From assembly GCA_019058365.1 (NCBI GenBank), contig JAHPZE010000006.1:64001-128000 (forward strand): a stretch of DNA of 64,000 bases, written 5' to 3'. This DNA comes from Promethearchaeota archaeon (GTDB lineage Archaea; Asgardarchaeota; Lokiarchaeia; Sigyniarchaeales; SOKP01). Positions 1-64,000 of this stretch are shown piece by piece. The position numbers were made by a program, and so were the translations under genes. Below the pieces are notes generated by a model. The model was not told the origin of the DNA. It did no database searches and saw only the letters and a list, made by a program, of their open reading frames with translations. The number at the start of each line of letters is the position of its first letter. Within the stretch, counting starts at the first letter, position 1.

Positions 1-1212
1 TTCAACATCATTATTTTGAGCAATTTTAAGTGTCATTACATCACAAGCTGCTCCTTGGGGTATAAGGTTTCCACCAATATTTACTGCTATAATTAACGAA
101 TAATATAAAGGGATTGAAGGAAATCCAAAGCCAGTGGGGATAGGAGCTACCAACAAATTTACGATTGGAATAAAAACTAATGCTGTAGGAGTATTAGCAA
201 CAAATCCTGACACAAAACTAACAAGGACCAATATAATTAAACTTACTAGGAAAGGATTTAAATTTTGAAACGGGATTCCTTTAAAAAGTTCATCAAAACC
301 AGCTACTACTAAACAGCCAACAACAACGTATAATGAAATAAAGAAAAATATGATTTCCCATTCAATATCTTTTAAAAATTCACCCATTTTTTTTTTAGTA
401 AATTTTTTATTAATTAATACTAATAAAAATGCTGAAAATGCTGCTGTTAAATAAAGAAATGGTAGAATTGCAAAAAGAACTATAGTAACAATTATTGCAA
501 TACTATTAAAATAAAACATTCTTTTATCTGATATCATTACTTTAGCATCTACTAAATCCAAAACGTATTTTTTTTGAATATCTTCTATTTCTGGTTCTTT
601 ACTCAATTGGAATTTATCTAATAAAAAAACTGTTATGAATAAAAGGAAAAAAGAAAATACCCAATAGTAGGTTATGAAATAAACAGTATCTAGATTAAAT
701 GCAGCGGAGATAATAATATTTTCTCCACTAGAGAATGGAGTTATAATTGATCCTATATTTATACAAATTGTCATTCCTAATAAATAAGTCCCTGCTCTTA
801 TTTTTAAAAAACGACATAAACGTATTACTACTGGTGCTAATATTAATACAACAACAACATCACTAATAATAGATGCTAAAATAGTTGTAATAAAACATAA
901 TAAATAAAAGAATATTTTTCTATTTCCCTTTGAAATTTTAAAAAGTTTTACGGCTAAAAATTCTAAAATATTCGAATCTTGTGCGATTTTAGTGATAATG
1001 CTCATACACAAGATAACTATTATGGCTTCAAATTCAATAAATGATACAAAAGTAGATATTGTTAAACCCTTCGTTATACCAGTAATTGTGCCAGCTGTAA
1101 AACAGCATAATAAAGAAATAGTTACAAAATCTAATTTCTTTGACGAATAACTAATTAATATAATAATAAAAATAATAAATATTACAATAAGGAGCCATGG
1201 ATCTTCCAACAT
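1..1212 (-). CDS. ArsB/NhaD/CitMHS (ion transporter superfamily) membrane permease, truncated by the window edge
   Basis: Not in the ORF track (no stop inside the window). ATG at 1212 gives MLEDPWLLIVI...; hydrophobic throughout, with NIGSIITPFSSGENII and NIGGNLIPQGAACD motifs typical of this superfamily. Confidence 0.8.
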   Translation of the reverse strand, partial: MLEDPWLLIVIFIIFIIILISYSSKKLDFVTISLLCCFTAGTITGITKGLTISTFVSFIEFEAIIVILCMSIITKIAQDSNILEFLAVKLFKISKGNRKIFFYLLCFITTILASIISDVVVVLILAPVVIRLCRFLKIRAGTYLLGMTICINIGSIITPFSSGENIIISAAFNLDTVYFITYYWVFSFFLLFITVFLLDKFQLSKEPEIEDIQKKYVLDLVDAKVMISDKRMFYFNSIAIIVTIVLFAILPFLYLTAAFSAFLLVLINKKFTKKKMGEFLKDIEWEIIFFFISLYVVVGCLVVAGFDELFKGIPFQNLNPFLVSLIILVLVSFVSGFVANTPTALVFIPIVNLLVAPIPTGFGFPSIPLYYSLIIAVNIGGNLIPQGAACDVMTLKIAQNNDVE

Positions 1213-1328
1213 AGTTAATTATAAAGGAATTTATTTATAAAATAATTTTTTTAAAGCTAATTAATAATTTAAATTTGATTAATTATTTGCTGCTTATTCC
1301 TTCTTTTTCAAAATGGAAAGTAAGAACT

Positions 1329-1368
1329 ATTTAAATTAAATGAATTGCAATTTAAATTAAATGAATTG
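1329..1368. repeat. 19-nt perfect direct repeat, two copies, 21-nt period, in a divergent promoter region
   Basis: atttaaattaaatgaattg at 1329-1347 and 1350-1368. Confidence 0.85.
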
Positions 1369-1415
1369 TAGATAATATAATAATTTCGAATTTTCTTAAA
1401 AAGAGAGTATGCATT

Positions 1416-2525
1416 TTGAATGGTGAAGTAATTTTTTTACATTTAAGAGATGTAGGGCGTAGTATTGATTTGAAAAGAGCAATTACAATAATTCCTGCAA
1501 TTCAAGATAAAAAAATTGTCAAGACAAAAGACACACCTTCATACGTGGATTTTCCAGACCCTTTAGTTTTAGAGGTTACTCAGAAGATATCCTCGGAATT
1601 AAAAAATATTGAAAGTATAACTCTCTTTGTTAAAGTATATGCAGAAGGTGTAATATCCTTAATTGCTAGACTTACCTTTCAAAATTTATCTTTTAAGGAA
1701 CTGCATAAATTGAGGAAAATTAACTTTCATACTTCTGATGGAAATTTTCAAATAACTAATTTTTTAGAATATCATAGTAATAAAATTTTTGAACAAATAC
1801 GAGATTGCATAAGCGAAGCGAGTTCTATATTTGAAGAATCAGAATATGAAAAATATACATTATTTTGTATAACTGATGATCTAGAGAACCCTAAAGGTTT
1901 TATTGAAAAAGAAAGAACCTATATATCATCTTTACTTATGGGAGAAAACCCAGAATTAAAACTTAGCCAAGATCAAATCAATAAAACAGTTGAATATACT
2001 TTTTCATTTTTAAATAATGATTTAATCATTTTTGATTTTGACAGATGTTTAATTATTGATCCAAATTGTGATTATGAAGATATTTTACTTGTTGTTGAGA
2101 TAGTTAATTATCAATTACTCGAATTACGTACTTTAGATAAAATCTTAGATAAAAGGCTAACAATAGCAGAAGAAGATATCCGTAAATTTTATTTTAAAAG
2201 TCAAAGCATATTTAGAAGATTTAAAAGAAAAGTTGGACGTTTAATTCAATTAAGATATGATTTATTATTTTTATTAGAAAATATTGAAAATGTCTCAAAA
2301 TTGATTGGAGATTATTATTTAGCCGGGATTTATACATATTTAGCGGATTTATTTCAACTAAAAGAATGGAGTAATAGTATAAGGCATCGCCTTGAAACAT
2401 TAGAAAATATTTATAATATCACACAGACCAATATTAATGAAAAATTTTTGCTTTATATAGAAATTCTACTTAGTTTTATTTTTATAATGGAATTTATACT
2501 ACTCTTGATTAATTACTTTTTATAA
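1416..2525 (+). CDS. RMD1/DUF155-like protein with C-terminal transmembrane helix
   Basis: 369 aa; helical C-terminal half (W..SI..RLE.LE.IY) ending in hydrophobic LLYIEILLSFIFIMEFILL. Confidence 0.55.
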   Translation: MNGEVIFLHLRDVGRSIDLKRAITIIPAIQDKKIVKTKDTPSYVDFPDPLVLEVTQKISSELKNIESITLFVKVYAEGVISLIARLTFQNLSFKELHKLRKINFHTSDGNFQITNFLEYHSNKIFEQIRDCISEASSIFEESEYEKYTLFCITDDLENPKGFIEKERTYISSLLMGENPELKLSQDQINKTVEYTFSFLNNDLIIFDFDRCLIIDPNCDYEDILLVVEIVNYQLLELRTLDKILDKRLTIAEEDIRKFYFKSQSIFRRFKRKVGRLIQLRYDLLFLLENIENVSKLIGDYYLAGIYTYLADLFQLKEWSNSIRHRLETLENIYNITQTNINEKFLLYIEILLSFIFIMEFILLLINYFL

Positions 2526-2554
2526 TTTCTAGATATCCTTATTTATAACTCAAC

Positions 2555-3766
2555 TTACAAGAAAATGTCTGATGCGGGAAAATCCTCTGTCTTTTTTGAC
2601 ATGATTTTTTCTATGGCCATGATAAAATCTTCACCCGAAATAATTTCAGAATTTCTTCTAATGGCATACATTCCTGCTTCTGTACAAATACCTTTAATGT
2701 CAGAACCTGTTGCACCTTGAGTATGAGCACTTAAATAATTTATTTCAATATTTTCTTCAATATGCAGATTTCTCATATGAACTCTAAAGATTGCTTCTCT
2801 GGCTTTTTCATTAGGAATGGGAAATTCTACTATTCGATCAAATCGACCCGGTCTTAATAAAGCTGGATCCAATATATCTGATCTATTTGTTGCCCCTATA
2901 AATTTTATGTCACCTCTTTGATCAAACCCGTCTAATTCACTTAATAGTTGCATTAATGTTCTATTTACTTCTCTATCACCTGAAGTATCATCTTGCATCC
3001 TAACAGCACCTATTGCGTCTAATTCATCTATAAACAAGATAGCAGGTGCTTTCTGTCTTGCTAAACTAAAAATTTCTCTGACATATTGAGCACCTTCACC
3101 TATGAATTTTTGAACTAATTCTGTTGCAACTACTTTAATAAATGTTGCATTTGTTTCATGAGCAACAGCTTTAGCTAGTAAAGTTTTCCCCGTTCCTGGT
3201 AAACCATAAAAAAGAACACCTTTAGGGGGTTCTATCCCAATCTTTTGGAATAATTCAGGTTTTTTCAATGGTAATTCTATTATCTCTTTAACTTCTTGAA
3301 TTTGATACTCTAAACCTCCTATATCATCATAGGAAACGCCAGTTAGACTTTCTATTATTTCCATACCCCTAACAAATGGGTTAAAATTGGAAGGTAATAG
3401 TTCCATTACGGCATAATTTCTTTGATTTAAAGCAACATGTAAACCGGGTACAAGTTTCTCTTTTTGCAATCTATTGCTAATTCTAACAATAAAACTAGCG
3501 CTAGGTGAACTATCTACAACAGCACGGTCATTATTGTCATCTAATATATCAGTTATATGTCCCGATAATAATGGAAGTTCACTTAACCGATCAATTTCTT
3601 CACGTAAACTTTTTATTTCAAATTCTGCTTTTGTTAACCCATTATTTAATAAATTTATTTCGATTTTTCTTTCTTTTATTTTTTCTTCAAGATGCCGTAT
3701 ATATGAAGTTATTTTCTCAACGTTTTCTGGATCTTTTTTACCATTTTCAATTTCTGTAGCGGTCAT
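2555..3766 (-). CDS. pan: Proteasome-activating nucleotidase (AAA+ ATPase)
   Basis: N-terminal coiled coil and OB fold, SYDDIGGL, Walker A GLPGTGKT, pore loop ELVQKFIGEG, Walker B ILFIDELD, SRH ATNRSDILDPALLRPGRFDR. Confidence 0.93.
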   Translation of the reverse strand: MTATEIENGKKDPENVEKITSYIRHLEEKIKERKIEINLLNNGLTKAEFEIKSLREEIDRLSELPLLSGHITDILDDNNDRAVVDSSPSASFIVRISNRLQKEKLVPGLHVALNQRNYAVMELLPSNFNPFVRGMEIIESLTGVSYDDIGGLEYQIQEVKEIIELPLKKPELFQKIGIEPPKGVLFYGLPGTGKTLLAKAVAHETNATFIKVVATELVQKFIGEGAQYVREIFSLARQKAPAILFIDELDAIGAVRMQDDTSGDREVNRTLMQLLSELDGFDQRGDIKFIGATNRSDILDPALLRPGRFDRIVEFPIPNEKAREAIFRVHMRNLHIEENIEINYLSAHTQGATGSDIKGICTEAGMYAIRRNSEIISGEDFIMAIEKIMSKKTEDFPASDIFL

Positions 3767-3798
3767 TTTATTATAGGGCCATGATATTCTAATTATAA

Positions 3799-5733
3799 TT
3801 ATGTTAATCCAATTCTTTTAATAGCTACTTCTAAAATCTTTTTTAACATTTCCTGGTATGGTATATTTGCAAAATTACACATTTTTGCTAGATGACCATC
3901 CCAACACCAACCAGGATTAGGATTTACTTCTAAAAGCTTAGGATTTCCTGAATCATCTAAACGCCAATCAAATCGCGCATAATCTTGACATTCTAATCGT
4001 TCAAATAATTTAAGAGAACAATTTTCAATGATTTCAATAACGTCATGTGAAAGATTTGCAGGAATGGATTTAATATTCCAATAAGGAGAATCTGGTAACC
4101 ATTTTGCCTCATAACCACATATTTTTGGTAAATCTGAAGGCAAATTTGAATAATCTTCCTCGATTATGGGGAGAATAATAAAATTATCTGTTTGATTTCC
4201 GATAATTCCAACCGTGAGATCCTTACCAGTAAGAAATTGTTCAACTAAAACTGGTTTATCATAGCCAAAATTTTCACGAATCTCTGAAATTGCACTTAAT
4301 AATTCCTCTCCATCATTAACAACACTTCTCTGAGTAATTCCAAAACTAGAGTCTCCAAAATTTGGTTTTACAATTGCAGGAAAATATAAGGGTAAATCTA
4401 TTATTTTTTCTTCTGGTTTAATGAAAATAGCTTCAGGAACGGGAATCCCTAATTCTTTTGCAATACCTCGTACTAAGGATTTATCATAACAAAAGGCTAA
4501 ACATTGAGGTCCAGATCCTGTATATGGAAGTTTCAGAATTTCTAGTAAAGCGGGTATATGTAATTCTTTCCTAGCTTCATTGTAATAACCTTCATCACAC
4601 AAATTAAAAACAAAATCAACTTTTCCTTTCAAATTTAATAAATCTTGAATAAGAGTACTGTGATTATCTAAAAATGAAAAACTATAGTCATTAAGCTCCT
4701 TTAGTGCTGTTTTTAATTGAAATATCGTATAGAAATCATCATCATCGAATTTATTTAAGGGTTTAAGTACATCGGGTTTAGTGGGGTCTCCAAAAATAAC
4801 AACACTATTTCTCTTAGCTTTTTTTTCTTTCTTTTTAATCTCTGTCCATTCTTTTTTAACGATAGCGCTAACGATAATCCTTTTTTCCATCATGCCTAAA
4901 TCTTGATCTCGTTGAGACTCAGGAGTAATTGAACCATGGAATTTTACATCACTAAAACCTACGTTTTCTAATAACTCTGAAATTGTTCTTTTTGAGTATA
5001 ATCTTTCCGCATAAAACTGATCCACTAATACTCCTTTATTAACATGGGTTATTACTTCCCGTGAAATCAATTTTTGTTTATCTAAAGATAAAGATCTTTC
5101 TCGGCAAACGAAAAAATTCTTATCAATCCATTCCCATGAACGTGTTTGAAAATTTTGTTTAATGTAATTACCATCAGTTATATCTATTAATATTTTTCCC
5201 CATGGTTTTAAAACACGGAAAACTTCTTTTAATACAAGAAGATCATCATTAATTGATTCAAAATATCCAAAGCTATTACCTAAAATCATGACAAAATCAA
5301 ATGTATCTGGAGTATATTGTAGTTTTCTCGCATCACCTTCACGAAATTTGCATGAAACCCCACTTTTTTTAGCGTTTGATTTGGCTTTTTGAATTAGAAA
5401 TCTTGAACGATCTAATCCATATATATTTTTAAAATTATTATTAGCAAGTTCAATAGAATGTCTTCCTTGACCACAACAGAGATCGAGAATCTGATGTTCT
5501 GGTTGAAAATTCATTATTTTCAAAAAATAGTTCACTTCAAATTCAGTAATTTTTTGATCTTCTACTACATCCCCATCTGTTTTTAGATAATAGGAGTTAA
5601 ATATCCTTTTCCACCAATCTTTTTTGACATATTCTTCTAAGTCAACAACAGGACCAAGACATTTGGATGAATTTTTTTCTTTACTTTCAAAATTTCTTTT
5701 TTTATTATTTATGCTTTCTGCTTGAGAATTCAT
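3799..5733 (-). CDS. Class I SAM methyltransferase fused to a D-Ala-D-Ala-ligase-like ATP-grasp domain
   Basis: N-half LDLCCGQGRH and GNSFGYF; C-half PYTGS, DK, VKP..GDSSFGI, VLVEQFL, YARFDWR, LEVNPNPG. Confidence 0.85.
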   Translation of the reverse strand: MNSQAESINNKKRNFESKEKNSSKCLGPVVDLEEYVKKDWWKRIFNSYYLKTDGDVVEDQKITEFEVNYFLKIMNFQPEHQILDLCCGQGRHSIELANNNFKNIYGLDRSRFLIQKAKSNAKKSGVSCKFREGDARKLQYTPDTFDFVMILGNSFGYFESINDDLLVLKEVFRVLKPWGKILIDITDGNYIKQNFQTRSWEWIDKNFFVCRERSLSLDKQKLISREVITHVNKGVLVDQFYAERLYSKRTISELLENVGFSDVKFHGSITPESQRDQDLGMMEKRIIVSAIVKKEWTEIKKKEKKAKRNSVVIFGDPTKPDVLKPLNKFDDDDFYTIFQLKTALKELNDYSFSFLDNHSTLIQDLLNLKGKVDFVFNLCDEGYYNEARKELHIPALLEILKLPYTGSGPQCLAFCYDKSLVRGIAKELGIPVPEAIFIKPEEKIIDLPLYFPAIVKPNFGDSSFGITQRSVVNDGEELLSAISEIRENFGYDKPVLVEQFLTGKDLTVGIIGNQTDNFIILPIIEEDYSNLPSDLPKICGYEAKWLPDSPYWNIKSIPANLSHDVIEIIENCSLKLFERLECQDYARFDWRLDDSGNPKLLEVNPNPGWCWDGHLAKMCNFANIPYQEMLKKILEVAIKRIGLT

Positions 5734-6566
5734 TATGGTCTTACAATTGGTATTTTAATTTTGATAAAATCTGAAGAAAATAAAGACTTTTTACCTTGAA
5801 TGAAGTTTTTAAGAATTTTATATATTTAATAAAAAGAGTTACACAAAGATTAATCCTTTTTAAAATTTCAATTTTAATATTATATATCATCTATTATTTA
5901 ATCGATTATCCTTAATATGTTATTTAGATTTAATTTTACTTCATTCTATTAAAAATTTATATTTGAAATTAAATATAAATTAATTCATTTAAAAACTTTT
6001 CTCTTAGATTTTTGCCCTCCAAGGCATATTTTAATTAGATTAGATATTATGTAATTAATAAATTAGTTCTTCAATCTTAGAAATCGGATATAAAATTAAT
6101 TTAATGAGATAAATGTGAGTTTAATTTAACACCTTCTCCTCTTTTATTATGCATTTTGGGATATTAGGTGTTTTCTCTAATAATGACTTTTTATTTACTT
6201 TCAAAAGTGATTATTTTACATAAGAGATGATTTTACATTTTGAATTTAGAGAAGAAAATAAAAAATTACTCGATTTTATAATAGATTCTAAAAAGATATT
6301 AAATTTTTAGAATCCAATCAAGAACTATAATTAATTTTTAATTAAAGGAAACAGCATTATTTTATGTATGATAAAAATTAACTGTTATAGTTGCTAAAAG
6401 TAGGCATAATGAATTTTAAATATTTAACAATCTCAATTAATCTTCTTAATTTTAATTATTGTTATTAAAATTAAAAAACTTTATATATTCAATAAGTCTT
6501 TTATCGTAATTGAAAATATATCATTATTTTAATCTATTATAAATATTAAAAAAAGAGGTTAAAATC

Positions 6567-6734
6567 ATGAATACAAAACGAAAAGTTGGAAAGAAAAAAT
6601 TCGAGGAAGAAGATGATTGGGATGAGGACGTAGAATATGATGATAATGAAGGCTGGGATGAAGATTGGGGAGATTATCAAGACTTAGATGAAAATTGGGA
6701 AGATTTTCAAGACTTAAAAGAAAACTTTTTCTAA
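6567..6734 (+). CDS. 55-aa protein, basic N-terminus and Trp-acidic tail (not in ORF track)
   Basis: GAGGT SD-like motif upstream; MNTKRKVGKKKFEEEDDWDEDVEYDDNEGWDEDWGDYQDLDENWEDFQDLKENFF*; purine-rich coding-like composition within AT-rich flanks. Confidence 0.75.
   Translation: MNTKRKVGKKKFEEEDDWDEDVEYDDNEGWDEDWGDYQDLDENWEDFQDLKENFF
6657..6716 (+). repeat. 30-nt tandem duplication (27/30 identical) inside the small acidic ORF
   Basis: gatgaagattggggagattatcaagactta / gatgaaaattgggaagattttcaagactta. Confidence 0.85.
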
Positions 6735-6833
6735 TTGGCTTCAGAATGACGTTATATCTAATTAGATTAATCTATAATATACGAAATGCTTAATTGATCC
6801 CAATTTTTTTGATAAATGATTTAATAAACTAAA

Positions 6834-7514
6834 ATGTTAAATTTAAATAAGAAAATGAAAAAACGAAATTACTTAGCAATTCTAATATTAATCGGCGGAA
6901 AGAGTACTCGTTTTGGTACTGAAAAAGCGATTATTGAGATATATGGTAAACCTTTAATCTTACATCAATTAGAAATTTTAGCTAAAATTGATCAAGATAT
7001 CTTTTTAGTCGCTCATTCTGAAGAACAAATATATAAGTATCAAAAACAAATAAATTTTCCAAAAAATACTAATTTTATAGTAGACGATAGAGATATTTTT
7101 GAATATCCCAAAATTTTCAAACCAATGTTAGGTATATATTCTGGATTTAAAGAATTGAATAGATTAGGCTTTGAAAAAGCATTTGTGTTATCTTGTGATA
7201 TGCCTCTCATTAATCCCGATGTAATTAATTTAATGATAAATGAGTCTGAGGAATTTGAATGTTGTATCCCCAGATGGAGTAATGGCTTTTTAGAGTTGTT
7301 TTTTGCTATTTATCCGGTCGGGAAAGGATATCTAAAAGCCAAAGAAATTCTGATAACTGAAAATTATGGATTAATAAATTTCGTTGATAAGAATTGGAAA
7401 ATAAATTATGTTTCAGTAGAAAACACTATTCAACCTTTAGATAAAAATTTATCAAGTTTGATAAATATTAATGGACCAATAGATATTGATAAATTAATAA
7501 AATTAAATAAATAA
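6834..7514 (+). CDS. mobA: Molybdenum cofactor guanylyltransferase (MobA-like NTP transferase)
   Basis: ILIGGKSTRFGTEKA, PMLGIYSG, LSCDMP, NINGPID. Confidence 0.8.
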   Translation: MLNLNKKMKKRNYLAILILIGGKSTRFGTEKAIIEIYGKPLILHQLEILAKIDQDIFLVAHSEEQIYKYQKQINFPKNTNFIVDDRDIFEYPKIFKPMLGIYSGFKELNRLGFEKAFVLSCDMPLINPDVINLMINESEEFECCIPRWSNGFLELFFAIYPVGKGYLKAKEILITENYGLINFVDKNWKINYVSVENTIQPLDKNLSSLININGPIDIDKLIKLNK

Positions 7515-7556
7515 TGCTTGAATTTATAAAAAAAAATTTAAAACTGGGTTAGTATA

Positions 7557-7961
7557 ATGAGTGGAAATGACTACAAATACTGTAAATTGGAAAATGACGT
7601 TATTTATATAAAAGAGAATTTTAAGAAAAAAGGAAAAGAATATGGCATTGTGAAATTAAATAAAAAACAAATTAATGCACTAACAGAATGTATAAATTTA
7701 CAATCCGTAGCAGCATTAGTTTCTCCAAGATTTAGTCAAAGAATAGAACATTTTCTACTACCTCGAATTGATGAAATTAGTAGAATAGTATATGAATTAA
7801 AGCCATTTCCTGATGAATTGGGAATTGAAATGTCAAAAGAAAATTATTCAGATATTCTTAAAGGACTTAATCTTGGTAGTGTTATTAAAGGCTTAAGAGA
7901 TAGAGGTTATTCTGTAGAGGAATTAAATACAGCACTCAAAAAAATCAAATTTTATAAGTAA
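7557..7961 (+). CDS. Hypothetical protein
   Basis: 134-aa ORF followed by a T-run. Confidence 0.6.
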   Translation: MSGNDYKYCKLENDVIYIKENFKKKGKEYGIVKLNKKQINALTECINLQSVAALVSPRFSQRIEHFLLPRIDEISRIVYELKPFPDELGIEMSKENYSDILKGLNLGSVIKGLRDRGYSVEELNTALKKIKFYK

Positions 7962-7984
7962 ATTAAGTTTTTTAGATTCTCAAA

Positions 7985-7995
7985 TTTTTTTTTTT
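7985..7995 (+). terminator. Oligo-T archaeal-type terminator
   Basis: T11 run about 24 nt after the stop codon. Confidence 0.5.
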
Positions 7996-8237
7996 CAATA
8001 CATATCTTTATCATAAAATAATTTAAACATTTCTTATCTACGCAACAAAAATTATCAAAAAGTAATAGAAATCTAAAATTTCTAGAATATCGATTAACTA
8101 AATTGTTTAAATTTATAGTTCAATATTTCTAAAAAATGAAAATAATAGATAAGTTTATTAAGCTGATACTCTAGTTAGAATATTCAACGGAGTAATATAT
8201 TTAAAATTATTAAAATCTTTAAAAAGTGATATTGTAA

Positions 8238-9155
8238 ATGAAAAGTTATAGAGAACAATTGAACTTTGGAGAAAAAACAGAAGATAAATGTTGTGAAGAT
8301 CAGTGTATAGTTCTTAAAGGGGGTAATAAAGTTTGTTTGAATTGTGGAATGGTATTAGATGTTCATTTGGTTGAAAATGAAAGAAGAGCTTATAATAATG
8401 AAGAAATGGAAAAAAGAAAACAAAATGAACCTAGATGGAGAGAATTTGGATCGAGAACAGTACTTCCTAATCACAAAATAGACTATAAAGGACATTATTT
8501 GAATGCTGAAAAGAAGACCTTGTTTTTACGTTTATCCAAAATTCAAAATTCTTTAATTTCAAGCATAGAAAGAAATTTTTGGGAGGCTAAACCAAAAATG
8601 AAACAGCTTACTTCAAAATTAAATATTCCTGAATATATACACGAAACAGCGTGGAAAATTTACGCTCTCACAGCAAAAAAAAAATTGACAATGGGACGCT
8701 CAATTGAGGGATTTATAGCTGCTTCTTTATACGTTGCTATTAGAGTCCATGAACTTCCAAAGGTATTAGAAGAAATTAGTGATGCTGCTATGATTCCCCG
8801 AAAATCTATAATACATTCATTAGGTTTACTTCTTAAAGAGATTTTACCCGAATTAAACCTTAGTTATAAGCCTATTAGTGTTAAACAATTGATATTTAAA
8901 TTTGGAAATGAATTAGGACTTCCGATAGAAATCCAAAAGAACGCTTTACATTTAGTTTCTATCACATCTAAGAGGGGACTTGCTTTAATAGGTAAAGATC
9001 CAAAAGGACTTGCCGCTTCAGCTATTTATTTAGCTGTAAAATCAACAAATAAAAGGATGACTCAAACTGAAATTGCTAAAGCTGCTAAAATAACAGAAGT
9101 TACATTAAGATCACGAATAAAAGATTTTAAAACCAAACTTGCTTTAGTTGAGTGA
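8238..9155 (+). CDS. tfb: Transcription initiation factor IIB (TFB paralogue)
   Basis: Zn ribbon (CC..VCLNCG), ERRAY, two cyclin repeats GRSIEGFIAASLY and GKDPKGLAASAIY, TQTEIA..ITEVTLRSR. Confidence 0.92.
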   Translation: MKSYREQLNFGEKTEDKCCEDQCIVLKGGNKVCLNCGMVLDVHLVENERRAYNNEEMEKRKQNEPRWREFGSRTVLPNHKIDYKGHYLNAEKKTLFLRLSKIQNSLISSIERNFWEAKPKMKQLTSKLNIPEYIHETAWKIYALTAKKKLTMGRSIEGFIAASLYVAIRVHELPKVLEEISDAAMIPRKSIIHSLGLLLKEILPELNLSYKPISVKQLIFKFGNELGLPIEIQKNALHLVSITSKRGLALIGKDPKGLAASAIYLAVKSTNKRMTQTEIAKAAKITEVTLRSRIKDFKTKLALVE

Positions 9156-9262
9156 TTATATAACTCTAAATTTAATAATTTTCATGACCTTATTTTTCTA
9201 AAAATGAGATAACTGGTTTATTTTTTAAAAATTAAAAAATAATAGTGAAATAGGTTAGATAG

Positions 9263-9850
9263 ATGACTCTTTTTATTGCATTAATGGAAAATCCAATTTT
9301 TGCTCTTATTATTTTACCTTTATTGATACTTACGGCTCGCATTTTTGATGTAACACTTGGAACTTTAAGAATTGTTTTCATATCTCAAGGGAGACGCAAA
9401 TTAGCTCCAATTGTTGGTTTTTTTGAAATATTCATTTGGCTATTAGCAGTGGGTCAGATATTCAATAATTTAACGAATTTTATTTATTACTTTGCATACG
9501 CCGGAGGTTTTGCAATAGGTAACTATGTTGGATTAATAGTTGAAGATAAAATATCTTTAGGTTTATTAAGTTTACAATTAATCATTAGAGAAAATCCGGA
9601 AAATTTAATTGGGCTATTAAAAGAAAATGGGTATAGTTTAACCACAATGTCTGCTGAAGGGGCAAGAGGTATAGTAAAATTAGTATTATTAATTATTAAA
9701 CGAAAAAATCTACCAAAAATCCTAGAGCTTATACGACAGAATAACCCAAAAGCATTTATATCAATTGAACAAGTAAAATCTGTTAAAGGAGGTAATTTTC
9801 CTTCACATACAAAAACTAGATGGGAGCTTTTTAATAGAAGGAAGAGATGA
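9263..9850 (+). CDS. DUF2179/UPF0316 family membrane protein
   Basis: ARIFDVTLGTLR, FFEIFIWL, YAGGFAIGNYVG, NPKAFISI. Confidence 0.85.
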   Translation: MTLFIALMENPIFALIILPLLILTARIFDVTLGTLRIVFISQGRRKLAPIVGFFEIFIWLLAVGQIFNNLTNFIYYFAYAGGFAIGNYVGLIVEDKISLGLLSLQLIIRENPENLIGLLKENGYSLTTMSAEGARGIVKLVLLIIKRKNLPKILELIRQNNPKAFISIEQVKSVKGGNFPSHTKTRWELFNRRKR

Positions 9851-10106
9851 TGGTTCTAATTTAAAATATGGAGCCATATTCTCTTTTTAAATTGAAATTA
9901 AATTAGTATTTGCTATTAAGAATTATTTATTATCTAATAATGAAAAGATCTGTTAATTGATATTAATAAACTTAATTTATTATCATCTTTACCTTATAAA
10001 TAAGATGGATAAGATAGTTTTAATGTTTTTAGTGTAAATAAATTAATTCCGGAATCGATAAAAAAAATAGTAATTGTTAATTTACTTGACAAATATCATT
10101 AAATAA

Positions 10107-12404
10107 ATGATTGTTGAGGAATTTATATTTTTAGAAAAAAAAATTCCAATTGAACGAAGAGAAGAATTTAGCTCTTCTTATAAAATCAAATCTTATGAAA
10201 CAAAAGTAAGATTCATGGAAGAGAGAAAAATTCCTCAGAAAAATATTGAAGATGTTCTTGCTCATTTTTTCAAAATTAATACAAACATCTCGAAAAAAAC
10301 AAAAAACTCAATATCTAAAATATTATTCTCCCAAAAAGATAGAATTTTAATATTAATTACCCCTTCTGGCAAAGATATTATTCTAAATCGAGATAGATTA
10401 ATTAAAGATTATGGATGGTTCTTTTTCATAGAAAAACCAGAAAAAAAAGAAAAAGAATTAAAAAAGAAAAAGCCTAAAAAGAAGGAGGAAAGAAAGGAAG
10501 AAAATACCATAGGTACAGAAGAATTTCATTTTGAAGAGATAATAATTCCTTTAAAACAAAAGGAAAATATGAGAGCATTATATAGAACAAAAGAATATAA
10601 TCAATACCTAAAAATAATTAAATCCGAAGAATTACCTCAAATTCCTATAAAAGATGTTCTTGCAGATTTTTTCTTTAAAGATGAGCTCGTTCCAGCTGAA
10701 GAAAAAAAAGGCATTAGAAAGATTATCTATTATCATAAGGAAAAAGTCATAGTCATTAAATCTCTTGTAGGTGATGAAATGTATGAAAACTTGGAGAGAT
10801 TAGTTAAAACGTATGGTTGGTATTTTTATATAACTGGAGTTTCTGTAGGAAAATGTGAAATTTGCATCGCAATTGATAAAATAGAAAAAAGATTTGATGC
10901 AAAATATTTTTCTAATATCTCTCTTAAAAATAATAATGAAAAAGATATTAGAGTAAGTATTTACCCCATTGTTCTTAAACCGAATCATAATTGCCATATC
11001 TTAGGATTAGGAAATCTGAATATCTTATTGGATTGTGGACTTTCAGAAAAAGATGAAGAAAATGAAATTGAAGGGGATATTCGGCATATTGAAGATTATC
11101 TTCAGAATTTACCACAGTATCTTTTAGAAGAAGAAAAAATTAAAAAAAAGATTACCAATGATGATCAAGATGAGATAATTCTAGAAAACATTCCAAAAAA
11201 TCCTAAAATTGATGCCATTTTTATATCACATAGTCATTATGATCATGTTTCTGGGCTAAAGGAATTAATTAAATTATATCCAGATGTACCTATTTTTAGT
11301 TCTAGAATAAGTCTTGATTTATATCTCCTTAGGGATTCAAACTTCTTAAAACAAGAAAATCATACGGAAATTGAAGAAGCTGAATACCGAAATATCATTA
11401 GAAATATAGTTTATGTTGAAAACGGTACTAAAATCGACTTTAAAGAAAAAGATTGTTACCTTTCATTTTTCCATGCTGGTCATATGCCCGGTGCTTTGAT
11501 GATGTTGGCAAAAACAGATGATTTTAGATTCTTATATACAGGAGACTATACTTACATTGATATTACACCATTTGCCGGCACTAGACGATTTTTAGAACAA
11601 ATATCTCGCCCTATAGACTATTTACTTATTGATGGTACTGCCGCTCAAGAAGATTTTGGAAATATTTCTGATCAATTTCATAGTTTAATCTTGTTTTTAG
11701 AGCAAAAGGCAGAATATGGAGATAACTCTCTCATTGGGGCAGATCCATCAAGTTTGGCTATAAGTTTTATGTTAACCTTCTGGAGATATTTTAGAAAACT
11801 TCAATTACGGCGTGGTTTCAAGAAACGCCCTAACATTTATGTAGACATGATGGTGAGGAAAAATATCCAAGTTATCAACCATCGTTATGAGTACATTTAT
11901 GGTCCAATTTCAAGATTAATTAGAGATAAGGCAAATCCTTTTAATAGCATAAAGTTTAGATGGTTTGATCACTCTAATTTAGACTTTTTACGTAAAAAAA
12001 ACAATATTATTATTTCTCATCCACCAGATCTTTCTTATGGATTAATTAGAAATATTATTAATATTATTGGGCGTAGCCCTCATAATTTTGTTTTTCTCGC
12101 AGGCTCTATTCATGAGTCTCCTGGTGCAGAATTGGTTGAAGGTGCTGACGAAATCCAGTTCTCTGAGACATGGAAAATGCCATTTCGCGCATTCTTGCTT
12201 AATACTTTTGCACCTCATATTAAAATAAAACTTCATGCCGATAAAAATCAATTAAGAGAAATGATAAAAAGTTTAGAACCAAAAGAAGTCTGTTTTTTCC
12301 ACCAATCCGCTAAAAAATTAACAGAAGTAGTAGAATATGTAAATGAATTAGGTGTTGAAAAAGTTTCATTGCCTATAAAGAGAAAACTCCTAATATTAAA
12401 ATAA
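10107..12404 (+). CDS. Beta-CASP family metallo-beta-lactamase ribonuclease with duplicated N-terminal domain
   Basis: LLDCG, SHSHYDH, AGHMPG, YTGD, LIDGT, late LHAD and FH motifs. Confidence 0.8.
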   Translation: MIVEEFIFLEKKIPIERREEFSSSYKIKSYETKVRFMEERKIPQKNIEDVLAHFFKINTNISKKTKNSISKILFSQKDRILILITPSGKDIILNRDRLIKDYGWFFFIEKPEKKEKELKKKKPKKKEERKEENTIGTEEFHFEEIIIPLKQKENMRALYRTKEYNQYLKIIKSEELPQIPIKDVLADFFFKDELVPAEEKKGIRKIIYYHKEKVIVIKSLVGDEMYENLERLVKTYGWYFYITGVSVGKCEICIAIDKIEKRFDAKYFSNISLKNNNEKDIRVSIYPIVLKPNHNCHILGLGNLNILLDCGLSEKDEENEIEGDIRHIEDYLQNLPQYLLEEEKIKKKITNDDQDEIILENIPKNPKIDAIFISHSHYDHVSGLKELIKLYPDVPIFSSRISLDLYLLRDSNFLKQENHTEIEEAEYRNIIRNIVYVENGTKIDFKEKDCYLSFFHAGHMPGALMMLAKTDDFRFLYTGDYTYIDITPFAGTRRFLEQISRPIDYLLIDGTAAQEDFGNISDQFHSLILFLEQKAEYGDNSLIGADPSSLAISFMLTFWRYFRKLQLRRGFKKRPNIYVDMMVRKNIQVINHRYEYIYGPISRLIRDKANPFNSIKFRWFDHSNLDFLRKKNNIIISHPPDLSYGLIRNIINIIGRSPHNFVFLAGSIHESPGAELVEGADEIQFSETWKMPFRAFLLNTFAPHIKIKLHADKNQLREMIKSLEPKEVCFFHQSAKKLTEVVEYVNELGVEKVSLPIKRKLLILK

Positions 12405-12495
12405 TGGGTATAATTTATAAGAAACAAACCATAAATCTTTATGATATCAATATATTATTTTTCATAGAATTACACATATAATAAGGTGATTAAGC

Positions 12496-12879
12496 ATATA
12501 TTCTGATAAAGTAATGGAGCACTTCAGAAATCCACGAAATATGGGTGAAATGAAAGGTGCTGATGCTATTGGCGAATATGGAAATCCTGTATGTGGCGAT
12601 TTAATGTATATTTATATTAAAATAAGAGAAGAGAATGGAAAAGAATATATTAATGATATATCTTTTCAAACCTTTGGTTGTGCGGCCGCTATAGCCTCCT
12701 CATCAATGTTAACAGAACTAGCTAAGGGGAAGAGCTTAGATGAGGCGATGAATATTACTAGAGACGATGTTGCTTCTTCGTTAGATGGATTACCTCCCAT
12801 CAAATTACATTGTTCAAATTTAGCAGCAGATGCATTAAAAGATGCGATAAATAAATATCGAGAAAAGAAAAAATACTAA
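12496..12879 (+). CDS. iscU: Fe-S cluster scaffold IscU/NifU-N; probable ATA start at 12496 (ORF track starts at 12514)
   Basis: HFRNPRNMG, GNPVCGD, FGCAAAIASSS, LPPIKLHC; in-frame YSDKV precedes the first ATG. Confidence 0.92.
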   Translation: MYSDKVMEHFRNPRNMGEMKGADAIGEYGNPVCGDLMYIYIKIREENGKEYINDISFQTFGCAAAIASSSMLTELAKGKSLDEAMNITRDDVASSLDGLPPIKLHCSNLAADALKDAINKYREKKKY

Positions 12880-12951
12880 TAATGTATGTTAAATGTGTTT
12901 AAATGTCTTTAATAATAAAAATGTAAGAGATTTTTTATCTTTGAGTTTATT

Positions 12952-13806
12952 ATGAACTCTTCTAAACCTATACCTGATATAATTCGAGAGCGAACATCTC
13001 GTCGGACTTATTCAGGTCAACCTCTCGACAAAGCTATGAGAGAAAAGTTAAATAAATTATTAGAGAATCATGATCTAAAAAGTCCTTTCAGTGAATATTC
13101 TGGAAAGGCGAGATTCGAACTTATTAGTGTGCCAGAATTTGATACTAATGAAAGAAAGAAAATAGGGACTTACGGGTTGATTAAAGGAGCTCAAGATTTT
13201 ATTGTGGGTGCTGTTGAAAGGTCTAAGTTTGATCGTGAACATTTTGGATATCTTATGGAAACCATCATATTAGCCGCCACAGATATGGGCTTAGGAACTT
13301 GTTGGTTAGGAGGTTTTTTTAATAAAAGTCTTTTTTCTGCAAAAATTAATAGCAGTTCGAATGAAATTGTCCCTGCTATTACTCCTATTGGCTATTATCT
13401 TCAAAGAACAATTAAGGAAAAAGCAATTAGGACATTCGTGAAAGCAAATAAACGATTCTCATGGGATCGTTTATTTTTTAATGGCAAATTGAATACTCCA
13501 CTTAGTCTTGAAGATGGAGGAAAGTATTCTGAATTACTTGAAATGGTTAGATTGGGTCCTTCTGCCAGTAATAAACAACCTTGGAGGATTATTAAGGATC
13601 CAAATATAAATAACTTTCATTTTTATACTGTGAAAACTAGTTCAGTTTATAGTAAATTTCCACCTCTAGATATTGGAATAGCAGTATGTCATTTTGATCT
13701 TACAGCAAAAGAATTATGTATTAATGGAACTTGGTTATTTGAAAATCCTCAAATTCTTGGAACAGAAGATTTAATATATAAAATTTCTTGGAATGAATAC
13801 AAATGA
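12952..13806 (+). CDS. Two-domain nitroreductase family protein
   Basis: RTSRRTY, GLGTCWLGG, RLGPSASNKQPW, DIGIAVCHF. Confidence 0.88.
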   Translation: MNSSKPIPDIIRERTSRRTYSGQPLDKAMREKLNKLLENHDLKSPFSEYSGKARFELISVPEFDTNERKKIGTYGLIKGAQDFIVGAVERSKFDREHFGYLMETIILAATDMGLGTCWLGGFFNKSLFSAKINSSSNEIVPAITPIGYYLQRTIKEKAIRTFVKANKRFSWDRLFFNGKLNTPLSLEDGGKYSELLEMVRLGPSASNKQPWRIIKDPNINNFHFYTVKTSSVYSKFPPLDIGIAVCHFDLTAKELCINGTWLFENPQILGTEDLIYKISWNEYK

Positions 13807-13955
13807 TGATAAACCTATCCAATGGTTTATCAAATTTCTAAAAGTAAAACTAATAAAAATTCTTTAAATTATAATCGGTACTTATAATTATAGAATTTGG
13901 TATCTTATCTTAATCATATACAATTTAAATTTGATAAATGTGAGGTGTTAAAAAA

Positions 13956-14192
13956 GTGATCTTTATACCTTTTCATATATATGCATTTACTCCCTTTCAC
14001 TGGATTTTCATGCTTTTAGGAGGTATTCTTTATTTTGTTATCAGTTTATTTATCGCAAAATATATACATAAAGATGCACTTAAGAGAGGAATTAAAAATA
14101 GTGAATTTTGGTTATTAATTGGTTTTATTCTTAACTTGATCGGATTACTACTATATGTATTCGTAAGAAAAAATTATGAACAAAGAACTTAA
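13956..14192 (+). CDS. Small two-helix membrane protein
   Basis: GAGGTG SD plus GTG start; YIHKDALKRG..FWLL..GLLLY pattern. Confidence 0.7.
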   Translation: MIFIPFHIYAFTPFHWIFMLLGGILYFVISLFIAKYIHKDALKRGIKNSEFWLLIGFILNLIGLLLYVFVRKNYEQRT

Positions 14193-14282
14193 TATTTAAA
14201 ATCTAGTAAGAGAAGTAAACATTAATTTTTTTAAATTTTTTTTCAGCTATAATATATTTAAGATCATTTTTGTATTGAATTA

Positions 14283-14723
14283 TTATTTGTGATAAGAATC
14301 AATATAAGCTTTTGCGCAATGCTTACAACAGAAATTTAATTCTTTACCATGAAATAATTCAACATGAAAATCTTCATAAAGTTTTACTCCACAACTTGCA
14401 CATATTTTTAATTTTGACTTTATTGCAACTTCTATTAAGTTATCAAACCTAGAGAAAATTCTGTCAACAAATTCAAATCCAGAAGAAGTTAATTTAAAAC
14501 CTTTAGACCTTTTTGATTTTGGAGTTGGGACATCTTCAATATATCCTTCTACTTTTAATTTATTAAGAAAATCATATACATAAGTAGGACTAGCTGTTGT
14601 ATGCAAATCTTTATCAAGCCGTTTCAAAATAGAATATCCTGTTATGCTTGTTTCTGATTTTAACAGCATTAATATAAAAAATCGTGATAAACTTTGGACT
14701 TTAATATTATCATCTTCACTCAT
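14283..14723 (-). CDS. PadR-like winged-helix regulator with C-terminal TRASH metal-binding domain
   Basis: TGYSILK..SPTYVYDFL.KL..EGYI; CASCG...LNFCCKHC. Confidence 0.8.
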   Translation of the reverse strand: MSEDDNIKVQSLSRFFILMLLKSETSITGYSILKRLDKDLHTTASPTYVYDFLNKLKVEGYIEDVPTPKSKRSKGFKLTSSGFEFVDRIFSRFDNLIEVAIKSKLKICASCGVKLYEDFHVELFHGKELNFCCKHCAKAYIDSYHK

Positions 14724-14803
14724 AGTAAAAATCCCAATTAAAACAAATAATGAATAAATACGATTTAAAAATTTTGTATATATAATATAATAAATATCCT
14801 TAA

Positions 14804-14825
14804 ATATATACTTTTCAGTATATAT
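14804..14825. promoter_or_regulatory. 9-bp inverted repeat, candidate operator between the regulator and the copper genes
   Basis: atatatact-tttc-agtatatat. Confidence 0.35.
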
Positions 14826-14883
14826 ATTAGATTTTAATGAATTTTTTTAATAAATTATAACAAAAGTAAACGGAGAAGATTTA

Positions 14884-15192
14884 ATGATTTTAGATAATGG
14901 GGATGAATTTACACATCACATGATGATGGATTGGGAGCTTGGAAATTGGATATATATAATTTTAGGGTTAGGGATAATTCTTTTAATTCTACTTATTTTA
15001 GGGTTCATTTTTCTCTATAAAAATCGTAAAAGTATGGCTAACTATAAATATATTCAAAATAATGTTCAAAAGCAAAGAGATAATGAAATTAGTGATAATA
15101 CCTTTCAAAAAGTAAATTTTTGTTACAATTGCGGAAGAAAATTAGACGATAGTCAATCAAAATATTGTTCTTTCTGTGGAGCACAAATTTAA
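14884..15192 (+). CDS. Single-TM protein with His/Met-rich N-terminus and C-terminal zinc ribbon
   Basis: FTHHMMMD, one TM helix, CYNCG..CSFCG. Confidence 0.7.
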   Translation: MILDNGDEFTHHMMMDWELGNWIYIILGLGIILLILLILGFIFLYKNRKSMANYKYIQNNVQKQRDNEISDNTFQKVNFCYNCGRKLDDSQSKYCSFCGAQI

Positions 15193-15345
15193 AATATGAA
15201 ATTAGACCATTTTAAAAATTTATTAAAAAAATTCTTTAAAATCAATAATTAGAAAAACAAATTTCAATAGAGAATTACAAAATATAATCAAAATTTATAA
15301 TAATAGCATTTGGTAATTAAGAATTAAGCTTTTAGGTGATAATTA

Positions 15346-18300
15346 ATGGGAATAGAATCTAATGAAAAAGTAAAAATTAAGCTTGGCGGAATGACATGCG
15401 CCTCTTGTGCATTGAAAATAGAGACAAAATTAAAAAGTTTAGAAGGTGTTAAAAGTTCTGTTGTCAATTTTGCAAATGAAGAAGCAACCGTTGAATATAA
15501 CCCAACAGTAGCAAATTATAATGTTTTTAATGATGCAATACGAAATTTAGGTTATAAAGCATCACTTGCTAAGATGGATATTAAAATAATTGATTCCCTC
15601 CCAAAAAATGAGTTAGACATTTTGGAAAACAAAATTAAGCAAATTAATGGAATACAAAATATTAGAAGTAATTTTGAAGCACAGAAATTTTTCATTGAAT
15701 TTAATGAATTAAAATTAAGTGAAAATGAAGTTTATTCATTAGTTAAAAATTTTGGATACAAAATTGAGAAAGCGGCAGGTGCTATAGATAAGGAAATTGA
15801 ACAACATAAAAAAGAAATGAGATATCGCTTAATCCTTCTTATAATTTCATTAGCATTTGCAGCAATCATCGCCCCCATTAATTTTGTTATACCTGCTAAT
15901 TTCACACGAAATTTAATACTAACCATTTTAGCGACTACTAACTACGCTATATCTGGGTCTTTCTTCCTAGGTGGTGCATATAAATCGCTTAAGAATAGAT
16001 CAACAAATATGGATGTGTTGATTGTGTTAGGAACAACAACTGCTTATGTTTATTCTATACTAACTACTTTTTTTATATCGGGAGACGTTTTTTATGATGC
16101 GATGAGTATGATATTTGCTTTTATTTTAATAGGGAAATATTTAGAACATAAAACGAAAGGACAAGCTTCTGAGGCAATAAAGAAGCTTATTGGTTTGCAA
16201 CCTAAAACAGCAACATTATTAAAAGAGGGAAAAGAGATTGAAATTCCTATTGAAGAGATAGAGATTGGTGATACTCTGGTAGTTAGACCGGGTGAGAAAA
16301 TACCAGTTGATGGAAAAGTTCTTGAGGGCAAAACGAAAATCGATGAATCTATGATAACAGGTGAAAGTAAGTATGTTAAGAAAATTGTGGGAGATAATGT
16401 TATAGGTGCTACTGTAAATCAAACTGGACTAATCAAAATGACGACAGAAAAAATCGGAAAAGACACCCTTCTTTTTCAAATTATTGATTTTGTTAAAGAT
16501 GCTCAAGCTCGAAAGGGGTCAAGACAACGCTTAGCAGATAAAGTGAGCAGTTATTTTGTACCTATCGTGATTATAACTGCTACTCTTGCATTTTTATATT
16601 GGTATTTTATAGCAAATTTAGGTTATGAAATCGCACTACTAGTTTTTACATCCGTTGTTGTAATTTCTTGTCCTTGTGCTTTAGGATTAGCGATTCCCAC
16701 TGCAATTATGGTTGGAACTGGGAAAGGTGCTGAAAATGGTATTCTTATGAAAGGAGGGGACTCATTAGAAGCTGTAAATAATATCAATACTATCGTTTTC
16801 GATAAGACAGGAACTTTAACTGTTGGAAAACCAAAAGTAACTATGATTTATTCTGAAAAGGATTTAATAGGAAAAGGATTAGGTAAAAAAGATATTCTTT
16901 ATTTTGCAGGAAGTGCCGAAATGGGTTCTGAGCATCCACTTGGTCAGGCTATAATTGAAGAAGCAAATCAAGAAGGGTTAAAATTAGTATCTCCGAAAGA
17001 ATTTGATGCAATACCAGGAAAAGGAATAATAACAAAAATAGATAATAAGCGAGTTTTTGTTGGCAATGAAAAATTATTCTTAACAAATGATTTCGCTTTC
17101 AATGAATATAATTCAAAATTTATTGAATCCCAGGAAAAGGGGAATACAACAGTCTTAATAGGTGTTGATGATCAAATTAAAGGAATTATTGGTATTGCTG
17201 ATAAGGTGAAAGACCAAGCTAGCTACGCTCTTGAAAAGCTACGTGAGAGTGGATTGGATATATATATGTTAACTGGTGATAATAAGAAAACTGCAATGAA
17301 CATTGGAATGGACTTGAATTTTGATGAAGATCATATATTAGCAGAAGTATTACCTAATGAGAAAGCGCTTACGATCAAGAAACTTCAAGATTCTGGAGAA
17401 AATATACATGTTGCAATGGTAGGTGATGGAATAAATGATGCTCCTGCCTTAGCACAAGCGAATGTTGGAATTGCAATTGGTTCTGGAACAGATGTAGCTA
17501 TTGAAACTGCAGATATTGTTCTTATGCGAGGTGATTTAAGAAACGTTGTAGCAGCAATCAAGTTATCCCAGAAAACATATAGAAAAATGATTACTAACCT
17601 TTTCTGGGCATTTATTTATAATATTATTGGAATTCCCTTAGCAGCGGGGTTATTATTTACTTTTACAGGCAATTTTCTTCCACCATACTTAGCTGCGATA
17701 TTTATGGCTTCAAGTTCCGTTTCAGTTGTCACAAATGCTTTATTCTTGAAAAGATATGAACCAAAAACTGAACAACAGATCCAAGAAATGAAACTCTTAG
17801 CTGAACAGAAAGTAATTGATCCTATATGTGGAATGGAAATTATTCCTAGCCAATCAATTGAATATAAATTCAAAGGTAAGAATTATTATTTCTGTAGTGT
17901 TGTATGCGAAAAAGAATTTAAATTAAATCCTGCAAAATATGCTAATTTTCAAAATATTGACCCAAAATTAATGCAAAAACAAGCTAATTCCTCAGAATTA
18001 GTCACTGATCCCGTCTGTGGTATGAAGGGACGTGTAGAAGATTGGATTGAACATGAATATAATGGAAAAAGATATTATTTCTGTAATGAAAATTGCATGA
18101 AAGAATTTAAAAATAATCCTGAGAAATATATCGAAAAAGAGAATCAAGAGGTATCAAAGGATATACCCGAAGAAACTGGGGAGATATTAAAATGTTCTGA
18201 GTGTGGTCATGAAATAGAATTACCAGAGCATTGTGGAAGACCCATGCATAAAGAGGATGATCAATTAGTATGTTGGATGGGTGCCTCTTGTGGTGCTCAA

Positions 18301-18555
18301 CCAATTCCAAAACATCATGGGAAAACCATGGAAATTATAAAAAGTAAAATTAATGAAGAAAAAAATCTAAAGGAGGATGATAAAAAAATGATAAGATTAA
18401 AATGTGAAGAATGTGGATTAGAACAAACACTTCCAATGCATTGTGGAAAACCTATGCATAAAGAAGGTGACCAATTAGTTTGTTGGATGGGTGCCTCTTG
18501 TGGCACAATACCAATCCCAGAACATCATGGTAAGCCAATGAACATAGTTGAATAA
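15346..18555 (+). CDS. copA: Cu(I)-exporting P1B-1 ATPase with extended C-terminal metal-binding domains
   Basis: [34 protein letters not shown] and MxxSS; two YHS/TRASH domains (DPICGM, DPVCGM) plus two Cys/His repeats. Confidence 0.93.
18187..18552 (+). repeat. Duplicated ~50-codon Cys/His/Met domain at the copA 3' end (210-nt offset)
   Basis: [33 protein letters not shown] and [33 protein letters not shown]; shared DNA tgttggatgggtgcctcttgtgg. Confidence 0.9.
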
Positions 18556-18582
18556 AAAATATTAAAAGAGGTAATTAAATAA

Positions 18583-18756
18583 TTGAAACTGTATAGATGC
18601 AGTCAATGTGGTAAAGAAATCGAAACACTGCCTAAACATTGCGCGGAAGATATGGTGTTTAATGAAGAAAGGAATCAATTTGAATGTTATATGGGACCAG
18701 ATTGTGGTTATCTTCCTCTAAATGAATTAAAATGTGAAAACTGTTGTAATTTATAA
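18583..18756 (+). CDS. 57-aa Cys-rich protein homologous to the CopA C-terminal repeats (not in ORF track)
   Basis: GAGGT SD, TTG start; MKLYRCSQCGKEIETLPKHCAEDMVFNEERNQFECYMGPDCGYLPLNELKCENCCNL*. Confidence 0.8.
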   Translation: MKLYRCSQCGKEIETLPKHCAEDMVFNEERNQFECYMGPDCGYLPLNELKCENCCNL

Positions 18757-18868
18757 TAAAAAATAAATTATTTTTTTTCAAATTTTAAAATTGTTAAAAT
18801 CATTTATGGCTAATTATAGTTGAATAAAGTTAAGATAAAGCAACAAAATTCGTTAAGAATATTAAAAT

Positions 18869-20173
18869 TTAAGTTTCAAAATTCTTTCGTTTTTGAATAT
18901 TTAACCATACTCCTAAAAAAATAAATATAAAGAGACCAATAAGACAAATTAGTGCTCCTAAAAGAAAAGCCATTTGATATGCAAATACTTCACTTATTCC
19001 TCTATTTATTAAAAAATCGATGAGAGGACCACCGATCAATGTGCTAGCAGAGCCCCACGATAGAAAAAAAGTAGTATTATATACCGCAAATAATTTTGCA
19101 CGCATTCTTGCTGGTATTAAAACAGAAGCAATAGCATATGAGGAAGCAGAAATTATAACTTCTGCTGCACCAATTAAAAAACTTCCTATAAAAATAATTT
19201 CCAAACATTGTGTGGTTGCTGTAATTACTAGTGCCACAATTCCAATGGTAGTTCCAATAATTAAAGCTTTTGAATTACCCAATTTTTTACTTAAAGATCC
19301 TGCTGTAAATCCAATCATCATAACTGCTATTGAACGGGAATTTGCTACAAAACTTAACATTATACTATTCAAGTTAAATCCAGATTCTAAAGTAAGGTAT
19401 TGAGGGTAAGGTACTGCGATAGAATTTCTACCAAAATTAATAAAAACTAAAGCAATTATAAACACAATAAAAATTAAAATACTCTTTTGTTGTTTGTTGT
19501 TGATATCATTTTTTTCAACCAAAATCGCATCTTCTTGCTTTTCCAATTCAATTCCTCCCTCTGGGGTCATTAACATTGGAATTGTAGAAATTATCATTAC
19601 AAAAGAAGCTACAAAAAACAAAGGTCCGTTTCTAAATCCAAAACCATAATCATATAAAAATCCACCAATAAATATTCCAATAATACGTCCCAAACCTCCT
19701 AGACTTGTTAACTGACCCATAATCTTACTTCTCTTTTCAGACGGATATAAATCACTTATCAAAGCACTCCAACCTATATTAGACATGGACCAAAACATTT
19801 CAATGAGACTAAGTCCTATTATGATAACCCATCCCGCTATTAAAAAATTGTTAAAAATAGAGTGAACACCCCACACAGTAATAGTACCTATTCCTGCTAA
19901 AATCTCACCACATATTATCAAAGTTCTTCGACGCTGGAACTTATCACTAATCGGACCCCACACGAAATTTTGAAATATGACACTCATCAACATGGGTATG
20001 CTTGCATAGAGCGTTGTCATAGTAACGGATAAATTTAAGAAATCTCTCATATAGATCGATAAATATGTATAGAAAAGGCCTCTTCTAAACATAGCTAACA
20101 TTTGAAAAGATGATAATCCAGAAAATATTTGTATAGACGATTTAGAATGTTCCTTCTTAAGTATTCTTCTCAT
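18869..20173 (-). CDS. MFS transporter
   Basis: About 12 TM segments, motif A-like WGPISDKFQRRR. Confidence 0.88.
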   Translation of the reverse strand: MRRILKKEHSKSSIQIFSGLSSFQMLAMFRRGLFYTYLSIYMRDFLNLSVTMTTLYASIPMLMSVIFQNFVWGPISDKFQRRRTLIICGEILAGIGTITVWGVHSIFNNFLIAGWVIIIGLSLIEMFWSMSNIGWSALISDLYPSEKRSKIMGQLTSLGGLGRIIGIFIGGFLYDYGFGFRNGPLFFVASFVMIISTIPMLMTPEGGIELEKQEDAILVEKNDINNKQQKSILIFIVFIIALVFINFGRNSIAVPYPQYLTLESGFNLNSIMLSFVANSRSIAVMMIGFTAGSLSKKLGNSKALIIGTTIGIVALVITATTQCLEIIFIGSFLIGAAEVIISASSYAIASVLIPARMRAKLFAVYNTTFFLSWGSASTLIGGPLIDFLINRGISEVFAYQMAFLLGALICLIGLFIFIFLGVWLNIQKRKNFET

Positions 20174-20307
20174 AAAAGTAAAAATTGCGAATTTTAGATA
20201 ACTAAAAGAAACGTTTTTTCTAAACTTTTCTAATCATTAAAACTTAAAAAAGACTGGTTTGGCAATTTAGATAATAATGGTAAAATTCAAGGGAATAAAA
20301 CATAGAA

Positions 20308-22770
20308 TTAATATGTTTTTGCAGTATTTGAAGAACGTAGTTTTTCAATTGCCTTTATCCACATATTTAACTGTGTTAATAATTTCTGAGTATCTGGAAC
20401 TCGACTTATTTGCTCTGAATATAGCGGATAATTTTTATATAGATTATTTAATAATTCAAGTAGAGATCTTTGGCTTTCTGTTTGATCTAGCATGTCTTTT
20501 TTTAACTGAAAAAGAGATCTTTTTTCCTTCTTAGATTTTAAGGCTTTTAGAAAGTTTTTAGTAACAATTATTCTGAACAGGGAATATTCCTCTGGTCTAA
20601 AATTTGCTAAAGAGAAGTTCATATTATTATCCGCAAATGGTAAAAAGAATATTTTTTTATCCTCTGGTTCATCTGGGTTATCAATTAAAGTAAATTCAAT
20701 ATCTCTATTATCAAGCTCTTCTAAAATTGGATATAATTCTCCTGGAGTAATTTTTGTGGCTTGCTCAATTTGATTTGAAATTTCAGAAATAGGAAAATTA
20801 AATTCGGGTGTTTTTTCAGGATTTTCAATTCGATAAATATATTCTTTTCTTATTATTTGCATAATTTGGTTTTCTAAATCTTCAGCAAGATCTTCTGCAA
20901 TAAAAGAAATTTGAGTTTTCTTTAACTTTTGTTGGAATAATTCTTTATCTCTTTGCTTTTTGCTATAATCAGCTGAAAGTGATGAGATAAAACTATCTGT
21001 TGGTTGATCACCTTCTACTGTACCTAATCTACTAGTTTTACTTTTTTTTTCTATAGCTGTATTGTATAACCTTTCGCTTAAATATCTCCTAGCTTTCTGA
21101 TGAGCAACTTCTTTTTTCTCAAATCGCTCAGTTATAGAAACAAAATCAAGCATTTTCACAGGTTTTCCTAAATCTTGTTTTTCTTCCCTTATTAGAATAT
21201 CCATATCTTTCTTTACCAATGTATCTAGAAGTGCATAAACATTACTTTTTGATAATTGAGTTGCTTTAATTAACTCTCGTTCAATTATTTCAATCGGGTA
21301 AGCCTCACCCCTTCGAATGTATTCACTTCTAATAATTTTATAGATCTTGTCTAGGCTTCTTTCCTCTTCACTAACAGTTTCTTTTTGTAATCTCATAAAC
21401 ATTGAAGTTTCGTGAGGTTTTATATAGTAAACTAATAGTGTGGTACCTAGGAAAAAAATCATAAGTACTGAGATAATATATTTATCCCACATTAATATTA
21501 CACCCACATTAGATATTATTTGATTTGGTATTTCATTTGAAAGAGAGAAACGTGTCAATGTTTGAGCGAATACACAAGCTAAACAAAATAAAATTAAACC
21601 ATCTTTTTTGAAGATAAGTATACGCCAACCAAGAGTTTTCCCAAGTTTCTTTACAATTCGATATAAAAAATACATTGATATGATAAATTCGAGTAAAAAG
21701 ATATAAGAAACCGCAGAACCTGTTGCCCCAATTGTTGCTTTAAAAGCAGTAATTGTCTCATCTTGAAGCAACATATACATACTGATTTGTAAAATTTGAA
21801 AGAAAAAGATAAAAAAAACAATCAATGCAAATGTTAAATTATCAAAAGTACCAGCTCTTTTAGTTTCAGCCCGTCGTCTAGTAGATACATATTCAAAGAT
21901 GATAAAAACTAACGTCATTACTAAACTAAAGTAAATTAAGGGCATAATTCTCGTCATTTCTAAGTTATATACTGCCACAGCACTGCTTGGATCACTACGT
22001 CCGAAAAATTCCAAAGATAAGATTACTAAAAAGCTTCTGTAAAATAATGAAATTACTACAAGCATGCCTAGTATTATAAAAGGTATGATAATAGCTAAGA
22101 AATATCTTGGAATTGAATATTTCTTAATGAATCTGGCTTCTATTTTAGTTGAGAATTTTCGTGAATAAACATAAAACCGACTACTTAATAAGACTAACCA
22201 AATCATCGCTAGGCTTAATAAATAGCTCATAAAATTGAGACTTGTTCCAACATATAGAAAAAGTATAAATAACGATAAAATAAGACTACAATAAAATATT
22301 AATTGTTTAATCGCACTGTATTTTTCAAAAATAAAGAGTCTAAATTTATCTATACTAAGGAGAACAGATAAAATTAGAAAAAACGCCACAATTGTATTTG
22401 AAAACGCAAATGGATTACCAAATGTTAAGAAATTAATCCAAGACCCTGGAAAATTAATTGCTGTAATTAAAACTAAAGAATAAAAAATAAATATAGCATA
22501 TAATCCAAAAAACTTTTTTTCAAACGAATAAGATTTTGGTTCCTGACCATTAATATACACTTCTTGATGAATAATTTTATCATAAAAACCAGATTTAATT
22601 TTAGATTTTAAATCACTTAAATTCGCCCTTTTTCGTGAAGCAAAAGCTTTAGCCTTATTCATTGGCTCTATTTTCCGCATTTTTGAGGTTTTTGGCAATT
22701 TTAATACTTTAAAATTCTCTTGTTTTTTCTTGGTTTCTTCTTCAGAATTTTTTGCTTGCTTGCCAGACAT
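20308..22770 (-). CDS. Large polytopic membrane protein with two winged-helix-like cytoplasmic repeats
   Basis: About 10-11 TM segments followed by two similar IIRxEYI..P...I...AT.....Y..L..L units. Confidence 0.65.
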   Translation of the reverse strand: MSGKQAKNSEEETKKKQENFKVLKLPKTSKMRKIEPMNKAKAFASRKRANLSDLKSKIKSGFYDKIIHQEVYINGQEPKSYSFEKKFFGLYAIFIFYSLVLITAINFPGSWINFLTFGNPFAFSNTIVAFFLILSVLLSIDKFRLFIFEKYSAIKQLIFYCSLILSLFILFLYVGTSLNFMSYLLSLAMIWLVLLSSRFYVYSRKFSTKIEARFIKKYSIPRYFLAIIIPFIILGMLVVISLFYRSFLVILSLEFFGRSDPSSAVAVYNLEMTRIMPLIYFSLVMTLVFIIFEYVSTRRRAETKRAGTFDNLTFALIVFFIFFFQILQISMYMLLQDETITAFKATIGATGSAVSYIFLLEFIISMYFLYRIVKKLGKTLGWRILIFKKDGLILFCLACVFAQTLTRFSLSNEIPNQIISNVGVILMWDKYIISVLMIFFLGTTLLVYYIKPHETSMFMRLQKETVSEEERSLDKIYKIIRSEYIRRGEAYPIEIIERELIKATQLSKSNVYALLDTLVKKDMDILIREEKQDLGKPVKMLDFVSITERFEKKEVAHQKARRYLSERLYNTAIEKKSKTSRLGTVEGDQPTDSFISSLSADYSKKQRDKELFQQKLKKTQISFIAEDLAEDLENQIMQIIRKEYIYRIENPEKTPEFNFPISEISNQIEQATKITPGELYPILEELDNRDIEFTLIDNPDEPEDKKIFFLPFADNNMNFSLANFRPEEYSLFRIIVTKNFLKALKSKKEKRSLFQLKKDMLDQTESQRSLLELLNNLYKNYPLYSEQISRVPDTQKLLTQLNMWIKAIEKLRSSNTAKTY

Positions 22771-22904
22771 TATAATTAATAAATCTTTTTTTCCTATAAA
22801 ACTAATTGTAATATATTTTGAAAACTAATGATACGATATTTAGTAAAATATAAGTTCTATATACAAATTTTAAAAATATTCCGATATAAATTTAAATATA
22901 GTTA

Positions 22905-23201
22905 ATGCATTTTAGTATTGTGAAAATGGAAAGAAAAGTTGAAAACAGAGAAAGCCTGTTAAAGTTAATCAAAAAAGCTATTGAATTACTTGCCGAGAGG
23001 AATGTATCTCAAACAGTGATTTTATCTTCTTATAAGATTAACTCAGTTTTAAAAGAAAACTACGGCATAAATATAAAAGTTGATAAAATTGGAAGAATTC
23101 TGAGTAAAATTGCTAAGTTAAATGAATTAAAAAGGCTTAATACTAATATACCGAAGTATAAACTACAAATCTCAAAAGTTTCGAGTTTAGAATTCTTTTG
23201 A
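22905..23201 (+). CDS. Small basic hypothetical protein, possibly winged helix
   Basis: 98-aa ORF; SSYKINSVL..KIGRILSKIA. Confidence 0.55.
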   Translation: MHFSIVKMERKVENRESLLKLIKKAIELLAERNVSQTVILSSYKINSVLKENYGINIKVDKIGRILSKIAKLNELKRLNTNIPKYKLQISKVSSLEFF

Positions 23202-23209
23202 GTTTACCT

Positions 23210-24616
23210 TTAACCTAAATTTCGAAAGCTAGTAATTGTCTTTTGGAGTTTCTCAAGTAAAATTTTTATTTCTGAGTTAAATTCTTTGAATGGCTCCAAC
23301 TCCGTGTTCAGTTTCTCGATTTTTTCATTCGTATTAGTTTGTAATGAAGTTATAGATTTTTCAATGCTTTTTTCAATATTTTGAGCCAATGAGTTTACTT
23401 GAGTATTTGTATTTGTTAATTTAGATTGAAGATTTTTTATCAACTCTTCGATTTGTGAATTTATTTGCGTAGTCTCTTTAACCTTTCCAGATACAGAATT
23501 AATTACTAATTCCATCTCATTTTTAATATTTGATATATGACCTTCGATGAGAGTGTTTAGATTATCAATAAGATTATTCTTTGTGGTAGAGATATCTGTT
23601 ATGAATTCTTTATTTTTTTTAACTCGAGTATCAACATAGTTAGAAACACTTTTTTTAAACTCAATTATCGTTTCATTCAATGTCATATTGAACCAATTAT
23701 CAACTTTAATTATTCCAGATGATATTGCATCCTTCATTTTATTTACTGATTTACTAATATACTCAGTGCCTTTAGATGTTCCCTGATTTACATCTTTAAT
23801 CCAATCTCCAATTTGAGTTTTGACAATATTCATGAACATATTTGAGATTTTTTCTGTTCCTTGTTGTAAACCTAAAGCGACTGAGGTTAATTCAGGATAT
23901 TCTACAATTTCTTCTTCAACTGTCTGTGTTTCTTCTGTTTTTGGAATTTCTTGCAATTCTCCAAGAGGTTGTTCAACAAATTCATTTATTTCCTTAATAA
24001 GAATAGGATTTTTTTTTTGGAAATCCTCTGAAAATTTTTGCACCCACTTAAAATACTCTAATGAGTTTGGAATTTCAATTTTAAATGGTACCATATGATA
24101 TTTATCAGCTTTAGTATAATCATCTAATCTATAAATTTCAAATCCAAGATTCCCATCCTTCCCCATGAGTGTATGATCAAAAACTATACTAAAACCATAA
24201 GGAAATTCCTCCTTTTGGAAATACTGTAAATTTACTAAATCACTCTCACTGAGGTACAAACCCCAAGAAGGGTGAGAATGGTAATATCCTATTAAAGCAG
24301 ATGAATATTTTTTACTGATCTCAGTAAATAAATCATAATCATCTTTATCAAATCCGATTTCTGCTTTATCTCCATGTGTTATAGGAACAGCATTTTCTAC
24401 AAAGACTTTTTCTTCGATAGTATCATATTTTCCTACACAGACCCCCATAACTTCTATACTTTGTTCTAATTTATCATTACCAAAACGTAGAACATGAGTA
24501 AGCATGTTTCTAAAAGCTTCCTTCTTAATGAATATATTTCCTTTTTCAGATTTACTTGTATCATCAAAATTTTTTTGATTTATTTTTTGATTAGATTTTT
24601 TTTCAACCACTTTCAC
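23210..24616 (-). CDS. JAMM/MPN+ metalloprotease with long helical/coiled-coil C-terminus
   Basis: IEVMG, GYYHSHPSWGLYLSESD (HxH-x7-S-x2-D); 4-nt GTGA overlap with the upstream paralogue. Confidence 0.88.
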   Translation of the reverse strand: MKVVEKKSNQKINQKNFDDTSKSEKGNIFIKKEAFRNMLTHVLRFGNDKLEQSIEVMGVCVGKYDTIEEKVFVENAVPITHGDKAEIGFDKDDYDLFTEISKKYSSALIGYYHSHPSWGLYLSESDLVNLQYFQKEEFPYGFSIVFDHTLMGKDGNLGFEIYRLDDYTKADKYHMVPFKIEIPNSLEYFKWVQKFSEDFQKKNPILIKEINEFVEQPLGELQEIPKTEETQTVEEEIVEYPELTSVALGLQQGTEKISNMFMNIVKTQIGDWIKDVNQGTSKGTEYISKSVNKMKDAISSGIIKVDNWFNMTLNETIIEFKKSVSNYVDTRVKKNKEFITDISTTKNNLIDNLNTLIEGHISNIKNEMELVINSVSGKVKETTQINSQIEELIKNLQSKLTNTNTQVNSLAQNIEKSIEKSITSLQTNTNEKIEKLNTELEPFKEFNSEIKILLEKLQKTITSFRNLG

Positions 24617-26094
24617 TCAACCCTCTCTGTTTCCAATTTTTTTATCTTAGCTAATAAATCTTGATTTTCTTTTCTTAAATCTGTGAGATCATTTTGGAGC
24701 GTCTTGATTTCAACTTTTTGTGTTTCCAATTTGTTTTGTAGTGAAGTTTTTGAGCTCTCTAGTAATATTATAGCAGCTTTTAAATCTGATAGAAAGCTTT
24801 TTGATTCTTTATTTAAATTAATAAAAGTTCCTATGATTTTATTAACATTTTTTGTGAAAGTTCCAGATAAATCTTTTATAATATTATCAAATTTTTCTGG
24901 AATTGTGTATTCTATTGAATTAAGGCTTTTAGATAAATTTTCTATAATATTACTTTGTTCATCCAAACTTTTAGAAGATGCTAAACCTAATTTATTTATA
25001 TTAGTTAATTCATCTATTTGGTTATTAAATTGAATTATAATACTGTTGATATTTTCCTTTAATTTTTCTTCAACTATTGATTTAAATTGTCCATTAAGTT
25101 CAGTCTTGATATTATCAAATAGATCTTTAAAGATTTCTTGATCAGAATCAAATTCTTCAAATTTATCATCAATGTACATGTCCAATTCGTTTAATTTTTC
25201 CTTAAAGGAAAATTTAAAATTTTTTTGAAGATTAGAAATCCCCTCACTTAACCTGTCTTTTATTGTAATCACATCTTTTCTTATTTGTAAATTATTCTTA
25301 ACAGTAGTATTGATCAAATTTTCACTCCAAGAATTAAGAAATATGATAAATGGTGCGATAACAATTTCTAAGAACTTTGTTAATTCTGTATTGAGTGCAG
25401 ATAAGATTTTAGTAGAATCTAATTCCGGTTTCTTTGTAAAAATTTGGCTTTCACTTGGAAATGCAATATCTCCAAAAAGATCGGGCATTTCATTAATTTC
25501 CAATATAGGAGGCTCTTTTGAGTGAATATTATTTATTAAATTGATTAATTTTAAATAATATTCAATACTATCAGGAGGTGCTACAGACGCTTTTACCTCG
25601 TGATAACCTGACATTTGACCTTTGGCTGGATTATCTAATCGAAATGTACGAAATCCTAAATCTCCTGGTTTTTCTAAATAAGCATGGTCAAAAACAATTC
25701 CTATGGCACTAGGGTTTGGAGTTTGCCAACCAAGTTGATTACGTATATCTGTTGAAGAAAAGAAAATATCCAGTTCGGGGTGAGAATGGTACCACCCACA
25801 ACTAAACCAGTTTTTTTCAGCATAAGCAGCATCAACCATAGAAAATGTTACATAATCTTCTGGGGCAAATGCAACTTCTATCGCACCACCGTGTGAAATG
25901 GGAATAGCATCTTCAATTATAACATCTCTAATTCCCTTCTTATCTGGTTCACCTTCACCTAATGATCCAATAAGTATTCCCATTACTTCTCGGTACTGCC
26001 TTTTATCTCTTGCTTTATTTCCAAAACGAAGGACATGTAGAAGCATTTTATAATAAGCTTCTGGTTTAATAATAACAGTTTTTTCAGAAGTCAA
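24613..26094 (-). CDS. JAMM/MPN+ metalloprotease with long helical/coiled-coil C-terminus
   Basis: REVMGILIG, GWYHSHPELDIFFSSTD, GIVFD. Confidence 0.9.
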   Translation of the reverse strand: MTSEKTVIIKPEAYYKMLLHVLRFGNKARDKRQYREVMGILIGSLGEGEPDKKGIRDVIIEDAIPISHGGAIEVAFAPEDYVTFSMVDAAYAEKNWFSCGWYHSHPELDIFFSSTDIRNQLGWQTPNPSAIGIVFDHAYLEKPGDLGFRTFRLDNPAKGQMSGYHEVKASVAPPDSIEYYLKLINLINNIHSKEPPILEINEMPDLFGDIAFPSESQIFTKKPELDSTKILSALNTELTKFLEIVIAPFIIFLNSWSENLINTTVKNNLQIRKDVITIKDRLSEGISNLQKNFKFSFKEKLNELDMYIDDKFEEFDSDQEIFKDLFDNIKTELNGQFKSIVEEKLKENINSIIIQFNNQIDELTNINKLGLASSKSLDEQSNIIENLSKSLNSIEYTIPEKFDNIIKDLSGTFTKNVNKIIGTFINLNKESKSFLSDLKAAIILLESSKTSLQNKLETQKVEIKTLQNDLTDLRKENQDLLAKIKKLETERVE

Positions 26095-26320
26095 TGATAT
26101 TCACGATTTATGTTTTAGATTTAGTTTGTTAATGATCTATATATAGTTTAATTGGTTTTAAATATTTGAATAAAAAAATTGAAAATTATATCTGGTCTTC
26201 TAATTTATTCTGTATTGAGTCTTCTTTTTCAGAGTAAATTTTGATTCTCTTTCCTTATTCTCTTAAATTATTAAATCAAATAAAAAATAAAATAAGAATT
26301 AAAACAAATTTATTAAATCA

Positions 26321-26977
26321 TTAATCATGAGGTAATGGTTTACCACAGAAAGGACAGAATCGGAAGCCTAAGTCTTTACCACAATGTGGACAAAAAGAAC
26401 CTTCTACTCCTACTGGTGCTTTTTCCTCAACACCTTCTTTTGGTATTGAAGGTAACTCTCTTTTTGTTTTAAGAGTTGTAGCCGATGAGGCAGTACTAGG
26501 CAGTACCTCTTGTTTTGCCATCACTCTTTCCTTAAAAGCTTGTCTTCGTTCTTCTTCAAGTTCTTCTTGCGTTTTAGTACCTTCTGTTTTAACCCAACCT
26601 TGAACCTTGGGTCTTTTCAATTCACTTTCAGGAACCCTTTCCAATTCTACTTCTTTAGTTTCTGATATTGGAGCAACTACTTTTCTCTCATCCTTCTTCT
26701 GCAGGGCTTGTTTTACAAGAGCTTGAGTTGTTTTCATTACTTGATGGGGATTAATATTAGGGATTGCTACAGTCCTAAGAACCCAGCCTACAATAATATT
26801 TTGATTTGGAAAATCGCCTTCGACATCCTCATCTTTAAAAACATAAGAATCAATAATATCTTTCCCTTTTAACATGCGAACAGCCCATTTCTCATTAATT
26901 AATCCTAATTGCAGTCTATAAGATGTTCCAGGTACGCCAAGTTGGCTCGTTAATGGTTCGAATCCTCTCTCTGTCAC
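26321..26977 (-). CDS. Hypothetical protein with charged linker and C-terminal zinc ribbon
   Basis: CPHCG..CPFCG at the C-terminus. Confidence 0.7.
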   Translation of the reverse strand: MTERGFEPLTSQLGVPGTSYRLQLGLINEKWAVRMLKGKDIIDSYVFKDEDVEGDFPNQNIIVGWVLRTVAIPNINPHQVMKTTQALVKQALQKKDERKVVAPISETKEVELERVPESELKRPKVQGWVKTEGTKTQEELEEERRQAFKERVMAKQEVLPSTASSATTLKTKRELPSIPKEGVEEKAPVGVEGSFCPHCGKDLGFRFCPFCGKPLPHD

Positions 26978-27222
26978 TTCAAATCACTTTTTTTCACTAA
27001 ATTATATGAGATCAGTAATATTATAATGATAAATTTCGAATTTAAATTATTATTTATTTTTAAAATTTATCTTAAAGTTAAAAATTTTATCTGATTGATT
27101 AAGTTGATCGATAGTTAAAATGTTTAATTCTTATATTTTTGGTTTGGGATTAAAAACAAATAAATACAAATTATTCTATTATCTTGTAAAATACCATTGT
27201 TGAAAATAACAGGATTTTTATC

Positions 27223-28209
27223 ATGACTGTAATAATTCCAAAGAATGATTATTTAACTTTAGTGGCCGCAACTATTAGATTTGCTAATGCTCGTATTCCA
27301 AAGGATGATTGGTTAGAAGTTAGTGGCATCTTTACTGGAAGAAATGAAGGAGATGATGTATTCATAACAGAATGTTACCCCATCATGCATCAAGAATTAG
27401 ATAAAGATGCGGTAATTGATCAATATAAATGGAATGATGAAGATTATGAAGCTCTTTATATCATCGATGATGAAGCATTTTCAAGAGATCCACCTGAGTT
27501 TGTGGTCGGATGGTGGCATAGTCATCCTGGCTTTATTTGAACTGGATTTACCAGACTTAGCTAAAAGGTAATGATGAGTCACATCGATATTCGTACTACT
27601 CTATCATATCAACAAAATAATCCTTTGGCAATCTCACTAGTTTTTAATCCTACGAGACTTATTCGCCAGATCGAAGTAGCAAACAAAAAAGGAGATCCAG
27701 ATATACAACTAAAAAATGATCCTGGGTTTAAAATATTCAGGTTAGATGATATTAATCGAGGTCTTGAAGCATCTTATCATGCTATAGACTATAAAATTGA
27801 AGGATACGATAGTATGGAGCAATTGGTTACTTCAACTCAGAAATTTATTATCGATATTACTAATTTCTTCCCTAAGAATAATGTTCCACAAACTTATGAG
27901 AAATATATTGATGATAGAATAACTCAATTAAATTCATTATTCCAGGGAACTGAAGAATATTTAACCACATTGACCTATCGTGGTGAAAAAAAGAGAATCC
28001 CAGAAGTTATAGAAAATCAAAGCAAAGAAATTAGGAAATTTGTAGCTGAAACAATTATAAAGATTGAAAATATTAAGGAATTCATGAATTATTTAGAATA
28101 TAAAGAAAGAGAAACATTAATTCCACAAATCAAGGCTATAATAAACAAATGGGATGAACAAGTTGTTGGATTAGATAAGAGAATAAAAGAACTAAAGAAG
28201 AAATTTTAA
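27223..28209 (+). CDS. JAMM/MPN+ metalloprotease, intron-interrupted: join(27223..27534,27565..28209), 318 aa
   Basis: The two track ORFs share a frame. Removing 27535..27564 gives WLEVSG...GWWHSHPGF|KVMMSHID, an exact JAMM motif. Confidence 0.85.
27535..27564 (+). other. Candidate 30-nt archaeal-type (bulge-helix-bulge/loop) mRNA intron
   Basis: atttgaactggatttaccagacttagctaa; central helix GGCU(27529-32)/AGCU(27559-62), 3-nt bulge AA^A, exon helix CCU/AGG, 5' site UU^A, internal hairpin CUGG-AUUUA-CCAG. Confidence 0.78.
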
Positions 28210-28333
28210 CCCTAATAATTTTCATCTTATTTTTAGTTTTGATAAATTTTTATTTGATTACGCTTTTTTTTGATTAATTATACGATTATTTTTAAAAAAA
28301 ATATCAGAGAAATTTTAGAATTTAGTCATTATC

Positions 28334-30538
28334 ATGAGAAAAATTAATTTTCCTTTTACAGCGATTCTTGGTCAAGAGAAAATGAAGATGGGGTTAATCT
28401 TGAACGTTATTGACCCTCAAATAGGTGGTATCTTGTTAACTGGTCAACAAGGCACTGGAAAAAGTACTGCTGTAAGATCTCTCGTAGAACTGATGCCTCA
28501 AATTGAAATTGTTGCGGGTTGTGAATTTTCATGTGATCCTAATTCAGATATTGATGATTTATGCCAAAATTGCATAGAAAAAAAGGAAAAAGAGCAAATA
28601 ACTACAGAATTCCGTGATATGTGGCTTGTAAATTTGCCTTTAGGAGTCACAGAAGATATGGTTTGTGGGAGTCTATCTATAGATAAGGTATTAACTGAAG
28701 GAATAAGAGCTTTACACCCTGGGTTACTCGCGAAAGCAAATAGAGGTATTTTATATGTAGATGAAATTAATTTACTCCAAGATCATATCGTTGACGTTCT
28801 TCTAGATTCTGCAGCTTCAGGTGTAAATATCATAGAAAGAGAAGGAATCTCTATATCGCATCCTTCAAGATTCGTTCTGGTTGGTTCAATGAACCCAGAA
28901 GAGGGTGATTTAAGACCACAAATAGCAGATCGCTTGGGATTAGAAGTTAGGATTAAAGCCCCTAGAGATTCAGAATTAAGAGCAGAAATAACTAAAAGGG
29001 TTATAGAATTTGATGATCATCCAAAAGAATTTATTAAAAATTTTGAAGATGAACAAGAAAAATTAAGACAACAAATCCTTAATGCTCGTGATATTTTAAA
29101 GGAAGTTCAAATCCCTAGTTCTGTATATGAATTTGTATCCAAAATTGTAAATGAGTTAGAGATTTTTTCTCAAAGAGCAGATATTACTTTTATTCGATGT
29201 GCGAGAGCTCATGCTGCTTTAAATAGTAGAAAGGATATAGTTGAAGAAGATCTTAATGTGGCTATGGATTTAGTATTCGAACATAGAATTCAATCACTTC
29301 ATTATGAAATGACACCGGTAGAAATTAAAGCAAAAATAGCTGAAGTATATGGCAAAATAAGAGAGGCTTATGAAAATACAAAAGTACTCCAACCCAATAG
29401 AGAAACAGAAGGCCCTTTAAAGCATTCAGATGAACATCAAAAAGAGTTTAAACGTCAATCTGTTGATCCTGATAAAGTTGACATCCCAGAATCCCAAGAA
29501 CAGAAATTACCCCCTCCAAAATACCCTGATAATAAAAAAAGAAATCCTAAACCCGCGGGAGGATGGAAAGTAAAGAATATTCCTTTTGATGATGATCTTA
29601 GATTTTTTGAAGATAGACAAGTGGCTATGCCATTTATATATAAGATGGAAAAGAAAATGACCTCTATCTTAGATAACATAAAAAAGGACAGAAAGATATC
29701 TGATTATGGTGGAAGAGGGATCGGTAGGAGAATCAAAATATCCTCATCCCAAAAGGGCAGATATGTATCTTACAGATCACCTATACGTGAACAACCAAAA
29801 AGTATTGCTTTAGATGCTACCATTAGGAATTATTTAAAAAATATTGTATATAACGAAACTGAAATTGATTTCCCTATTCATTTTAATAAATATGATTTAA
29901 TGGATAAAATCTATGAATATCGCGCACCTTTAGCTCTCTTCTTTGTTTTAGATAGCTCAGCATCAATGTATTACGTAATAAAACAAATGACAGACGTTAT
30001 ATTATCATTACATCGAGAGGGATATAGAAAGAGAGATAAAATAGCTCTCATTGTATTTCGAGGTAAGGATGCTATTGTATTACAGAATCCCACTGTAAAT
30101 TTTAACATGGCTATTAATAAATTGAAAAAAATTGAAGGTAAATCATATACTCCAATGGCAGCAGCTTTAAAGAAGGTATCTGAGCTAATAAAAGTTGAGA
30201 AATTGAAGGATAGAAATATTATACCTATAGTCTTTATATGTAGCGATTGTGGAGCAAATATTTCTGTTAAATATCCTGATTTAATAGCCCAAATTGAAAC
30301 GGATTATTCTTTAATTACAAATGAATTAAAAGAATTAACAAAAAAATTATCAAAACAAAATATCCATATGGTTGTGCTAGAACCAAAAAAATCCTATGCG
30401 ACACACGCTCTTGGTGTACACACATATTCAGCAGAACATATTAAAAAAAACTTTAAAAAATACGCGAATGCTCAGATTTATAAGTTTAACAAATATAATC
30501 CCGACTCTTTAATATTAGAATTGAAAAAAATTCTCTAA
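28334..30538 (+). CDS. Mg-chelatase ChlI/ChlD-like AAA+ ATPase with C-terminal vWA domain
   Basis: FPFTAILGQ, GQQGTGKST, PGLLAKANRGILYVDEINLL, MNPEEG; Pro-rich linker; MIDAS DSSAS..T..D. Confidence 0.88.
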   Translation: MRKINFPFTAILGQEKMKMGLILNVIDPQIGGILLTGQQGTGKSTAVRSLVELMPQIEIVAGCEFSCDPNSDIDDLCQNCIEKKEKEQITTEFRDMWLVNLPLGVTEDMVCGSLSIDKVLTEGIRALHPGLLAKANRGILYVDEINLLQDHIVDVLLDSAASGVNIIEREGISISHPSRFVLVGSMNPEEGDLRPQIADRLGLEVRIKAPRDSELRAEITKRVIEFDDHPKEFIKNFEDEQEKLRQQILNARDILKEVQIPSSVYEFVSKIVNELEIFSQRADITFIRCARAHAALNSRKDIVEEDLNVAMDLVFEHRIQSLHYEMTPVEIKAKIAEVYGKIREAYENTKVLQPNRETEGPLKHSDEHQKEFKRQSVDPDKVDIPESQEQKLPPPKYPDNKKRNPKPAGGWKVKNIPFDDDLRFFEDRQVAMPFIYKMEKKMTSILDNIKKDRKISDYGGRGIGRRIKISSSQKGRYVSYRSPIREQPKSIALDATIRNYLKNIVYNETEIDFPIHFNKYDLMDKIYEYRAPLALFFVLDSSASMYYVIKQMTDVILSLHREGYRKRDKIALIVFRGKDAIVLQNPTVNFNMAINKLKKIEGKSYTPMAAALKKVSELIKVEKLKDRNIIPIVFICSDCGANISVKYPDLIAQIETDYSLITNELKELTKKLSKQNIHMVVLEPKKSYATHALGVHTYSAEHIKKNFKKYANAQIYKFNKYNPDSLILELKKIL

Positions 30539-30558
30539 ATATAATTTTCACTCATATA

Positions 30559-31809
30559 ATGCATAAAATGGTTAAGAAATCAAATTCCATACTTGTTGTT
30601 GGATTTAATACACGTCCTTTAGCTTTTTCATTGAATAAAGCAGGTTATAATATATACGCAGTAGATTTCTTTGGTGATTTAGATCTCTATCCATATGTAG
30701 ATGATTATATTATTGTAATAAAAGCTTTGAAAAGTAATTATAACTCTTTAAAAGAGAAATATAGTATATTCTTAGCTCAATTTGCTTTAGAATTGCATCG
30801 CAAACATAGAAATGTAGATTTTTTATTAATAGGTAGTGGTTTAGATGATGCCTATAAAGAAAGGGAAAAAATCTTAGATGAAATTAAGAGTTTTAATACG
30901 ATTAGCGTCAATAATGAGTTACAAGTTATTAAAAAGTCAAGAGATATAAAATATCTTCTTGAATTTCTTAAATCCCTTGGTTATAAGGTTCCTTTATCTT
31001 TTTCTTTTGAAAATTTTCGACTTTTAAACGCAAATCTGGAATATCCCTTTATATTAAAAAAAAAGAGAAGTGCAGGTGGCATAAATGTCTTCAAAGTTGA
31101 GCATGAAAAGAAATTAACGTCTCTAATACGTATTTTAGAAAAGAAAAAGTTTATTCCGTCAGAATGGTTAGTTCAAGAATACATTGAAGGAATTCCCGTT
31201 AGTTGTACAGTAATTTCTGATGGAAAAGAGTGTGAAGTCATATCCATAAATCGTCAAATCATTGGTGAAAAGTTTCTTTATGCTCCAAAAGATTTTATGT
31301 ATTGTGGAAATATCGTGCCTGCTGGATTGTCAATTGATGAAGAAAAAATTATATCTGAGATTTCGATGCTTCTAACAAAAGAATTAGGTCTACAAGGGAT
31401 TAATGGGTTTGACTTTGTTTTAAAAGATAATTATCCTTATTTTATGGAATGTAATCCAAGAATTCCTGGATCAATTAGAGCTTCAGAATCTGTTCTGAAC
31501 TTGAATCTTTTAGATTTACACATAAAATGCTTTATACCTAATGAATGGAAAAACATTAAAAAATTGATTAAATCTACGATACCTAAAACTTTTGCTACAA
31601 AATTGGTATTTTTTGCTCCAAAAGATATAGAAAAAAGAATTTTATCAAAAATAAATAATCTTGAATTTGTTTATGATAAAACTGAGCCAACTAAAGATGT
31701 TTTAAAAGGGGAACCTTTATGTACTGTTTTATATGTTGCTAAAGATTATCTTGCATCTTTTAATGGAGCGAAAAAGATTATAAATGAAATCGAGAGAATT
31801 ATTGGATAA
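30559..31809 (+). CDS. ATP-grasp carboligase-like protein
   Basis: AVDFFGDLD, SAGG, VQEYIEG, FMYCGNI, GINGFDF, MECNPR. Confidence 0.8.
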   Translation: MHKMVKKSNSILVVGFNTRPLAFSLNKAGYNIYAVDFFGDLDLYPYVDDYIIVIKALKSNYNSLKEKYSIFLAQFALELHRKHRNVDFLLIGSGLDDAYKEREKILDEIKSFNTISVNNELQVIKKSRDIKYLLEFLKSLGYKVPLSFSFENFRLLNANLEYPFILKKKRSAGGINVFKVEHEKKLTSLIRILEKKKFIPSEWLVQEYIEGIPVSCTVISDGKECEVISINRQIIGEKFLYAPKDFMYCGNIVPAGLSIDEEKIISEISMLLTKELGLQGINGFDFVLKDNYPYFMECNPRIPGSIRASESVLNLNLLDLHIKCFIPNEWKNIKKLIKSTIPKTFATKLVFFAPKDIEKRILSKINNLEFVYDKTEPTKDVLKGEPLCTVLYVAKDYLASFNGAKKIINEIERIIG

Positions 31810-32536
31810 TAGCTTTAATTTTAGCAATGTAAGATCCTAATTTTCTCTCGTCAGACTCGGGAACAGCAAGTGCTAAGACTCTGTTTTCATCTAAATCGTG
31901 GATTATAACAGAACCATTTTCCCCTCCTATAATACAGTATTCCATATGACTTTCTAGTAATACTCCAGATAAATTATATAATGCAGCAACCATAGCTGAA
32001 AGAATTGGTTCAGGCATAGTTGATTGTATCTTAATTGGTAATCCATCTTTGGTAATAATTGCTAACACTAGAGTATTTGGTATCGCTCTTTTCAAACCTT
32101 TAAATATTTCTTCTTTAAGAATATCTGATGTTTCTGCAATAGCGGTTATTTGTAGGCTTAATTTTTGTAGTCTATTAATAAATGAATCTAATCCTTCAAG
32201 TTCAGCTAACTCTCTATTTAAATAACTTATCATTGTAATATGTTCTGTTAATATGGAGAGGACAATTTTTTCCTTACCAATAATTAAGTTATAAGAAACA
32301 TCTTGATTTAGTGAATCTCTTAACATTTTAGATGAAAGGTATACAAGGCTACTATTTGCTGCTGTAATTTCACCCATTGTCATTTTAACTTCTTTTTTAA
32401 ATTTGCTTGCTATTTTTGTTCCCTCAGCGGTTCCAACATTGATTCCCAGAATAGCTGGTGCTGAATCAAGCTCTTTTTCTATTATTTCAGATACATCTGA
32501 TTCTAATTCTTCGATTATTTTTTCTTGCTTTTCCAT
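31799..32536 (-). CDS. Tandem roadblock/LC7-domain protein
   Basis: Two ~115-aa units: VGTAEGTKIAS..ITAANSSL and IITKDGLPI..LSAMVAAL..IIGGENG. Confidence 0.75.
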   Translation of the reverse strand: MEKQEKIIEELESDVSEIIEKELDSAPAILGINVGTAEGTKIASKFKKEVKMTMGEITAANSSLVYLSSKMLRDSLNQDVSYNLIIGKEKIVLSILTEHITMISYLNRELAELEGLDSFINRLQKLSLQITAIAETSDILKEEIFKGLKRAIPNTLVLAIITKDGLPIKIQSTMPEPILSAMVAALYNLSGVLLESHMEYCIIGGENGSVIIHDLDENRVLALAVPESDERKLGSYIAKIKAIIQ

Positions 32537-32629
32537 GGAAGAATATTGTATATCTGAAAATAAAAAGCTATTCTAATTATTTAATAATAATAATAAAATA
32601 TGAACTAGTACGGTTAGAATGTTTAATAA

Positions 32630-32941
32630 TTGAAGATTAAATTAATTAATTATGTAATTATGTTAACAGGTTGTTATGATACAAGATTAAAACCGCTCTC
32701 TTATCGAAGTCCAAAAACTCTACTTGAAATCGCTTATGTAATAATTAGAAAATATTGCAGAATCGGTGATTTTTGTGATTTATCAGATATTATTATTTTC
32801 GATAATACCATTATTGGCAAATCATGCAAATTAAATTGGTGTATTATAGATGAGAATATAAAAATACCAGACAAGTTTAATACAACAAATTGTTTTATTA
32901 TTAAAAATGATAAAAAAGAATTAGAAATAATAACTTATTAA
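32630..32941 (+). pseudogene. Internally deleted, degenerate sugar-phosphate nucleotidyltransferase remnant
   Basis: Decayed motif MLTGCYDTRLKPLSYRSPKTLL (cf. LAGGxGTRLxPLTxxxPKPL) joined directly to hexapeptide repeats IGDFCDL..IIFDNTIIGKSCKL..CII. Confidence 0.7.
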
Positions 32942-32995
32942 ATTTTAATCATTATAGTAAAAATTATAAATAAATAATATTGTGATCTTGTTATA

Positions 32996-33796
32996 ATGGA
33001 TTACGAAATAAAAAAACAATTAGAGACTAAGGATAATCTTATTAAATTAAAAGATGAACAAGTGAAAACTCTTGAGAACTCTCTATTATTAAAGGATGAG
33101 CAAATCAAGACTCTTGAGAAGACAATAAAGACTAAGGATGAAGAAACTAGAACTTTAGAAAAAACTGTCTCATTAAAAGAAGAAGAAATTAAGAAATTAA
33201 GTTCTTCTGCAATTGATCCAAATTTTTTAAAAGATCAAGATGAAACTATTACTCAGCTTCAGAAAGAGATAGAAATATTAAATGAGGAATTAACTAAAGC
33301 GGATGAAGATTTGGAAGGCTTAGAATTAGAAAATGAGAAACTAAAAAATGCTCAAACTAGTTCTAAAGAAGTAAAAATCATAGATTTTACAAACACTCAG
33401 ATTAAGAAATCTAAAATTCTTGAAAAAATGAAAGCTTTATTAGAAAATGCTATAGCGAATGTTACCATTGTTGTTCCTAGTATTGAAGATTTGCAGGAAC
33501 TCTATTTATATGAACTTAGATCTTCTGTTAGTATGAAGATTGCGTGTTCAATTAATCCAGGAATTGATGAGCATAGGGAATTACTGGAGGAATTTGAAAG
33601 TTTAGATAATATTTCCCTTAGAAATTACGAAAGAAAAGATAGATATGTCATAACTAGGGATGGAGAGGAACTATTTTTTGCCGCAATTGGTAACTCTGAT
33701 GAGAATCATCTCGTATTCCATACAAGAGACCCAAAACATATCACATTATTCAGTTCCTTAGCCACTGATGGCTGGATCCAGAGTAGAAAAGTGTAG
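32996..33796 (+). CDS. Coiled-coil protein with 14-residue repeats and a C-terminal TrmB/PLD-like fold
   Basis: LKDEQVKTLENS / LKDEQIKTLEKT / TKDEETRTLEKT repeats; YVITRDGEELFF. Confidence 0.6.
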   Translation: MDYEIKKQLETKDNLIKLKDEQVKTLENSLLLKDEQIKTLEKTIKTKDEETRTLEKTVSLKEEEIKKLSSSAIDPNFLKDQDETITQLQKEIEILNEELTKADEDLEGLELENEKLKNAQTSSKEVKIIDFTNTQIKKSKILEKMKALLENAIANVTIVVPSIEDLQELYLYELRSSVSMKIACSINPGIDEHRELLEEFESLDNISLRNYERKDRYVITRDGEELFFAAIGNSDENHLVFHTRDPKHITLFSSLATDGWIQSRKV

Positions 33797-33799
33797 AAT

Positions 33800-34528
33800 T
33801 TAAAATATCGGACACTTCTCTTTTACACATTTATCATTAATGTTTGAAAAACAACATCTTTCAAAGGTATAACCTAAATCTATATTGAACTTTTCTTTTA
33901 AGAATTTAATAGTCTCTTTGATCGATAACCTCACTGATCTTTTACAACAGTGCTCTAAGTTATCAGCGATTTTATTTAATGATCTTGATGTTATTTGATT
34001 TGCTAATGTCCTTGGAGAATCTGTAGATGGAGTTGCTCCTGTGAAAATACTTATTGCTATCCCAGATCCCATTCCAGCACCACATGATCCATAAAAGCCG
34101 CACCACCCACCTGGAACTTTAGAGGCTCTTCGTATTGCTTCTTTAATATCAAATAAATTTATCTCGGTTCCATCAGGTTTTTTTATTTTATTGTTTTTAA
34201 GAGCTGTTAAAATAACCGCAGGGGTTAAAACATGATGTTCTGGACCATAAACTTTGAATTTAGGATGCTTCATTATTAAATCTGCTAATTTAAATGGATC
34301 TTTAATCTTTGTTTCCCCACAAATTCTTTCAATGAGTTCAATAGGACCTTTGGAATGACAAGTATCACATATATAATGACCTTCTTCACAGTAAATATTA
34401 GAATTAAATATATATCCACAAAATTCACATTTAAGTTCTTTATAGTCTTCCTGTTTTGTCCCATAGATTAAATTTTTATGGCAAATCTCACACTTATCAC
34501 TTTTTTTTTCAGACATTAATAATCGCAA
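33800..34528 (-). CDS. DUF5714-like Cys-rich protein
   Basis: CEIC, CEFC, CEEGHYICDTCH, GPEHH, PGGWCGFYGSCGA, CCKR. Confidence 0.75.
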   Translation of the reverse strand: MRLLMSEKKSDKCEICHKNLIYGTKQEDYKELKCEFCGYIFNSNIYCEEGHYICDTCHSKGPIELIERICGETKIKDPFKLADLIMKHPKFKVYGPEHHVLTPAVILTALKNNKIKKPDGTEINLFDIKEAIRRASKVPGGWCGFYGSCGAGMGSGIAISIFTGATPSTDSPRTLANQITSRSLNKIADNLEHCCKRSVRLSIKETIKFLKEKFNIDLGYTFERCCFSNINDKCVKEKCPIF

Positions 34529-34537
34529 CTTTAAAAT

Positions 34538-35401
34538 TTACGGTATTTCTATAAATGTTCTTTTTCTTTTATAAAAATGAGCTAATTTAGTATAACCTAT
34601 CTTGCTTACCAATTTTATCATTTTATTAAATTTATAACCTAACTCATTAGGATGATGAGCATCTGACCCTAAGAGAATTGGAATATCTAATTCATACATT
34701 TTTTCAATAATTTCAAAACTAGGGTATTGTTCTTTTATTTCTTTTCTTAATCCCCCTGTATTAATTTCAACTGTTAAATCTCTCCTTTTAACACACTCAA
34801 GAGTTTTAATTACTTCATTCATAACCAATTCTTTGTCTATTGCTCTCTTTTTATATTTTTTTGGTAAATCAAAATGACTTACAACGTCAAAGTCAAATTC
34901 TTCTGAGGTGATCATGTCCTGTAATTTGTGATAATATTCTAAATAGATATTATCAATACTATCATATTCTTTATACATACTTAAAAATCTTCTATCATCA
35001 ACAGCAAATAATTTTGATTTTCCATGTAATATGTGGACCGAACCTAGGATATAGTCTAAATTATTCAATCTATTCTTAATCTGTAAATTTAAAAAACTCT
35101 CTTGACTTTTAAAGTAATCGACCTCAAATGCTACTCTTAACTGAATTTTATTTTTATATATATCTCTTAATCTTTGTATAGACGAGAGATATAAATCAAC
35201 TTCATTTAAGCTCATAGCATATTCTTGATATGGAACTTCTTCTATTAAGATAGAACTACTCTTAAGATATTCATATGGGAAATGATCACTAATTCCAATA
35301 AGATCTAATTTCTTATCGATAGCTTTTTTAATATAATCCTCAATCGAGCCAACTGCGTGATGGCACATTTGATTGTGAGTATGATAATCTTCTAAAACCA
35401 T
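34538..35401 (-). CDS. Histidinol-phosphatase, PHP/HisJ family
   Basis: DYHTH, CHHA, SDH, GSVH, HFDLPK, EINTGG, GSDAH. Confidence 0.88.
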   Translation of the reverse strand: MVLEDYHTHNQMCHHAVGSIEDYIKKAIDKKLDLIGISDHFPYEYLKSSSILIEEVPYQEYAMSLNEVDLYLSSIQRLRDIYKNKIQLRVAFEVDYFKSQESFLNLQIKNRLNNLDYILGSVHILHGKSKLFAVDDRRFLSMYKEYDSIDNIYLEYYHKLQDMITSEEFDFDVVSHFDLPKKYKKRAIDKELVMNEVIKTLECVKRRDLTVEINTGGLRKEIKEQYPSFEIIEKMYELDIPILLGSDAHHPNELGYKFNKMIKLVSKIGYTKLAHFYKRKRTFIEIP

Positions 35402-35467
35402 CTTGTATTTATAAAATAATATAAATTAGATAAAATTAATCATAACAAAATATAAGCTGATTAGTTT

Positions 35468-36277
35468 TTGGAATTTAAAAACAAAATATTTGATGGTGAA
35501 TATGAAGTATCTGAAGTTCAGATTAATAATGAAGGACAAATCTTTCGAGGATTATTGTATTTTCCAGCAGAAAGATTTAAAAAACCTTATCCATTAGTGA
35601 TATATTTCCATGGATTTCCAGAGTTATTTTCATTAACAGAGAATGTAAAAAAGTATAAATATATTTTAGATTTGGGTTACTCCCTTATTGTTTTTAATTT
35701 TCGAGGATATCGAATTAGTGAGGGCTCGATTTCAATTGGTTCTCAAATCTCTGATAGTTTAAAGATAATTGAATTTGTAAAAATAATGACAAAAAAGAAA
35801 ATTTTCGATATTAATAGTATTAATATTATAGGTTATGATTTTGGAGCACATATAGCTTTAATGGTATGTTCTAGAATTGAAACTATAAATAAATTGATAA
35901 TTGTCAGTCCAATTATAGATTTAAAAAAACATGTTTATAGTAAAGACTTTCCAAGAGCTTTGAGTTACATTAACAGATTTCTTCCCAGTTGTATCAATAG
36001 AATTGAAAATATCGAAGAATTTATTAAGTCTACAAAAGAAGAGTTAGATAATGACCAATTGCAAATTGAGATATTTATAAATCAGTTGAAATTAAAAAAA
36101 CTAAAAATAATTATCGGAGAAAATGATAAATTAACACCTATAGCAGAAATAAACAGTATATTTCAGGGAGTAAATATTAATTACGAGCTTTCTATTATTA
36201 ATGGTGCAGATCATGATTTTAATGATGATGAGGAATTAGAAAAATTGAATAAAGAGATAATAAAGTGTTTCATATAG
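35468..36277 (+). CDS. Alpha/beta hydrolase with Asp at the nucleophile elbow
   Basis: HGFP, FRGYRISEG, GYDFG, GEND, GADH. Confidence 0.78.
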   Translation: MEFKNKIFDGEYEVSEVQINNEGQIFRGLLYFPAERFKKPYPLVIYFHGFPELFSLTENVKKYKYILDLGYSLIVFNFRGYRISEGSISIGSQISDSLKIIEFVKIMTKKKIFDINSINIIGYDFGAHIALMVCSRIETINKLIIVSPIIDLKKHVYSKDFPRALSYINRFLPSCINRIENIEEFIKSTKEELDNDQLQIEIFINQLKLKKLKIIIGENDKLTPIAEINSIFQGVNINYELSIINGADHDFNDDEELEKLNKEIIKCFI

Positions 36278-36303
36278 TCACTTTTTCTATTGAGGGTCTA
36301 AAT

Positions 36304-36795
36304 TTGAACAAATATCATTTGAGACGGATTGAAAAAGAAATATCTAATAAAAAGGAATTATTAGGGATCCTTAAAAAGGGAAAATATACAATTATTTCGC
36401 TGTGTAAAGAGAATAAACCTTATATTGTAGCTCTAAGTTATGGATATGATGAATCTAAACATGCTTTATATTTTCATTGTGCTAAAGAAGGGCAAAAACT
36501 GGATTTTATAAAATCTAATCCATATGTTTGTGGTACTATTATTGAAGATAATGGTTACAAAGATGGATGTGGTCAAGCATTCCGTTCAATCGTATTTAGG
36601 GGGAAAATAGTGATTATTGAAGAATTAGAAGAAAAAAAATATGGATTTGACATTTTAATAGATCAACTGGAAAACGATCCTAATACCATTAAAAGTAAAT
36701 TCCTTAAAAAAGATACAACGTATGAAAACTCAGGTATTTTAAGATTAGATATTACAGATATTACTGGTAAAGAAGAAAAATCAGATTCCCAATAA
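36304..36795 (+). CDS. Pyridoxamine 5'-phosphate oxidase-like (NimA-type) flavin-binding protein
   Basis: LRR.EKEI, PYIVALSYGY, YFHCAKEGQKLDFIKSNP, ITGK; likely TTG start at 36304 after GAGGG. Confidence 0.82.
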   Translation: MNKYHLRRIEKEISNKKELLGILKKGKYTIISLCKENKPYIVALSYGYDESKHALYFHCAKEGQKLDFIKSNPYVCGTIIEDNGYKDGCGQAFRSIVFRGKIVIIEELEEKKYGFDILIDQLENDPNTIKSKFLKKDTTYENSGILRLDITDITGKEEKSDSQ

Positions 36796-36807
36796 AATAG
36801 TTTAACT

Positions 36808-37608
36808 CTAAAATTTAATTGATTTAAATACAGTTTGCCAACAATATTGCTTCAAAAAATCAATTTTATATAAGGGAAATTCAATTAATTGAAGTATTTT
36901 ATAAAGAATTCTAAATATTTTTGGTTTTTTGAAAATAATTTTAAAAATCTCAGTCGATGGAGAAATAATATAATATTCAGCATGCTTAATATTACTAAAT
37001 ATTTTTTTTGCTTTCATAACATCTGATAATAATAAAGGATGTTCATGTTTAGTTCTTTTTTTTGGATTTAGATGTTTCCTATTCATTTCTACTATAGGAT
37101 TTTTTTTTAGTGGTTCTATAAAGGTAATGAACCCTTTTTTTTTGAGTAAACGTTTACATTCTCGAAAGAATAGCCCGATATCTGGTAAATGATGAAGAAT
37201 TCTAGAACCTACAATGATATCAAACGTGTTATCTTCAAAATCTGGAATTTGGGCATTCATAACTCGAAAATCTACATTAAGGTTTAATTCATTCATTTGA
37301 CTTTTACAGAAATTTATAAAATTTTTTGAAAGATCGATTCCTATTACATCAGCCCCCTTTCGAGCTAAATAAAAAGAAAGATTACCTCGACCACAGCCAA
37401 TATCTAACACTTTCTTTCCTTCAATATTTCCTAGCATGTTTTTTAATGTTATATTAACTTGTTTAAAAAAACTCTCTTCTTCTAAATCAAATATTTTTCC
37501 CGGACGTAACATCTTTTTATTATAATAACTTTCTTCATCTCTGAATATGTGGGTATACTTTGAAAGTGTTTTCTTTTTTTCTTGATCATCCATAAATATC
37601 GAATCCAA
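36808..37608 (-). CDS. Class I SAM-dependent methyltransferase
   Basis: VLDIGCGRG, GIDLS, FDII, LHHL. Confidence 0.88.
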   Translation of the reverse strand: MDSIFMDDQEKKKTLSKYTHIFRDEESYYNKKMLRPGKIFDLEEESFFKQVNITLKNMLGNIEGKKVLDIGCGRGNLSFYLARKGADVIGIDLSKNFINFCKSQMNELNLNVDFRVMNAQIPDFEDNTFDIIVGSRILHHLPDIGLFFRECKRLLKKKGFITFIEPLKKNPIVEMNRKHLNPKKRTKHEHPLLLSDVMKAKKIFSNIKHAEYYIISPSTEIFKIIFKKPKIFRILYKILQLIEFPLYKIDFLKQYCWQTVFKSIKF

Positions 37609-37696
37609 CCGTATCTTAATAGTAATATTTAATTCTTTAAAATAAATATATTGAAATGTTATTGAATGCCATCACTAAAAACGTTAATAAAAATCT

Positions 37697-39058
37697 ATGA
37701 TTAGAAAGTATCAAGAAATATATGATATAGATATTGAGGAAGCAGAATTTTTTTTAAAATTAGAAAAGTCATTAACCAAGGCTAAAAGGAATGAAGATAC
37801 GAAAATAGGATACTTTAAAAAGTTCCAAGCCAATAACATTGATTTATTCAAAAATAATAACTATTATAGTTATGTAAATGAAGAATCACATATTATTGCA
37901 TTAGATTTGAGTCGATGGGAAATAAAAGAACTTCCAGAATCTATTGGGAAACTGTCAAAGCTACAATATTTAAGTTTAGCTAATCTTGAATTGAAAAGTT
38001 TGCCTGAATCTATTAAATATCTCTCTCACCTTAAATACTTTAATTTAGGGGGCAATAAGTTTAGTAGTTTACCAAAATGGTTGATTGATTTTGTTGGAAG
38101 TAAATTCTCACAAAATTATATAAATAAGGGGGTAAATACTATAGAAGCAAAAGTGCTAAGTATATTAGAAGTTCTTAAAGGAAATAGATTGGAAAAAGTA
38201 AGTATAGAAAGTGATGTAATTCATTGGGAATATGCTTTAAATTATAAGATTAACAAGGAAGGAAATATAATAGGGATATATATAAATGATGAGAAAATGG
38301 GAATTGGAATCTTCCCCGAACTAATATGTACTCTTAACTATCTCCAAGATTTAGTTTTACCACAATCATCGTTAGAATTCTTACCAAATTGTATTGGTGA
38401 ACTTCATAATCTCAGATATTTGGATCTATCTTTTAACAGAATTAATTATATCCCAGAGTCAATAGATAAGTTAGTAAATTTAGAGTATTTAGACCTAAAT
38501 GATAATGAAATCTCTGAAGAAAAGTTATCTTCTCTAAAATGGAGCAAAAATGGGCAATTATCTCTTGATAAGGGTGATTTTAATAGTGTAATTCAAGAAT
38601 GTAACAATACATTAAAAATATATCCTAAAAATAAAAGTGTTTGGTTCAACTTAGGAATCGCTTATAAAGAGGTAGGGGAATATTCTAAAGCTGAAGAAGC
38701 ATTTAAAAAGTTTTTAGAAATCGATCCACTAGGTTCAGTTGTATGGAGTAATCTAAGTGATATTTATTATCAAAAGGGAGATTATACTAATGCTATTACT
38801 ACAATAGAGCAGGCTTTAAAAATTGAACCGAATGTAGCATTTTTATGGAGTAACCTTGGCTTTAATTTAAAGAAATTGGGAAAATATGATAAAGCTATTA
38901 GTGCATATTTACATTCACTTGATATAAATCCAAAAAATAAAAATGTATGGAAAGATTTAGCACTAATTTATCGCTACAAAGGCGATTACATGAAAGCTAT
39001 TGAAGCTGATGAACATGCTTTAGAAATTGAACTAAACCCAAACGATGAACAGAAATAG
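37697..39058 (+). CDS. Leucine-rich-repeat plus TPR protein
   Basis: LPESIGKLSKLQYLSL-type LRRs; C-terminal W.NLG..Y...G.Y..A TPRs. Confidence 0.88.
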   Translation: MIRKYQEIYDIDIEEAEFFLKLEKSLTKAKRNEDTKIGYFKKFQANNIDLFKNNNYYSYVNEESHIIALDLSRWEIKELPESIGKLSKLQYLSLANLELKSLPESIKYLSHLKYFNLGGNKFSSLPKWLIDFVGSKFSQNYINKGVNTIEAKVLSILEVLKGNRLEKVSIESDVIHWEYALNYKINKEGNIIGIYINDEKMGIGIFPELICTLNYLQDLVLPQSSLEFLPNCIGELHNLRYLDLSFNRINYIPESIDKLVNLEYLDLNDNEISEEKLSSLKWSKNGQLSLDKGDFNSVIQECNNTLKIYPKNKSVWFNLGIAYKEVGEYSKAEEAFKKFLEIDPLGSVVWSNLSDIYYQKGDYTNAITTIEQALKIEPNVAFLWSNLGFNLKKLGKYDKAISAYLHSLDINPKNKNVWKDLALIYRYKGDYMKAIEADEHALEIELNPNDEQK

Positions 39059-39065
39059 AGGAAGG

Positions 39066-39716
39066 TTAATCTAAATATTTATTAATGTATCGTTGAACTT
39101 CGCTCGCAGGTTGAAAGATCCCGAAATGTCCCTCACATAGGATATCTGCGTTAAGATCTAAGAGTTTTCTTAACGAATTTTGATAATCATCATAGTTACT
39201 TACGCCAGGAATAATTGGTCCATGCAAATCTTGCCCAAATAGAATTTTCTTTTTATCTTTAGTTTCGATCAATATTGAAATAGAACCTGGAGTATGGCCT
39301 GGTGTATGAATGCATTGAAATTCATAGATTCCAAATTTTAAAATTTCTAAATTCCCTTTCAATTTTTTTGTGAGTTTAATAGGTTGATACTTTACGCCAT
39401 ACCACATAGCTGCTGTTTCTTTATCATGCCCCATCTCTTCTATTGCTTCTGCATCAAATTCATGAGCATAGTAATTCACATTTTTATTATATTGTTTTAA
39501 ATCATAACACGCAGCGATATGATCTATATGGAAATGAGTTATAATACAATGTTTTATCTCCATTGGATCTAAATTGAGTTTAGTGATCTTTTTTATCATT
39601 TCAAGGCTCATTCCACAATCTATTAAAACAAGCCCTTCTTCACTATGAGTATTTACTAAATAAACTGAACAACCAGAATCTCCTATATGATAAATATCCT
39701 CAAAAATTTCTCTCAA
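39066..39716 (-). CDS. Metallo-beta-lactamase fold hydrolase
   Basis: IDCG, THFHIDH, TPGHTPGS, GQD, EGH. Confidence 0.88.
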   Translation of the reverse strand: MREIFEDIYHIGDSGCSVYLVNTHSEEGLVLIDCGMSLEMIKKITKLNLDPMEIKHCIITHFHIDHIAACYDLKQYNKNVNYYAHEFDAEAIEEMGHDKETAAMWYGVKYQPIKLTKKLKGNLEILKFGIYEFQCIHTPGHTPGSISILIETKDKKKILFGQDLHGPIIPGVSNYDDYQNSLRKLLDLNADILCEGHFGIFQPASEVQRYINKYLD

Positions 39717-39738
39717 ATTTTATTCTCCTTACCTATAT

Positions 39739-39761
39739 TAATCAATCATTATGATTGATTA
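39739..39761. promoter_or_regulatory. Perfect 11-bp inverted repeat, candidate repressor operator
   Basis: taatcaatcat-t-atgattgatta, between a minus-strand TTTTTTAAA box and the start at 39716. Confidence 0.6.
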
Positions 39762-39799
39762 TTTAAAAAATAATAGTTTTGTATATATCTAGATTCAAA

Positions 39800-40597
39800 T
39801 CATGTTGCTTTAATATAAAGTCTTTTATAGAGCAGAATTGTAATAACCGCTGCCATCATTGTTGAAAATAAAACATCTGAGACATAATGAGCTCCAATAA
39901 CAATGCGAGATAAACCAACAAATAGTCCCCATCCAACTATTAAAATATAGGATAAAATCTTAATAATATCCGTATTCTTTCGATCTTTTACTACAATTAA
40001 TAAAGGTAAAAACATCCATCCCATTGCGGTATGACCGCTAGGAAAACTTTGGTTTCCTGTTATCCCTTGCGGCAAAAACCAAGGAGTATAATCTATAAAA
40101 CCAGGAGCAAGATCTCTAAATCGAACTCTTCCCCATAAAAGTTTAATTATTTGTACAAATAATAACGGATTGATGATTGCTAACAGCAAAATTATTCCTG
40201 CTAAAGTTCTATAGGTCTTCCAATCCTTATTCCATGTGATCATTACATAAAATATCATCGGAATAATTAAAGCCCACCCTGTATAAAAATCTGTTTCATT
40301 ATTCGCAAATATGATAAAAAGGATTCCAACAATCACAGATATATAAGCAGGGATTTTTTGTAAATTTAAATTCTTATTAAAACCCCCTAAGTAAGTTGCC
40401 AGTGCTATTGCTATTAATGCATAACCAGGAACTTCTCCAAAATCTCTTCCAAAAATACCCCATTTTGAATTTTGATCTACCACAACTTTAGACATTTCTA
40501 GATCCGTAAAACCAAAAACAATAGCAAGAGTAATCCAAATTAATATTATGGTTAACAGTAACTTTGTGGTTATAGATTCTTTAACATTTTTAAACAT
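39800..40597 (-). CDS. PAP2 family membrane phosphatase
   Basis: K..WGRVR, SFPSGH, SRIVIGAHYVSD. Confidence 0.88.
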   Translation of the reverse strand: MFKNVKESITTKLLLTIILIWITLAIVFGFTDLEMSKVVVDQNSKWGIFGRDFGEVPGYALIAIALATYLGGFNKNLNLQKIPAYISVIVGILFIIFANNETDFYTGWALIIPMIFYVMITWNKDWKTYRTLAGIILLLAIINPLLFVQIIKLLWGRVRFRDLAPGFIDYTPWFLPQGITGNQSFPSGHTAMGWMFLPLLIVVKDRKNTDIIKILSYILIVGWGLFVGLSRIVIGAHYVSDVLFSTMMAAVITILLYKRLYIKAT

Positions 40598-40674
40598 TCA
40601 AGCACCTAGTGTCCCATCATCAAAAAATAACCTATTGAAGAAAGTTATAATAATAATCCTAATACATTGATGTA

Positions 40675-41406
40675 TTATTTATAATATTCCCTTATTAGAT
40701 TAAGAACTTTATCTGGATAATCAGTATAAATTGCTTCCACTATTTTGTCCTTATATCTCATATGAATAACTCTTTTCATGTTTACTTTCGTGTTGACTCC
40801 CCAAATATAACATTTAAATCCATTATCTATGATATCAGTAAATAAATCATCAACCATCTTTTTACATCTTACATTTACTACATTTATATCGAGTTTTCTT
40901 AATTTTTCAATGATTCTTGGTTTATTTGATATTTTACTTATATTTTCTGGTAATGTATGTACTAGATTTGATATCCCATTTTGTTTCCTTAATTGCGAAA
41001 GTATCATTAATCTCCGATCTGTAATTTCTATTTTATCTAAGATTGAAGCTTCTTTTGCTAGATGTATCAACCTTACCCCAGCTTCTTTATCAGCAATGTC
41101 AAAACTATAGCGGAGCTCATTCGAGAAATCTTTAAAAGTCTTAAAAAGATCTTTAACTAAGGGGATTCTATTATCCTCTTCAAATATTAAATGATTAATC
41201 TCTTTAAATGTTAAATTATTTACCCGATATAATACTTTTCCTTTTCTGAAATATGGATCATGCAAACATATTAATTTATTATCTTTTGTAATTTGAATGT
41301 CTGTTTCAATTCCCGCGCCCATTCTTACAGCTTTTTTGAAAGAGGGAATTGTATTTTCAATTTCATATCCCGACGCGCCCCTATGCCCAAAAATGTATGG
41401 AATCAT
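40675..41406 (-). CDS. Glycerophosphodiester phosphodiesterase
   Basis: GHRGA..ENT, IETD, HD, IYTDYP. Confidence 0.88.
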   Translation of the reverse strand: MIPYIFGHRGASGYEIENTIPSFKKAVRMGAGIETDIQITKDNKLICLHDPYFRKGKVLYRVNNLTFKEINHLIFEEDNRIPLVKDLFKTFKDFSNELRYSFDIADKEAGVRLIHLAKEASILDKIEITDRRLMILSQLRKQNGISNLVHTLPENISKISNKPRIIEKLRKLDINVVNVRCKKMVDDLFTDIIDNGFKCYIWGVNTKVNMKRVIHMRYKDKIVEAIYTDYPDKVLNLIREYYK

Positions 41407-41499
41407 CTATTTATCAATAAGAAAATAATAAGAAAGTTGAAAAAGATAATTTTTATTGAAATTTAAATTACTTATATTACCTTATATTTACTCAAGATA

Positions 41500-42357
41500 T
41501 TGATTAGAATGGGAGAAAATAACGAAGTAAATTCTAAAGAGGAAAAACAATCTTCCTCTATGAAATTAAAGAACTATCTTAAAAATTTAGTAGATTTTTC
41601 GAATTATGACGCTAAGACAATAATCTATATTATTATATTCATAGTTTTAATTGCTGCATCTTTAGTCTTATTATATTTTATATTTTTTGTAGATAACACA
41701 ATATTATACAAATTTGTTGTAATATATTTTGTAAATCCGGTTTATAACTTAGGAATTATTGGCATCTTTCTTTTTATAGCCATTATGGGGATTCAAGGAC
41801 TTCTTGTCCCTCTTCCTTCTGAAGTTGTACTTTTAGCTACTGGTATGATATGGGGGTGGTTTTGGGGAGGTTTAATGGGAGTCATTGGTTCAATGGCTGC
41901 GGGAATATTATGTTATTATGTAAGTAAACGTGGTGGAAGACCTTTGGCTGAAAAGTTTGTTGGTGAAAAAGCTATTGATATTGCTGATGATTTCATCCAA
42001 AAACATGGTATTAAAGCAATTATTATTACAAGGTTTATTCCATTTATTCCGTTTGATGTGATATCCTACACTTCGGGATTAGTAGATATAGATATAAAAA
42101 CATATTCAATAGGAACCTTGATAGGATCAATCTTTAGAGCTTTCTTTTATGCAACATTAGGGTGGCTACTCTTCATGAGATTTAATCTTACTCTTCCCTT
42201 AGATTTTGATACTTTGCCTTTAAACGTAATTATTGAGCAATCAAATTATTTCAATACTATACTATTAATAATTTTAGCAGCTCTAGCTGGAATGATAATC
42301 TTATATTACATACTAATTAAAAAATTAGAGAAAAAGAGAACTCTAAAAAATGAATAA
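41500..42357 (+). CDS. DedA/TVP38/TMEM64 family membrane protein
   Basis: PLPSEVV, GSMAAG, RFIPFIPFDVISY. Confidence 0.88.
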   Translation: MIRMGENNEVNSKEEKQSSSMKLKNYLKNLVDFSNYDAKTIIYIIIFIVLIAASLVLLYFIFFVDNTILYKFVVIYFVNPVYNLGIIGIFLFIAIMGIQGLLVPLPSEVVLLATGMIWGWFWGGLMGVIGSMAAGILCYYVSKRGGRPLAEKFVGEKAIDIADDFIQKHGIKAIIITRFIPFIPFDVISYTSGLVDIDIKTYSIGTLIGSIFRAFFYATLGWLLFMRFNLTLPLDFDTLPLNVIIEQSNYFNTILLIILAALAGMIILYYILIKKLEKKRTLKNE

Positions 42358-42439
42358 GGATGTAAATTGTTATTACAATCAATTTATAATATTGTGATAT
42401 TATTTCTTTTTTTATATTTTCCTTAAAATATTTTAGCCT

Positions 42440-42613
42440 ATGGATAAGAAGGAAAAACCATCTCAAGAAATAGGATTTAAAGACCATTACGAATTGAATT
42501 TAACAGAGTTTTACCGGGCTCTCAATGAAGCAATTACTACTAATAATACGCAATCTATTTATGAGCTTTCAAAGATTTTCACCAGATATCTATTTAAAAA
42601 ATTAAATAATTAA
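42440..42613 (+). CDS. 57-aa hypothetical protein (not in ORF track)
   Basis: MDKKEKPSQEIGFKDHYELNLTEFYRALNEAITTNNTQSIYELSKIFTRYLFKKLNN*, followed by a T-run. Confidence 0.55.
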   Translation: MDKKEKPSQEIGFKDHYELNLTEFYRALNEAITTNNTQSIYELSKIFTRYLFKKLNN

Positions 42614-42806
42614 CTTTTTTTTTGAAAGGGTTAAACTTTATTACGGTTCACATTTTTTGAGAGATTAAAGAGTAGAATCTCCACAAAGTTTGATTTTTTT
42701 GTAATTTGTACTAATAGTATATAAAACTTTCGAATTGATTAGGTTTATAAATTTGAAGACTATTCTTAACTTAAGTATTAAATACTAAGTAATGTGAGGA
42801 AATATA

Positions 42807-43064
42807 ATGACAGTTAGCGGAGAACAGACAAATTATGAGGAAATTTTAGTTTCGTCTCTAAGAGCTGATTTAGAATGGCTAGAACGAGAATTTGAGCTTC
42901 AATTTAAATTCAAAAAAGAAAAAACTAATGAGGATATATCTCTTGGTAATCAAATTCTCGATAATGTAATTGATAGCATAAAAACAAATAATTGCGAAGA
43001 ATTGCATAATTTATTAGCAACAACACTAAATAGGATTGAACAGACCTATCCTGAATTTTTTTAA
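42807..43064 (+). CDS. Small helical hypothetical protein
   Basis: GAGG SD, 85-aa ORF. Confidence 0.65.
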   Translation: MTVSGEQTNYEEILVSSLRADLEWLEREFELQFKFKKEKTNEDISLGNQILDNVIDSIKTNNCEELHNLLATTLNRIEQTYPEFF

Positions 43065-43330
43065 TTATTTTGAATTCTCCGAAATCTTCTATTTCTGTAT
43101 TTAAGCTATCGACGATATTTTTAATTTCTACTTTATTCATATAATTATTAGTATATGAAATCAAAAATATTTAAGATATTAATAGAATTTAGATTCTTAT
43201 TTGAAAAAGATAAAATATTATAATACAGAAACTTCATTATTAAAAAAAGGAATAAGCTAATGTAAATTTAAAAATAATTTAATTACTAGAAAAACAAATC
43301 AACAACATATTAATAATAAATATTTTAATT

Positions 43331-44416
43331 ATGGAAAGAATTATATTAACTCACTGGAATACCTCAACAGGACCAGAGCCCATTATCCAATATCCTCCAG
43401 ATAAATCTTTTCCTCCCAAAGATTTTTTTCTAAAAATTTGGGCGAAACATGAATTAAATAAAGAAAATTCTATAATTGAATTTGTTCCTGAGGATAGTGA
43501 GACTTGTTATCTTTCAATAGTACAAAAATTTGAGGGAGAAATCTATTTTCTTATATTAGTTTATAATCAAAAAATGATGATTGAAGATATAATAAAAGAA
43601 TCTCCAGAAATATTAGGCCTTATTAGTAAAAATTTAATAGAATTGATAAATACGAATAAAATTACTCGTACAATTTCTGAAGCATTTAACACGATTAGAA
43701 ATTATTCTAAATTAGATGAAGAAGAAAATCTTATAAACTTCTTTCAAGATCGAATTAAGTCTACTATTTTACAAATTCTTAGGAAGGGAGTAATCTCTAA
43801 ATCGGTATTAACTAATATATTAAAACATGATTATGGTTTCTCTACAGTAAATATTGATTTAATATTAATTTCTTTCCTCCATGAAAATTTAGTAGTTAAA
43901 AAGAATGTACCAGGAAGTAAAGAATGCTATTTTCTAATTAAGGACCTTTCTTGTACTAGGATTCCTCCAAAAAAATTACCAACGGATCAGATTGAAGAAA
44001 GTTCTTTAAAAAAATATGGAGAGTCTTTAAAAAATTATTATTTTGATTATTATAATGTCTCAGAATTTGAAAATAAGACTATAATTCAGACAGTTCTTTT
44101 TAATAAAGACGTATTTCATCTTATAAAAATGCTAAGAGAAAAAATCTTATCTGTAAATGATTGTTTAACTATTTTAAACAATAAAGAAGAATTATTTACT
44201 GAGTTATTAGATAAAAAATTTATTTATGAAGTAAAAGGGTTCGTGTACCTCTTTTCAGATGTTCGATTTATTAAATTTAACCCATATTACATCATCGAAA
44301 AGTTAGTGGAAAGATATCAAAATCAAGATATTTCTTTAAATGAATATATAGCACATTTAAAGTTATTATCAATGCAGATAGAGGAACCATTTTCCATTAA
44401 TTATGAAATAGTGTAA
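43331..44416 (+). CDS. Protein with N-terminal longin/uDENN-like domain
   Basis: IILTHWNTSTGPEPIIQYP matches the beta-hairpin-GP start of longin/uDENN folds. Confidence 0.55.
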   Translation: MERIILTHWNTSTGPEPIIQYPPDKSFPPKDFFLKIWAKHELNKENSIIEFVPEDSETCYLSIVQKFEGEIYFLILVYNQKMMIEDIIKESPEILGLISKNLIELINTNKITRTISEAFNTIRNYSKLDEEENLINFFQDRIKSTILQILRKGVISKSVLTNILKHDYGFSTVNIDLILISFLHENLVVKKNVPGSKECYFLIKDLSCTRIPPKKLPTDQIEESSLKKYGESLKNYYFDYYNVSEFENKTIIQTVLFNKDVFHLIKMLREKILSVNDCLTILNNKEELFTELLDKKFIYEVKGFVYLFSDVRFIKFNPYYIIEKLVERYQNQDISLNEYIAHLKLLSMQIEEPFSINYEIV

Positions 44417-44535
44417 TTGATCCTATTTTACGTTCTCTTCTTCATTTCAATTCTAAGAAAATAAAAATATAAATACTACATCAACTAAATTTATACAATT
44501 TACTAAAATTAAAATTTATAAAATGGTGTGTATAT

Positions 44536-45294
44536 ATGGCACTTGAATTAGTAGATTTCTTACAAGGAAGCTTTAGTCTTGTATTTGTTATCATATCTAT
44601 TATAATAGGGATTACAATCCTCTCGAAATATTCTCAATTTAAAAATCGATTGTATATTTTAGTGGGAATTAGCTGGATCGGCGTTAGTGTTCCCTGGGTC
44701 CCAGATTCAGTCAGTTTCTTAATGAATGTTTTTGTTCAGCAATCGCTTCCGGTTGAATGGTATTTTATTATCGGTAATGTTTTTTTACCTATAGCTCTTT
44801 TAACTTGGTTGACAGCCTTTACTGATATGATTTACAGAAAAGCCCAGAAAAAAGTATTGATAATAACTATTATTCTTTCAATAATATTTGAAATAATATT
44901 TTTTGTATTGTTCTTTATTAATATAGATTTGATCGGAGTCATTAATCCTAATAGACCTTTTACCGTAGAATTTGATCTTTTTATAACTATATACTTATTG
45001 CTTATTATCTTAGTTATGCTAATCACAGGAGTCATATTTGCTCAAAAATCAGTTAAATTAGAAAATCGAGAAGTACGATTGAAAGGCAAATTACTCCGTG
45101 CAGCATTTATTACATTTACTGTTGCTGCCATTTTAGATTCTTTACTTGGTACTATTTTTGAAGATCCAACCGACCCTCTCTTAGCGATTATGGTTGTGAT
45201 CGTAAGAATCTTGTTAATAATCAGCGCTTTGGAATTCTATGGAGGTTTTTTACTTCCCAAATGGATGAAAGAGCTATTTATGAAAAAAGAATAA
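44536..45294 (+). CDS. Seven-TM hypothetical membrane protein
   Basis: GGTG SD; seven hydrophobic segments; ends FYGGFLLPKW. Confidence 0.7.
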   Translation: MALELVDFLQGSFSLVFVIISIIIGITILSKYSQFKNRLYILVGISWIGVSVPWVPDSVSFLMNVFVQQSLPVEWYFIIGNVFLPIALLTWLTAFTDMIYRKAQKKVLIITIILSIIFEIIFFVLFFINIDLIGVINPNRPFTVEFDLFITIYLLLIILVMLITGVIFAQKSVKLENREVRLKGKLLRAAFITFTVAAILDSLLGTIFEDPTDPLLAIMVVIVRILLIISALEFYGGFLLPKWMKELFMKKE

Positions 45295-45344
45295 TATTTT
45301 TTTTTCTATTTTTATATTATTTTATATTATATAGAAAAAACCAG

Positions 45345-46058
45345 TTAGGTAGTTAAGATCGAAGTATCTGAAAATTCTTTATCAACTGGGGCTTTCCCAT
45401 CTCCATATATGTGATATAATCCAGATCTTCTAGCTATCTCATAAAAACTACGATAAATATCTTTTTCTTGATCAAATAACGCGCAAGTTTTATATATTAA
45501 GGGATTCCAAATATAAAATTTATTCTTTGGACCATACCAAAGTTTCTCATTTTTTAAAATCTGGATAAAATCTTCATCACTAATTACAGCTTTAAGATCT
45601 TGTTTATTCAGCATAACTATAAACGGAATTTCTTTAATAAGCCGATTATTTGTAATACTTTTTAATTCTAATAAAAATTCAATATTATCCTCAAAAAATT
45701 TTATTTGAGAATCAACTACAAAAATGACAGCATCAGTTTCAGCATCAAGTTTATTAAATACTTTAATTCTTAATGAACTGAAACCCTTTTGACCGGCAAC
45801 TGTATATACTCTATAATATACCTTCCTCTTTTTTGTTGATTGAAAAATTCCTCGGTCAAAATAAAGTGTAGCTCCACTTGTTCTATCAATTTTTTGCAAA
45901 TCACTAACAGGAATGATTTCCCTATTTCCATCTTTAGTTAACTTATAAAGAGTTTCTAATATAGTAGTCTTTCCTGATCCTGCCATACCATAGTATACAA
46001 TTTTTAGATACGTATTTCCATTATTGTGTTGAACCATTGCAGGATCTCCGGAGAACAA
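45345..46058 (-). CDS. MglA-like small GTPase
   Basis: KIVYYGMAGSGKTT, TLYFD, YTVAGQ, FVVDSQ, NKQD. Confidence 0.85.
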   Translation of the reverse strand: MFSGDPAMVQHNNGNTYLKIVYYGMAGSGKTTILETLYKLTKDGNREIIPVSDLQKIDRTSGATLYFDRGIFQSTKKRKVYYRVYTVAGQKGFSSLRIKVFNKLDAETDAVIFVVDSQIKFFEDNIEFLLELKSITNNRLIKEIPFIVMLNKQDLKAVISDEDFIQILKNEKLWYGPKNKFYIWNPLIYKTCALFDQEKDIYRSFYEIARRSGLYHIYGDGKAPVDKEFSDTSILTT

Positions 46059-46238
46059 ATAAACTTACTTTCACTTTAAATAAATAAATGTGATTATTAT
46101 TAAATAAAATAATTTTCAGAATTAAAGATATTGCATCGTAAAATTATTTTTAAGAATACAATAATTTTTTTACAATGAATAATGATTCCCTTATAGAATA
46201 AGAAGTTCAGTAATAAAACTCTAAAAAAACAAGAAATT

Positions 46239-46763
46239 ATGGATGGATATACTGATTCAGACTGGAACTGGGATTTTTATAACGAACTTGTAGATGATGT
46301 AGAGGAAAACAAAAATATTATTCAGTGTATTTCTTGTGGTAAATGTGTAGGTGATTGTCCAGCTGCAAAAGTGTCTAACTTCAATATTAGGAAAATAATT
46401 AGTAAGGTCCTTCGAGGAGATAAAAGTGTTTTAAAGGATTCTGATATTTGGTATTGTTATTTATGTGAAAGATGTAAAAGAGTTTGTCCAAAAGATAACA
46501 TTAATATCCCCCTACTTATTATTAATTTAAGAAATGAAAGCTTTAAGAAAGGGTATGGTCCTCGTTATAATGATTTACGTAAATACGTGGAGATGTCTGA
46601 AAGATTTTTGACTAACGGTACCGTTTTGGAAGATCCTTTAGGTGGTGGTTTACCACCGGAACGCATGGAAGAATTAAATGAAATTTGTAATTTTGCTCGA
46701 ATAAATTATGTATTTAAAGCAAGAAAACATAAAAATAAACAAAAAGGCAAGAAAAAATCATAA
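46239..46763 (+). CDS. hdrC: Heterodisulfide reductase subunit C-like
   Basis: CISCGKCVGDCP and IWYCYLCERCKRVCP. Confidence 0.82.
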   Translation: MDGYTDSDWNWDFYNELVDDVEENKNIIQCISCGKCVGDCPAAKVSNFNIRKIISKVLRGDKSVLKDSDIWYCYLCERCKRVCPKDNINIPLLIINLRNESFKKGYGPRYNDLRKYVEMSERFLTNGTVLEDPLGGGLPPERMEELNEICNFARINYVFKARKHKNKQKGKKKS

Positions 46764-46778
46764 TCGAGATTCAAAAAA

Positions 46779-47792
46779 ATGGAAGTTGTTGATTTAGCAC
46801 TAAATTTAGATGAAATTGAAAGAGATTATCCTGAAAATCCTTTAGACTATTTTAAAGATAAAAAATTATGCCTTTTTAAAGCTTGCTTGGAAAAATATTT
46901 TCCAGGTGTAAGATGGGGTTTTCAGGACCTTCTGGAAGAACTTCACTTAAATGTAGCTATGTGTGTGAATCAATCGTGCTGCTCTGGTACTTTTTTTCAA
47001 CGAAATTTAATAACAAGGGCGCAATTTGCGGCTATTAATGAGAGGAATCTAAATGAAATGAATCAGATAGCCGATATAGTGTTCTTTAGCTGTAATGGTT
47101 GTTACAATAGTCTGTTAAGAGGGCGAGAATTTTTAAAAATTCCTGATGTAAAAAAAAAAACTAATGAAATACTGAATGGATTAAAAAAAAAGAGAATAGG
47201 TGTTAATTATCCCAATAAATACGAAATTCTTGAAAATCTTGATCTCAAATTAGTACATGATTTAGATTTCTTATATTTAATTCGAAACGATGTTCTTAAC
47301 TCTTTAAAGTTTGATTTGAAAAATCTTAAAGTTGCTATTCATTATGGATGCCATTACTTGAATTTATCAAGAGATAAAAGAAATATTGAAGAATATATAA
47401 AAGACAAAACTAAATTAGATGAATTAATTAATCTCTTTGGGGGTATTCCAATTGATTATCAAGAAAGAGAGAGTTGTTGTGGATGGGGGGCTTCCCAGCT
47501 CATAATAAACCCTCGTGAAGCGCTAAAGATAACCGCTAATAAACTAAAAAGCGCTCAAGATGTAGGAGCGGATTTTATGATAACACCCTGCCCAACTTGT
47601 TTATATACTCTAAGTAAACCCGAATACCGAGAGAAAATGCATAAGTGGTTTGGTGAGAAGTTAGACATTCCCACAATACATTTAAATGAACTAATAGCTA
47701 TATTGCGAGGATGTGAAGAAGAACGCTGTATCACCCTTAGACGAAAGACTCCTCGTTTAGATGAGATTTTTGAAATAATTACAAAAGAATAA
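46779..47792 (+). CDS. hdrB: Heterodisulfide reductase subunit B-like (CCG domains)
   Basis: SCCSG, CNGC, HYGCH, CCGWG, PCPTC. Confidence 0.85.
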   Translation: MEVVDLALNLDEIERDYPENPLDYFKDKKLCLFKACLEKYFPGVRWGFQDLLEELHLNVAMCVNQSCCSGTFFQRNLITRAQFAAINERNLNEMNQIADIVFFSCNGCYNSLLRGREFLKIPDVKKKTNEILNGLKKKRIGVNYPNKYEILENLDLKLVHDLDFLYLIRNDVLNSLKFDLKNLKVAIHYGCHYLNLSRDKRNIEEYIKDKTKLDELINLFGGIPIDYQERESCCGWGASQLIINPREALKITANKLKSAQDVGADFMITPCPTCLYTLSKPEYREKMHKWFGEKLDIPTIHLNELIAILRGCEEERCITLRRKTPRLDEIFEIITKE

Positions 47793-47829
47793 AACAATTA
47801 TTAATATTTCTATGAATACTAAATTAGCA

Positions 47830-49209
47830 TCACAATTCTTTAATTGCTAATCGTGGACAAGAATCCAAACATAGTAAGCATCCAATACATTTTTCATAGT
47901 AAAATGCTAACCTATCATCTTTATCTAAGTATAGAGCATTAGTAGGACATAACGAAACACATGCTCCACAATTAATACATTTATCCTCATCTATTATAAA
48001 TCGCTGATTCTTAGCGACTGTTTTTAAATCGCTATTATCTAGGTAAGTTAAAGTGTTTTGTTTGAAATCTTTTAAAAATTTTAATTTTGAGGTTTGTTTC
48101 ATTGGTTTAACGACTGTTTTAGTAGGTAAAGTTTCAGCAGGAGGATTCAAGAAAAATTTTCCATCTTCTATCCATTTTTTAAGCGTTTCAGCTATTTTAC
48201 GCGCATAAAATAAAGATGACAATGAGGAGCATTTTATTTTTTTGCCATCTAACTCGATATGTCCACTTTTCAATTCCATATAACTCACTTGCTTCAGTTC
48301 TGGTTTATCTCTCTTGGGTTTTCCATAATCTAAAACCTCTGTTAGTAAAATCTCATCATTTACAGCAGTTTTTCTAGCTAAACCCTCATTTAGTATTGGT
48401 ATTGGTATTCCTACTCCTACAGATAAAGATGTACCATACTTTTCATAAGCTACTCCTCGTAAATATTCTGGACTCATTTGTTTCATATCTCCTTTAACAA
48501 ATAAAGCTCCAAATCTGTTTGTGGGATTATGTTGGGTACCCTCTCCCATAATGTATCCAATTCCCCCACCTAAAAAGATCCTAGTTCCGATTCCGATGGT
48601 TTCATAATCAGGATCATTACTCAAAGGATTCAAGCATCCCGCTCCAGCATAATGAGCATTTCCAAAATGAGGTAATAATTTTCCCATATATGTATATAAT
48701 GTTTTATTTGAACTATTTACAGCACATACATATCTCTGATAAGCATTTCTAGGATTGCATAAAATTGCTTGATTGATGTCTTCGATTGTAAATTCTGTGT
48801 CCACTTCTGCTAAGGGGTAACAATCAGTAGTATAAGAATTACCTTTTAATCTTATTAATTTCCCTGAGACTAAATCTTCAATGACATGACCACCACCATA
48901 TTCAAAAGGCTTTTTATCTGACATCCTCGTGCTACCTATATAACAATCTACTGCAGCATTTCCATGATATGCCATAACATCATTCAAAAATAATTCATCG
49001 AACTTAACGGGAGGGTCACTATGGCCAAAATTGAGAAAAGCTCCACTTGAACACATAGGTCCAAAAGTACCTGTAGTTACTATATCAATCTCATCAGCAG
49101 CTACCTTAATACTTCTATCTTCTACAAATTTAATCATTTCTTCAGCTGTAACTACCACAACATCACCATTTTTTATTTTCTCATTTATTTCATTATAAGT
49201 TTTTAGCAC
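47830..49209 (-). CDS. DUF39 homocysteine-biosynthesis protein (MJ0100/MA1821 family) fused to a 2x[4Fe-4S] ferredoxin
   Basis: VVTAEE, TTGTFGPMCSSG, YGGGHVI, NPRNAYQ, IGIGTRIFLGG, GEGTQH; CINCGACVSLCP and CIGCLLCLDSCP. Confidence 0.85.
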   Translation of the reverse strand: MLKTYNEINEKIKNGDVVVVTAEEMIKFVEDRSIKVAADEIDIVTTGTFGPMCSSGAFLNFGHSDPPVKFDELFLNDVMAYHGNAAVDCYIGSTRMSDKKPFEYGGGHVIEDLVSGKLIRLKGNSYTTDCYPLAEVDTEFTIEDINQAILCNPRNAYQRYVCAVNSSNKTLYTYMGKLLPHFGNAHYAGAGCLNPLSNDPDYETIGIGTRIFLGGGIGYIMGEGTQHNPTNRFGALFVKGDMKQMSPEYLRGVAYEKYGTSLSVGVGIPIPILNEGLARKTAVNDEILLTEVLDYGKPKRDKPELKQVSYMELKSGHIELDGKKIKCSSLSSLFYARKIAETLKKWIEDGKFFLNPPAETLPTKTVVKPMKQTSKLKFLKDFKQNTLTYLDNSDLKTVAKNQRFIIDEDKCINCGACVSLCPTNALYLDKDDRLAFYYEKCIGCLLCLDSCPRLAIKEL

Positions 49210-49424
49210 AATATCACCAACATTTTACTCCTTTGTCATTATTAATTCTGTTAATAAAATAAAAATATGCATATTAATAAATTCTAACGACTAAAATATT
49301 CATTAAATGCATATAATATGCATCAGATTTATATCATAATTATAGAGCAGAGAAGAAAAGCCATTTAGGAATAATTTTTATACTTGTTATGTTTTCCACA
49401 ATTACATCCCCAATATTATAGGTT

Positions 49425-50321
49425 ATGACTAATACGAAAATTGATAATTTCCATTCTAGACGGAACATAATAGCTATATTTCTTTTGATTATAACTACAG
49501 TGCTCTGGGGAACATCTTTTATTATTACTAAAAATATAACAGAAAATATCCCTATATTCTTATATCTTGGTTTACGATTTTTAATAGCATTTTTAGGATT
49601 CATTCCTTTTTTTCCACATTTTAAGAATCTGAACAAAAAAATTATAATTATGGGCTTAATAACAGGCACATTGTACTTTTTTGGGATGGTATTTCAAACT
49701 TATGGACTCCAATCGACAACTGCGGGTAAAACAGGCTTTATTACAGGTTTAAGTACAGTCATAGTTCCTTTTATCGCATGGTTAGGATATAAAAAACCAT
49801 TAAATATAAGAATTTGGATTGCTGTAATGTTATCCCTCATAGGTATGGCATTTTTATTGTTGGAGGGTGAATCTGGGTTCATTATAGGTGATTTACTAGT
49901 ATTAGTTTGTGCTTTTATCTTTGCATTCTATATTGTTTTAAATGATAAGTATGTTCGCATAACGGACGTATATCTATACTCAATTATTCAAATTTGTGTT
50001 ATCACCCTATTCAGTTTTGTTTGTTCTTTACTTCTAGGAGAATCATATAACTCACTATCAAATCCACCAACTTTCTGGTTTGTTATGATTTATATGGGGA
50101 TTGCTGTTATGACAGTCACAGTTTTATTTCAAAATTGGAGTCAACAATATCAAGAACCAACTCAAACTGCAATAATATTTACCCTTGAACCTGTATTTGC
50201 TGTATTATTTGGGTTCCTTATAGGAAGTGAAATCCTAACACTATTTGGTTGGCTTGGATGTGGGTTAATCTTGATAGCAATTCTTACAACTGTTTTAAAG
50301 AATACTAATAATAAAGAATAA
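49425..50321 (+). CDS. EamA/DMT family transporter
   Basis: LWGTSF, RF, GFITGL, GDLL, LEPVFA. Confidence 0.9.
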   Translation: MTNTKIDNFHSRRNIIAIFLLIITTVLWGTSFIITKNITENIPIFLYLGLRFLIAFLGFIPFFPHFKNLNKKIIIMGLITGTLYFFGMVFQTYGLQSTTAGKTGFITGLSTVIVPFIAWLGYKKPLNIRIWIAVMLSLIGMAFLLLEGESGFIIGDLLVLVCAFIFAFYIVLNDKYVRITDVYLYSIIQICVITLFSFVCSLLLGESYNSLSNPPTFWFVMIYMGIAVMTVTVLFQNWSQQYQEPTQTAIIFTLEPVFAVLFGFLIGSEILTLFGWLGCGLILIAILTTVLKNTNNKE

Positions 50322-50575
50322 AATAAGAAAAAACTATTTTAATTAGATTAAACTGCCTGAAATTTCTTAAATTTTTCATTTTGGCGCTTTTAATATAGGT
50401 CTAAAGACTTAATACGTGATGAAATAAAAAAAGTTTTACTTTAAAACATATTTAAATAATTAGATAATTATTAATATCTAAATAAGGGTTGTTTTATCGG
50501 TAAATTGCTATTTTAAACAGTAAATTACTAAATTGAACCTTTTACTAGAATAATCAAATATATGTGAAATAATAC

Positions 50576-50734
50576 ATGTCCGCACATAAATTAAAACCTA
50601 AAGATTTAACCATATGCAATAAGTGCGGGAATGTAATGGTAAACAGAAGGATACGTACTAATAACTCAGGTAAAGTTACTTTTCAAAGGGTTCTGCAATG
50701 TATCGTATGCAGATATTGGATCTCATTAGATTAG
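50576..50734 (+). CDS. 52-aa basic zinc-ribbon protein (not in ORF track)
   Basis: MSAHKLKPKDLTICNKCGNVMVNRRIRTNNSGKVTFQRVLQCIVCRYWISLD*; two CxxC motifs, T-run after the stop. Confidence 0.75.
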   Translation: MSAHKLKPKDLTICNKCGNVMVNRRIRTNNSGKVTFQRVLQCIVCRYWISLD

Positions 50735-50829
50735 CTTTTTATATAATATTTCTAGAAATTTTTGAGTTGCTTTCATAACTCAAATCTTTTTTTTAAAAAT
50801 AATTCAAATCATCCTCATTTAGATGTTAA

Positions 50830-50985
50830 AAGAAAGGTAAGGGAAAAGAAATTTGCGTCAAATTTTAAAATCAGGGAGAGAATTAAACTCGTTAGAGTTT
50901 AATAGAGGGCGAATTTTGGTGATCTCCCGATCTGAGTAGACCTATCCAATGTTTACACAAATTTTCTTATAGATTCCCTTACTTA
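50830..50985 (-). ncRNA. Candidate ~150-nt structured non-coding RNA
   Basis: Four nested helices (50837-45/50974-82, 50846-58/50955-68, 50870-79/50923-31, 50882-90/50895-903); minus-strand TTTTTATA about 25 nt upstream and a U-rich 3' end. Confidence 0.6.
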
Positions 50986-51158
50986 GTTAATAAATATATT
51001 TTTTTAATATAAAAACCATCTTATTATATTTTATTATGTGTCAATATCAAGAACAAGTTTTAAATCATAAATTCTGACTTCAATCTTCTTTTTTTGCCGC
51101 TTTATTGGAAAATACTCAATCCCATTTAAGAAAATCCTATTTAAGAGCAAAATATATT

Positions 51159-51974
51159 TTATTTCAAAAGTTCTGTAATCTTTATTTTTAGTCCATCTTC
51201 AGCAGCAACAATGTTCTTGATATTTGTGTATTTTTGAAGTTTAGCGGTCTGACTAGGGACATAATTTTTAGTTGACATTGAGCTATCCATATATGTCCCA
51301 AAATGAGTAATAATAAGACCGTCAAGTGGAGGGTTAATTTTGTTTAGATAAGGTATAACTTCATCAGTACATAGATGTCTCTTACATACAATAGAATCTG
51401 GACGCAAAAGGTTAAGAATTAAAATATTGACACCAGAAAATTCCTTTGAAAAGCCTTCATATACACTTGTATCACTTGAAAAAGCTAGTGAATAATCTTT
51501 AAGGTTAAATTTAACTCCAAAACCCTCGTTTTTAGGAGAATGAACTACTTTAGTTCCGATAATTTCAATATTTTTATAATTGAATGAATCTCCCGCTTTA
51601 AATTTTACAATTTTATCGAGCATATCAAGATGGTACTTAGAAATATACTTCAAAACTTCACTTGTAGTAATTAATGTTCCTTTTTTATAGTATTTATAAT
51701 TTCTGTCGTGTAAGATTTCTCGTGAGCTTTCAATCATAGCACTTAAATCACTATAATGGTCAACATGAGCATGGGTTGCAATAAAGAGTTCTGTCTTTAC
51801 TGGATCTTCTTTAAATTGGTTAATTCGAACAATGGCACCAGGTCCAGGATCTATATGAGATTGTATATCGTTAAATTTATAGATAACACCTCCTGTGGCC
51901 CTAAATTGAGTTCTAATATGATGTCGACCACCCCCTGATCCGAGAAAAACTAGTTCATCAGCCATATTAACCAT
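51159..51974 (-). CDS. Metallo-beta-lactamase fold hydrolase (PhnP/RNase Z-like)
   Basis: FLGSGGGR, IDPGPG, THAHVDH, SSDT, THFG. Confidence 0.85.
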   Translation of the reverse strand: MVNMADELVFLGSGGGRHHIRTQFRATGGVIYKFNDIQSHIDPGPGAIVRINQFKEDPVKTELFIATHAHVDHYSDLSAMIESSREILHDRNYKYYKKGTLITTSEVLKYISKYHLDMLDKIVKFKAGDSFNYKNIEIIGTKVVHSPKNEGFGVKFNLKDYSLAFSSDTSVYEGFSKEFSGVNILILNLLRPDSIVCKRHLCTDEVIPYLNKINPPLDGLIITHFGTYMDSSMSTKNYVPSQTAKLQKYTNIKNIVAAEDGLKIKITELLK

Positions 51975-51992
51975 TTTTATAATTAAAGAAGT

Positions 51993-52511
51993 TTAATATT
52001 TGGTTGCATTCACTAATTTTTTTGTTATCATTTCAAATGCTTTTTCAACATTGTATCCCGTTTTAGCTGATGTTTTTATGAAATCTATCATATTAAAAGT
52101 ATTCTTTAAATGAAGAGCACTTTCATCATCTACAGCAATTAAATCTTGGAGATCTGCTTTTGTTCCTATTAGTAAAATTGGTAAATTTAAATCATGTAAT
52201 CGAGCCATATTTACCCACTCAAGTATGTCTCCTATCTTGGGCATTCTTGTTAAATCAAATAAAAGAAGTGCCCCTCTTGCCCCCATTACAAAATTCTCTA
52301 AAAGATATCTAAAGCGTTCTTGACCTCCTAAATCCCATAATTGTAAAAGACAATGTGCATCATCAAAATTAAGCTCTGTTGTGTAAAAATCCACACCAAC
52401 TGTCATTATACTTGACTCATCAAACATACCATCGACATATCTTCTTAGAAGTGATGTCTTGCCCACACTTGCATTTCCGGCAATTAAAATTTTAAAGATA
52501 AAATTTTTCAT
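51993..52511 (-). CDS. Rab-like small GTPase
   Basis: GNASVGKTS, TVGVDF, WDLGGQERF, TKAD, TSAKTG; no C-terminal prenylation tail. Confidence 0.92.
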   Translation of the reverse strand: MKNFIFKILIAGNASVGKTSLLRRYVDGMFDESSIMTVGVDFYTTELNFDDAHCLLQLWDLGGQERFRYLLENFVMGARGALLLFDLTRMPKIGDILEWVNMARLHDLNLPILLIGTKADLQDLIAVDDESALHLKNTFNMIDFIKTSAKTGYNVEKAFEMITKKLVNATKY

Positions 52512-52580
52512 GTTTGAATGGGTATATAATAAGTGATAAATATAAGAACACTTATTTATTTTAATACCTTAAAATGAAAC

Positions 52581-54851
52581 CTAATGTAAATTTTTACTTT
52601 CTTGTAGTTGATTAATTAAAATTTCATCAATTTGAGTAAATAATTGTTTGAGATATTCATTTATCTTTATTTGGATTTTAATCTTTGAATAAGTCTCTTT
52701 CTTTTTTTTATCAAAAGCTCCAATTGTCTGTTTCGTAATAGTTTGACCTTTTCGACCTAATTCAGCTAATTTCTGATGGATGGGGTTATTTTTATCAAAT
52801 TTTTTAATTGGAAATTCTAGCGGAAGTTTGAATATATGCCTTGAACTTCTTATTATATTTACTTGGTTTGTCATGAGATTGGAATTTAAAATAGCTGACA
52901 AATAAAAAGCTTCTTCAAGATCATTAGTATCATAGAAAGATAAATCCCCAGTAATCAAAAAATCTCCCTGTATTACAGCTGAATTCAGTATAGTGCCAGA
53001 ATTGTTATATACCACCTTAATTTTTGATAATTGTCTTTGATTTATCAATTTAGACCATCTATCTAAATTTTCTATCAAAGATTCATGTGTAGTTGTTTCT
53101 TTTTTGTATTTAATATATAATTGATTGATTTTATCATAGAATAATTTACCGAACTTGTCTATTTTCTCATACTCAAATTTTAAATCCGTTTTTGTAAGTG
53201 GTAAAAACACGTAATAATAATTATATACATAAAATTTGACTAATTCTGTACTTTTAAGTACATTAAAGATATATTTTGTTTCAATAGTTTCATTTTCAAA
53301 TTCTATTTTATTCCATGGGGCTTTAGCTCTTTTGAATATTCGCTTATCAGGAGTTATTTTCGATAAGGAATTATCAATACTGTTAAATTTTATAAATATT
53401 AGATTTCGCGGATTTAAATCGGCACCTTTATGAAATAAAGGTTTATAATAGCTTTCTTCTAATGGATAGAGGTGATTTAAGTTCTCTTGTGAGACAAGTT
53501 TTTTGGTATACATCTTTCCTGCTTTTTCTTCAATTAAATAAGGCAACAATAATTCTTCTCTTTCTAATTTCAATTCTACATCTTTAAAATACTCAATTGT
53601 TTCAATTTCATTCTTTAATGTAAAGTGATAACCTTTAATCTGCTCATTAGAATTTCGTTTTGGTGTTTTTGATTTCTGTCCAAATAAGCAAATAAAATCG
53701 ATATTAAATAAAGTTTCAATTTTTCTATCAAAAGTCCAAATTTTTATATTAAAAAATCCTTTAAAATTACGAAATCTAGAAGCGTGGGAGCCAGTAATGA
53801 CTCCTTTCGTCATTACAAAAAATATTTTCGCCCTTTCTTTCATAAATGTTTTGTTTGCTTTAGCAAAGAATAAAGTAGATATTTCTAGATTTAACAGATT
53901 CTTAGGAAGTGGTTTCAATTCTAATCTTTCAGATAGTGCCTTAACTTTATTTTGATACTCAGCAGTTTCTATATCACGATAGGTATACCACGGAGGGTTT
54001 CCTATTATCAAATCAAACTTTTTATTAAGATTATTCTCTTTTTGAAATAAAAAATCAAAAACATATAAATTTAAATTAATATCAGTGAATTTTTCTCTTA
54101 GCAGATAGAATAGGTTAATCTTTGATACATAAATTGAGATCGGATTTATATCATAACCATATATGTTATTTATTGCAGTGATTTTTCTCTCCATAGGCTT
54201 ATTTTGAGAAAGAATATGTTTTACTGCTTCCATTAAAAAATTTCCCGAACCACAACAAGGATCAAGGATAGATTCTCCAAAAGAATAGGCATCTCTAATC
54301 ATCTGTTTTACCAAGAATTGAGGAGTATAATATTCACCAGATTTATGTCTAATAAGCGGAGAAATTATGGTTTGAATTAAATAATCAAAAATGTATTCGG
54401 GATTAATTTCTAATTTGAAAAGATAATTAGAAATTTTTGAAATAAGATCATTAAAAATAGATAAATCTTCTTTTTCAGAAAGAGAGAATAATGGATCGAA
54501 ATACACCATTTCAAAAATATTAAGGTTTTTAAAATTGGATTTTAAATTATCTTCAAAATTTTTAAAATTCTTTAATGATAATTTATCTTGTGTTAGTAAT
54601 CTTTCATTGTTTAAAATATATTTTGAGATAAATAAGTGTCCTATGAAATAGATTAAAGCAAAAATAAGATATAATTGTATATCCACTTGTTTTTTGCCAT
54701 ATATATTCTCAAAATCTTCTAACCATACTCCAAACTCCAACTCATTTTGATATTCATGTTTTTTTAAAGAATTTTCCAAGTTTAATAATGTTTCATTTAT
54801 AAAATGAAAATCTAAATCTTTTTTATCACTTGGGCTTATTGATTTAGCCAA
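52581..54851 (-). CDS. N6-adenine DNA methyltransferase with C-terminal target-recognition region
   Basis: GEYYTP, DPCCGSGNF, GYDINP, IGNPPW. Confidence 0.85.
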   Translation of the reverse strand: MAKSISPSDKKDLDFHFINETLLNLENSLKKHEYQNELEFGVWLEDFENIYGKKQVDIQLYLIFALIYFIGHLFISKYILNNERLLTQDKLSLKNFKNFEDNLKSNFKNLNIFEMVYFDPLFSLSEKEDLSIFNDLISKISNYLFKLEINPEYIFDYLIQTIISPLIRHKSGEYYTPQFLVKQMIRDAYSFGESILDPCCGSGNFLMEAVKHILSQNKPMERKITAINNIYGYDINPISIYVSKINLFYLLREKFTDINLNLYVFDFLFQKENNLNKKFDLIIGNPPWYTYRDIETAEYQNKVKALSERLELKPLPKNLLNLEISTLFFAKANKTFMKERAKIFFVMTKGVITGSHASRFRNFKGFFNIKIWTFDRKIETLFNIDFICLFGQKSKTPKRNSNEQIKGYHFTLKNEIETIEYFKDVELKLEREELLLPYLIEEKAGKMYTKKLVSQENLNHLYPLEESYYKPLFHKGADLNPRNLIFIKFNSIDNSLSKITPDKRIFKRAKAPWNKIEFENETIETKYIFNVLKSTELVKFYVYNYYYVFLPLTKTDLKFEYEKIDKFGKLFYDKINQLYIKYKKETTTHESLIENLDRWSKLINQRQLSKIKVVYNNSGTILNSAVIQGDFLITGDLSFYDTNDLEEAFYLSAILNSNLMTNQVNIIRSSRHIFKLPLEFPIKKFDKNNPIHQKLAELGRKGQTITKQTIGAFDKKKKETYSKIKIQIKINEYLKQLFTQIDEILINQLQESKNLH

Positions 54852-54960
54852 AAATTTAAACTCCTTTTTGTTTGTTGCCTAATATATTCAATGAAGTAAT
54901 ACTTAAATATTAATTAAATACATGTATATTATTTATTAATCTAAAATTTAAGAGATATTT

Positions 54961-55560
54961 TTGGTTTTGACTTCAACAGAGATAAAAATTTCTAGAATTC
55001 TCGAAAATGGAATTGAATTCTCTTGCCAAATGTGTGGTAAATGTTGTAGAGGGTTCAATGATGGTGAAGTCTATTTATATAAAGATGATATACTTAAATT
55101 AGCGGATTTTTTAAAAATCAATGGAAAAAAAGGCTTAAGAGATTTCGCAAAAAAATATCTAAAAGTAGTAGATGATAGCTTTTTCTGGAAAGAACCTGGA
55201 GCTGAAAAAGGTAAAACTTATCGATATAAAAACCTTGGATTTAAATTTACTGGAGGAGATGAGCAGTGTCATTTCTTAAGAGGAAATAAGTGTAGTGTTC
55301 ATACAGCTCGACCCTTCCAATGTAGATCATTTCCTTTTTGGCAAATGATGGTCTCTAGTAAAAAGAATTTTGAAGATTATACTAAGAAATGCAAGGGTCT
55401 ACAAGTTTTAAAAGGAAAATTTTATACAAAGGAGGAAATTTTAAATTGGGCACAAGAGGAATATGAAATAGAAAAGAAATACTTTTTAGAAATGAAAAAG
55501 AATAATTTTAACATCATGAAAGTACATCCCTATTTATCTAAAGAAATGCTTCAGGAGTAA
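54961..55560 (+). CDS. YkgJ/CxxCxxCC family Fe-S/Zn protein
   Basis: CQMCGKCC, CHFL, CSVH..RPFQCRSFPFW. Confidence 0.88.
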   Translation: MVLTSTEIKISRILENGIEFSCQMCGKCCRGFNDGEVYLYKDDILKLADFLKINGKKGLRDFAKKYLKVVDDSFFWKEPGAEKGKTYRYKNLGFKFTGGDEQCHFLRGNKCSVHTARPFQCRSFPFWQMMVSSKKNFEDYTKKCKGLQVLKGKFYTKEEILNWAQEEYEIEKKYFLEMKKNNFNIMKVHPYLSKEMLQE

Positions 55561-55568
55561 AATGAAAC

Positions 55569-55964
55569 ATGCCAAAAGGATTAATATTCATAAAATATGA
55601 TGAGCGGAGCGGTATGGAGATTAAAGCAAAATATCCAGAGAAAAAGTTTAAAATTACTGATAAAACCCTAATGCAAATTCTAAATTTACATGAATTTAGT
55701 AAACAAGCAGGGATTGTGAGTTTAACTTTAGAAAATATCAATTTTGTGACTTATTATTCTGGTTCAGATACAGATTATTTCTTTATATTGATGTTAACCA
55801 TGCTTGAAAATCCTGAAGATTACGAAGAAATCTTAGAAGAAGTCTCTCAGATCATTTTAAAAAACTTAGAAAAGAAAAGATATTTGAAACTTCTTCCTTC
55901 ACTCTTTAATAAAATTATGGATTATCCTAAATTAAGCAAGGATGGTCTAGATGAACAAATCTAA
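55569..55964 (+). CDS. Stand-alone longin-like domain protein
   Basis: GLIFIKYDERSG.EI.AKYP; beta-beta-alpha-beta-beta-beta-alpha-alpha pattern over 131 aa. Confidence 0.6.
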   Translation: MPKGLIFIKYDERSGMEIKAKYPEKKFKITDKTLMQILNLHEFSKQAGIVSLTLENINFVTYYSGSDTDYFFILMLTMLENPEDYEEILEEVSQIILKNLEKKRYLKLLPSLFNKIMDYPKLSKDGLDEQI

Positions 55965-56068
55965 TATTTTTCAAAAATTTAAATCAGTTCTCAATCAATA
56001 TATTTAAATTAATTCTATTAAATTGATTTTGTAAAAATAAAAAAAAAAAGGTTATTTTAAAGTTAAGT

Positions 56069-56803
56069 TTAGAAGTCTAAGATTAGTAAAAGAAAAGCAA
56101 TTAAGAGCAAACGGCCACTCCATCCCACTATTACTACATTTGTTCCACCAAAAGCTAACCATCCCGCCATGATTCCTGCAGAACCTGCTACCCACGTAAA
56201 GAATACAAAGCCAATTATTAACAGAACCCACCATTCATAGGGTATTTTAATATCAACGAAATCAAAAATGATGATAATTAGAACAATTGCTAAGATTAAT
56301 CCAAAAACAGCATTTAAGGAAAAACTGGCAGGTACTGGCTTAGGAAGATAATCACCAAAACCCATGAAAATTATAATGCAATCGTAGATCCCAAAAGCAG
56401 CACCTAGGAGTGCTATCATCTTAGATGCTTTCCATCCTTTCTTTTCACCAAGGAGATCTATTAATGCTGCCATTGTAACAATTGTTCCAGCAAACCATGA
56501 AGCAGTCACCGCAGGATAATCAGCATTAAAAAAACCAAAAAGGATTGTAACTATACCAATGATAAGCAGAAGCCACCATGTAAATGGAAGCTTAATTGGT
56601 ATTAACTTCCAGTAATTTAAGCCAAGAAAGATAACAATAGCAAATACAAGTTCTATTATTCCAAAAAGAACATATAATTCTGTACCTGTCCCGGCAGCGT
56701 AAAAGTAGGTTATAGCATCAGCACCTAAAAAAAGCATTCCTATAAAAGCAAGTAATTTTACAGCAGTAAGATCTTTTTCTTCACTTATAGCCATTTTATT
56801 CAC
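56069..56803 (-). CDS. Membrane protein built from two homologous four-TM halves
   Basis: IKLPFTWWLLLIIG / IKIPYEWWVLLIIG. Confidence 0.7.
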   Translation of the reverse strand: MNKMAISEEKDLTAVKLLAFIGMLFLGADAITYFYAAGTGTELYVLFGIIELVFAIVIFLGLNYWKLIPIKLPFTWWLLLIIGIVTILFGFFNADYPAVTASWFAGTIVTMAALIDLLGEKKGWKASKMIALLGAAFGIYDCIIIFMGFGDYLPKPVPASFSLNAVFGLILAIVLIIIIFDFVDIKIPYEWWVLLIIGFVFFTWVAGSAGIMAGWLAFGGTNVVIVGWSGRLLLIAFLLLILDF

Positions 56804-57164
56804 TTATGTTTTTTTTATTTAATATTTTATTCCATATTGGAATCAGAATTAAATTATTTTACCCAATTTAAAAGGTTTTACATATCTTTTATTATATGCT
56901 TAATAGCATTATACATTCAAGAATGAAAAATAGAATAATTTTTGTGAATACTTCAAAAATTTGAAACTATTTATTTTGATACGGACTTGAATTTCTCACA
57001 GAACCATAATTGAAGATATTTGTTTTAAGTAGATGATTATTAATTATTTTAAATTTGTAATATTACAACCTATGTTTCCAAAAATAATATCAATAGTTAT
57101 TAAAAAATCGACTTTATATTAATTAAGGTTTAATAAAGATATTTTATTAGAGAGTAGGATAAAA

Positions 57165-59555
57165 TTGAAGATCGGGCTATTTATATGTGATTGTGGTAAA
57201 AATATTAGTGGCGTTATCGATAATGATAGGTTAATTAAACATTTTGAGAAATATCCTAATTTATATGTGTTTAGAGACCAGTATTTATGTTCAGAATTAG
57301 GTTTAAACAAAATTATTAATGAAATACGAGAAAACAAAGTCGATCGGGTTGTTATTGCTTCTTGTTCGTTTAAATTACATGGATTATTGTTTCGCAAAAC
57401 CATTGAAAAAGCAGGAATTAATCGCTTTTTAATATCATTTGCTAATGTGCGTGAACAAAATTCATGGGTTCATTATAATGAGCCAGAAAAAGCAACAAGA
57501 AAAGCAATCGATCAAATAAGTATGGCGATAGAACGAGTCAAACTTTTAGAGCCGTTAGAAGTTCAATATTCAAATATAACACCTTCAAGTTTAATTATCG
57601 GAGGAGGAATTGCCGGAATAAAAGCTGCATTAGCAATTGCGGATACAGGAATTAAGGTATATTTGGTTGAAAAAGAGCCTACAATTGGGGGTCACATGGC
57701 GCTATTTGATAAAACATTTCCTACTTTAGATTGTAGCATATGTATTTTAGGGCCATTAATGACTGAGGTTAAGGATCATCCTAATATTAAATTACTTACT
57801 TACTCCACAGTAGAAAGTGTTGATGGTTATATTGGAAATTTTGAAGTAAAAATAAAGAAAAACCCTCGATTTATAAAAGAAGATGATTGTGTAGGATGTA
57901 TTGATATCTGTCGAGAAGTGTGTCCAATAGACATAGAAGAAACATTTTTTCCAAGGAAAGCTATAGATGTTCCTTATCCTCAAGCAATCCCTTTATTCCC
58001 AAATATTTTAGAGAAATATTGTATTGGTTGTAAAGCCTGTGCTCAAGCTTGCGATAGAGATGCCATCGATTTTGACCAAAAGCCTGAAACCATAAAAATA
58101 ACCGTAGGTTCAATTATAATCGCAACTGGTTTGAAGCCATTTGATCCTTCTGTCTTAGGAGAATTTAGTTATGAGAAATATCCCGATGTAATAACTTCAA
58201 TGCAAATGGAACGGTTACTTAATAATGATGGCCCAACTCACGGAAAAGTTGTAAAACCCTCTAATGGTCAAGTTCCTAAAAAGGTTTCTTTTATATTATG
58301 TGTTGGTTCACGCAATAAAAAAATCCATCATGATTATTGTAGTCAAGTTTGTTGTAATGTAGCAATTAAACAAGCAGTATTATTAAAAAATGAGAATCCG
58401 GACATAAAGATTAATATTTACTATACAGATATTAGAGCTATGGGCAAAAATTGTGAGGAATTCTACAACAGAGCACGTGAAGCTTTTGGAGTGCGCTTCA
58501 TAAAAAGTAATATTTCAGCGGTTTTAAAAAGTGATACTTCAGATGATTTAATTGTCCGTGGTGAAGATATCATTGAAGGATCTCTTTTCGAAAATAAGAC
58601 AGATTTAGTAGTATTAGCAGTGGGTATAGAACCCGCAGAAGGTACAGATGAGTTAAGCAAAATATTAAATATTTCCCAAGATCCTTATGGTTTTTTATTA
58701 GAGAAACATTTAAAAGTTAAACCTTCAGAAACACTTGTAAGTGGAATATACATAGCTGGAGCAATCCAAGGGCCTAAAGATATACCAAATAGTATTGCTC
58801 AAGCAGAAAGTGCAGCCTCTAAAGCGATAGGTTTAATAACGCGTGGTAAAGTAGAGTTGGATCCTCACGTTGTTTATCTTAATAAAGAAAAATGTGATTT
58901 ATGTAGACTCTGTGAAAATATATGTGAATATAATGCTTTAAAAATCGAAAATAATCAATTAAAGATTATTCAAGCTAATTGTTCTGGGTGTGGTGCATGT
59001 ATAGCAATGTGCCCATATGATGCGCTCTATATTCCAGGATTTCGAAGAGATCAAATTTCAGCACAATTAAAATCGGTTCTTAGTGAAAAAAAAGAATTTC
59101 CGTTAATTATTTCATTTCTATGCAACTGGTGTTCTTATATAGGAGCAGATCTTGCTGGAACAAGCAAAATAGTTTACCCAACAAATAATAGAACTATTCA
59201 TGTGATGTGTACAGCAATGCTCAATCCATCACTAATTTTCGAGAGCTTCTTTTATGGTGCTGATGGAGTACTAATTGCGGGGTGTCATCCGCAAGATTGT
59301 CACTACGATACTGGATTCATTAAAGCTAAAGATAGATTTGAGAGTATTAAAGAAATGTTGGCTGAAGCAAATATTAATGAAAATCGTGTTAAAATTGTAA
59401 GTATCTCAGCTGGAGAAGGGGAGAAATTTGCTAAAGTAATAAAGCAATTTAAAGAGGACCTAGAAAAACTGGGTCCAATTCATCCCGGTGAATATTTAAA
59501 ACCTTCTAAGGTAAAAAAACAAGTAAAAGATAAAGCTAAGCTTGATGAAATTTAA
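57165..59555 (+). CDS. hdrA: Heterodisulfide reductase subunit A fused to an MvhD domain
   Basis: CDCGKNI, GGGIAG, DKTFPTLDCSICIL, CVGSR, CSQVCC, GPKDI; MvhD motifs FLCNWCSY.GAD and GCHPQDCHY. Confidence 0.93.
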   Translation: MKIGLFICDCGKNISGVIDNDRLIKHFEKYPNLYVFRDQYLCSELGLNKIINEIRENKVDRVVIASCSFKLHGLLFRKTIEKAGINRFLISFANVREQNSWVHYNEPEKATRKAIDQISMAIERVKLLEPLEVQYSNITPSSLIIGGGIAGIKAALAIADTGIKVYLVEKEPTIGGHMALFDKTFPTLDCSICILGPLMTEVKDHPNIKLLTYSTVESVDGYIGNFEVKIKKNPRFIKEDDCVGCIDICREVCPIDIEETFFPRKAIDVPYPQAIPLFPNILEKYCIGCKACAQACDRDAIDFDQKPETIKITVGSIIIATGLKPFDPSVLGEFSYEKYPDVITSMQMERLLNNDGPTHGKVVKPSNGQVPKKVSFILCVGSRNKKIHHDYCSQVCCNVAIKQAVLLKNENPDIKINIYYTDIRAMGKNCEEFYNRAREAFGVRFIKSNISAVLKSDTSDDLIVRGEDIIEGSLFENKTDLVVLAVGIEPAEGTDELSKILNISQDPYGFLLEKHLKVKPSETLVSGIYIAGAIQGPKDIPNSIAQAESAASKAIGLITRGKVELDPHVVYLNKEKCDLCRLCENICEYNALKIENNQLKIIQANCSGCGACIAMCPYDALYIPGFRRDQISAQLKSVLSEKKEFPLIISFLCNWCSYIGADLAGTSKIVYPTNNRTIHVMCTAMLNPSLIFESFFYGADGVLIAGCHPQDCHYDTGFIKAKDRFESIKEMLAEANINENRVKIVSISAGEGEKFAKVIKQFKEDLEKLGPIHPGEYLKPSKVKKQVKDKAKLDEI

Positions 59556-59712
59556 AAAGCATTTCTAAGGTGATTGAAATAATTATCAATTTCCTTAAGA
59601 ATAAATGTTAATTTTTTATTAATAGCTCTCTTATAATCTTTATTAACAGATTTTTTTATTATATTATATATTACGATTTTTAATTTTGAAAATGTAATGT
59701 AACGGGTTAAAT

Positions 59713-60999
59713 ATGAGAATTCGTGCTGTAACCTTAGGTCAAATCATCCCATTCTTATATAAGAATGAATCAATATTGTCATTTTTACAAGATAGACTAG
59801 TGAACTTTTCCAATTTTACTAATGAATTTAAGAGTATGCTAAAAGAAATTGATATAGAAGTTGAGACAAAAAGATTTTGTTCTCAACCACTTTTTAGTTA
59901 TGATAATAAATTATTTTATGAAAAAAACCTAAGAGAAACATTAGTAGACATAAATAACCAATTAGGATTTTTACAAGATCTGTTTAAGGATTATGAATTT
60001 GATTATTTTGCCTGCTGCATGATGAAAGCAGATCAAATTGAGGAATTAGGAATTTTTGAGAAACTTTTATTAAATGAAGTTCCTCAATTTATTAAAAATC
60101 ACAGAAAATTTTTTACATCTTTACCAGTCGCGTCAACTGAAAAAGGAATAAATATAGCTGCTTTAAAATCAGGTGCAAAAATAATAAAAGAATTATCTGA
60201 ACCAGATCCTTTTAATAATTTACAATTTTGTGTATCTGCTAATGTTGGTTCAAACATTCCATTCTTTCCTGCGGCTTACCACCTTTCAGAAAAACCTGCC
60301 TTTTCTTTAGCCTTAGAAATGGCAGATGAGGTAATAAACGCTATTGAAGAATCAGATACATTAAAAGAAGCCCAACTTAATTTATTAGCAAAATTTAATG
60401 ATATATATGATAATCTGACAAAAATTGCTGAAAAAGTTAGCAGGAACTACAATATTGAATTTAAAGGAATAGATTTCTCTCCAGCTCCTTATCCTATGAT
60501 TGATAAGAGCATTGGAACTGCTATTGAAAAATTAGGAATTGAGTATTTTGGAGCTAATGGAACATTAACAGGGGTAGCTTTAATAAAAAATTCTATTCCT
60601 ATTAATAAAGAGAAGGTAATTGGTTTTTCTGGGTTCATGCAACCAGTTTTAGAAGATTTTATTTTATCAAAAAGATTATCTGAAAACAAATTTAATTTAG
60701 ATTCGCTCTTATTATATTCTACTATGTGTGGAGCGGGTCTTGACGTAGTCCCACTCCCTGGAGATATAACAGAACGCGAATTATTTTACATTTTACTCGA
60801 TGTTTGTACGATATCTGTAATATTAAATAAACCTTTAACTTGTAGACTTATGCCAATTCCAGGTAAAAGTTCTGGTGACGATGTTGAGTTTGATTTTGAA
60901 TATTTTGCTCCTTCAAAAATAATTGATTTTAAAAGGTTAGTTACTGAGAATAAAAATGATTTATTCAATCGAAATGAGAAAACTTTAAAATTTCTTTAA
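59713..60999 (+). CDS. DUF711 family protein
   Basis: MRIRAVTLG, PFFPAAY, GIDFSPAP, GFSGFMQPVLED, CGAGLD.VPLPG, RLMP. Confidence 0.82.
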   Translation: MRIRAVTLGQIIPFLYKNESILSFLQDRLVNFSNFTNEFKSMLKEIDIEVETKRFCSQPLFSYDNKLFYEKNLRETLVDINNQLGFLQDLFKDYEFDYFACCMMKADQIEELGIFEKLLLNEVPQFIKNHRKFFTSLPVASTEKGINIAALKSGAKIIKELSEPDPFNNLQFCVSANVGSNIPFFPAAYHLSEKPAFSLALEMADEVINAIEESDTLKEAQLNLLAKFNDIYDNLTKIAEKVSRNYNIEFKGIDFSPAPYPMIDKSIGTAIEKLGIEYFGANGTLTGVALIKNSIPINKEKVIGFSGFMQPVLEDFILSKRLSENKFNLDSLLLYSTMCGAGLDVVPLPGDITERELFYILLDVCTISVILNKPLTCRLMPIPGKSSGDDVEFDFEYFAPSKIIDFKRLVTENKNDLFNRNEKTLKFL

Positions 61000-61033
61000 T
61001 AAAATTTTTTAGAGAGCGTTTCTAGTTATCTTT

Positions 61034-61525
61034 TTGAAAAGCCTCAAAAATTATACTTGCATTATTTTTATGAGTGAAAAGAAGGAAAAAAAACCATTGC
61101 GATTTTTTAATGAAGCTGTCGAATATATTGAGAAATTCGATACACAAGGAATTTTAATCGAAGAGAGTAGAGTTCCTTTAGAAATTAGAAATTATAACTC
61201 AAATTTTTTAAGAGATGAAATGATAAATGAATTAAATAATCTGAGAGATCTCATTCGAAATAATCCAGATTTAAAAATTGAGAAGTTATCCAAAGAAGAG
61301 CGCGATATCTTCTATAGTTTCATTAAATTTGCAAGTGTTTGTCCAGTTTGCGGAAATTCAAATCATTTCTTCAATTTAAAACGACTATTTTTTGATGAAG
61401 AAAAGAAATTTTTAGTAAAAGAATTGTTAAGATTAATGACTTTAAATAGCAGAAAATTAAAAAAGTTTAACTTACAGCTAGGTATTCCTTGCTGTAATTG
61501 TTACAAGAACTTTTTTGAGGAATAA
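61034..61525 (+). CDS. Hypothetical Zn-binding protein
   Basis: CPVCG and GIPCCNC; true start may be the ATG at 61070. Confidence 0.65.
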   Translation: MKSLKNYTCIIFMSEKKEKKPLRFFNEAVEYIEKFDTQGILIEESRVPLEIRNYNSNFLRDEMINELNNLRDLIRNNPDLKIEKLSKEERDIFYSFIKFASVCPVCGNSNHFFNLKRLFFDEEKKFLVKELLRLMTLNSRKLKKFNLQLGIPCCNCYKNFFEE

Positions 61526-61543
61526 ATTAGAATTTAGTGTTTT

Positions 61544-61882
61544 TCATTTTAAATAATCTACCACTTTGCCACCTTGAGTGATTTCATAAACAATCTCATC
61601 TGTTTTTTCATTATTTTCAGACTTAATACAAAAAGCTTTAATCAAAAAATCCATATTATAGTTAAACATATGCTCATCTTCGAGAATATTACGTTCAATT
61701 AAAATTTGTAACAAAGTGCTTTTTGAAACTTGTTTTAAATCGTTTACTATATTTAAAATTTCTCGGCGAATAGGATTATTGACAGCTCTTAGATACAGAT
61801 CATGCAAATATTTGGTTCCTTCAAGTGATTTACTAAATTCTTCCATCGTTTTATAATTCTTGAAATCGAACTCATCAGGCAT
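61544..61882 (-). CDS. ArsR-like winged-helix protein
   Basis: AVNNPIRREIL..YEITQGG. Confidence 0.7.
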   Translation of the reverse strand: MPDEFDFKNYKTMEEFSKSLEGTKYLHDLYLRAVNNPIRREILNIVNDLKQVSKSTLLQILIERNILEDEHMFNYNMDFLIKAFCIKSENNEKTDEIVYEITQGGKVVDYLK

Positions 61883-62022
61883 ATTTCAATAAAACAAACA
61901 AGAAAGAAAAATCTTTTGTCTATAATAATAAAACTAATTATACCTTGAAATATAAAGGGACTTTAAATATTTGGATTTAAAGTAAGTAATTGAAAATAAT
62001 ACTTTTTAAAAAGTGAAAAAAA

Positions 62023-62307
62023 TTGGAAAAAATTAAAATAACACACAGCCCAAAAATAGAAACTATTAATACGAACGAGAAAGTTGGGGAAAAAATTGAT
62101 AGCTTATGGACTGAAAATACATATATTAATAAAAATTTAAAATATGAATCTAAGAAACTGATAATAAAACTAGAAACTAATGGAAAGGAGAAACGAAAGA
62201 TATTACTAAAACTTGAAAGCGGGAGCCCTAAAGTTCACTCAAGTAATTATAATCTTATTTCAGAATTATTGAAAGAATTTTTTAACAGTGCAAACAATTT
62301 TGAATAA
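62023..62307 (+). CDS. Hypothetical protein
   Basis: 94-aa ORF, TTG start. Confidence 0.45.
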   Translation: MEKIKITHSPKIETINTNEKVGEKIDSLWTENTYINKNLKYESKKLIIKLETNGKEKRKILLKLESGSPKVHSSNYNLISELLKEFFNSANNFE

Positions 62308-62432
62308 ATAATTAAAAGTGTTTTTTCAAATTCTTCCCTTCGAAAACTTTTTTATTATAGAAATTAAAAGTAAAATATTTTATTGTAGGTCACCTATTTC
62401 TTCATTAAATTTAATCTAAAAGTAAATTTGAT

Positions 62433-63503
62433 GTGGAAAAAATGAATTTTGAAGAAATTAAAAAGTTATTAGGTTCAGATGCCGATACTTTACTGAATCA
62501 TGTATGTACCGGAATTCCAAAAGAAAAGATTTATCCTCCGGGACCCGATTTTGTAGAACGAGTTTTTGAACATTCAGATAGAAATAATCTTGTATTAAAT
62601 AATATGGAACGCTTATATAATCAGATTGGTAGATTATCAGGAACTGGTTATCTCTCAGTATTACCCGTTGATCAAGGAATTGAGCATTCTGCCTCAGCTA
62701 GTTTTGCTGTGAATCCTTCATATTTTGATCCTGAAAATATTATCAAACTCGCGATCAATGGAGGTTGTAATGCTGTTGCTTCTACTCTTGGTGTGTTAGG
62801 TTCTGTGGCAAGAAGATATGCTCATAAAATTCCATTTATAGTGAAAATCAATCACAATGAATTACTCACAAAACCCGCACTTTCAGATCAAACTCTTTTT
62901 GCGAATGTAGAACAAGCATTTGATATGGGGGCAGCTGCAATAGGAGCAACAATATATTTTGGTTCTTATGAATCTAGGCGTCAGATTCAAGAAATTAGTG
63001 AATCATTTAGATTTGCTCATGATTTAGGATTAGTCTGCGTTCTTTGGTGTTATTTAAGAAATCAAGGAGAGTTTATTAAAAATGGAAAAGATTATCATAC
63101 AGCAAATGATTTGGAAAGCCAAGCTAATTATCTCGGGGTTACTATTGAAGCAGATATCATAAAGCAAAAACTGTCTACTCTTAATAGAGGATTCCTTGAT
63201 CTAAACTTTGGTAAGACAGATAAACTGGTTTATGAAAAACTGGCTCCAGATAATCCAATTGATTGGAATAGATATCAGGTCGCAAATTGCTATATGGGAA
63301 GAATAGGATTAATAAATTCTGGTGGAGAAGCTGGTGGCAATGATCTTCAAGATGCTGTCACTGCTGCAGTGATTAATAAACGTTCAGGGGGTATGGGCTT
63401 AATTTTAGGACGGAAAGCATTTAAAAGACCAACTCCTGAAGGTATTAAAATTCTTAATGCCGTACAAGATGTTTATTTATGTCAAGATATTACTATTGCC
63501 TAA
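62433..63503 (+). CDS. fbaB: Class I fructose-bisphosphate aldolase (FbaB/DhnA type)
   Basis: [55 protein letters not shown]. Confidence 0.92.
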
Positions 63504-63607
63504 AATTTTTTTTATCACTTTTTTTTTCTTATTCTTTAATTAAATTAAAATTAAAAATAAAAACAACATTATTCATAATAAAGAATTAATTTTTACTTAA
63601 GATAACA

Positions 63608-64000
63608 ATGGGAAAAGATAGGAATTTTAGGCCAGATCCAAATAATAATCCCTATAGAGTCAAACAAACGCCTTCTACTCCCAAGGGAACGTTTATTGAT
63701 TTTAATACGAGAAGAATTTGCCCCGCTTGTGGATTAGACATAAAGATAACGCATAATTTCTGTAAACGTTGTGGTGTCGATCTAAGCACGATAGAACCAA
63801 TAGGTAATGACGAAATTTCAAAACAATTAGCAATAACCGCTATTACTGATCCCGATCCTGAAGTACGAAAAGAAGCAGTTGATACTTTAGGAGATTTTGG
63901 GGATGAGAAAGTTTTAGGAGTTCTCACTTATGTTTTATTAAACGATCCAGATGAACATGTAAGAAAGGAAGCTGCAGATGAACTTGGAGACCTACACCAC
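63608..64000 (+). CDS. Zinc-ribbon plus HEAT-repeat protein, truncated by the window edge
   Basis: ATG at 63608; CPACG..FCKRCG; DPDPEVRKEAVDTLG and DPDEHVRKEAADELG. Confidence 0.82.
   Translation, partial: MGKDRNFRPDPNNNPYRVKQTPSTPKGTFIDFNTRRICPACGLDIKITHNFCKRCGVDLSTIEPIGNDEISKQLAITAITDPDPEVRKEAVDTLGDFGDEKVLGVLTYVLLNDPDEHVRKEAADELGDLHH

Follow-up and report, generated by a model that had tools for sequence, protein, structure and literature searches.

Introduction

The closest described systems to the locus reported here are pairs of MPN proteins. In the BRISC and BRCA1-A complexes, BRCC36-KIAA0157/Abraxas comprises an MPN+ enzyme and a paralogous, usually inactive MPN partner. The two subunits contact each other through their MPN domains and the following helices, which form a coiled-coil helical bundle, and the BRCC36 complexes also contain MERIT40, a vWA protein (PMC4579573). 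Among archaea, the Rpn11-like deubiquitinase of Caldiarchaeum subterraneum is encoded in an archaeal ubiquitin operon and acts on archaeal ubiquitin (PMC6043591; PDB 6FJV).

A tRNA-type intron that needs to be removed from an mRNA is very rare among archaeal protein genes. The cbf5 pre-mRNA intron of Crenarchaeota was reportedly described by Watanabe in 2002. It is a bulge-helix-bulge element located in the coding sequence, with a patchy distribution that reflects gain and loss among related species (Yokobori 2009, PMC2738675). As of 2020, cbf5 was the sole reported coding-sequence case, beside a 5'-UTR intron in Haloferax (PMC7714728).

Here, we analyzed a window of 64,000 nucleotides from a Loki-type Asgard archaeon (Promethearchaeota). 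It harbors a conserved block in which three helical-tailed JAMM/MPN+ genes occur together with genes for a Zn-ribbon protein and a ChlI/ChlD-like AAA-vWA protein. With somewhat more confidence than doubt, we favor an explanation in which JAMM2 and JAMM1 form an isopeptidase pair, JAMM3 belongs to a separate gene unit, and JAMM3 is produced by splicing.

Results

Organization of the locus

The features of the locus are as follows, in window coordinates.

20308..22770, minus strand: P820, a polytopic membrane protein with about 10 transmembrane helices (residues 87-440) predicted by hydropathy scan
22905..23201, plus strand: P98, a small conserved protein, convergent on JAMM1
23210..24616, minus strand: JAMM1, 468 aa, MPN domain and helical tail of about 270 aa; Pfam JAB 35.7 bits
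24613..26094, minus strand: JAMM2, 493 aa, MPN+ domain and helical tail of about 300 aa; Pfam JAB 42.6 bits
26321..26977, minus strand: ZnR, N-terminal alpha/beta domain of about 95 aa, linker with conserved short motifs and C-terminal CxxC...CxxC zinc ribbon
27223..27534, plus strand: JAMM3 exon 1, 104 codons, ending in ...WWHSHPGF
27535..27564, plus strand: JAMM3 intron, 30-nt bulge-helix-bulge with in-frame TGA and TAA
27565..28209, plus strand: JAMM3 exon 2, beginning with KVMMSHID... and followed by about 130 aa of helical tail
28334..30538, plus strand: AAA-vWA, ChlI/ChlD-fusion-like ATPase; Pfam Mg_chelatase, AAA_lid_2 and VWA_2
30559..31809, plus strand: ATP-grasp_3 ligase-like protein, co-directional with JAMM3 and AAA-vWA; Pfam PF02655, 106 bits
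31799..32536, minus strand: Roadblock/LC7-like protein, convergent on the ATP-grasp gene; Pfam Robl_LC7, 24.5 bits

A previous sequence-only reading had placed three tailed JAMM genes, a Zn-ribbon gene and an AAA-vWA gene at 23210-30538, and all of these positions are correct. The gene overlap that it described is also present: on the minus strand, the TGA stop of JAMM2 and the GTG start of JAMM1 share 4 nt as GTGA (24613-24616). The same reading had made its proposal depend on conserved synteny. The block is indeed nearly always retained among 40 sampled genomes from 13 genera of one Lokiarchaeial family (f1), where synteny partly reflects shared ancestry and is thus weak evidence for function. 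The block is made of two conserved gene units, JAMM2-JAMM1 and JAMM3-AAA-vWA-ATP-grasp.

Unit 1, JAMM2-JAMM1, adjoins P98 and P820. P98, found in 30 of the 40 loci at a median of 22 nt from JAMM1, has no match in Pfam or NCBIfam, and the N-termini of its orthologues suggest that P98 probably starts at the second Met (22926). P820 lies beside P98-JAMM1 in 28/40 loci. Its cytoplasmic tail of 380 aa has winged-helix-like domains with a weak PadR Pfam match; the tail model (pLDDT 63) contains an H-H-H-strand-strand unit, for which Foldseek returned weak matches to the PadR/LmrR/TFE winged helices (E 0.01, prob 0.99). ZnR is present in 36/40 loci (alignment A5, 55% mean column identity). Its N-terminal domain is very conserved and modeled with a pLDDT of about 90, with no convincing fold match for ZnR, and its C-terminus gives weak zinc-ribbon Pfam matches. 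The Roadblock/LC7-like gene is a conserved neighbor as well (31/40 loci). Any role of these neighboring genes is one that we infer; P820 and P98, which are co-conserved, might conceivably place the unit 1 enzyme at the membrane.

The JAMM2-JAMM1 pair

All three JAMMs exceed the Pfam JAB (PF01398) cut-off of 22.5 bits, with 36.9 bits for JAMM3 exon 1. Each harbors the E...HxHx7SxxD motif (HSHPSWGLYLSESD, HSHPELDIFFSSTD and, in JAMM3, HSHPGF and KVMMSHID on the two sides of the interruption); the HxHx7SxxD of JAMM3 is present only once 27535-27564 is removed. The best solved relatives of the three MPN domains are Rpn11, CSN5, BRCC36 and the Caldiarchaeum Rpn11, in agreement with the eukaryote-type MPN+ assignment made from the sequence. 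For the tails, the only matches are coiled-coil or apolipoprotein-like noise, along with repeats of giant proteins. JAMM1 and JAMM2 are about 31% identical across both MPN domain and tail and are therefore tandem paralogues. All full-length JAMM2 relatives found belong to family f1 (14/14), and this restriction of tailed full-length relatives points to an independent duplication as the origin of JAMM1/JAMM2.

JAMM2 and JAMM1 are adjacent within 400 nt in 31 of 33 loci, at a median distance of 52 nt. The E/HxH/S/D motif of JAMM2 is intact in 35/35 genomes. That of JAMM1 is intact in 7/34, among them the window's genome, in which E, HxH, S and D are all kept; Glu is replaced by Gln in 5 and Zn ligands are lost in 22. 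The many different patterns of decay seen in the JAMM1 orthologues, next to an always intact JAMM2, point to repeated independent loss affecting one partner only. The claim of three catalytically intact JAMMs thus holds in the window's genome but not for the JAMM1 orthologues, which are degenerate in 27 of 34 genomes.

Complex prediction with alignments built in this analysis gave JAMM2-JAMM1 a score of 0.62 versus 0.00 for the best of 3 controls, although the model may be recalling solved MPN heterodimers. The same mark was attained by 58 of 80 solved complexes versus 2 of 110 mismatched pairs. At least 54% of contacts are shared between prediction runs, with a partner pLDDT of at least 62. 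Contacts are predicted in the N-terminal helix, in the segment that follows the MPN domain and where the tails begin. Solved pairs that the model may remember are Rpn8-Rpn11, CSN5-CSN6 and BRCC36-KIAA0157.

JAMM2 and JAMM1 are thus probably an MPN+/MPN- style pair that works together as its eukaryotic counterparts do. This label is not strictly applicable in the window's genome, since JAMM1 keeps its catalytic residues and is MPN+ there, instead of being the dead partner of such a heterodimer. The idea of paired MPN proteins, first proposed from the sequence, gains support for JAMM1/JAMM2 from their near-constant adjacency, the repeated degeneration of one partner and the complex prediction. 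Unit 1 would most likely encode a metallo-isopeptidase heterodimer with the architecture of the MPN+/MPN- pairs of eukaryotes. JAMM2, the catalytic subunit, would provide the active site. JAMM1 would be a paralogous scaffold partner that docks via its N-terminal helix, post-MPN segment and the first part of its helical tail, and that would retain its own intact site in the window's genome.

The AAA-vWA and ATP-grasp proteins

Unit 2 would be a separate co-directional unit of JAMM3, AAA-vWA and ATP-grasp. The JAMM3 and AAA-vWA genes are neighbors in 38/40 loci, with a median gap of 141 nt, and the ATP-grasp gene, found in 35/40, follows the AAA-vWA gene at a median of 63 nt. The link of AAA-vWA to JAMM3 is one of synteny alone. 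The ATP-grasp protein reaches no NCBIfam equivalog. In AAA-vWA, the Walker A/B motifs are intact, and the vWA domain carries a MIDAS motif of the form DxSxS.

Both proteins might be bystanders with no functional link to JAMM3, AAA-vWA being a plain cobaltochelatase/Mg-chelatase-type subunit and the ATP-grasp protein a metabolic ligase. We consider this doubtful, if still a serious contender. AAA-vWA, with its Walker and MIDAS motifs, scores 591 bits against TIGR02442, 394 against BchI and 331 against BchD, but each value is under the curated equivalog cut-off (779, 467 and 500 bits, respectively). Its 74-79% identity across genera is as in a housekeeping enzyme, and outside the family its homologues (at most 45% identity) occur without a JAMM alongside. 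CobN is encoded in the window's genome, but on another contig and beside a different ChlID paralogue, which is only 34% identical to AAA-vWA. The sequence-only reading had recognized that a true chelatase beside cobN would speak against its proposal; AAA-vWA is not this cobN-adjacent subunit. Furthermore, of 61 family genomes that are at least 90% complete, only 20 yielded a CobN and 41 did not, and the sampled genomes among the latter keep the AAA-vWA gene beside JAMM3. The order JAMM3-AAA-vWA-ATP-grasp also persists where unit 1 sits elsewhere (L050-52, L078). AAA-vWA is a chelatase paralogue that is retained even in genomes that yielded no CobN. It would act as a chelatase-derived ATPase independent of CobN, and could still serve a chelatase in genomes that have CobN, given its strong scores with chelatase models.

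Ubiquitin-related genes

No match to the ubiquitin, E2 or ThiF/E1 families was found on the window's contig, as expected from the earlier observation that no ubiquitin, E1 or E2 gene lies nearby. Such matches are present on contigs C12, C16, C34, C45 and C50. They include a Ub-E1-E2-JAB operon at C34:126-131 kb, and the genome contains further Ubl, E1 and E2 genes. Six MPN+ proteins are encoded in total.

The tailed JAMMs could conceivably be peptidases or structural coiled-coil proteins in place of ubiquitin-type isopeptidases, acting for instance on a peptide tag added by the ATP-grasp protein. This appears unlikely to us because Rpn11, CSN5 and BRCC36 are the nearest relatives of their MPN domains and the genome has a full ubiquitin-like system beside its six MPN+ proteins. 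It would nevertheless fit a block that lacks Ub, E1 or E2 genes, the ATP-grasp ligase inside the JAMM3 unit and the uninformative matches of the tails, and prokaryotic JAB domains have several non-ubiquitin roles. For the isopeptidase pair that we favor, the likely substrates would be conjugates or precursors of the ubiquitin-like proteins encoded elsewhere in the genome.

One block, two units

The three JAMMs, the Zn-ribbon protein and AAA-vWA had been proposed to form one hetero-oligomeric isopeptidase machine, with the supply of JAMM3 regulated by splicing. Most of the 40 genomes, which represent 13 genera, have the entire block in one piece, and ZnR and JAMM3 diverge from a common 245-nt AT-rich spacer. 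In addition, vWA subunits occur in eukaryotic MPN complexes, such as Rpn10 and MERIT40, but the vWA domain of AAA-vWA is part of a fusion with a chelatase-type AAA+ module. Moreover, only synteny joins JAMM3, ZnR and AAA-vWA to the JAMM1/JAMM2 pair, and this synteny is broken in places: the JAMM3 unit and the JAMM1/2 unit are separated in genus g2 and G044; in G003 the distance is about 20 kb, and in G044 the JAMM3 unit lies in a distant part of the chromosome. As the intron is also limited to part of one genus, a single machine seems improbable.

The JAMM3 intron

JAMM3 reads as two ORFs in the same frame, 27223-27540 and 27571-28209, with an in-frame TGA (27538) and TAA (27562) between them. 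The intron postulated from the sequence turned out to be of the archaeal bulge-helix-bulge type, with position, structure and covariation established. Its 4-bp central helix pairs GGCU (27529-27532) with AGCU (27559-27562), with UUA (27533-27535) and AAA (27563-27565) as bulges, and an outer exon-exon helix is present. Cuts are predicted after 27534 and after 27564. These canonical sites (nt 2/3 of each bulge flanking the 4-bp helix) match the boundaries derived from homology: intron-less orthologues are continuous through HPGF-K(V/I)MM, and the insert is exactly 27535-27564. The cuts yield precisely the intron-less orthologue sequence and the HxHx7SxxD spacing, and spliced JAMM3 has 318 aa versus 316-317 in those orthologues.

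The intron is found in eleven species, at 29, 30, 31 or 32 nt. In the species comparison, every cell (100%) of the central helix is paired, and 2 of its 4 pairs show compensatory changes. Double changes affect 6 pairs of the inner helix, for 8 double-change pairs in total. None of 500 shuffles reaches the observed covariation score, and slid controls collapse. The structure is a canonical hBHBh' in G037, G055, G064, G070, G081 and others. In the window's lineage, the inner helix beside the 5' bulge has degenerated to a relaxed hBH-L form, and the minimum-energy fold of the window's intron is no better than that of shuffled sequence (z -0.57). The insert sequence is unique in the genome, and three separate JGI metagenomes carry the same insert.

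After in-silico splicing, dN/dS is 0.06-0.17 (about 0.1), and all copies are open over 314-319 codons, except one truncated extraction of 262 codons. Within the window's species, JAMM3 codons show 9 synonymous versus 5 non-synonymous differences. The genome encodes its own splicing enzymes, namely RtcB (567.6 bits) and a pair of EndA paralogues scoring 103.5 and 72.6 bits. JAMM3 is thus presumably spliced in vivo. The intron would sit inside the HxHx7SxxD motif of the pre-mRNA, EndA, as a two-subunit splicing endonuclease, would cut after 27534 and 27564, and RtcB would then ligate the exons to restore ...HSHPGF-KVMMSHID.... Without splicing, translation would stop after 105 residues. JAMM3 would then be an always-intact MPN+ enzyme.

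It is very improbable that JAMM3 is a pseudogene or split gene in which the disabling 30-nt insertion stays, the ribosome bypasses it or the halves are translated separately: the two in-frame stops, an ATG after the insert and a truncated copy with an internal stop in the relative G083 would be compatible with this, but the insert is retained in all 11 species at lengths that are mostly not multiples of three, both exons are open with a low dN/dS, compensatory changes preserve the bulge-helix-bulge shape, structure-predicted cuts fall at the homology boundaries, no matching take-off/landing codons exist at the insert, and a break inside the zinc-binding motif is a poor location for a split protein.

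Within one genus, about 12 of 53 species have the intron, and it is absent from the 12 other genera. This distribution makes it specific to a lineage and not a conserved control of the complex, which leaves the suggested control of a third subunit by splicing as speculation.

Comparison with known systems

The predicted JAMM2-JAMM1 interface, with its N-terminal helix, post-MPN segment and tail starts, resembles that of BRCC36-KIAA0157/Abraxas, whereas sequence similarity of the JAMMs to BRCC36 is weak (E 1e-5). Unlike in that pair, the tails are far longer (about 300 aa), JAMM1 is catalytically intact in the window's genome, and the pair was duplicated inside one Lokiarchaeial family. No UEV partner is present here, and the vWA domain belongs to a chelatase-type AAA+ protein.

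By sequence, the solved proteins most closely related to the three MPN domains are Rpn11-Rpn8 of the proteasome lid and CSN5-CSN6 of the COP9 signalosome. They have in common with the JAMM pair the MPN+/MPN- logic and the use of C-terminal helices for assembly. The JAMM pair differs in having no PCI-domain partners, proteasome base or cullin context, and outside family f1 no full-length relatives with such tails were found. Among solved proteins, JAMM2 has its best match in the archaeal MPN+ enzyme of Caldiarchaeum subterraneum (E 2e-9). This enzyme is short and lies inside a Ub-E1-E2 operon, as does a similar copy in the present genome (C34:126164), whereas JAMM1-3 are extra, tailed paralogues outside any Ub operon.

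AAA-vWA shares with ChlI/ChlD (BchI/BchD) and TIGR02442 the succession of AAA+ domain, AAA lid, linker and vWA domain with MIDAS, together with strong HMM scores. It differs from the TIGR02442 ChlID-fusion 'putative cobaltochelatase' in scoring below curated cut-offs, in not lying beside cobN and in its synteny with JAMM and ATP-grasp genes. Finally, the JAMM3 intron and the cbf5 intron are both bulge-helix-bulge elements within a coding sequence, with a patchy distribution and removal, predicted in our case, by the tRNA splicing endonuclease. In contrast to the cbf5 intron, that of JAMM3 is only 29-32 nt long and lies in a JAMM protease of an Asgard archaeon, inside the catalytic motif itself.

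Organization and conservation of the gene block

The window spans positions 64001-128000 of contig C7. Its genome (G000) comprises 4.74 Mb in 54 contigs, with about 28% G+C, and relatives of the window's proteins are labelled Promethearchaeota or Lokiarchaeia MAGs in their sources. The open reading frames of the gene block lie where the sequence-only reading had placed them.

Features of the gene block (window coordinates)
20308-22770, minus strand: P820
22905-23201, plus strand: P98
23210-24616, minus strand: JAMM1, Pfam JAB above cut-off
24613-26094, minus strand: JAMM2, Pfam JAB above cut-off
26321-26977, minus strand: ZnR, Zn-ribbon protein
27223-27540 and 27571-28209, plus strand: JAMM3, two pieces in the same frame, Pfam JAB above cut-off
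28334-30538, plus strand: AAA-vWA, with Mg_chelatase, AAA_lid_2 and VWA_2 domains (Pfam)
30559-31809, plus strand: ATP-grasp
31799-32536, minus strand: Roadblock-like protein

The stop and start codons of JAMM2 and JAMM1 overlap in GTGA at 24613-24616, as first described, and the three JAMMs are indeed catalytically intact, each with the catalytic Glu and the HxHx7SxxD motif. The window's proteins were located within 20-kb regions centred on JAMM3 in 40 genomes, which represent 13 genera of one Lokiarchaeial family. The block was conserved across this sample; it is real, conserved and specific to the family. JAMM3, AAA-vWA and ATP-grasp are encoded in the same direction with short gaps (medians of 141 and 63 nt), and this unit stays intact where JAMM1 and JAMM2 sit about 20 kb away (genome G003) or far off (G044). 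The block is thus read as two units rather than one, and the single large complex of all its proteins that had been proposed is not well supported. No known defence system matched the block in PADLOC, which returned only coiled-coil noise (LmuB and ZorA tails) and generic JAB matches.

JAMM3 is interrupted by a bulge-helix-bulge intron

In JAMM3, two in-frame stops, TGA and TAA, separate WWHSHPGFI from MMSHID; the orthologues of loci L001, L003 and L007 are continuous, with 316-317 residues. DNA alignment with orthologues reveals exactly 30 extra bases in the window, at positions 27535-27564 between GGCTTT and AAGGTA, the removal of which restores HSHPGF-KVMMSHID. The same 30-nt insert is present in three separate JGI metagenome contigs from the same species (JAMM2 97% identical), which was recovered in sediment samples 3300031360, 3300031257 and 3300031652. 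A mobile-element origin was rejected, as no second copy of the insert was found in the 4.7-Mb genome (blastn-short, up to 6 mismatches).

The fold of the region includes a 4-bp helix pairing GGCU (27529-27532) with AGCU (27559-27562), followed by 3 nt, UUA, on the 5' strand and flanked by a 3-nt AAA bulge on the 3' strand, and an outer helix formed exon-to-exon. Canonical endonuclease cuts fall between nucleotides 2 and 3 of each bulge (motif description in 10.64898/2026.10.13.758758). Placed on the JAMM3 fold, they are localized after 27534 and after 27564, which are the boundaries given by homology; the third MPN+ gene, first described as intron-bearing, contains an intron of the bulge-helix-bulge kind. 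In the lineage to which the window belongs, the inner helix has degenerated. The single-sequence fold of the region is no better than shuffles (z -0.57), and the case for the intron rests on comparison between species.

JAMM3 was found in 133 of 135 family genomes searched. Within the window's genus, some twelve species have it interrupted at the identical residue, and no JAMM3 intron was found in the other 12 genera. The insert measures 29, 30, 31 or 32 nt in eleven species, mostly not a multiple of three, and most of these eleven adopt a canonical hBHBh' structure; AGAGC/GCUCU and AAAACG/CGUUUU are examples of their inner helices. In an 11-sequence alignment of the intron region, the central helix is paired in 11/11 sequences, with compensatory variants (GGUU/AACU, GACU/AGUU) and double changes at eight pairs. 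The observed score was reached by none of 500 shuffles, and pairing fell from 83% to 24-47% when partners were slid by 1-3 columns. After in-silico splicing, 10 of the 11 copies are open frames of 314-319 codons, the extraction of the eleventh having been cut to 262 codons by the rule used to choose start codons, and dN/dS ranges from 0.06 to 0.17 between intron-bearing species. Within the window's species, 9 synonymous and 5 non-synonymous codon differences were observed, and no indels. The interruption is well supported as an intron, and we infer from the sequence comparisons that it would be spliced in vivo. Regulation of JAMM3 by splicing, as had been proposed, is not well supported.

In a quick IQ-TREE gene tree, intron-bearing species are interspersed with intron-less sisters in one genus. 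This scattering suggests either an ancient intron that was lost precisely on several occasions or its transfer through recombination. In one species of the genus (locus L049, G083:C2:11966-13200), the JAMM3 copy spans only residues 127-318 and harbors an internal stop; unlike the intron-bearing copies, it looks like a genuine pseudogene.

The genome encodes RtcB (C35:26226) and two EndA paralogues (C26:34764 and C12:101662), as expected for a two-subunit enzyme, which accepts relaxed motifs (PMC5829648). ARAGORN detected only 30 tRNA genes in the genome, which is 100% complete; 19 contain introns, in keeping with the heavy interruption of tRNA genes reported in Asgard archaea. The 64-kb window holds no tRNA or known RNA (ARAGORN, Rfam).

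Two further inserts or stops were observed in relatives. The AAA-vWA orthologue of one species in another genus (L103, G123:C75, minus strand, 1501-3732, near window position 29355) contains a 30-nt insert after ...EVYGK, with an in-frame TAA and an AGAG/CUCU hairpin inside. A relaxed bulge-helix-bulge with a CGG/CCG helix is possible there, the motif being absent from the minimum-energy fold, and the insert may be a second mini-intron of the same gene block. In a sister species, the match to CobN (G047:C26:71255-74431) is otherwise full-length with one in-frame TAA, and could represent another mini-intron or a broken gene.

JAMM1 and JAMM2 form a putative MPN pair

JAMM2 and JAMM1 are adjacent in 31 of 33 loci (median gap 52 nt), with P98 next after JAMM1 (median 22 nt) and then P820. 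The two proteins share about 31% identity across domain and tail. The E, HxH, S and D residues of JAMM2 are intact in 35/35 sequences, and the JAMM3 motif is intact in all 34 intron-less rows, with Ser changed to Thr in three more. The JAMM1 motif is intact in 7 of 34 sequences, all from the window's genus; Glu is replaced by Gln in 5, and 22 lack zinc ligands. Numerous degenerate patterns, differing from one another, imply that this same partner decayed repeatedly and independently.

The closest solved relatives of the JAMMs are Rpn11, CSN5, BRCC36 and the Caldiarchaeum Rpn11 (E 1e-9 to 1e-5). Pairing of MPN+ with MPN- proteins is a hallmark of eukaryotic ubiquitin machines, namely the proteasome lid, the COP9 signalosome and BRISC. 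In BRCC36-KIAA0157, the MPN+ enzyme is activated by its MPN- partner, and helices following the domains make a shared bundle (PMC4579573).

We performed a complex prediction for JAMM1-JAMM2, the part of the proposed assembly covered by this check, using our own alignments (A3 and A4) as input and three controls. The pair scored 0.62 and the best control 0.00. Of 80 solved complexes, 58 attained this mark; among 110 mismatched pairs, 2 did. Contact agreement between runs was at least 54% and partner pLDDT at least 62. The predicted interface involves the N-terminal helices of both proteins; it further comprises residues 171-196 and the tail segment 253-312 in JAMM2, facing 180-206 and the tail segment 272-331 in JAMM1. 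The model supports binding of JAMM1 to JAMM2, although, with MPN heterodimers already solved, the score may express resemblance to these and not prove binding. Overall, the paired-MPN reading is well supported.

Relatives that are full-length and tailed came only from the window's family (14/14); sampling of 23 further families recovered just short MPN proteins. Searched with a profile, 1.84 billion representatives yielded about 60 clusters of 430-520 aa matching domain and tail, whose named matches were all Asgard, and the JAMM2 tail matched only its own family in the ESM Atlas (scores 0.75-0.78). So narrow a distribution suggests that the tailed pair originated in an independent duplication.

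The genome encodes six MPN+ proteins in total, and tailed MPN proteins are expanded in the family. Two more paralogues, at G000:C12:33457-33801 and G000:C33:97664-97972, retain HxHx7SxxD and have long C-terminal regions; one, in a 560-aa frame, carries a helical tail rich in repeats, and the other, in a 383-aa frame, a coiled-coil tail. Three giant proteins of 2,468-3,188 aa (P0237, P0260, P0269) each match the JAMM2 tail profile (about 220-467) 12-17 times. Thus, the JAMM2 tail is built of a helical repeat unit shared with very large proteins.

AAA-vWA and neighboring proteins

AAA-vWA scores 591 bits with TIGR02442, 394 with BchI and 331 with BchD, all under the curated cut-offs. The sequence-only reading had weighed a chelatase beside cobN; in this genome, CobN is encoded on another contig, where it immediately follows a different ChlID-type paralogue, 34% identical to AAA-vWA and scoring 694 bits. 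CobN was found in 20 of 61 family genomes, counting those at least 90% complete. In sampled genomes with no CobN match (e.g. G062, G017, G124 and G089), AAA-vWA still sits beside JAMM3, a gene order that argues for a CobN-independent role in the family. AAA-vWA homologues outside the family (at most 45% identity) had no JAMM3 within 1.5 kb, and AAA-vWA is tied to JAMM3 by synteny only.

About ten membrane helices are predicted for P820, and its 380-aa cytoplasmic tail may comprise winged-helix-like units (weak matches, only at E 0.01). ZnR comprises a very conserved N-domain of about 95 aa, predicted as four strands and two helices (pLDDT about 90), a linker with conserved motifs and a C-terminal zinc ribbon. 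No PDB structure matched the N-domain below E 0.08 with Foldseek, and a wide VIA-align search gave a best Z of 6.6, which is noise level, with PH/EVH1-like rows at just Z 4-5. These N-terminal residues, which start GFEPLTSQLG...GTSYRLQLG, are among the most conserved of the block. The GGTTCGAATCC string at 26947-26957 was rejected as an RNA element; it is coding and lies within this conserved N-terminus.

Potential substrates

As first noted, ubiquitin, E1 and E2 genes are absent nearby. A classical archaeal ubiquitin operon with JAB, E2, E1 and Ub-like genes is localized at C34:126-131 kb, and additional Ubl, E1 and E2 genes are present in the genome, none of them on the window's contig. Within G000:C34:124000-132000 (L092), the operon's JAB is Rpn11-like, in a 282-aa frame, and several ubiquitin-like ORFs were observed, among the genome's ubiquitin-like genes being one at C34:128741. 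The JAMMs of the block might act on ubiquitin-like conjugates, and substrates of these additional JAMMs probably originate from the C34 operon.

Comparison with known systems

Asgard archaea are the closest archaeal relatives of eukaryotes. JAMM1 and JAMM2 would work like an MPN+/MPN- heterodimer. The pair is kept apart from the eukaryotic MPN pairs, to which its orthology would be only putative: JAMM1 is MPN+ in this genome, and the narrow distribution suggests a separate duplication. An Asgard family in which the eukaryotic paired-MPN logic may have arisen via tandem duplication, with one partner losing its active site repeatedly and the other never, would offer a natural series for the evolution of pseudoenzyme partners. 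A wider reading, which we consider improbable, is an Asgard-built, eukaryote-like MPN deubiquitinase machine of independent origin: a stalked MPN+/MPN- pair on a membrane winged-helix protein, and a third MPN+ protein with a vWA-AAA+ ATPase, gated in some species by EndA/RtcB mRNA splicing inside its active-site motif. If true, this would be an archaeal counterpart to unconventional splicing of the HAC1/XBP1 style.

The JAMM3 intron belongs to a known kind. A bulge-helix-bulge intron within coding sequence has been reported only for crenarchaeal cbf5 (PMC2738675), explicitly the sole coding-sequence case, plus one 5'-UTR case, in PMC7714728; protein genes are not covered by a 2026 preprint dealing with tRNA introns of Asgard archaea. 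Unlike the cbf5 intron, that of JAMM3 is found in Asgard archaea and lies inside a catalytic motif. It thus represents a well-supported second coding-sequence case after cbf5, in which the tRNA-splicing machinery could process mRNAs in Asgard archaea.

What the first reader, a model, noticed from the sequence alone, without database searches (positions are those of the whole stretch)
27523..27576. Candidate tRNA-type (BHB/BHL) intron inside the active site of an Asgard JAMM protease mRNA
Seen: ORFs 27223..27540 and 27571..28209 are in frame and separated by ATT TGA ACT GGA TTT ACC AGA CTT AGC TAA (27535..27564, 30 nt, two stops). Deleting it yields HSHPGF-KVMMSHID, the exact HxH-x7-S-x2-D spacing of the two neighbouring paralogues. 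Independently, the RNA can fold as exon helix CCU(27526-28):AGG(27566-68), 3-nt bulge AAA(27563-65), 4-bp central helix GGCU(27529-32):AGCU(27559-62), then UUA(27533-35) opening into a loop closed by CUGG/CCAG. Established: archaeal EndA cuts after the second nucleotide of each bulge flanking a 4-bp helix, here after 27534 and after 27564, exactly the junctions the protein motif requires. Archaeal mRNA introns of this type are rare, with crenarchaeal cbf5 the classic case. Inference: EndA/RtcB splicing gates expression of a deubiquitinase-like enzyme, conceptually like RtcB-ligated XBP1 splicing. The 5' site is a relaxed loop, not a strict bulge.
Basis: partly seen in the sequence, partly recalled or inferred. 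Interest (0 to 1): 0.97.

Follow-up and report, generated by a model that had tools for sequence, protein, structure and literature searches.

The report
tRNA-type mini-intron in Asgard protease gene
A 30-base insert that breaks the active-site motif of a deubiquitinase-like (MPN+/JAMM) gene of a Lokiarchaeon has the shape and cut sites of an archaeal tRNA intron. Twelve related alleles keep such an insert at the same spot with compensating base changes, so the mRNA is very probably spliced by the tRNA-splicing enzymes, which papers report for only one archaeal coding sequence (cbf5).

Summary
Positions 27535-27564 are a 30-nt insert with two stop codons, and removing it restores the HxH-x7-S-xx-D motif. 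Independent DNA assemblies carry the insert, so it is not a misassembly.

Of 58 distinct orthologues from Promethearchaeota (Loki) genomes and metagenomes, 46 lack the insert exactly at the predicted junction. Twelve carry 29-32 nt inserts at the same site, and nine of these are not multiples of three.
- **Structure:** the 4-bp central helix pairs in every allele, with three compensatory double changes. Seven alleles have a strict bulge-helix-bulge, and the canonical cut rule then gives exactly the intronless junction.
- **Selection:** both exons stay open, and dN/dS is 0.04-0.17 between intron-bearing alleles. The intron is far more conserved than four-fold degenerate sites.
- **Machinery:** the genome encodes EndA alpha and beta subunits and RtcB.
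- **Same genome:** my own scan also found 30-nt BHB inserts in Rpo1N and AMP phosphorylase.

Best reading (0.82): a real EndA/RtcB-spliced mRNA intron. This window's allele is a relaxed hBH-loop form. No RNA data exist, and the "regulated gating" idea is untested. The patchy presence of the intron argues against a conserved regulatory role.

Earlier notes of this scan report similar mini-introns in other genes of this genome and in other Asgard and DPANN genomes.

The parts
27223..27534 (+). Exon 1 of the MPN+/JAMM gene (104 codons; ends ...HSHPGF)
   Evidence: ORF. Pfam JAB PF01398, E 3.6e-9. Orthologue exon 1 ends at the same base.
27535..27564 (+). 30-nt BHB-type (hBH-loop) intron with in-frame TGA and TAA
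   Evidence: Absent from 46 orthologues, and present as 29-32 nt in 12 alleles at the same site. Present in independent DNA contigs.
27565..28209 (+). Exon 2 (214 codons plus stop; starts KVMMSHID, so it carries the Ser and Asp of the JAMM motif and the helical C-terminal part)
   Evidence: Open in all intron-bearing alleles, with dN/dS 0.04-0.17.
27529..27532 (+). 5' strand of the 4-bp central helix H (exonic; Gly codon plus first base of Phe)
   Evidence: Pairs with 27559-27562. 100% of cells are paired across alleles, with compensatory changes.
27559..27562 (+). 3' strand of the central helix H (intronic)
   Evidence: the intron-side changes match the exon-side changes in L055, L021 and L039.
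27563..27565 (+). 3-nt 3' bulge; predicted cut between 27564 and 27565
   Evidence: Cut rule 'between second and third bulge residue' from PMC2738675. AAA in 10 of 11 aligned alleles.
27533..27541 (+). 5' splice-site region. The first three bases correspond to the 5' bulge of the strict alleles (predicted cut between 27534 and 27535). Here they lie in a 9-nt side of an internal loop.
   Evidence: The closing helix h' is present in the type B alleles and lost in this allele.
27542..27554 (+). Intron hairpin (4-bp stem, 5-nt loop)
   Evidence: Pair 28:41 of alignment A1 switches C:G/U:A four times.
27521..27528 (+). 5' strand of the exon helix h (3 bp next to the bulge plus 5 bp after a 2-nt asymmetry), pairing with 27566-27575
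   Evidence: Conservation of the pairs is partial: 78.8% of cells paired.
27566..27575 (+). 3' strand of the exon helix h

Best explanation
27535-27564 is a bulge-helix-bulge-type mini-intron in the coding sequence of an MPN+/JAMM (Rpn11/CSN5-like) metalloprotease gene of a Promethearchaeota (Lokiarchaeial, Asgard) archaeon. The unspliced mRNA would stop after 105 codons, before the Ser and Asp of the metal site. The heteromeric (alpha-beta)2 tRNA-splicing endonuclease EndA is inferred to recognise the exon helix, 3-nt bulge and 4-bp helix. It would cut after 27534 and after 27564, RtcB would join the exons, and the product would be a 318-aa enzyme with an intact HxH-x7-S-xx-D motif. The 30-nt intron is probably released as a circle. 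This window's allele is a relaxed (hBH-loop) derivative of a strict hBHBh' intron that survives in related species. Splicing is most likely constitutive. The intron looks like a tolerated, once or still mobile insertion in a conserved motif rather than a regulatory device. Shown here: the insert, its position, structure conservation and covariation, selection on both exons, and presence of the enzymes. Inferred: cleavage, ligation and circularisation.
For: - **Precise presence/absence polymorphism.** 46 of 58 distinct orthologues lack the insert exactly at the predicted junction. Twelve alleles carry 29, 30, 31 or 32 nt there, and nine of these are not multiples of 3.
- **Structure (alignment A1).** The central helix is paired in 100% of cells. 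G:C changes to A:U once, C:G changes to U:A twice (in two different intron types), and G:C changes to G:U once. Helix h' and the hairpin also switch pair types. The covariation score is 0.148 against 0.071 in shuffles (0 of 500 reach it). 84.9% of cells are paired, against at most 49.2% when partners are slid.
- **Strict alleles.** In the strict alleles (L022, L047 and others) the MFE fold is a textbook BHB. The published cut rule (PMC2738675) then gives exactly the intronless junction.
- **Host gene is alive.** Both exons are open in all intron-bearing alleles. dN/dS is 0.04-0.17 between intron-bearing pairs, including type A pairs at dS 1.2.
- **Intron conservation.** The intron is 84-90% identical where four-fold degenerate sites are about 40% identical.
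- **Real DNA.** Contigs from four runs in at least three studies bridge the insert. One variant has 31 nt.
- **Machinery.** A catalytic EndA (198 aa, Tyr/His/Lys), a second EndA-fold protein without the His (206 aa), and RtcB are present. Asgard EndA is reported as (alpha-beta)2 with the L1 loop that gives broad specificity (PMC5829648).
- **Same genome.** My own scan finds 30-nt BHB inserts that restore GHFGH|IEL in the essential Rpo1N gene and DKHS|TGG in AMP phosphorylase.
Against: - No RNA evidence of any kind is available. No RNA run holds the locus, and no spliced-form product is on record.
- In this allele the 5' site is not a 3-nt bulge. It lies in a 9/4 internal loop, and one base of the closing pair seen in 31-nt type A alleles is deleted. 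Only about 14 substitutions have accumulated since then (G000 against G005), so selection on this exact form is weakly sampled.
- The folding energies are not better than shuffles.
- In several alleles the MFE fold and RNAalifold prefer a competing exon-exon helix.
- Pairs of the exon helix h are broken in 4 of 10 alleles at the position next to the bulge.
- Covariation rests on few independent events among related sequences.
Confidence: 0.82

Rival explanations
1. Recently dead gene. The ancestral intron was spliced, but the relaxed 30-nt form of G000/G005 has lost its h' helix and one more base. It is no longer cut, so this copy is a young pseudogene or is expressed very poorly.
For: The 5' site is a loop, not a bulge. 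The 31-nt type A alleles still have one closing pair that is deleted here. Two MPN+ paralogues next door could cover the function.
Against: The 30-nt form is fixed in two species-level genomes and in two further metagenome contigs, and it lies in contigs from several sites. dN/dS between G000 and G005 is 0.13, and neither exon has a further lesion. Type A introns without an h' helix persist under dN/dS 0.08 at dS 1.2 (L023 against L057). (alpha-beta)2 EndAs with the L1 loop cut hBH/BHL motifs (PMC5829648).
Confidence: 0.08
2. Split gene. The two ORFs are translated separately (105 aa, and 212 aa from ATG 27571) and assemble non-covalently. The hairpin is an intercistronic element.
For: Exon 2 begins six bases before a conserved ATG ATG. 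Every insert supplies a stop for exon 1.
Against: It does not explain the following:
- why the insert pairs with exon bases and covaries with them;
- why the canonical BHB cut sites fall exactly on the orthologous junction;
- why the K and V codons between the insert and the ATG stay conserved.

The metal ligands His/His and Ser/Asp would also lie on two chains split inside a 14-residue motif.
Confidence: 0.06
3. Recoding during translation: ribosomal bypass as in phage T4 gene 60, stop-codon read-through, or frameshifting.
For: A hairpin lies directly after a stop-containing gap, which is superficially like gene 60.
Against: No landing codon matches the take-off codon. The Phe codon at 27532-34 has no UUU/UUC before 27565. 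Inserts of 29, 30, 31 and 32 nt would need four different frame corrections.
Confidence: 0.01
4. Assembly or sequencing artefact, or a chance insertion with no biology.
For: The genome is a metagenome-assembled genome of 54 contigs with 6.6% contamination.
Against: Independent contigs from four runs carry the insert. Eleven other alleles from other assemblies have an insert at the same site.
Confidence: 0.01

Closest known systems
cbf5 pre-mRNA intron of Crenarchaeota (Watanabe 2002; Yoshinari 2006; Yokobori 2009, PMC2738675)
   Same: It is a BHB-type intron inside a protein-coding sequence, sitting at a catalytic-residue codon. Its motif is mostly relaxed and is handled by a hetero-oligomeric EndA. 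The predicted cuts lie between the second and third bulge residues. Its distribution is patchy, implying gains and losses.
   Different: The host gene here is an MPN+/JAMM protease, not a pseudouridine synthase. The phylum is Promethearchaeota (Asgard). There are two structural types at one site. Unlike cbf5, there is no cDNA or in-vitro cleavage evidence.
Archaeal tRNA and rRNA BHB introns cut by EndA and joined by RtcB
   Same: The motif geometry is the same: a 4-bp helix, 3-nt bulges, and cut sites two bases into each bulge. The size is typical of tRNA introns. The genome has many intron-bearing tRNA genes.
   Different: This one lies in an mRNA with no tRNA body to help recognition. Its excision decides the reading frame and active site of a protein.
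46-nt BHB intron in the 5' UTR of Haloferax volcanii HVO_1309 (PMC7714728)
   Same: It is an mRNA substrate of the tRNA-splicing endonuclease, and its intron was detected as a circle.
   Different: It lies in the untranslated leader, not in the coding sequence. It is experimentally shown, and this one is not.
HAC1/XBP1 unconventional mRNA splicing (Ire1 cut, RtcB or Trl1 ligation)
   Same: It is non-spliceosomal. A short intron is removed by an endonuclease that leaves a cyclic phosphate, and in metazoa the joining is by RtcB. Removal decides which protein is made.
   Different: The nuclease is Ire1 acting on paired 7-nt loops, and the process is stress-regulated. Here the nuclease would be EndA acting on a BHB, and nothing suggests regulation. 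The likeness is one of analogy only.
Phage T4 gene 60 translational bypass
   Same: It is a short coding gap with a stop codon and a hairpin.
   Different: Bypass needs matching take-off and landing codons, which are absent here. The variable insert lengths in relatives fit RNA removal, not hopping.

Membership tests
Archaeal BHB/BHL intron (EndA substrate) | 4-bp central helix between the two cut sites | tested here: met
   27529-32 pairs with 27559-62. It is paired in 100% of cells across 10 distinct alleles, and 2 of 4 pairs show compensatory changes.
Archaeal BHB/BHL intron (EndA substrate) | 3-nt bulge at the 3' site, closed by an exon helix | tested here: met
   Bulge 27563-65 is closed by 27526-28:27566-68 plus a further 5 bp. 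The closing pair is broken in 4 of 10 alleles, and all four of those have a strict 5' half.
Archaeal BHB/BHL intron (EndA substrate) | 3-nt bulge at the 5' site, closed by an intron helix h' (strict hBHBh') | tested here: not met
   In this window the 5' site lies in a 9/4-nt internal loop, so the motif is the relaxed hBH-loop form. The strict form is met in the type B alleles L022, L021, L039, L032, L046, L047 and L083.
Archaeal BHB/BHL intron (EndA substrate) | Cuts between the 2nd and 3rd bulge residues yield a functional product | tested here: met
   The rule is from PMC2738675. The predicted product equals the junction of 46 intronless orthologues and restores HxH-x7-S-xx-D.
Archaeal BHB/BHL intron (EndA substrate) | Host has an EndA able to cut relaxed motifs, and an RtcB ligase | tested here: inconclusive
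   Two PF01974 proteins are present, one with Tyr/His/Lys and one lacking the His, which fits the alpha plus beta type. RtcB is present. The L1 specificity loop was not examined here and is known only from PMC5829648 for other Asgard genomes.
Archaeal BHB/BHL intron (EndA substrate) | Intron actually excised from RNA (spliced reads, circular intron, in-vitro cleavage) | not testable with these tools
   No RNA run holds the locus, and no spliced-form protein is on record.
[quoted passage not shown] | Interrupted gene remains under purifying selection across species that carry the intron | tested here: met
   dN/dS is 0.04-0.17 for 53 measurable intron-bearing pairs (two more were saturated at dS). 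Both exons are open in all.
JAMM/MPN+ metalloprotease (host gene) | Glu ... HxH-x7-S-xx-D metal-site motif in an MPN fold | tested here: met
   Pfam JAB PF01398 on exon 1. The best solved relatives are CSN5 and Rpn11 at E 1e-4 to 1e-3. The motif is complete only after removal of the insert, and the Glu lies in ...LEVSG... Isopeptidase activity was not tested.
Translational bypass (T4 gene 60 type) | Matching take-off and landing codons flanking the gap | tested here: not met
   Read directly from the sequence: there is no Phe codon immediately before 27565.
Multi-copy mobile element | Further copies of the same sequence and structure in the genome; target-site duplication | tested here: not met
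   Covariance model R1 finds only this locus (E 6e-9). The next hits have E about 2 and are not introns. No direct repeats flank the insert.

The most novel reading that the evidence does not exclude
The mini-intron moves between lineages on its own. Type A introns, 84-90% identical, sit in two host-gene clades that the protein tree keeps apart (AU p = 0.008), while synonymous sites between them are saturated. A type B intron sits inside one of those clades. With no homing endonuclease and no second genomic copy, this would point to spread of a 30-nt BHB intron by reverse splicing or short-tract gene conversion into a conserved active-site motif. It would be one of a genome-wide set of such introns in Lokiarchaeial protein genes: an mRNA intron population in the closest prokaryotic relatives of eukaryotes, maintained by the tRNA-splicing enzymes.
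Probability: 0.25. Interest if true: 0.92.

Novelty: new member of a known kind. Interest (0 to 1): 0.8.

Why it matters
In the papers I could search, endonuclease-dependent splicing of an archaeal coding sequence is confirmed only for cbf5 in Crenarchaeota (PMC2738675). PMC7714728 repeats this in 2020 and adds one 5' UTR case. I found nothing on Asgard mRNA introns.

Here an Asgard archaeon needs the tRNA-splicing machinery to make a eukaryote-like MPN+ isopeptidase. The site comes with a natural allelic series: intronless, strict BHB and relaxed BHL. That series makes EndA substrate rules, intron gain and loss, and possible intron mobility directly testable.

Together with the Rpo1N and AMP phosphorylase cases in the same genome, it implies that gene callers systematically split or truncate Lokiarchaeial genes. 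It also implies that mRNA splicing of a simple, protein-enzyme kind is routine in the lineage nearest to eukaryotes.

Tried and rejected
- **RNA evidence.** No RNA holder is listed for 27000-28400, so expression and splicing could not be examined.
- **Spliced-form products.** I searched 5.8 billion proteins with the read-through translation. No ~318-aa protein is more than 84% identical to this allele, and none is more than 93% identical to any intron-bearing allele. No RNA-derived spliced form was found.
- **Thermodynamics.** z-scores are 0.1 to -2.5 and mostly not significant. RNAalifold chose a competing exon-exon helix. Stability cannot decide the matter.
- **Generic genome scan (BHB geometry plus ORF merging).** It gave 11,440 loose hits, mostly gene junctions. 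It is unspecific, and useful only when the junction restores a known motif.
- **Covariance model of the intron against the whole genome.** There was no second copy.
- **Other sequence checks.** Rfam gave nothing relevant. There is no target-site duplication.
- **Metagenome pattern scan.** It returned only four further loci, of which one is a new allele.
- **Explanations considered and rejected.** These are misassembly, translational bypass, read-through or frameshifting (variable insert lengths, no landing codon), and a pseudogene for the lineage as a whole (dN/dS).

Full report
**What is in the sequence.** The + strand carries an ORF at 27223..27540 and an in-frame ORF at 27571..28209. Reading through gives a 328-residue string with a ten-codon insert that holds TGA and TAA. 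Exon 1 matches Pfam JAB/MPN (PF01398, E 3.6e-9). Over the whole read-through, the nearest solved relatives are CSN5 and Rpn11 (E 1e-4 to 1e-3). Removing 27535-27564 gives HSHPGF-KVMMSHID, which has the HxH-x7-S-xx-D spacing of the two paralogues upstream. Removing 27536-27565 gives the same product.

**The fold.** It consists of an exon helix (3 bp plus 5 bp), a 3-nt bulge at 27563-65, a 4-bp central helix 27529-32:27559-62, a 9/4-nt internal loop holding the 5' site, and a 4-bp hairpin. Its energy equals that of shuffled sequences (z = 0.11). The fold alone proves nothing.

**Artefact excluded.** Contigs from four other public DNA runs bridge the insert. They come from sediment, two salt-marsh studies and a marine sediment. 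None lacks it, and one variant carries an extra base, making 31 nt. No run on record is RNA.

**Relatives.** The window lies in a 4.7-Mb, 29.5% GC genome. The record titles of its relatives name Promethearchaeota, the Lokiarchaeial phylum of the Asgard kingdom. I collected orthologues from 41 related genomes, from 53 loci of the species-genome collection and from four metagenome contigs.
- After removing duplicates there are 57 distinct genes in the tree, plus one more allele (L083).
- Forty-six are uninterrupted. Exon 1 and exon 2 of the window align to them end to end, with the joint exactly at 27534|27565.
- Twelve alleles carry an insert at exactly this site. One is 29 nt, three are 30 nt, seven are 31 nt and one is 32 nt.
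- Nine of the twelve would shift the frame, so translation through the insert cannot be the common solution.

**Structure conservation.** The inserts fall into two types.
- *Type B* comprises L022, L021, L039, L032, L046, L047 and L083. It has a helix h' directly after a 3-nt 5' bulge, so it is a strict hBHBh' motif. For L022 and L047 this is the MFE fold.
- *Type A* comprises this window, G005, L026, L055 and L057. It has lost h' and keeps the exon helix, 3' bulge and central helix (hBH plus loop).

On the 11-sequence alignment A1, the named structure pairs in 84.9% of cells, against at most 49.2% when partners are slid. The covariation score is 0.148 against 0.071 in shuffles (0 of 500 reach it).
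- The central helix pairs in every allele. Its second pair is G:C eight times, A:U once and G:U once. Its third pair is C:G eight times and U:A twice.
- The two U:A cases are in a type A allele and a type B allele, so they are separate events.
- Each exon-side change is matched by the complementary change on the intron side, which no coding constraint can explain.
- Helix h' and the hairpin also switch pair types: A:U, U:A and G:C in one case, and C:G or U:A four times each in the other.
- The bulge letters vary freely, as expected for a structure-read motif.

**Cut sites.** The published rule places the cuts between the second and third bulge residues (PMC2738675). In the strict alleles this gives exactly the junction seen in intronless orthologues. 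In this window it gives 27534|27535 and 27564|27565.

**Weak points of the structure.** The exon-helix pair next to the bulge is broken in four alleles, all of which have a strict 5' half. RNAalifold and several MFE folds prefer a competing helix between the two exon ends.

**The gene is alive.**
- All intron-bearing alleles have both exons open at full length, and after removal all show the complete metal-site motif.
- dN/dS between intron-bearing alleles is 0.04-0.17. This includes pairs that both carry the relaxed type A intron at dS 1.2 (0.083), and the close pair G000/G005 (0.13).
- The intron is 84-90% identical between lineages whose four-fold degenerate sites are only about 40% identical. 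This is the opposite of what a dead insert would show.

**Machinery.** The genome encodes a 198-aa EndA with the Tyr/His/Lys pattern, a 206-aa EndA-fold protein that lacks the His, and RtcB. This fits the (alpha-beta)2 enzyme reported for Asgard archaea, whose L1 loop confers broad substrate range (PMC5829648). I did not examine the loop. ARAGORN calls introns in 19 of 30 tRNA predictions.

**Context in the same genome.** I scanned the genome myself for BHB geometry whose removal merges two long open frames. The scan is unspecific (11,440 loose hits). It does recover this intron, and it also recovers 30-nt inserts that restore GHFGH|IEL in RNA polymerase subunit Rpo1N and DKHS|TGG in AMP phosphorylase. 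An essential polymerase subunit that needs such an excision implies that this organism splices mRNAs this way. Earlier notes of this scan list these and further cases in this genome, and in other Asgard and DPANN genomes. I used them as leads and confirmed only the two named cases.

**History.** All intron-bearing alleles lie in one well-supported clade of 41 genes (100/98). The 16 genes outside it are all intronless. Within the clade the distribution needs eight changes, and at least six are forced by well-supported branches. The intron has therefore been lost precisely, or gained, many times.

Type A occurs in two clades that the protein tree separates, while a type B allele sits inside one of them. 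An AU test rejects the uniting tree (p = 0.008), although I named the group after seeing the tree. A covariance model of the intron finds no second copy in the genome, and no flanking repeats are present. Lateral movement of the intron alone, short-tract conversion, or constraint with parallel change all remain open.

**Mechanism and rivals.** The best reading is an EndA/RtcB-spliced mRNA intron (0.82).
- *Young pseudogene* (0.08): this particular relaxed allele may no longer be cut.
- *Two separately translated halves* (0.06): this does not explain the exon-intron covariation or the exact junction.
- *Recoding* (0.01): there is no landing codon, and the four insert lengths would need four different corrections.
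- *Artefact* (0.01).

**Regulation.** Most orthologues lack the intron, and the location in a highly conserved motif is what one expects of insertions that spread or persist at conserved sequence. This part is inference.

**Comparison with the known.** The closest case is the cbf5 pre-mRNA intron of Crenarchaeota. The two share the kind of motif (often relaxed), a position at a catalytic codon, dependence on a heteromeric EndA, and a history of gain and loss. This one differs in gene and phylum, and in lacking cDNA proof. A 2020 study states that cbf5 was the only coding-gene case, and adds a 5' UTR intron in Haloferax (PMC7714728). A 2026 preprint on Asgard tRNA introns does not mention mRNAs. 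I therefore class this as a new member of a known kind. The evidence is unusually clean comparative evidence, with no RNA evidence.

Noticed in passing
G000 contig C52, + strand, 2085-2114 (outside the window): A 30-nt in-frame insert with a 4-bp central helix, an h' helix and an AAA 3' bulge. Its removal restores the conserved GHFGH|IEL motif of RNA polymerase subunit Rpo1N.
   Followed up: partly
G000 contig C9, + strand, about 32935-32964 (outside the window): A 30-nt BHB-like insert whose removal restores DKHS|TGG in AMP phosphorylase. Like the Rpo1N insert, it lacks the exon helix (HBh' type), which is the opposite relaxation to the JAMM intron.
   Followed up: partly
Loci L001/L002/L026 against L023/L057 against L047: Intron type (A or B) conflicts with the host-gene protein tree (AU p = 0.008, post hoc). 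Type A introns are 84-90% identical where four-fold degenerate sites are about 40% identical. This may be lateral movement of the mini-intron or short-tract gene conversion.
   Followed up: partly
window 27529-27534 with 27565-27570, and the same columns in relatives: A competing helix between the two exon ends is preferred by RNAalifold and by the MFE folds of six alleles. It excludes the BHB central helix, and its role, if any, is unknown.
   Followed up: partly
window 23210-24616 (-), 24613-26094 (-), 27223-28209 (+): Three MPN+/JAB paralogues are clustered. The two upstream ones (468 and 493 aa) have long coiled-coil-like C-terminal halves. All have the Glu and HxH-x7-S-xx-D motif. Only the third carries the intron.
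   Followed up: partly
window 28334-32536: The downstream neighbours are a 734-aa ChlI/ChlD-like AAA+ protein with a vWA domain, an ATP-grasp enzyme, and a Roadblock/LC7 protein on the opposite strand. Any link to the MPN+ genes is untested.
   Followed up: no
Their orthologues are about 80% identical to the window's gene and nest inside the same Lokiarchaeial clade. The phylum labels look unreliable.
   Followed up: no
G000 whole genome: ARAGORN reports introns in 19 of 30 tRNA predictions, several at non-canonical positions, and it finds only 30 tRNAs. This suggests many more interrupted tRNA genes are missed.
   Followed up: no
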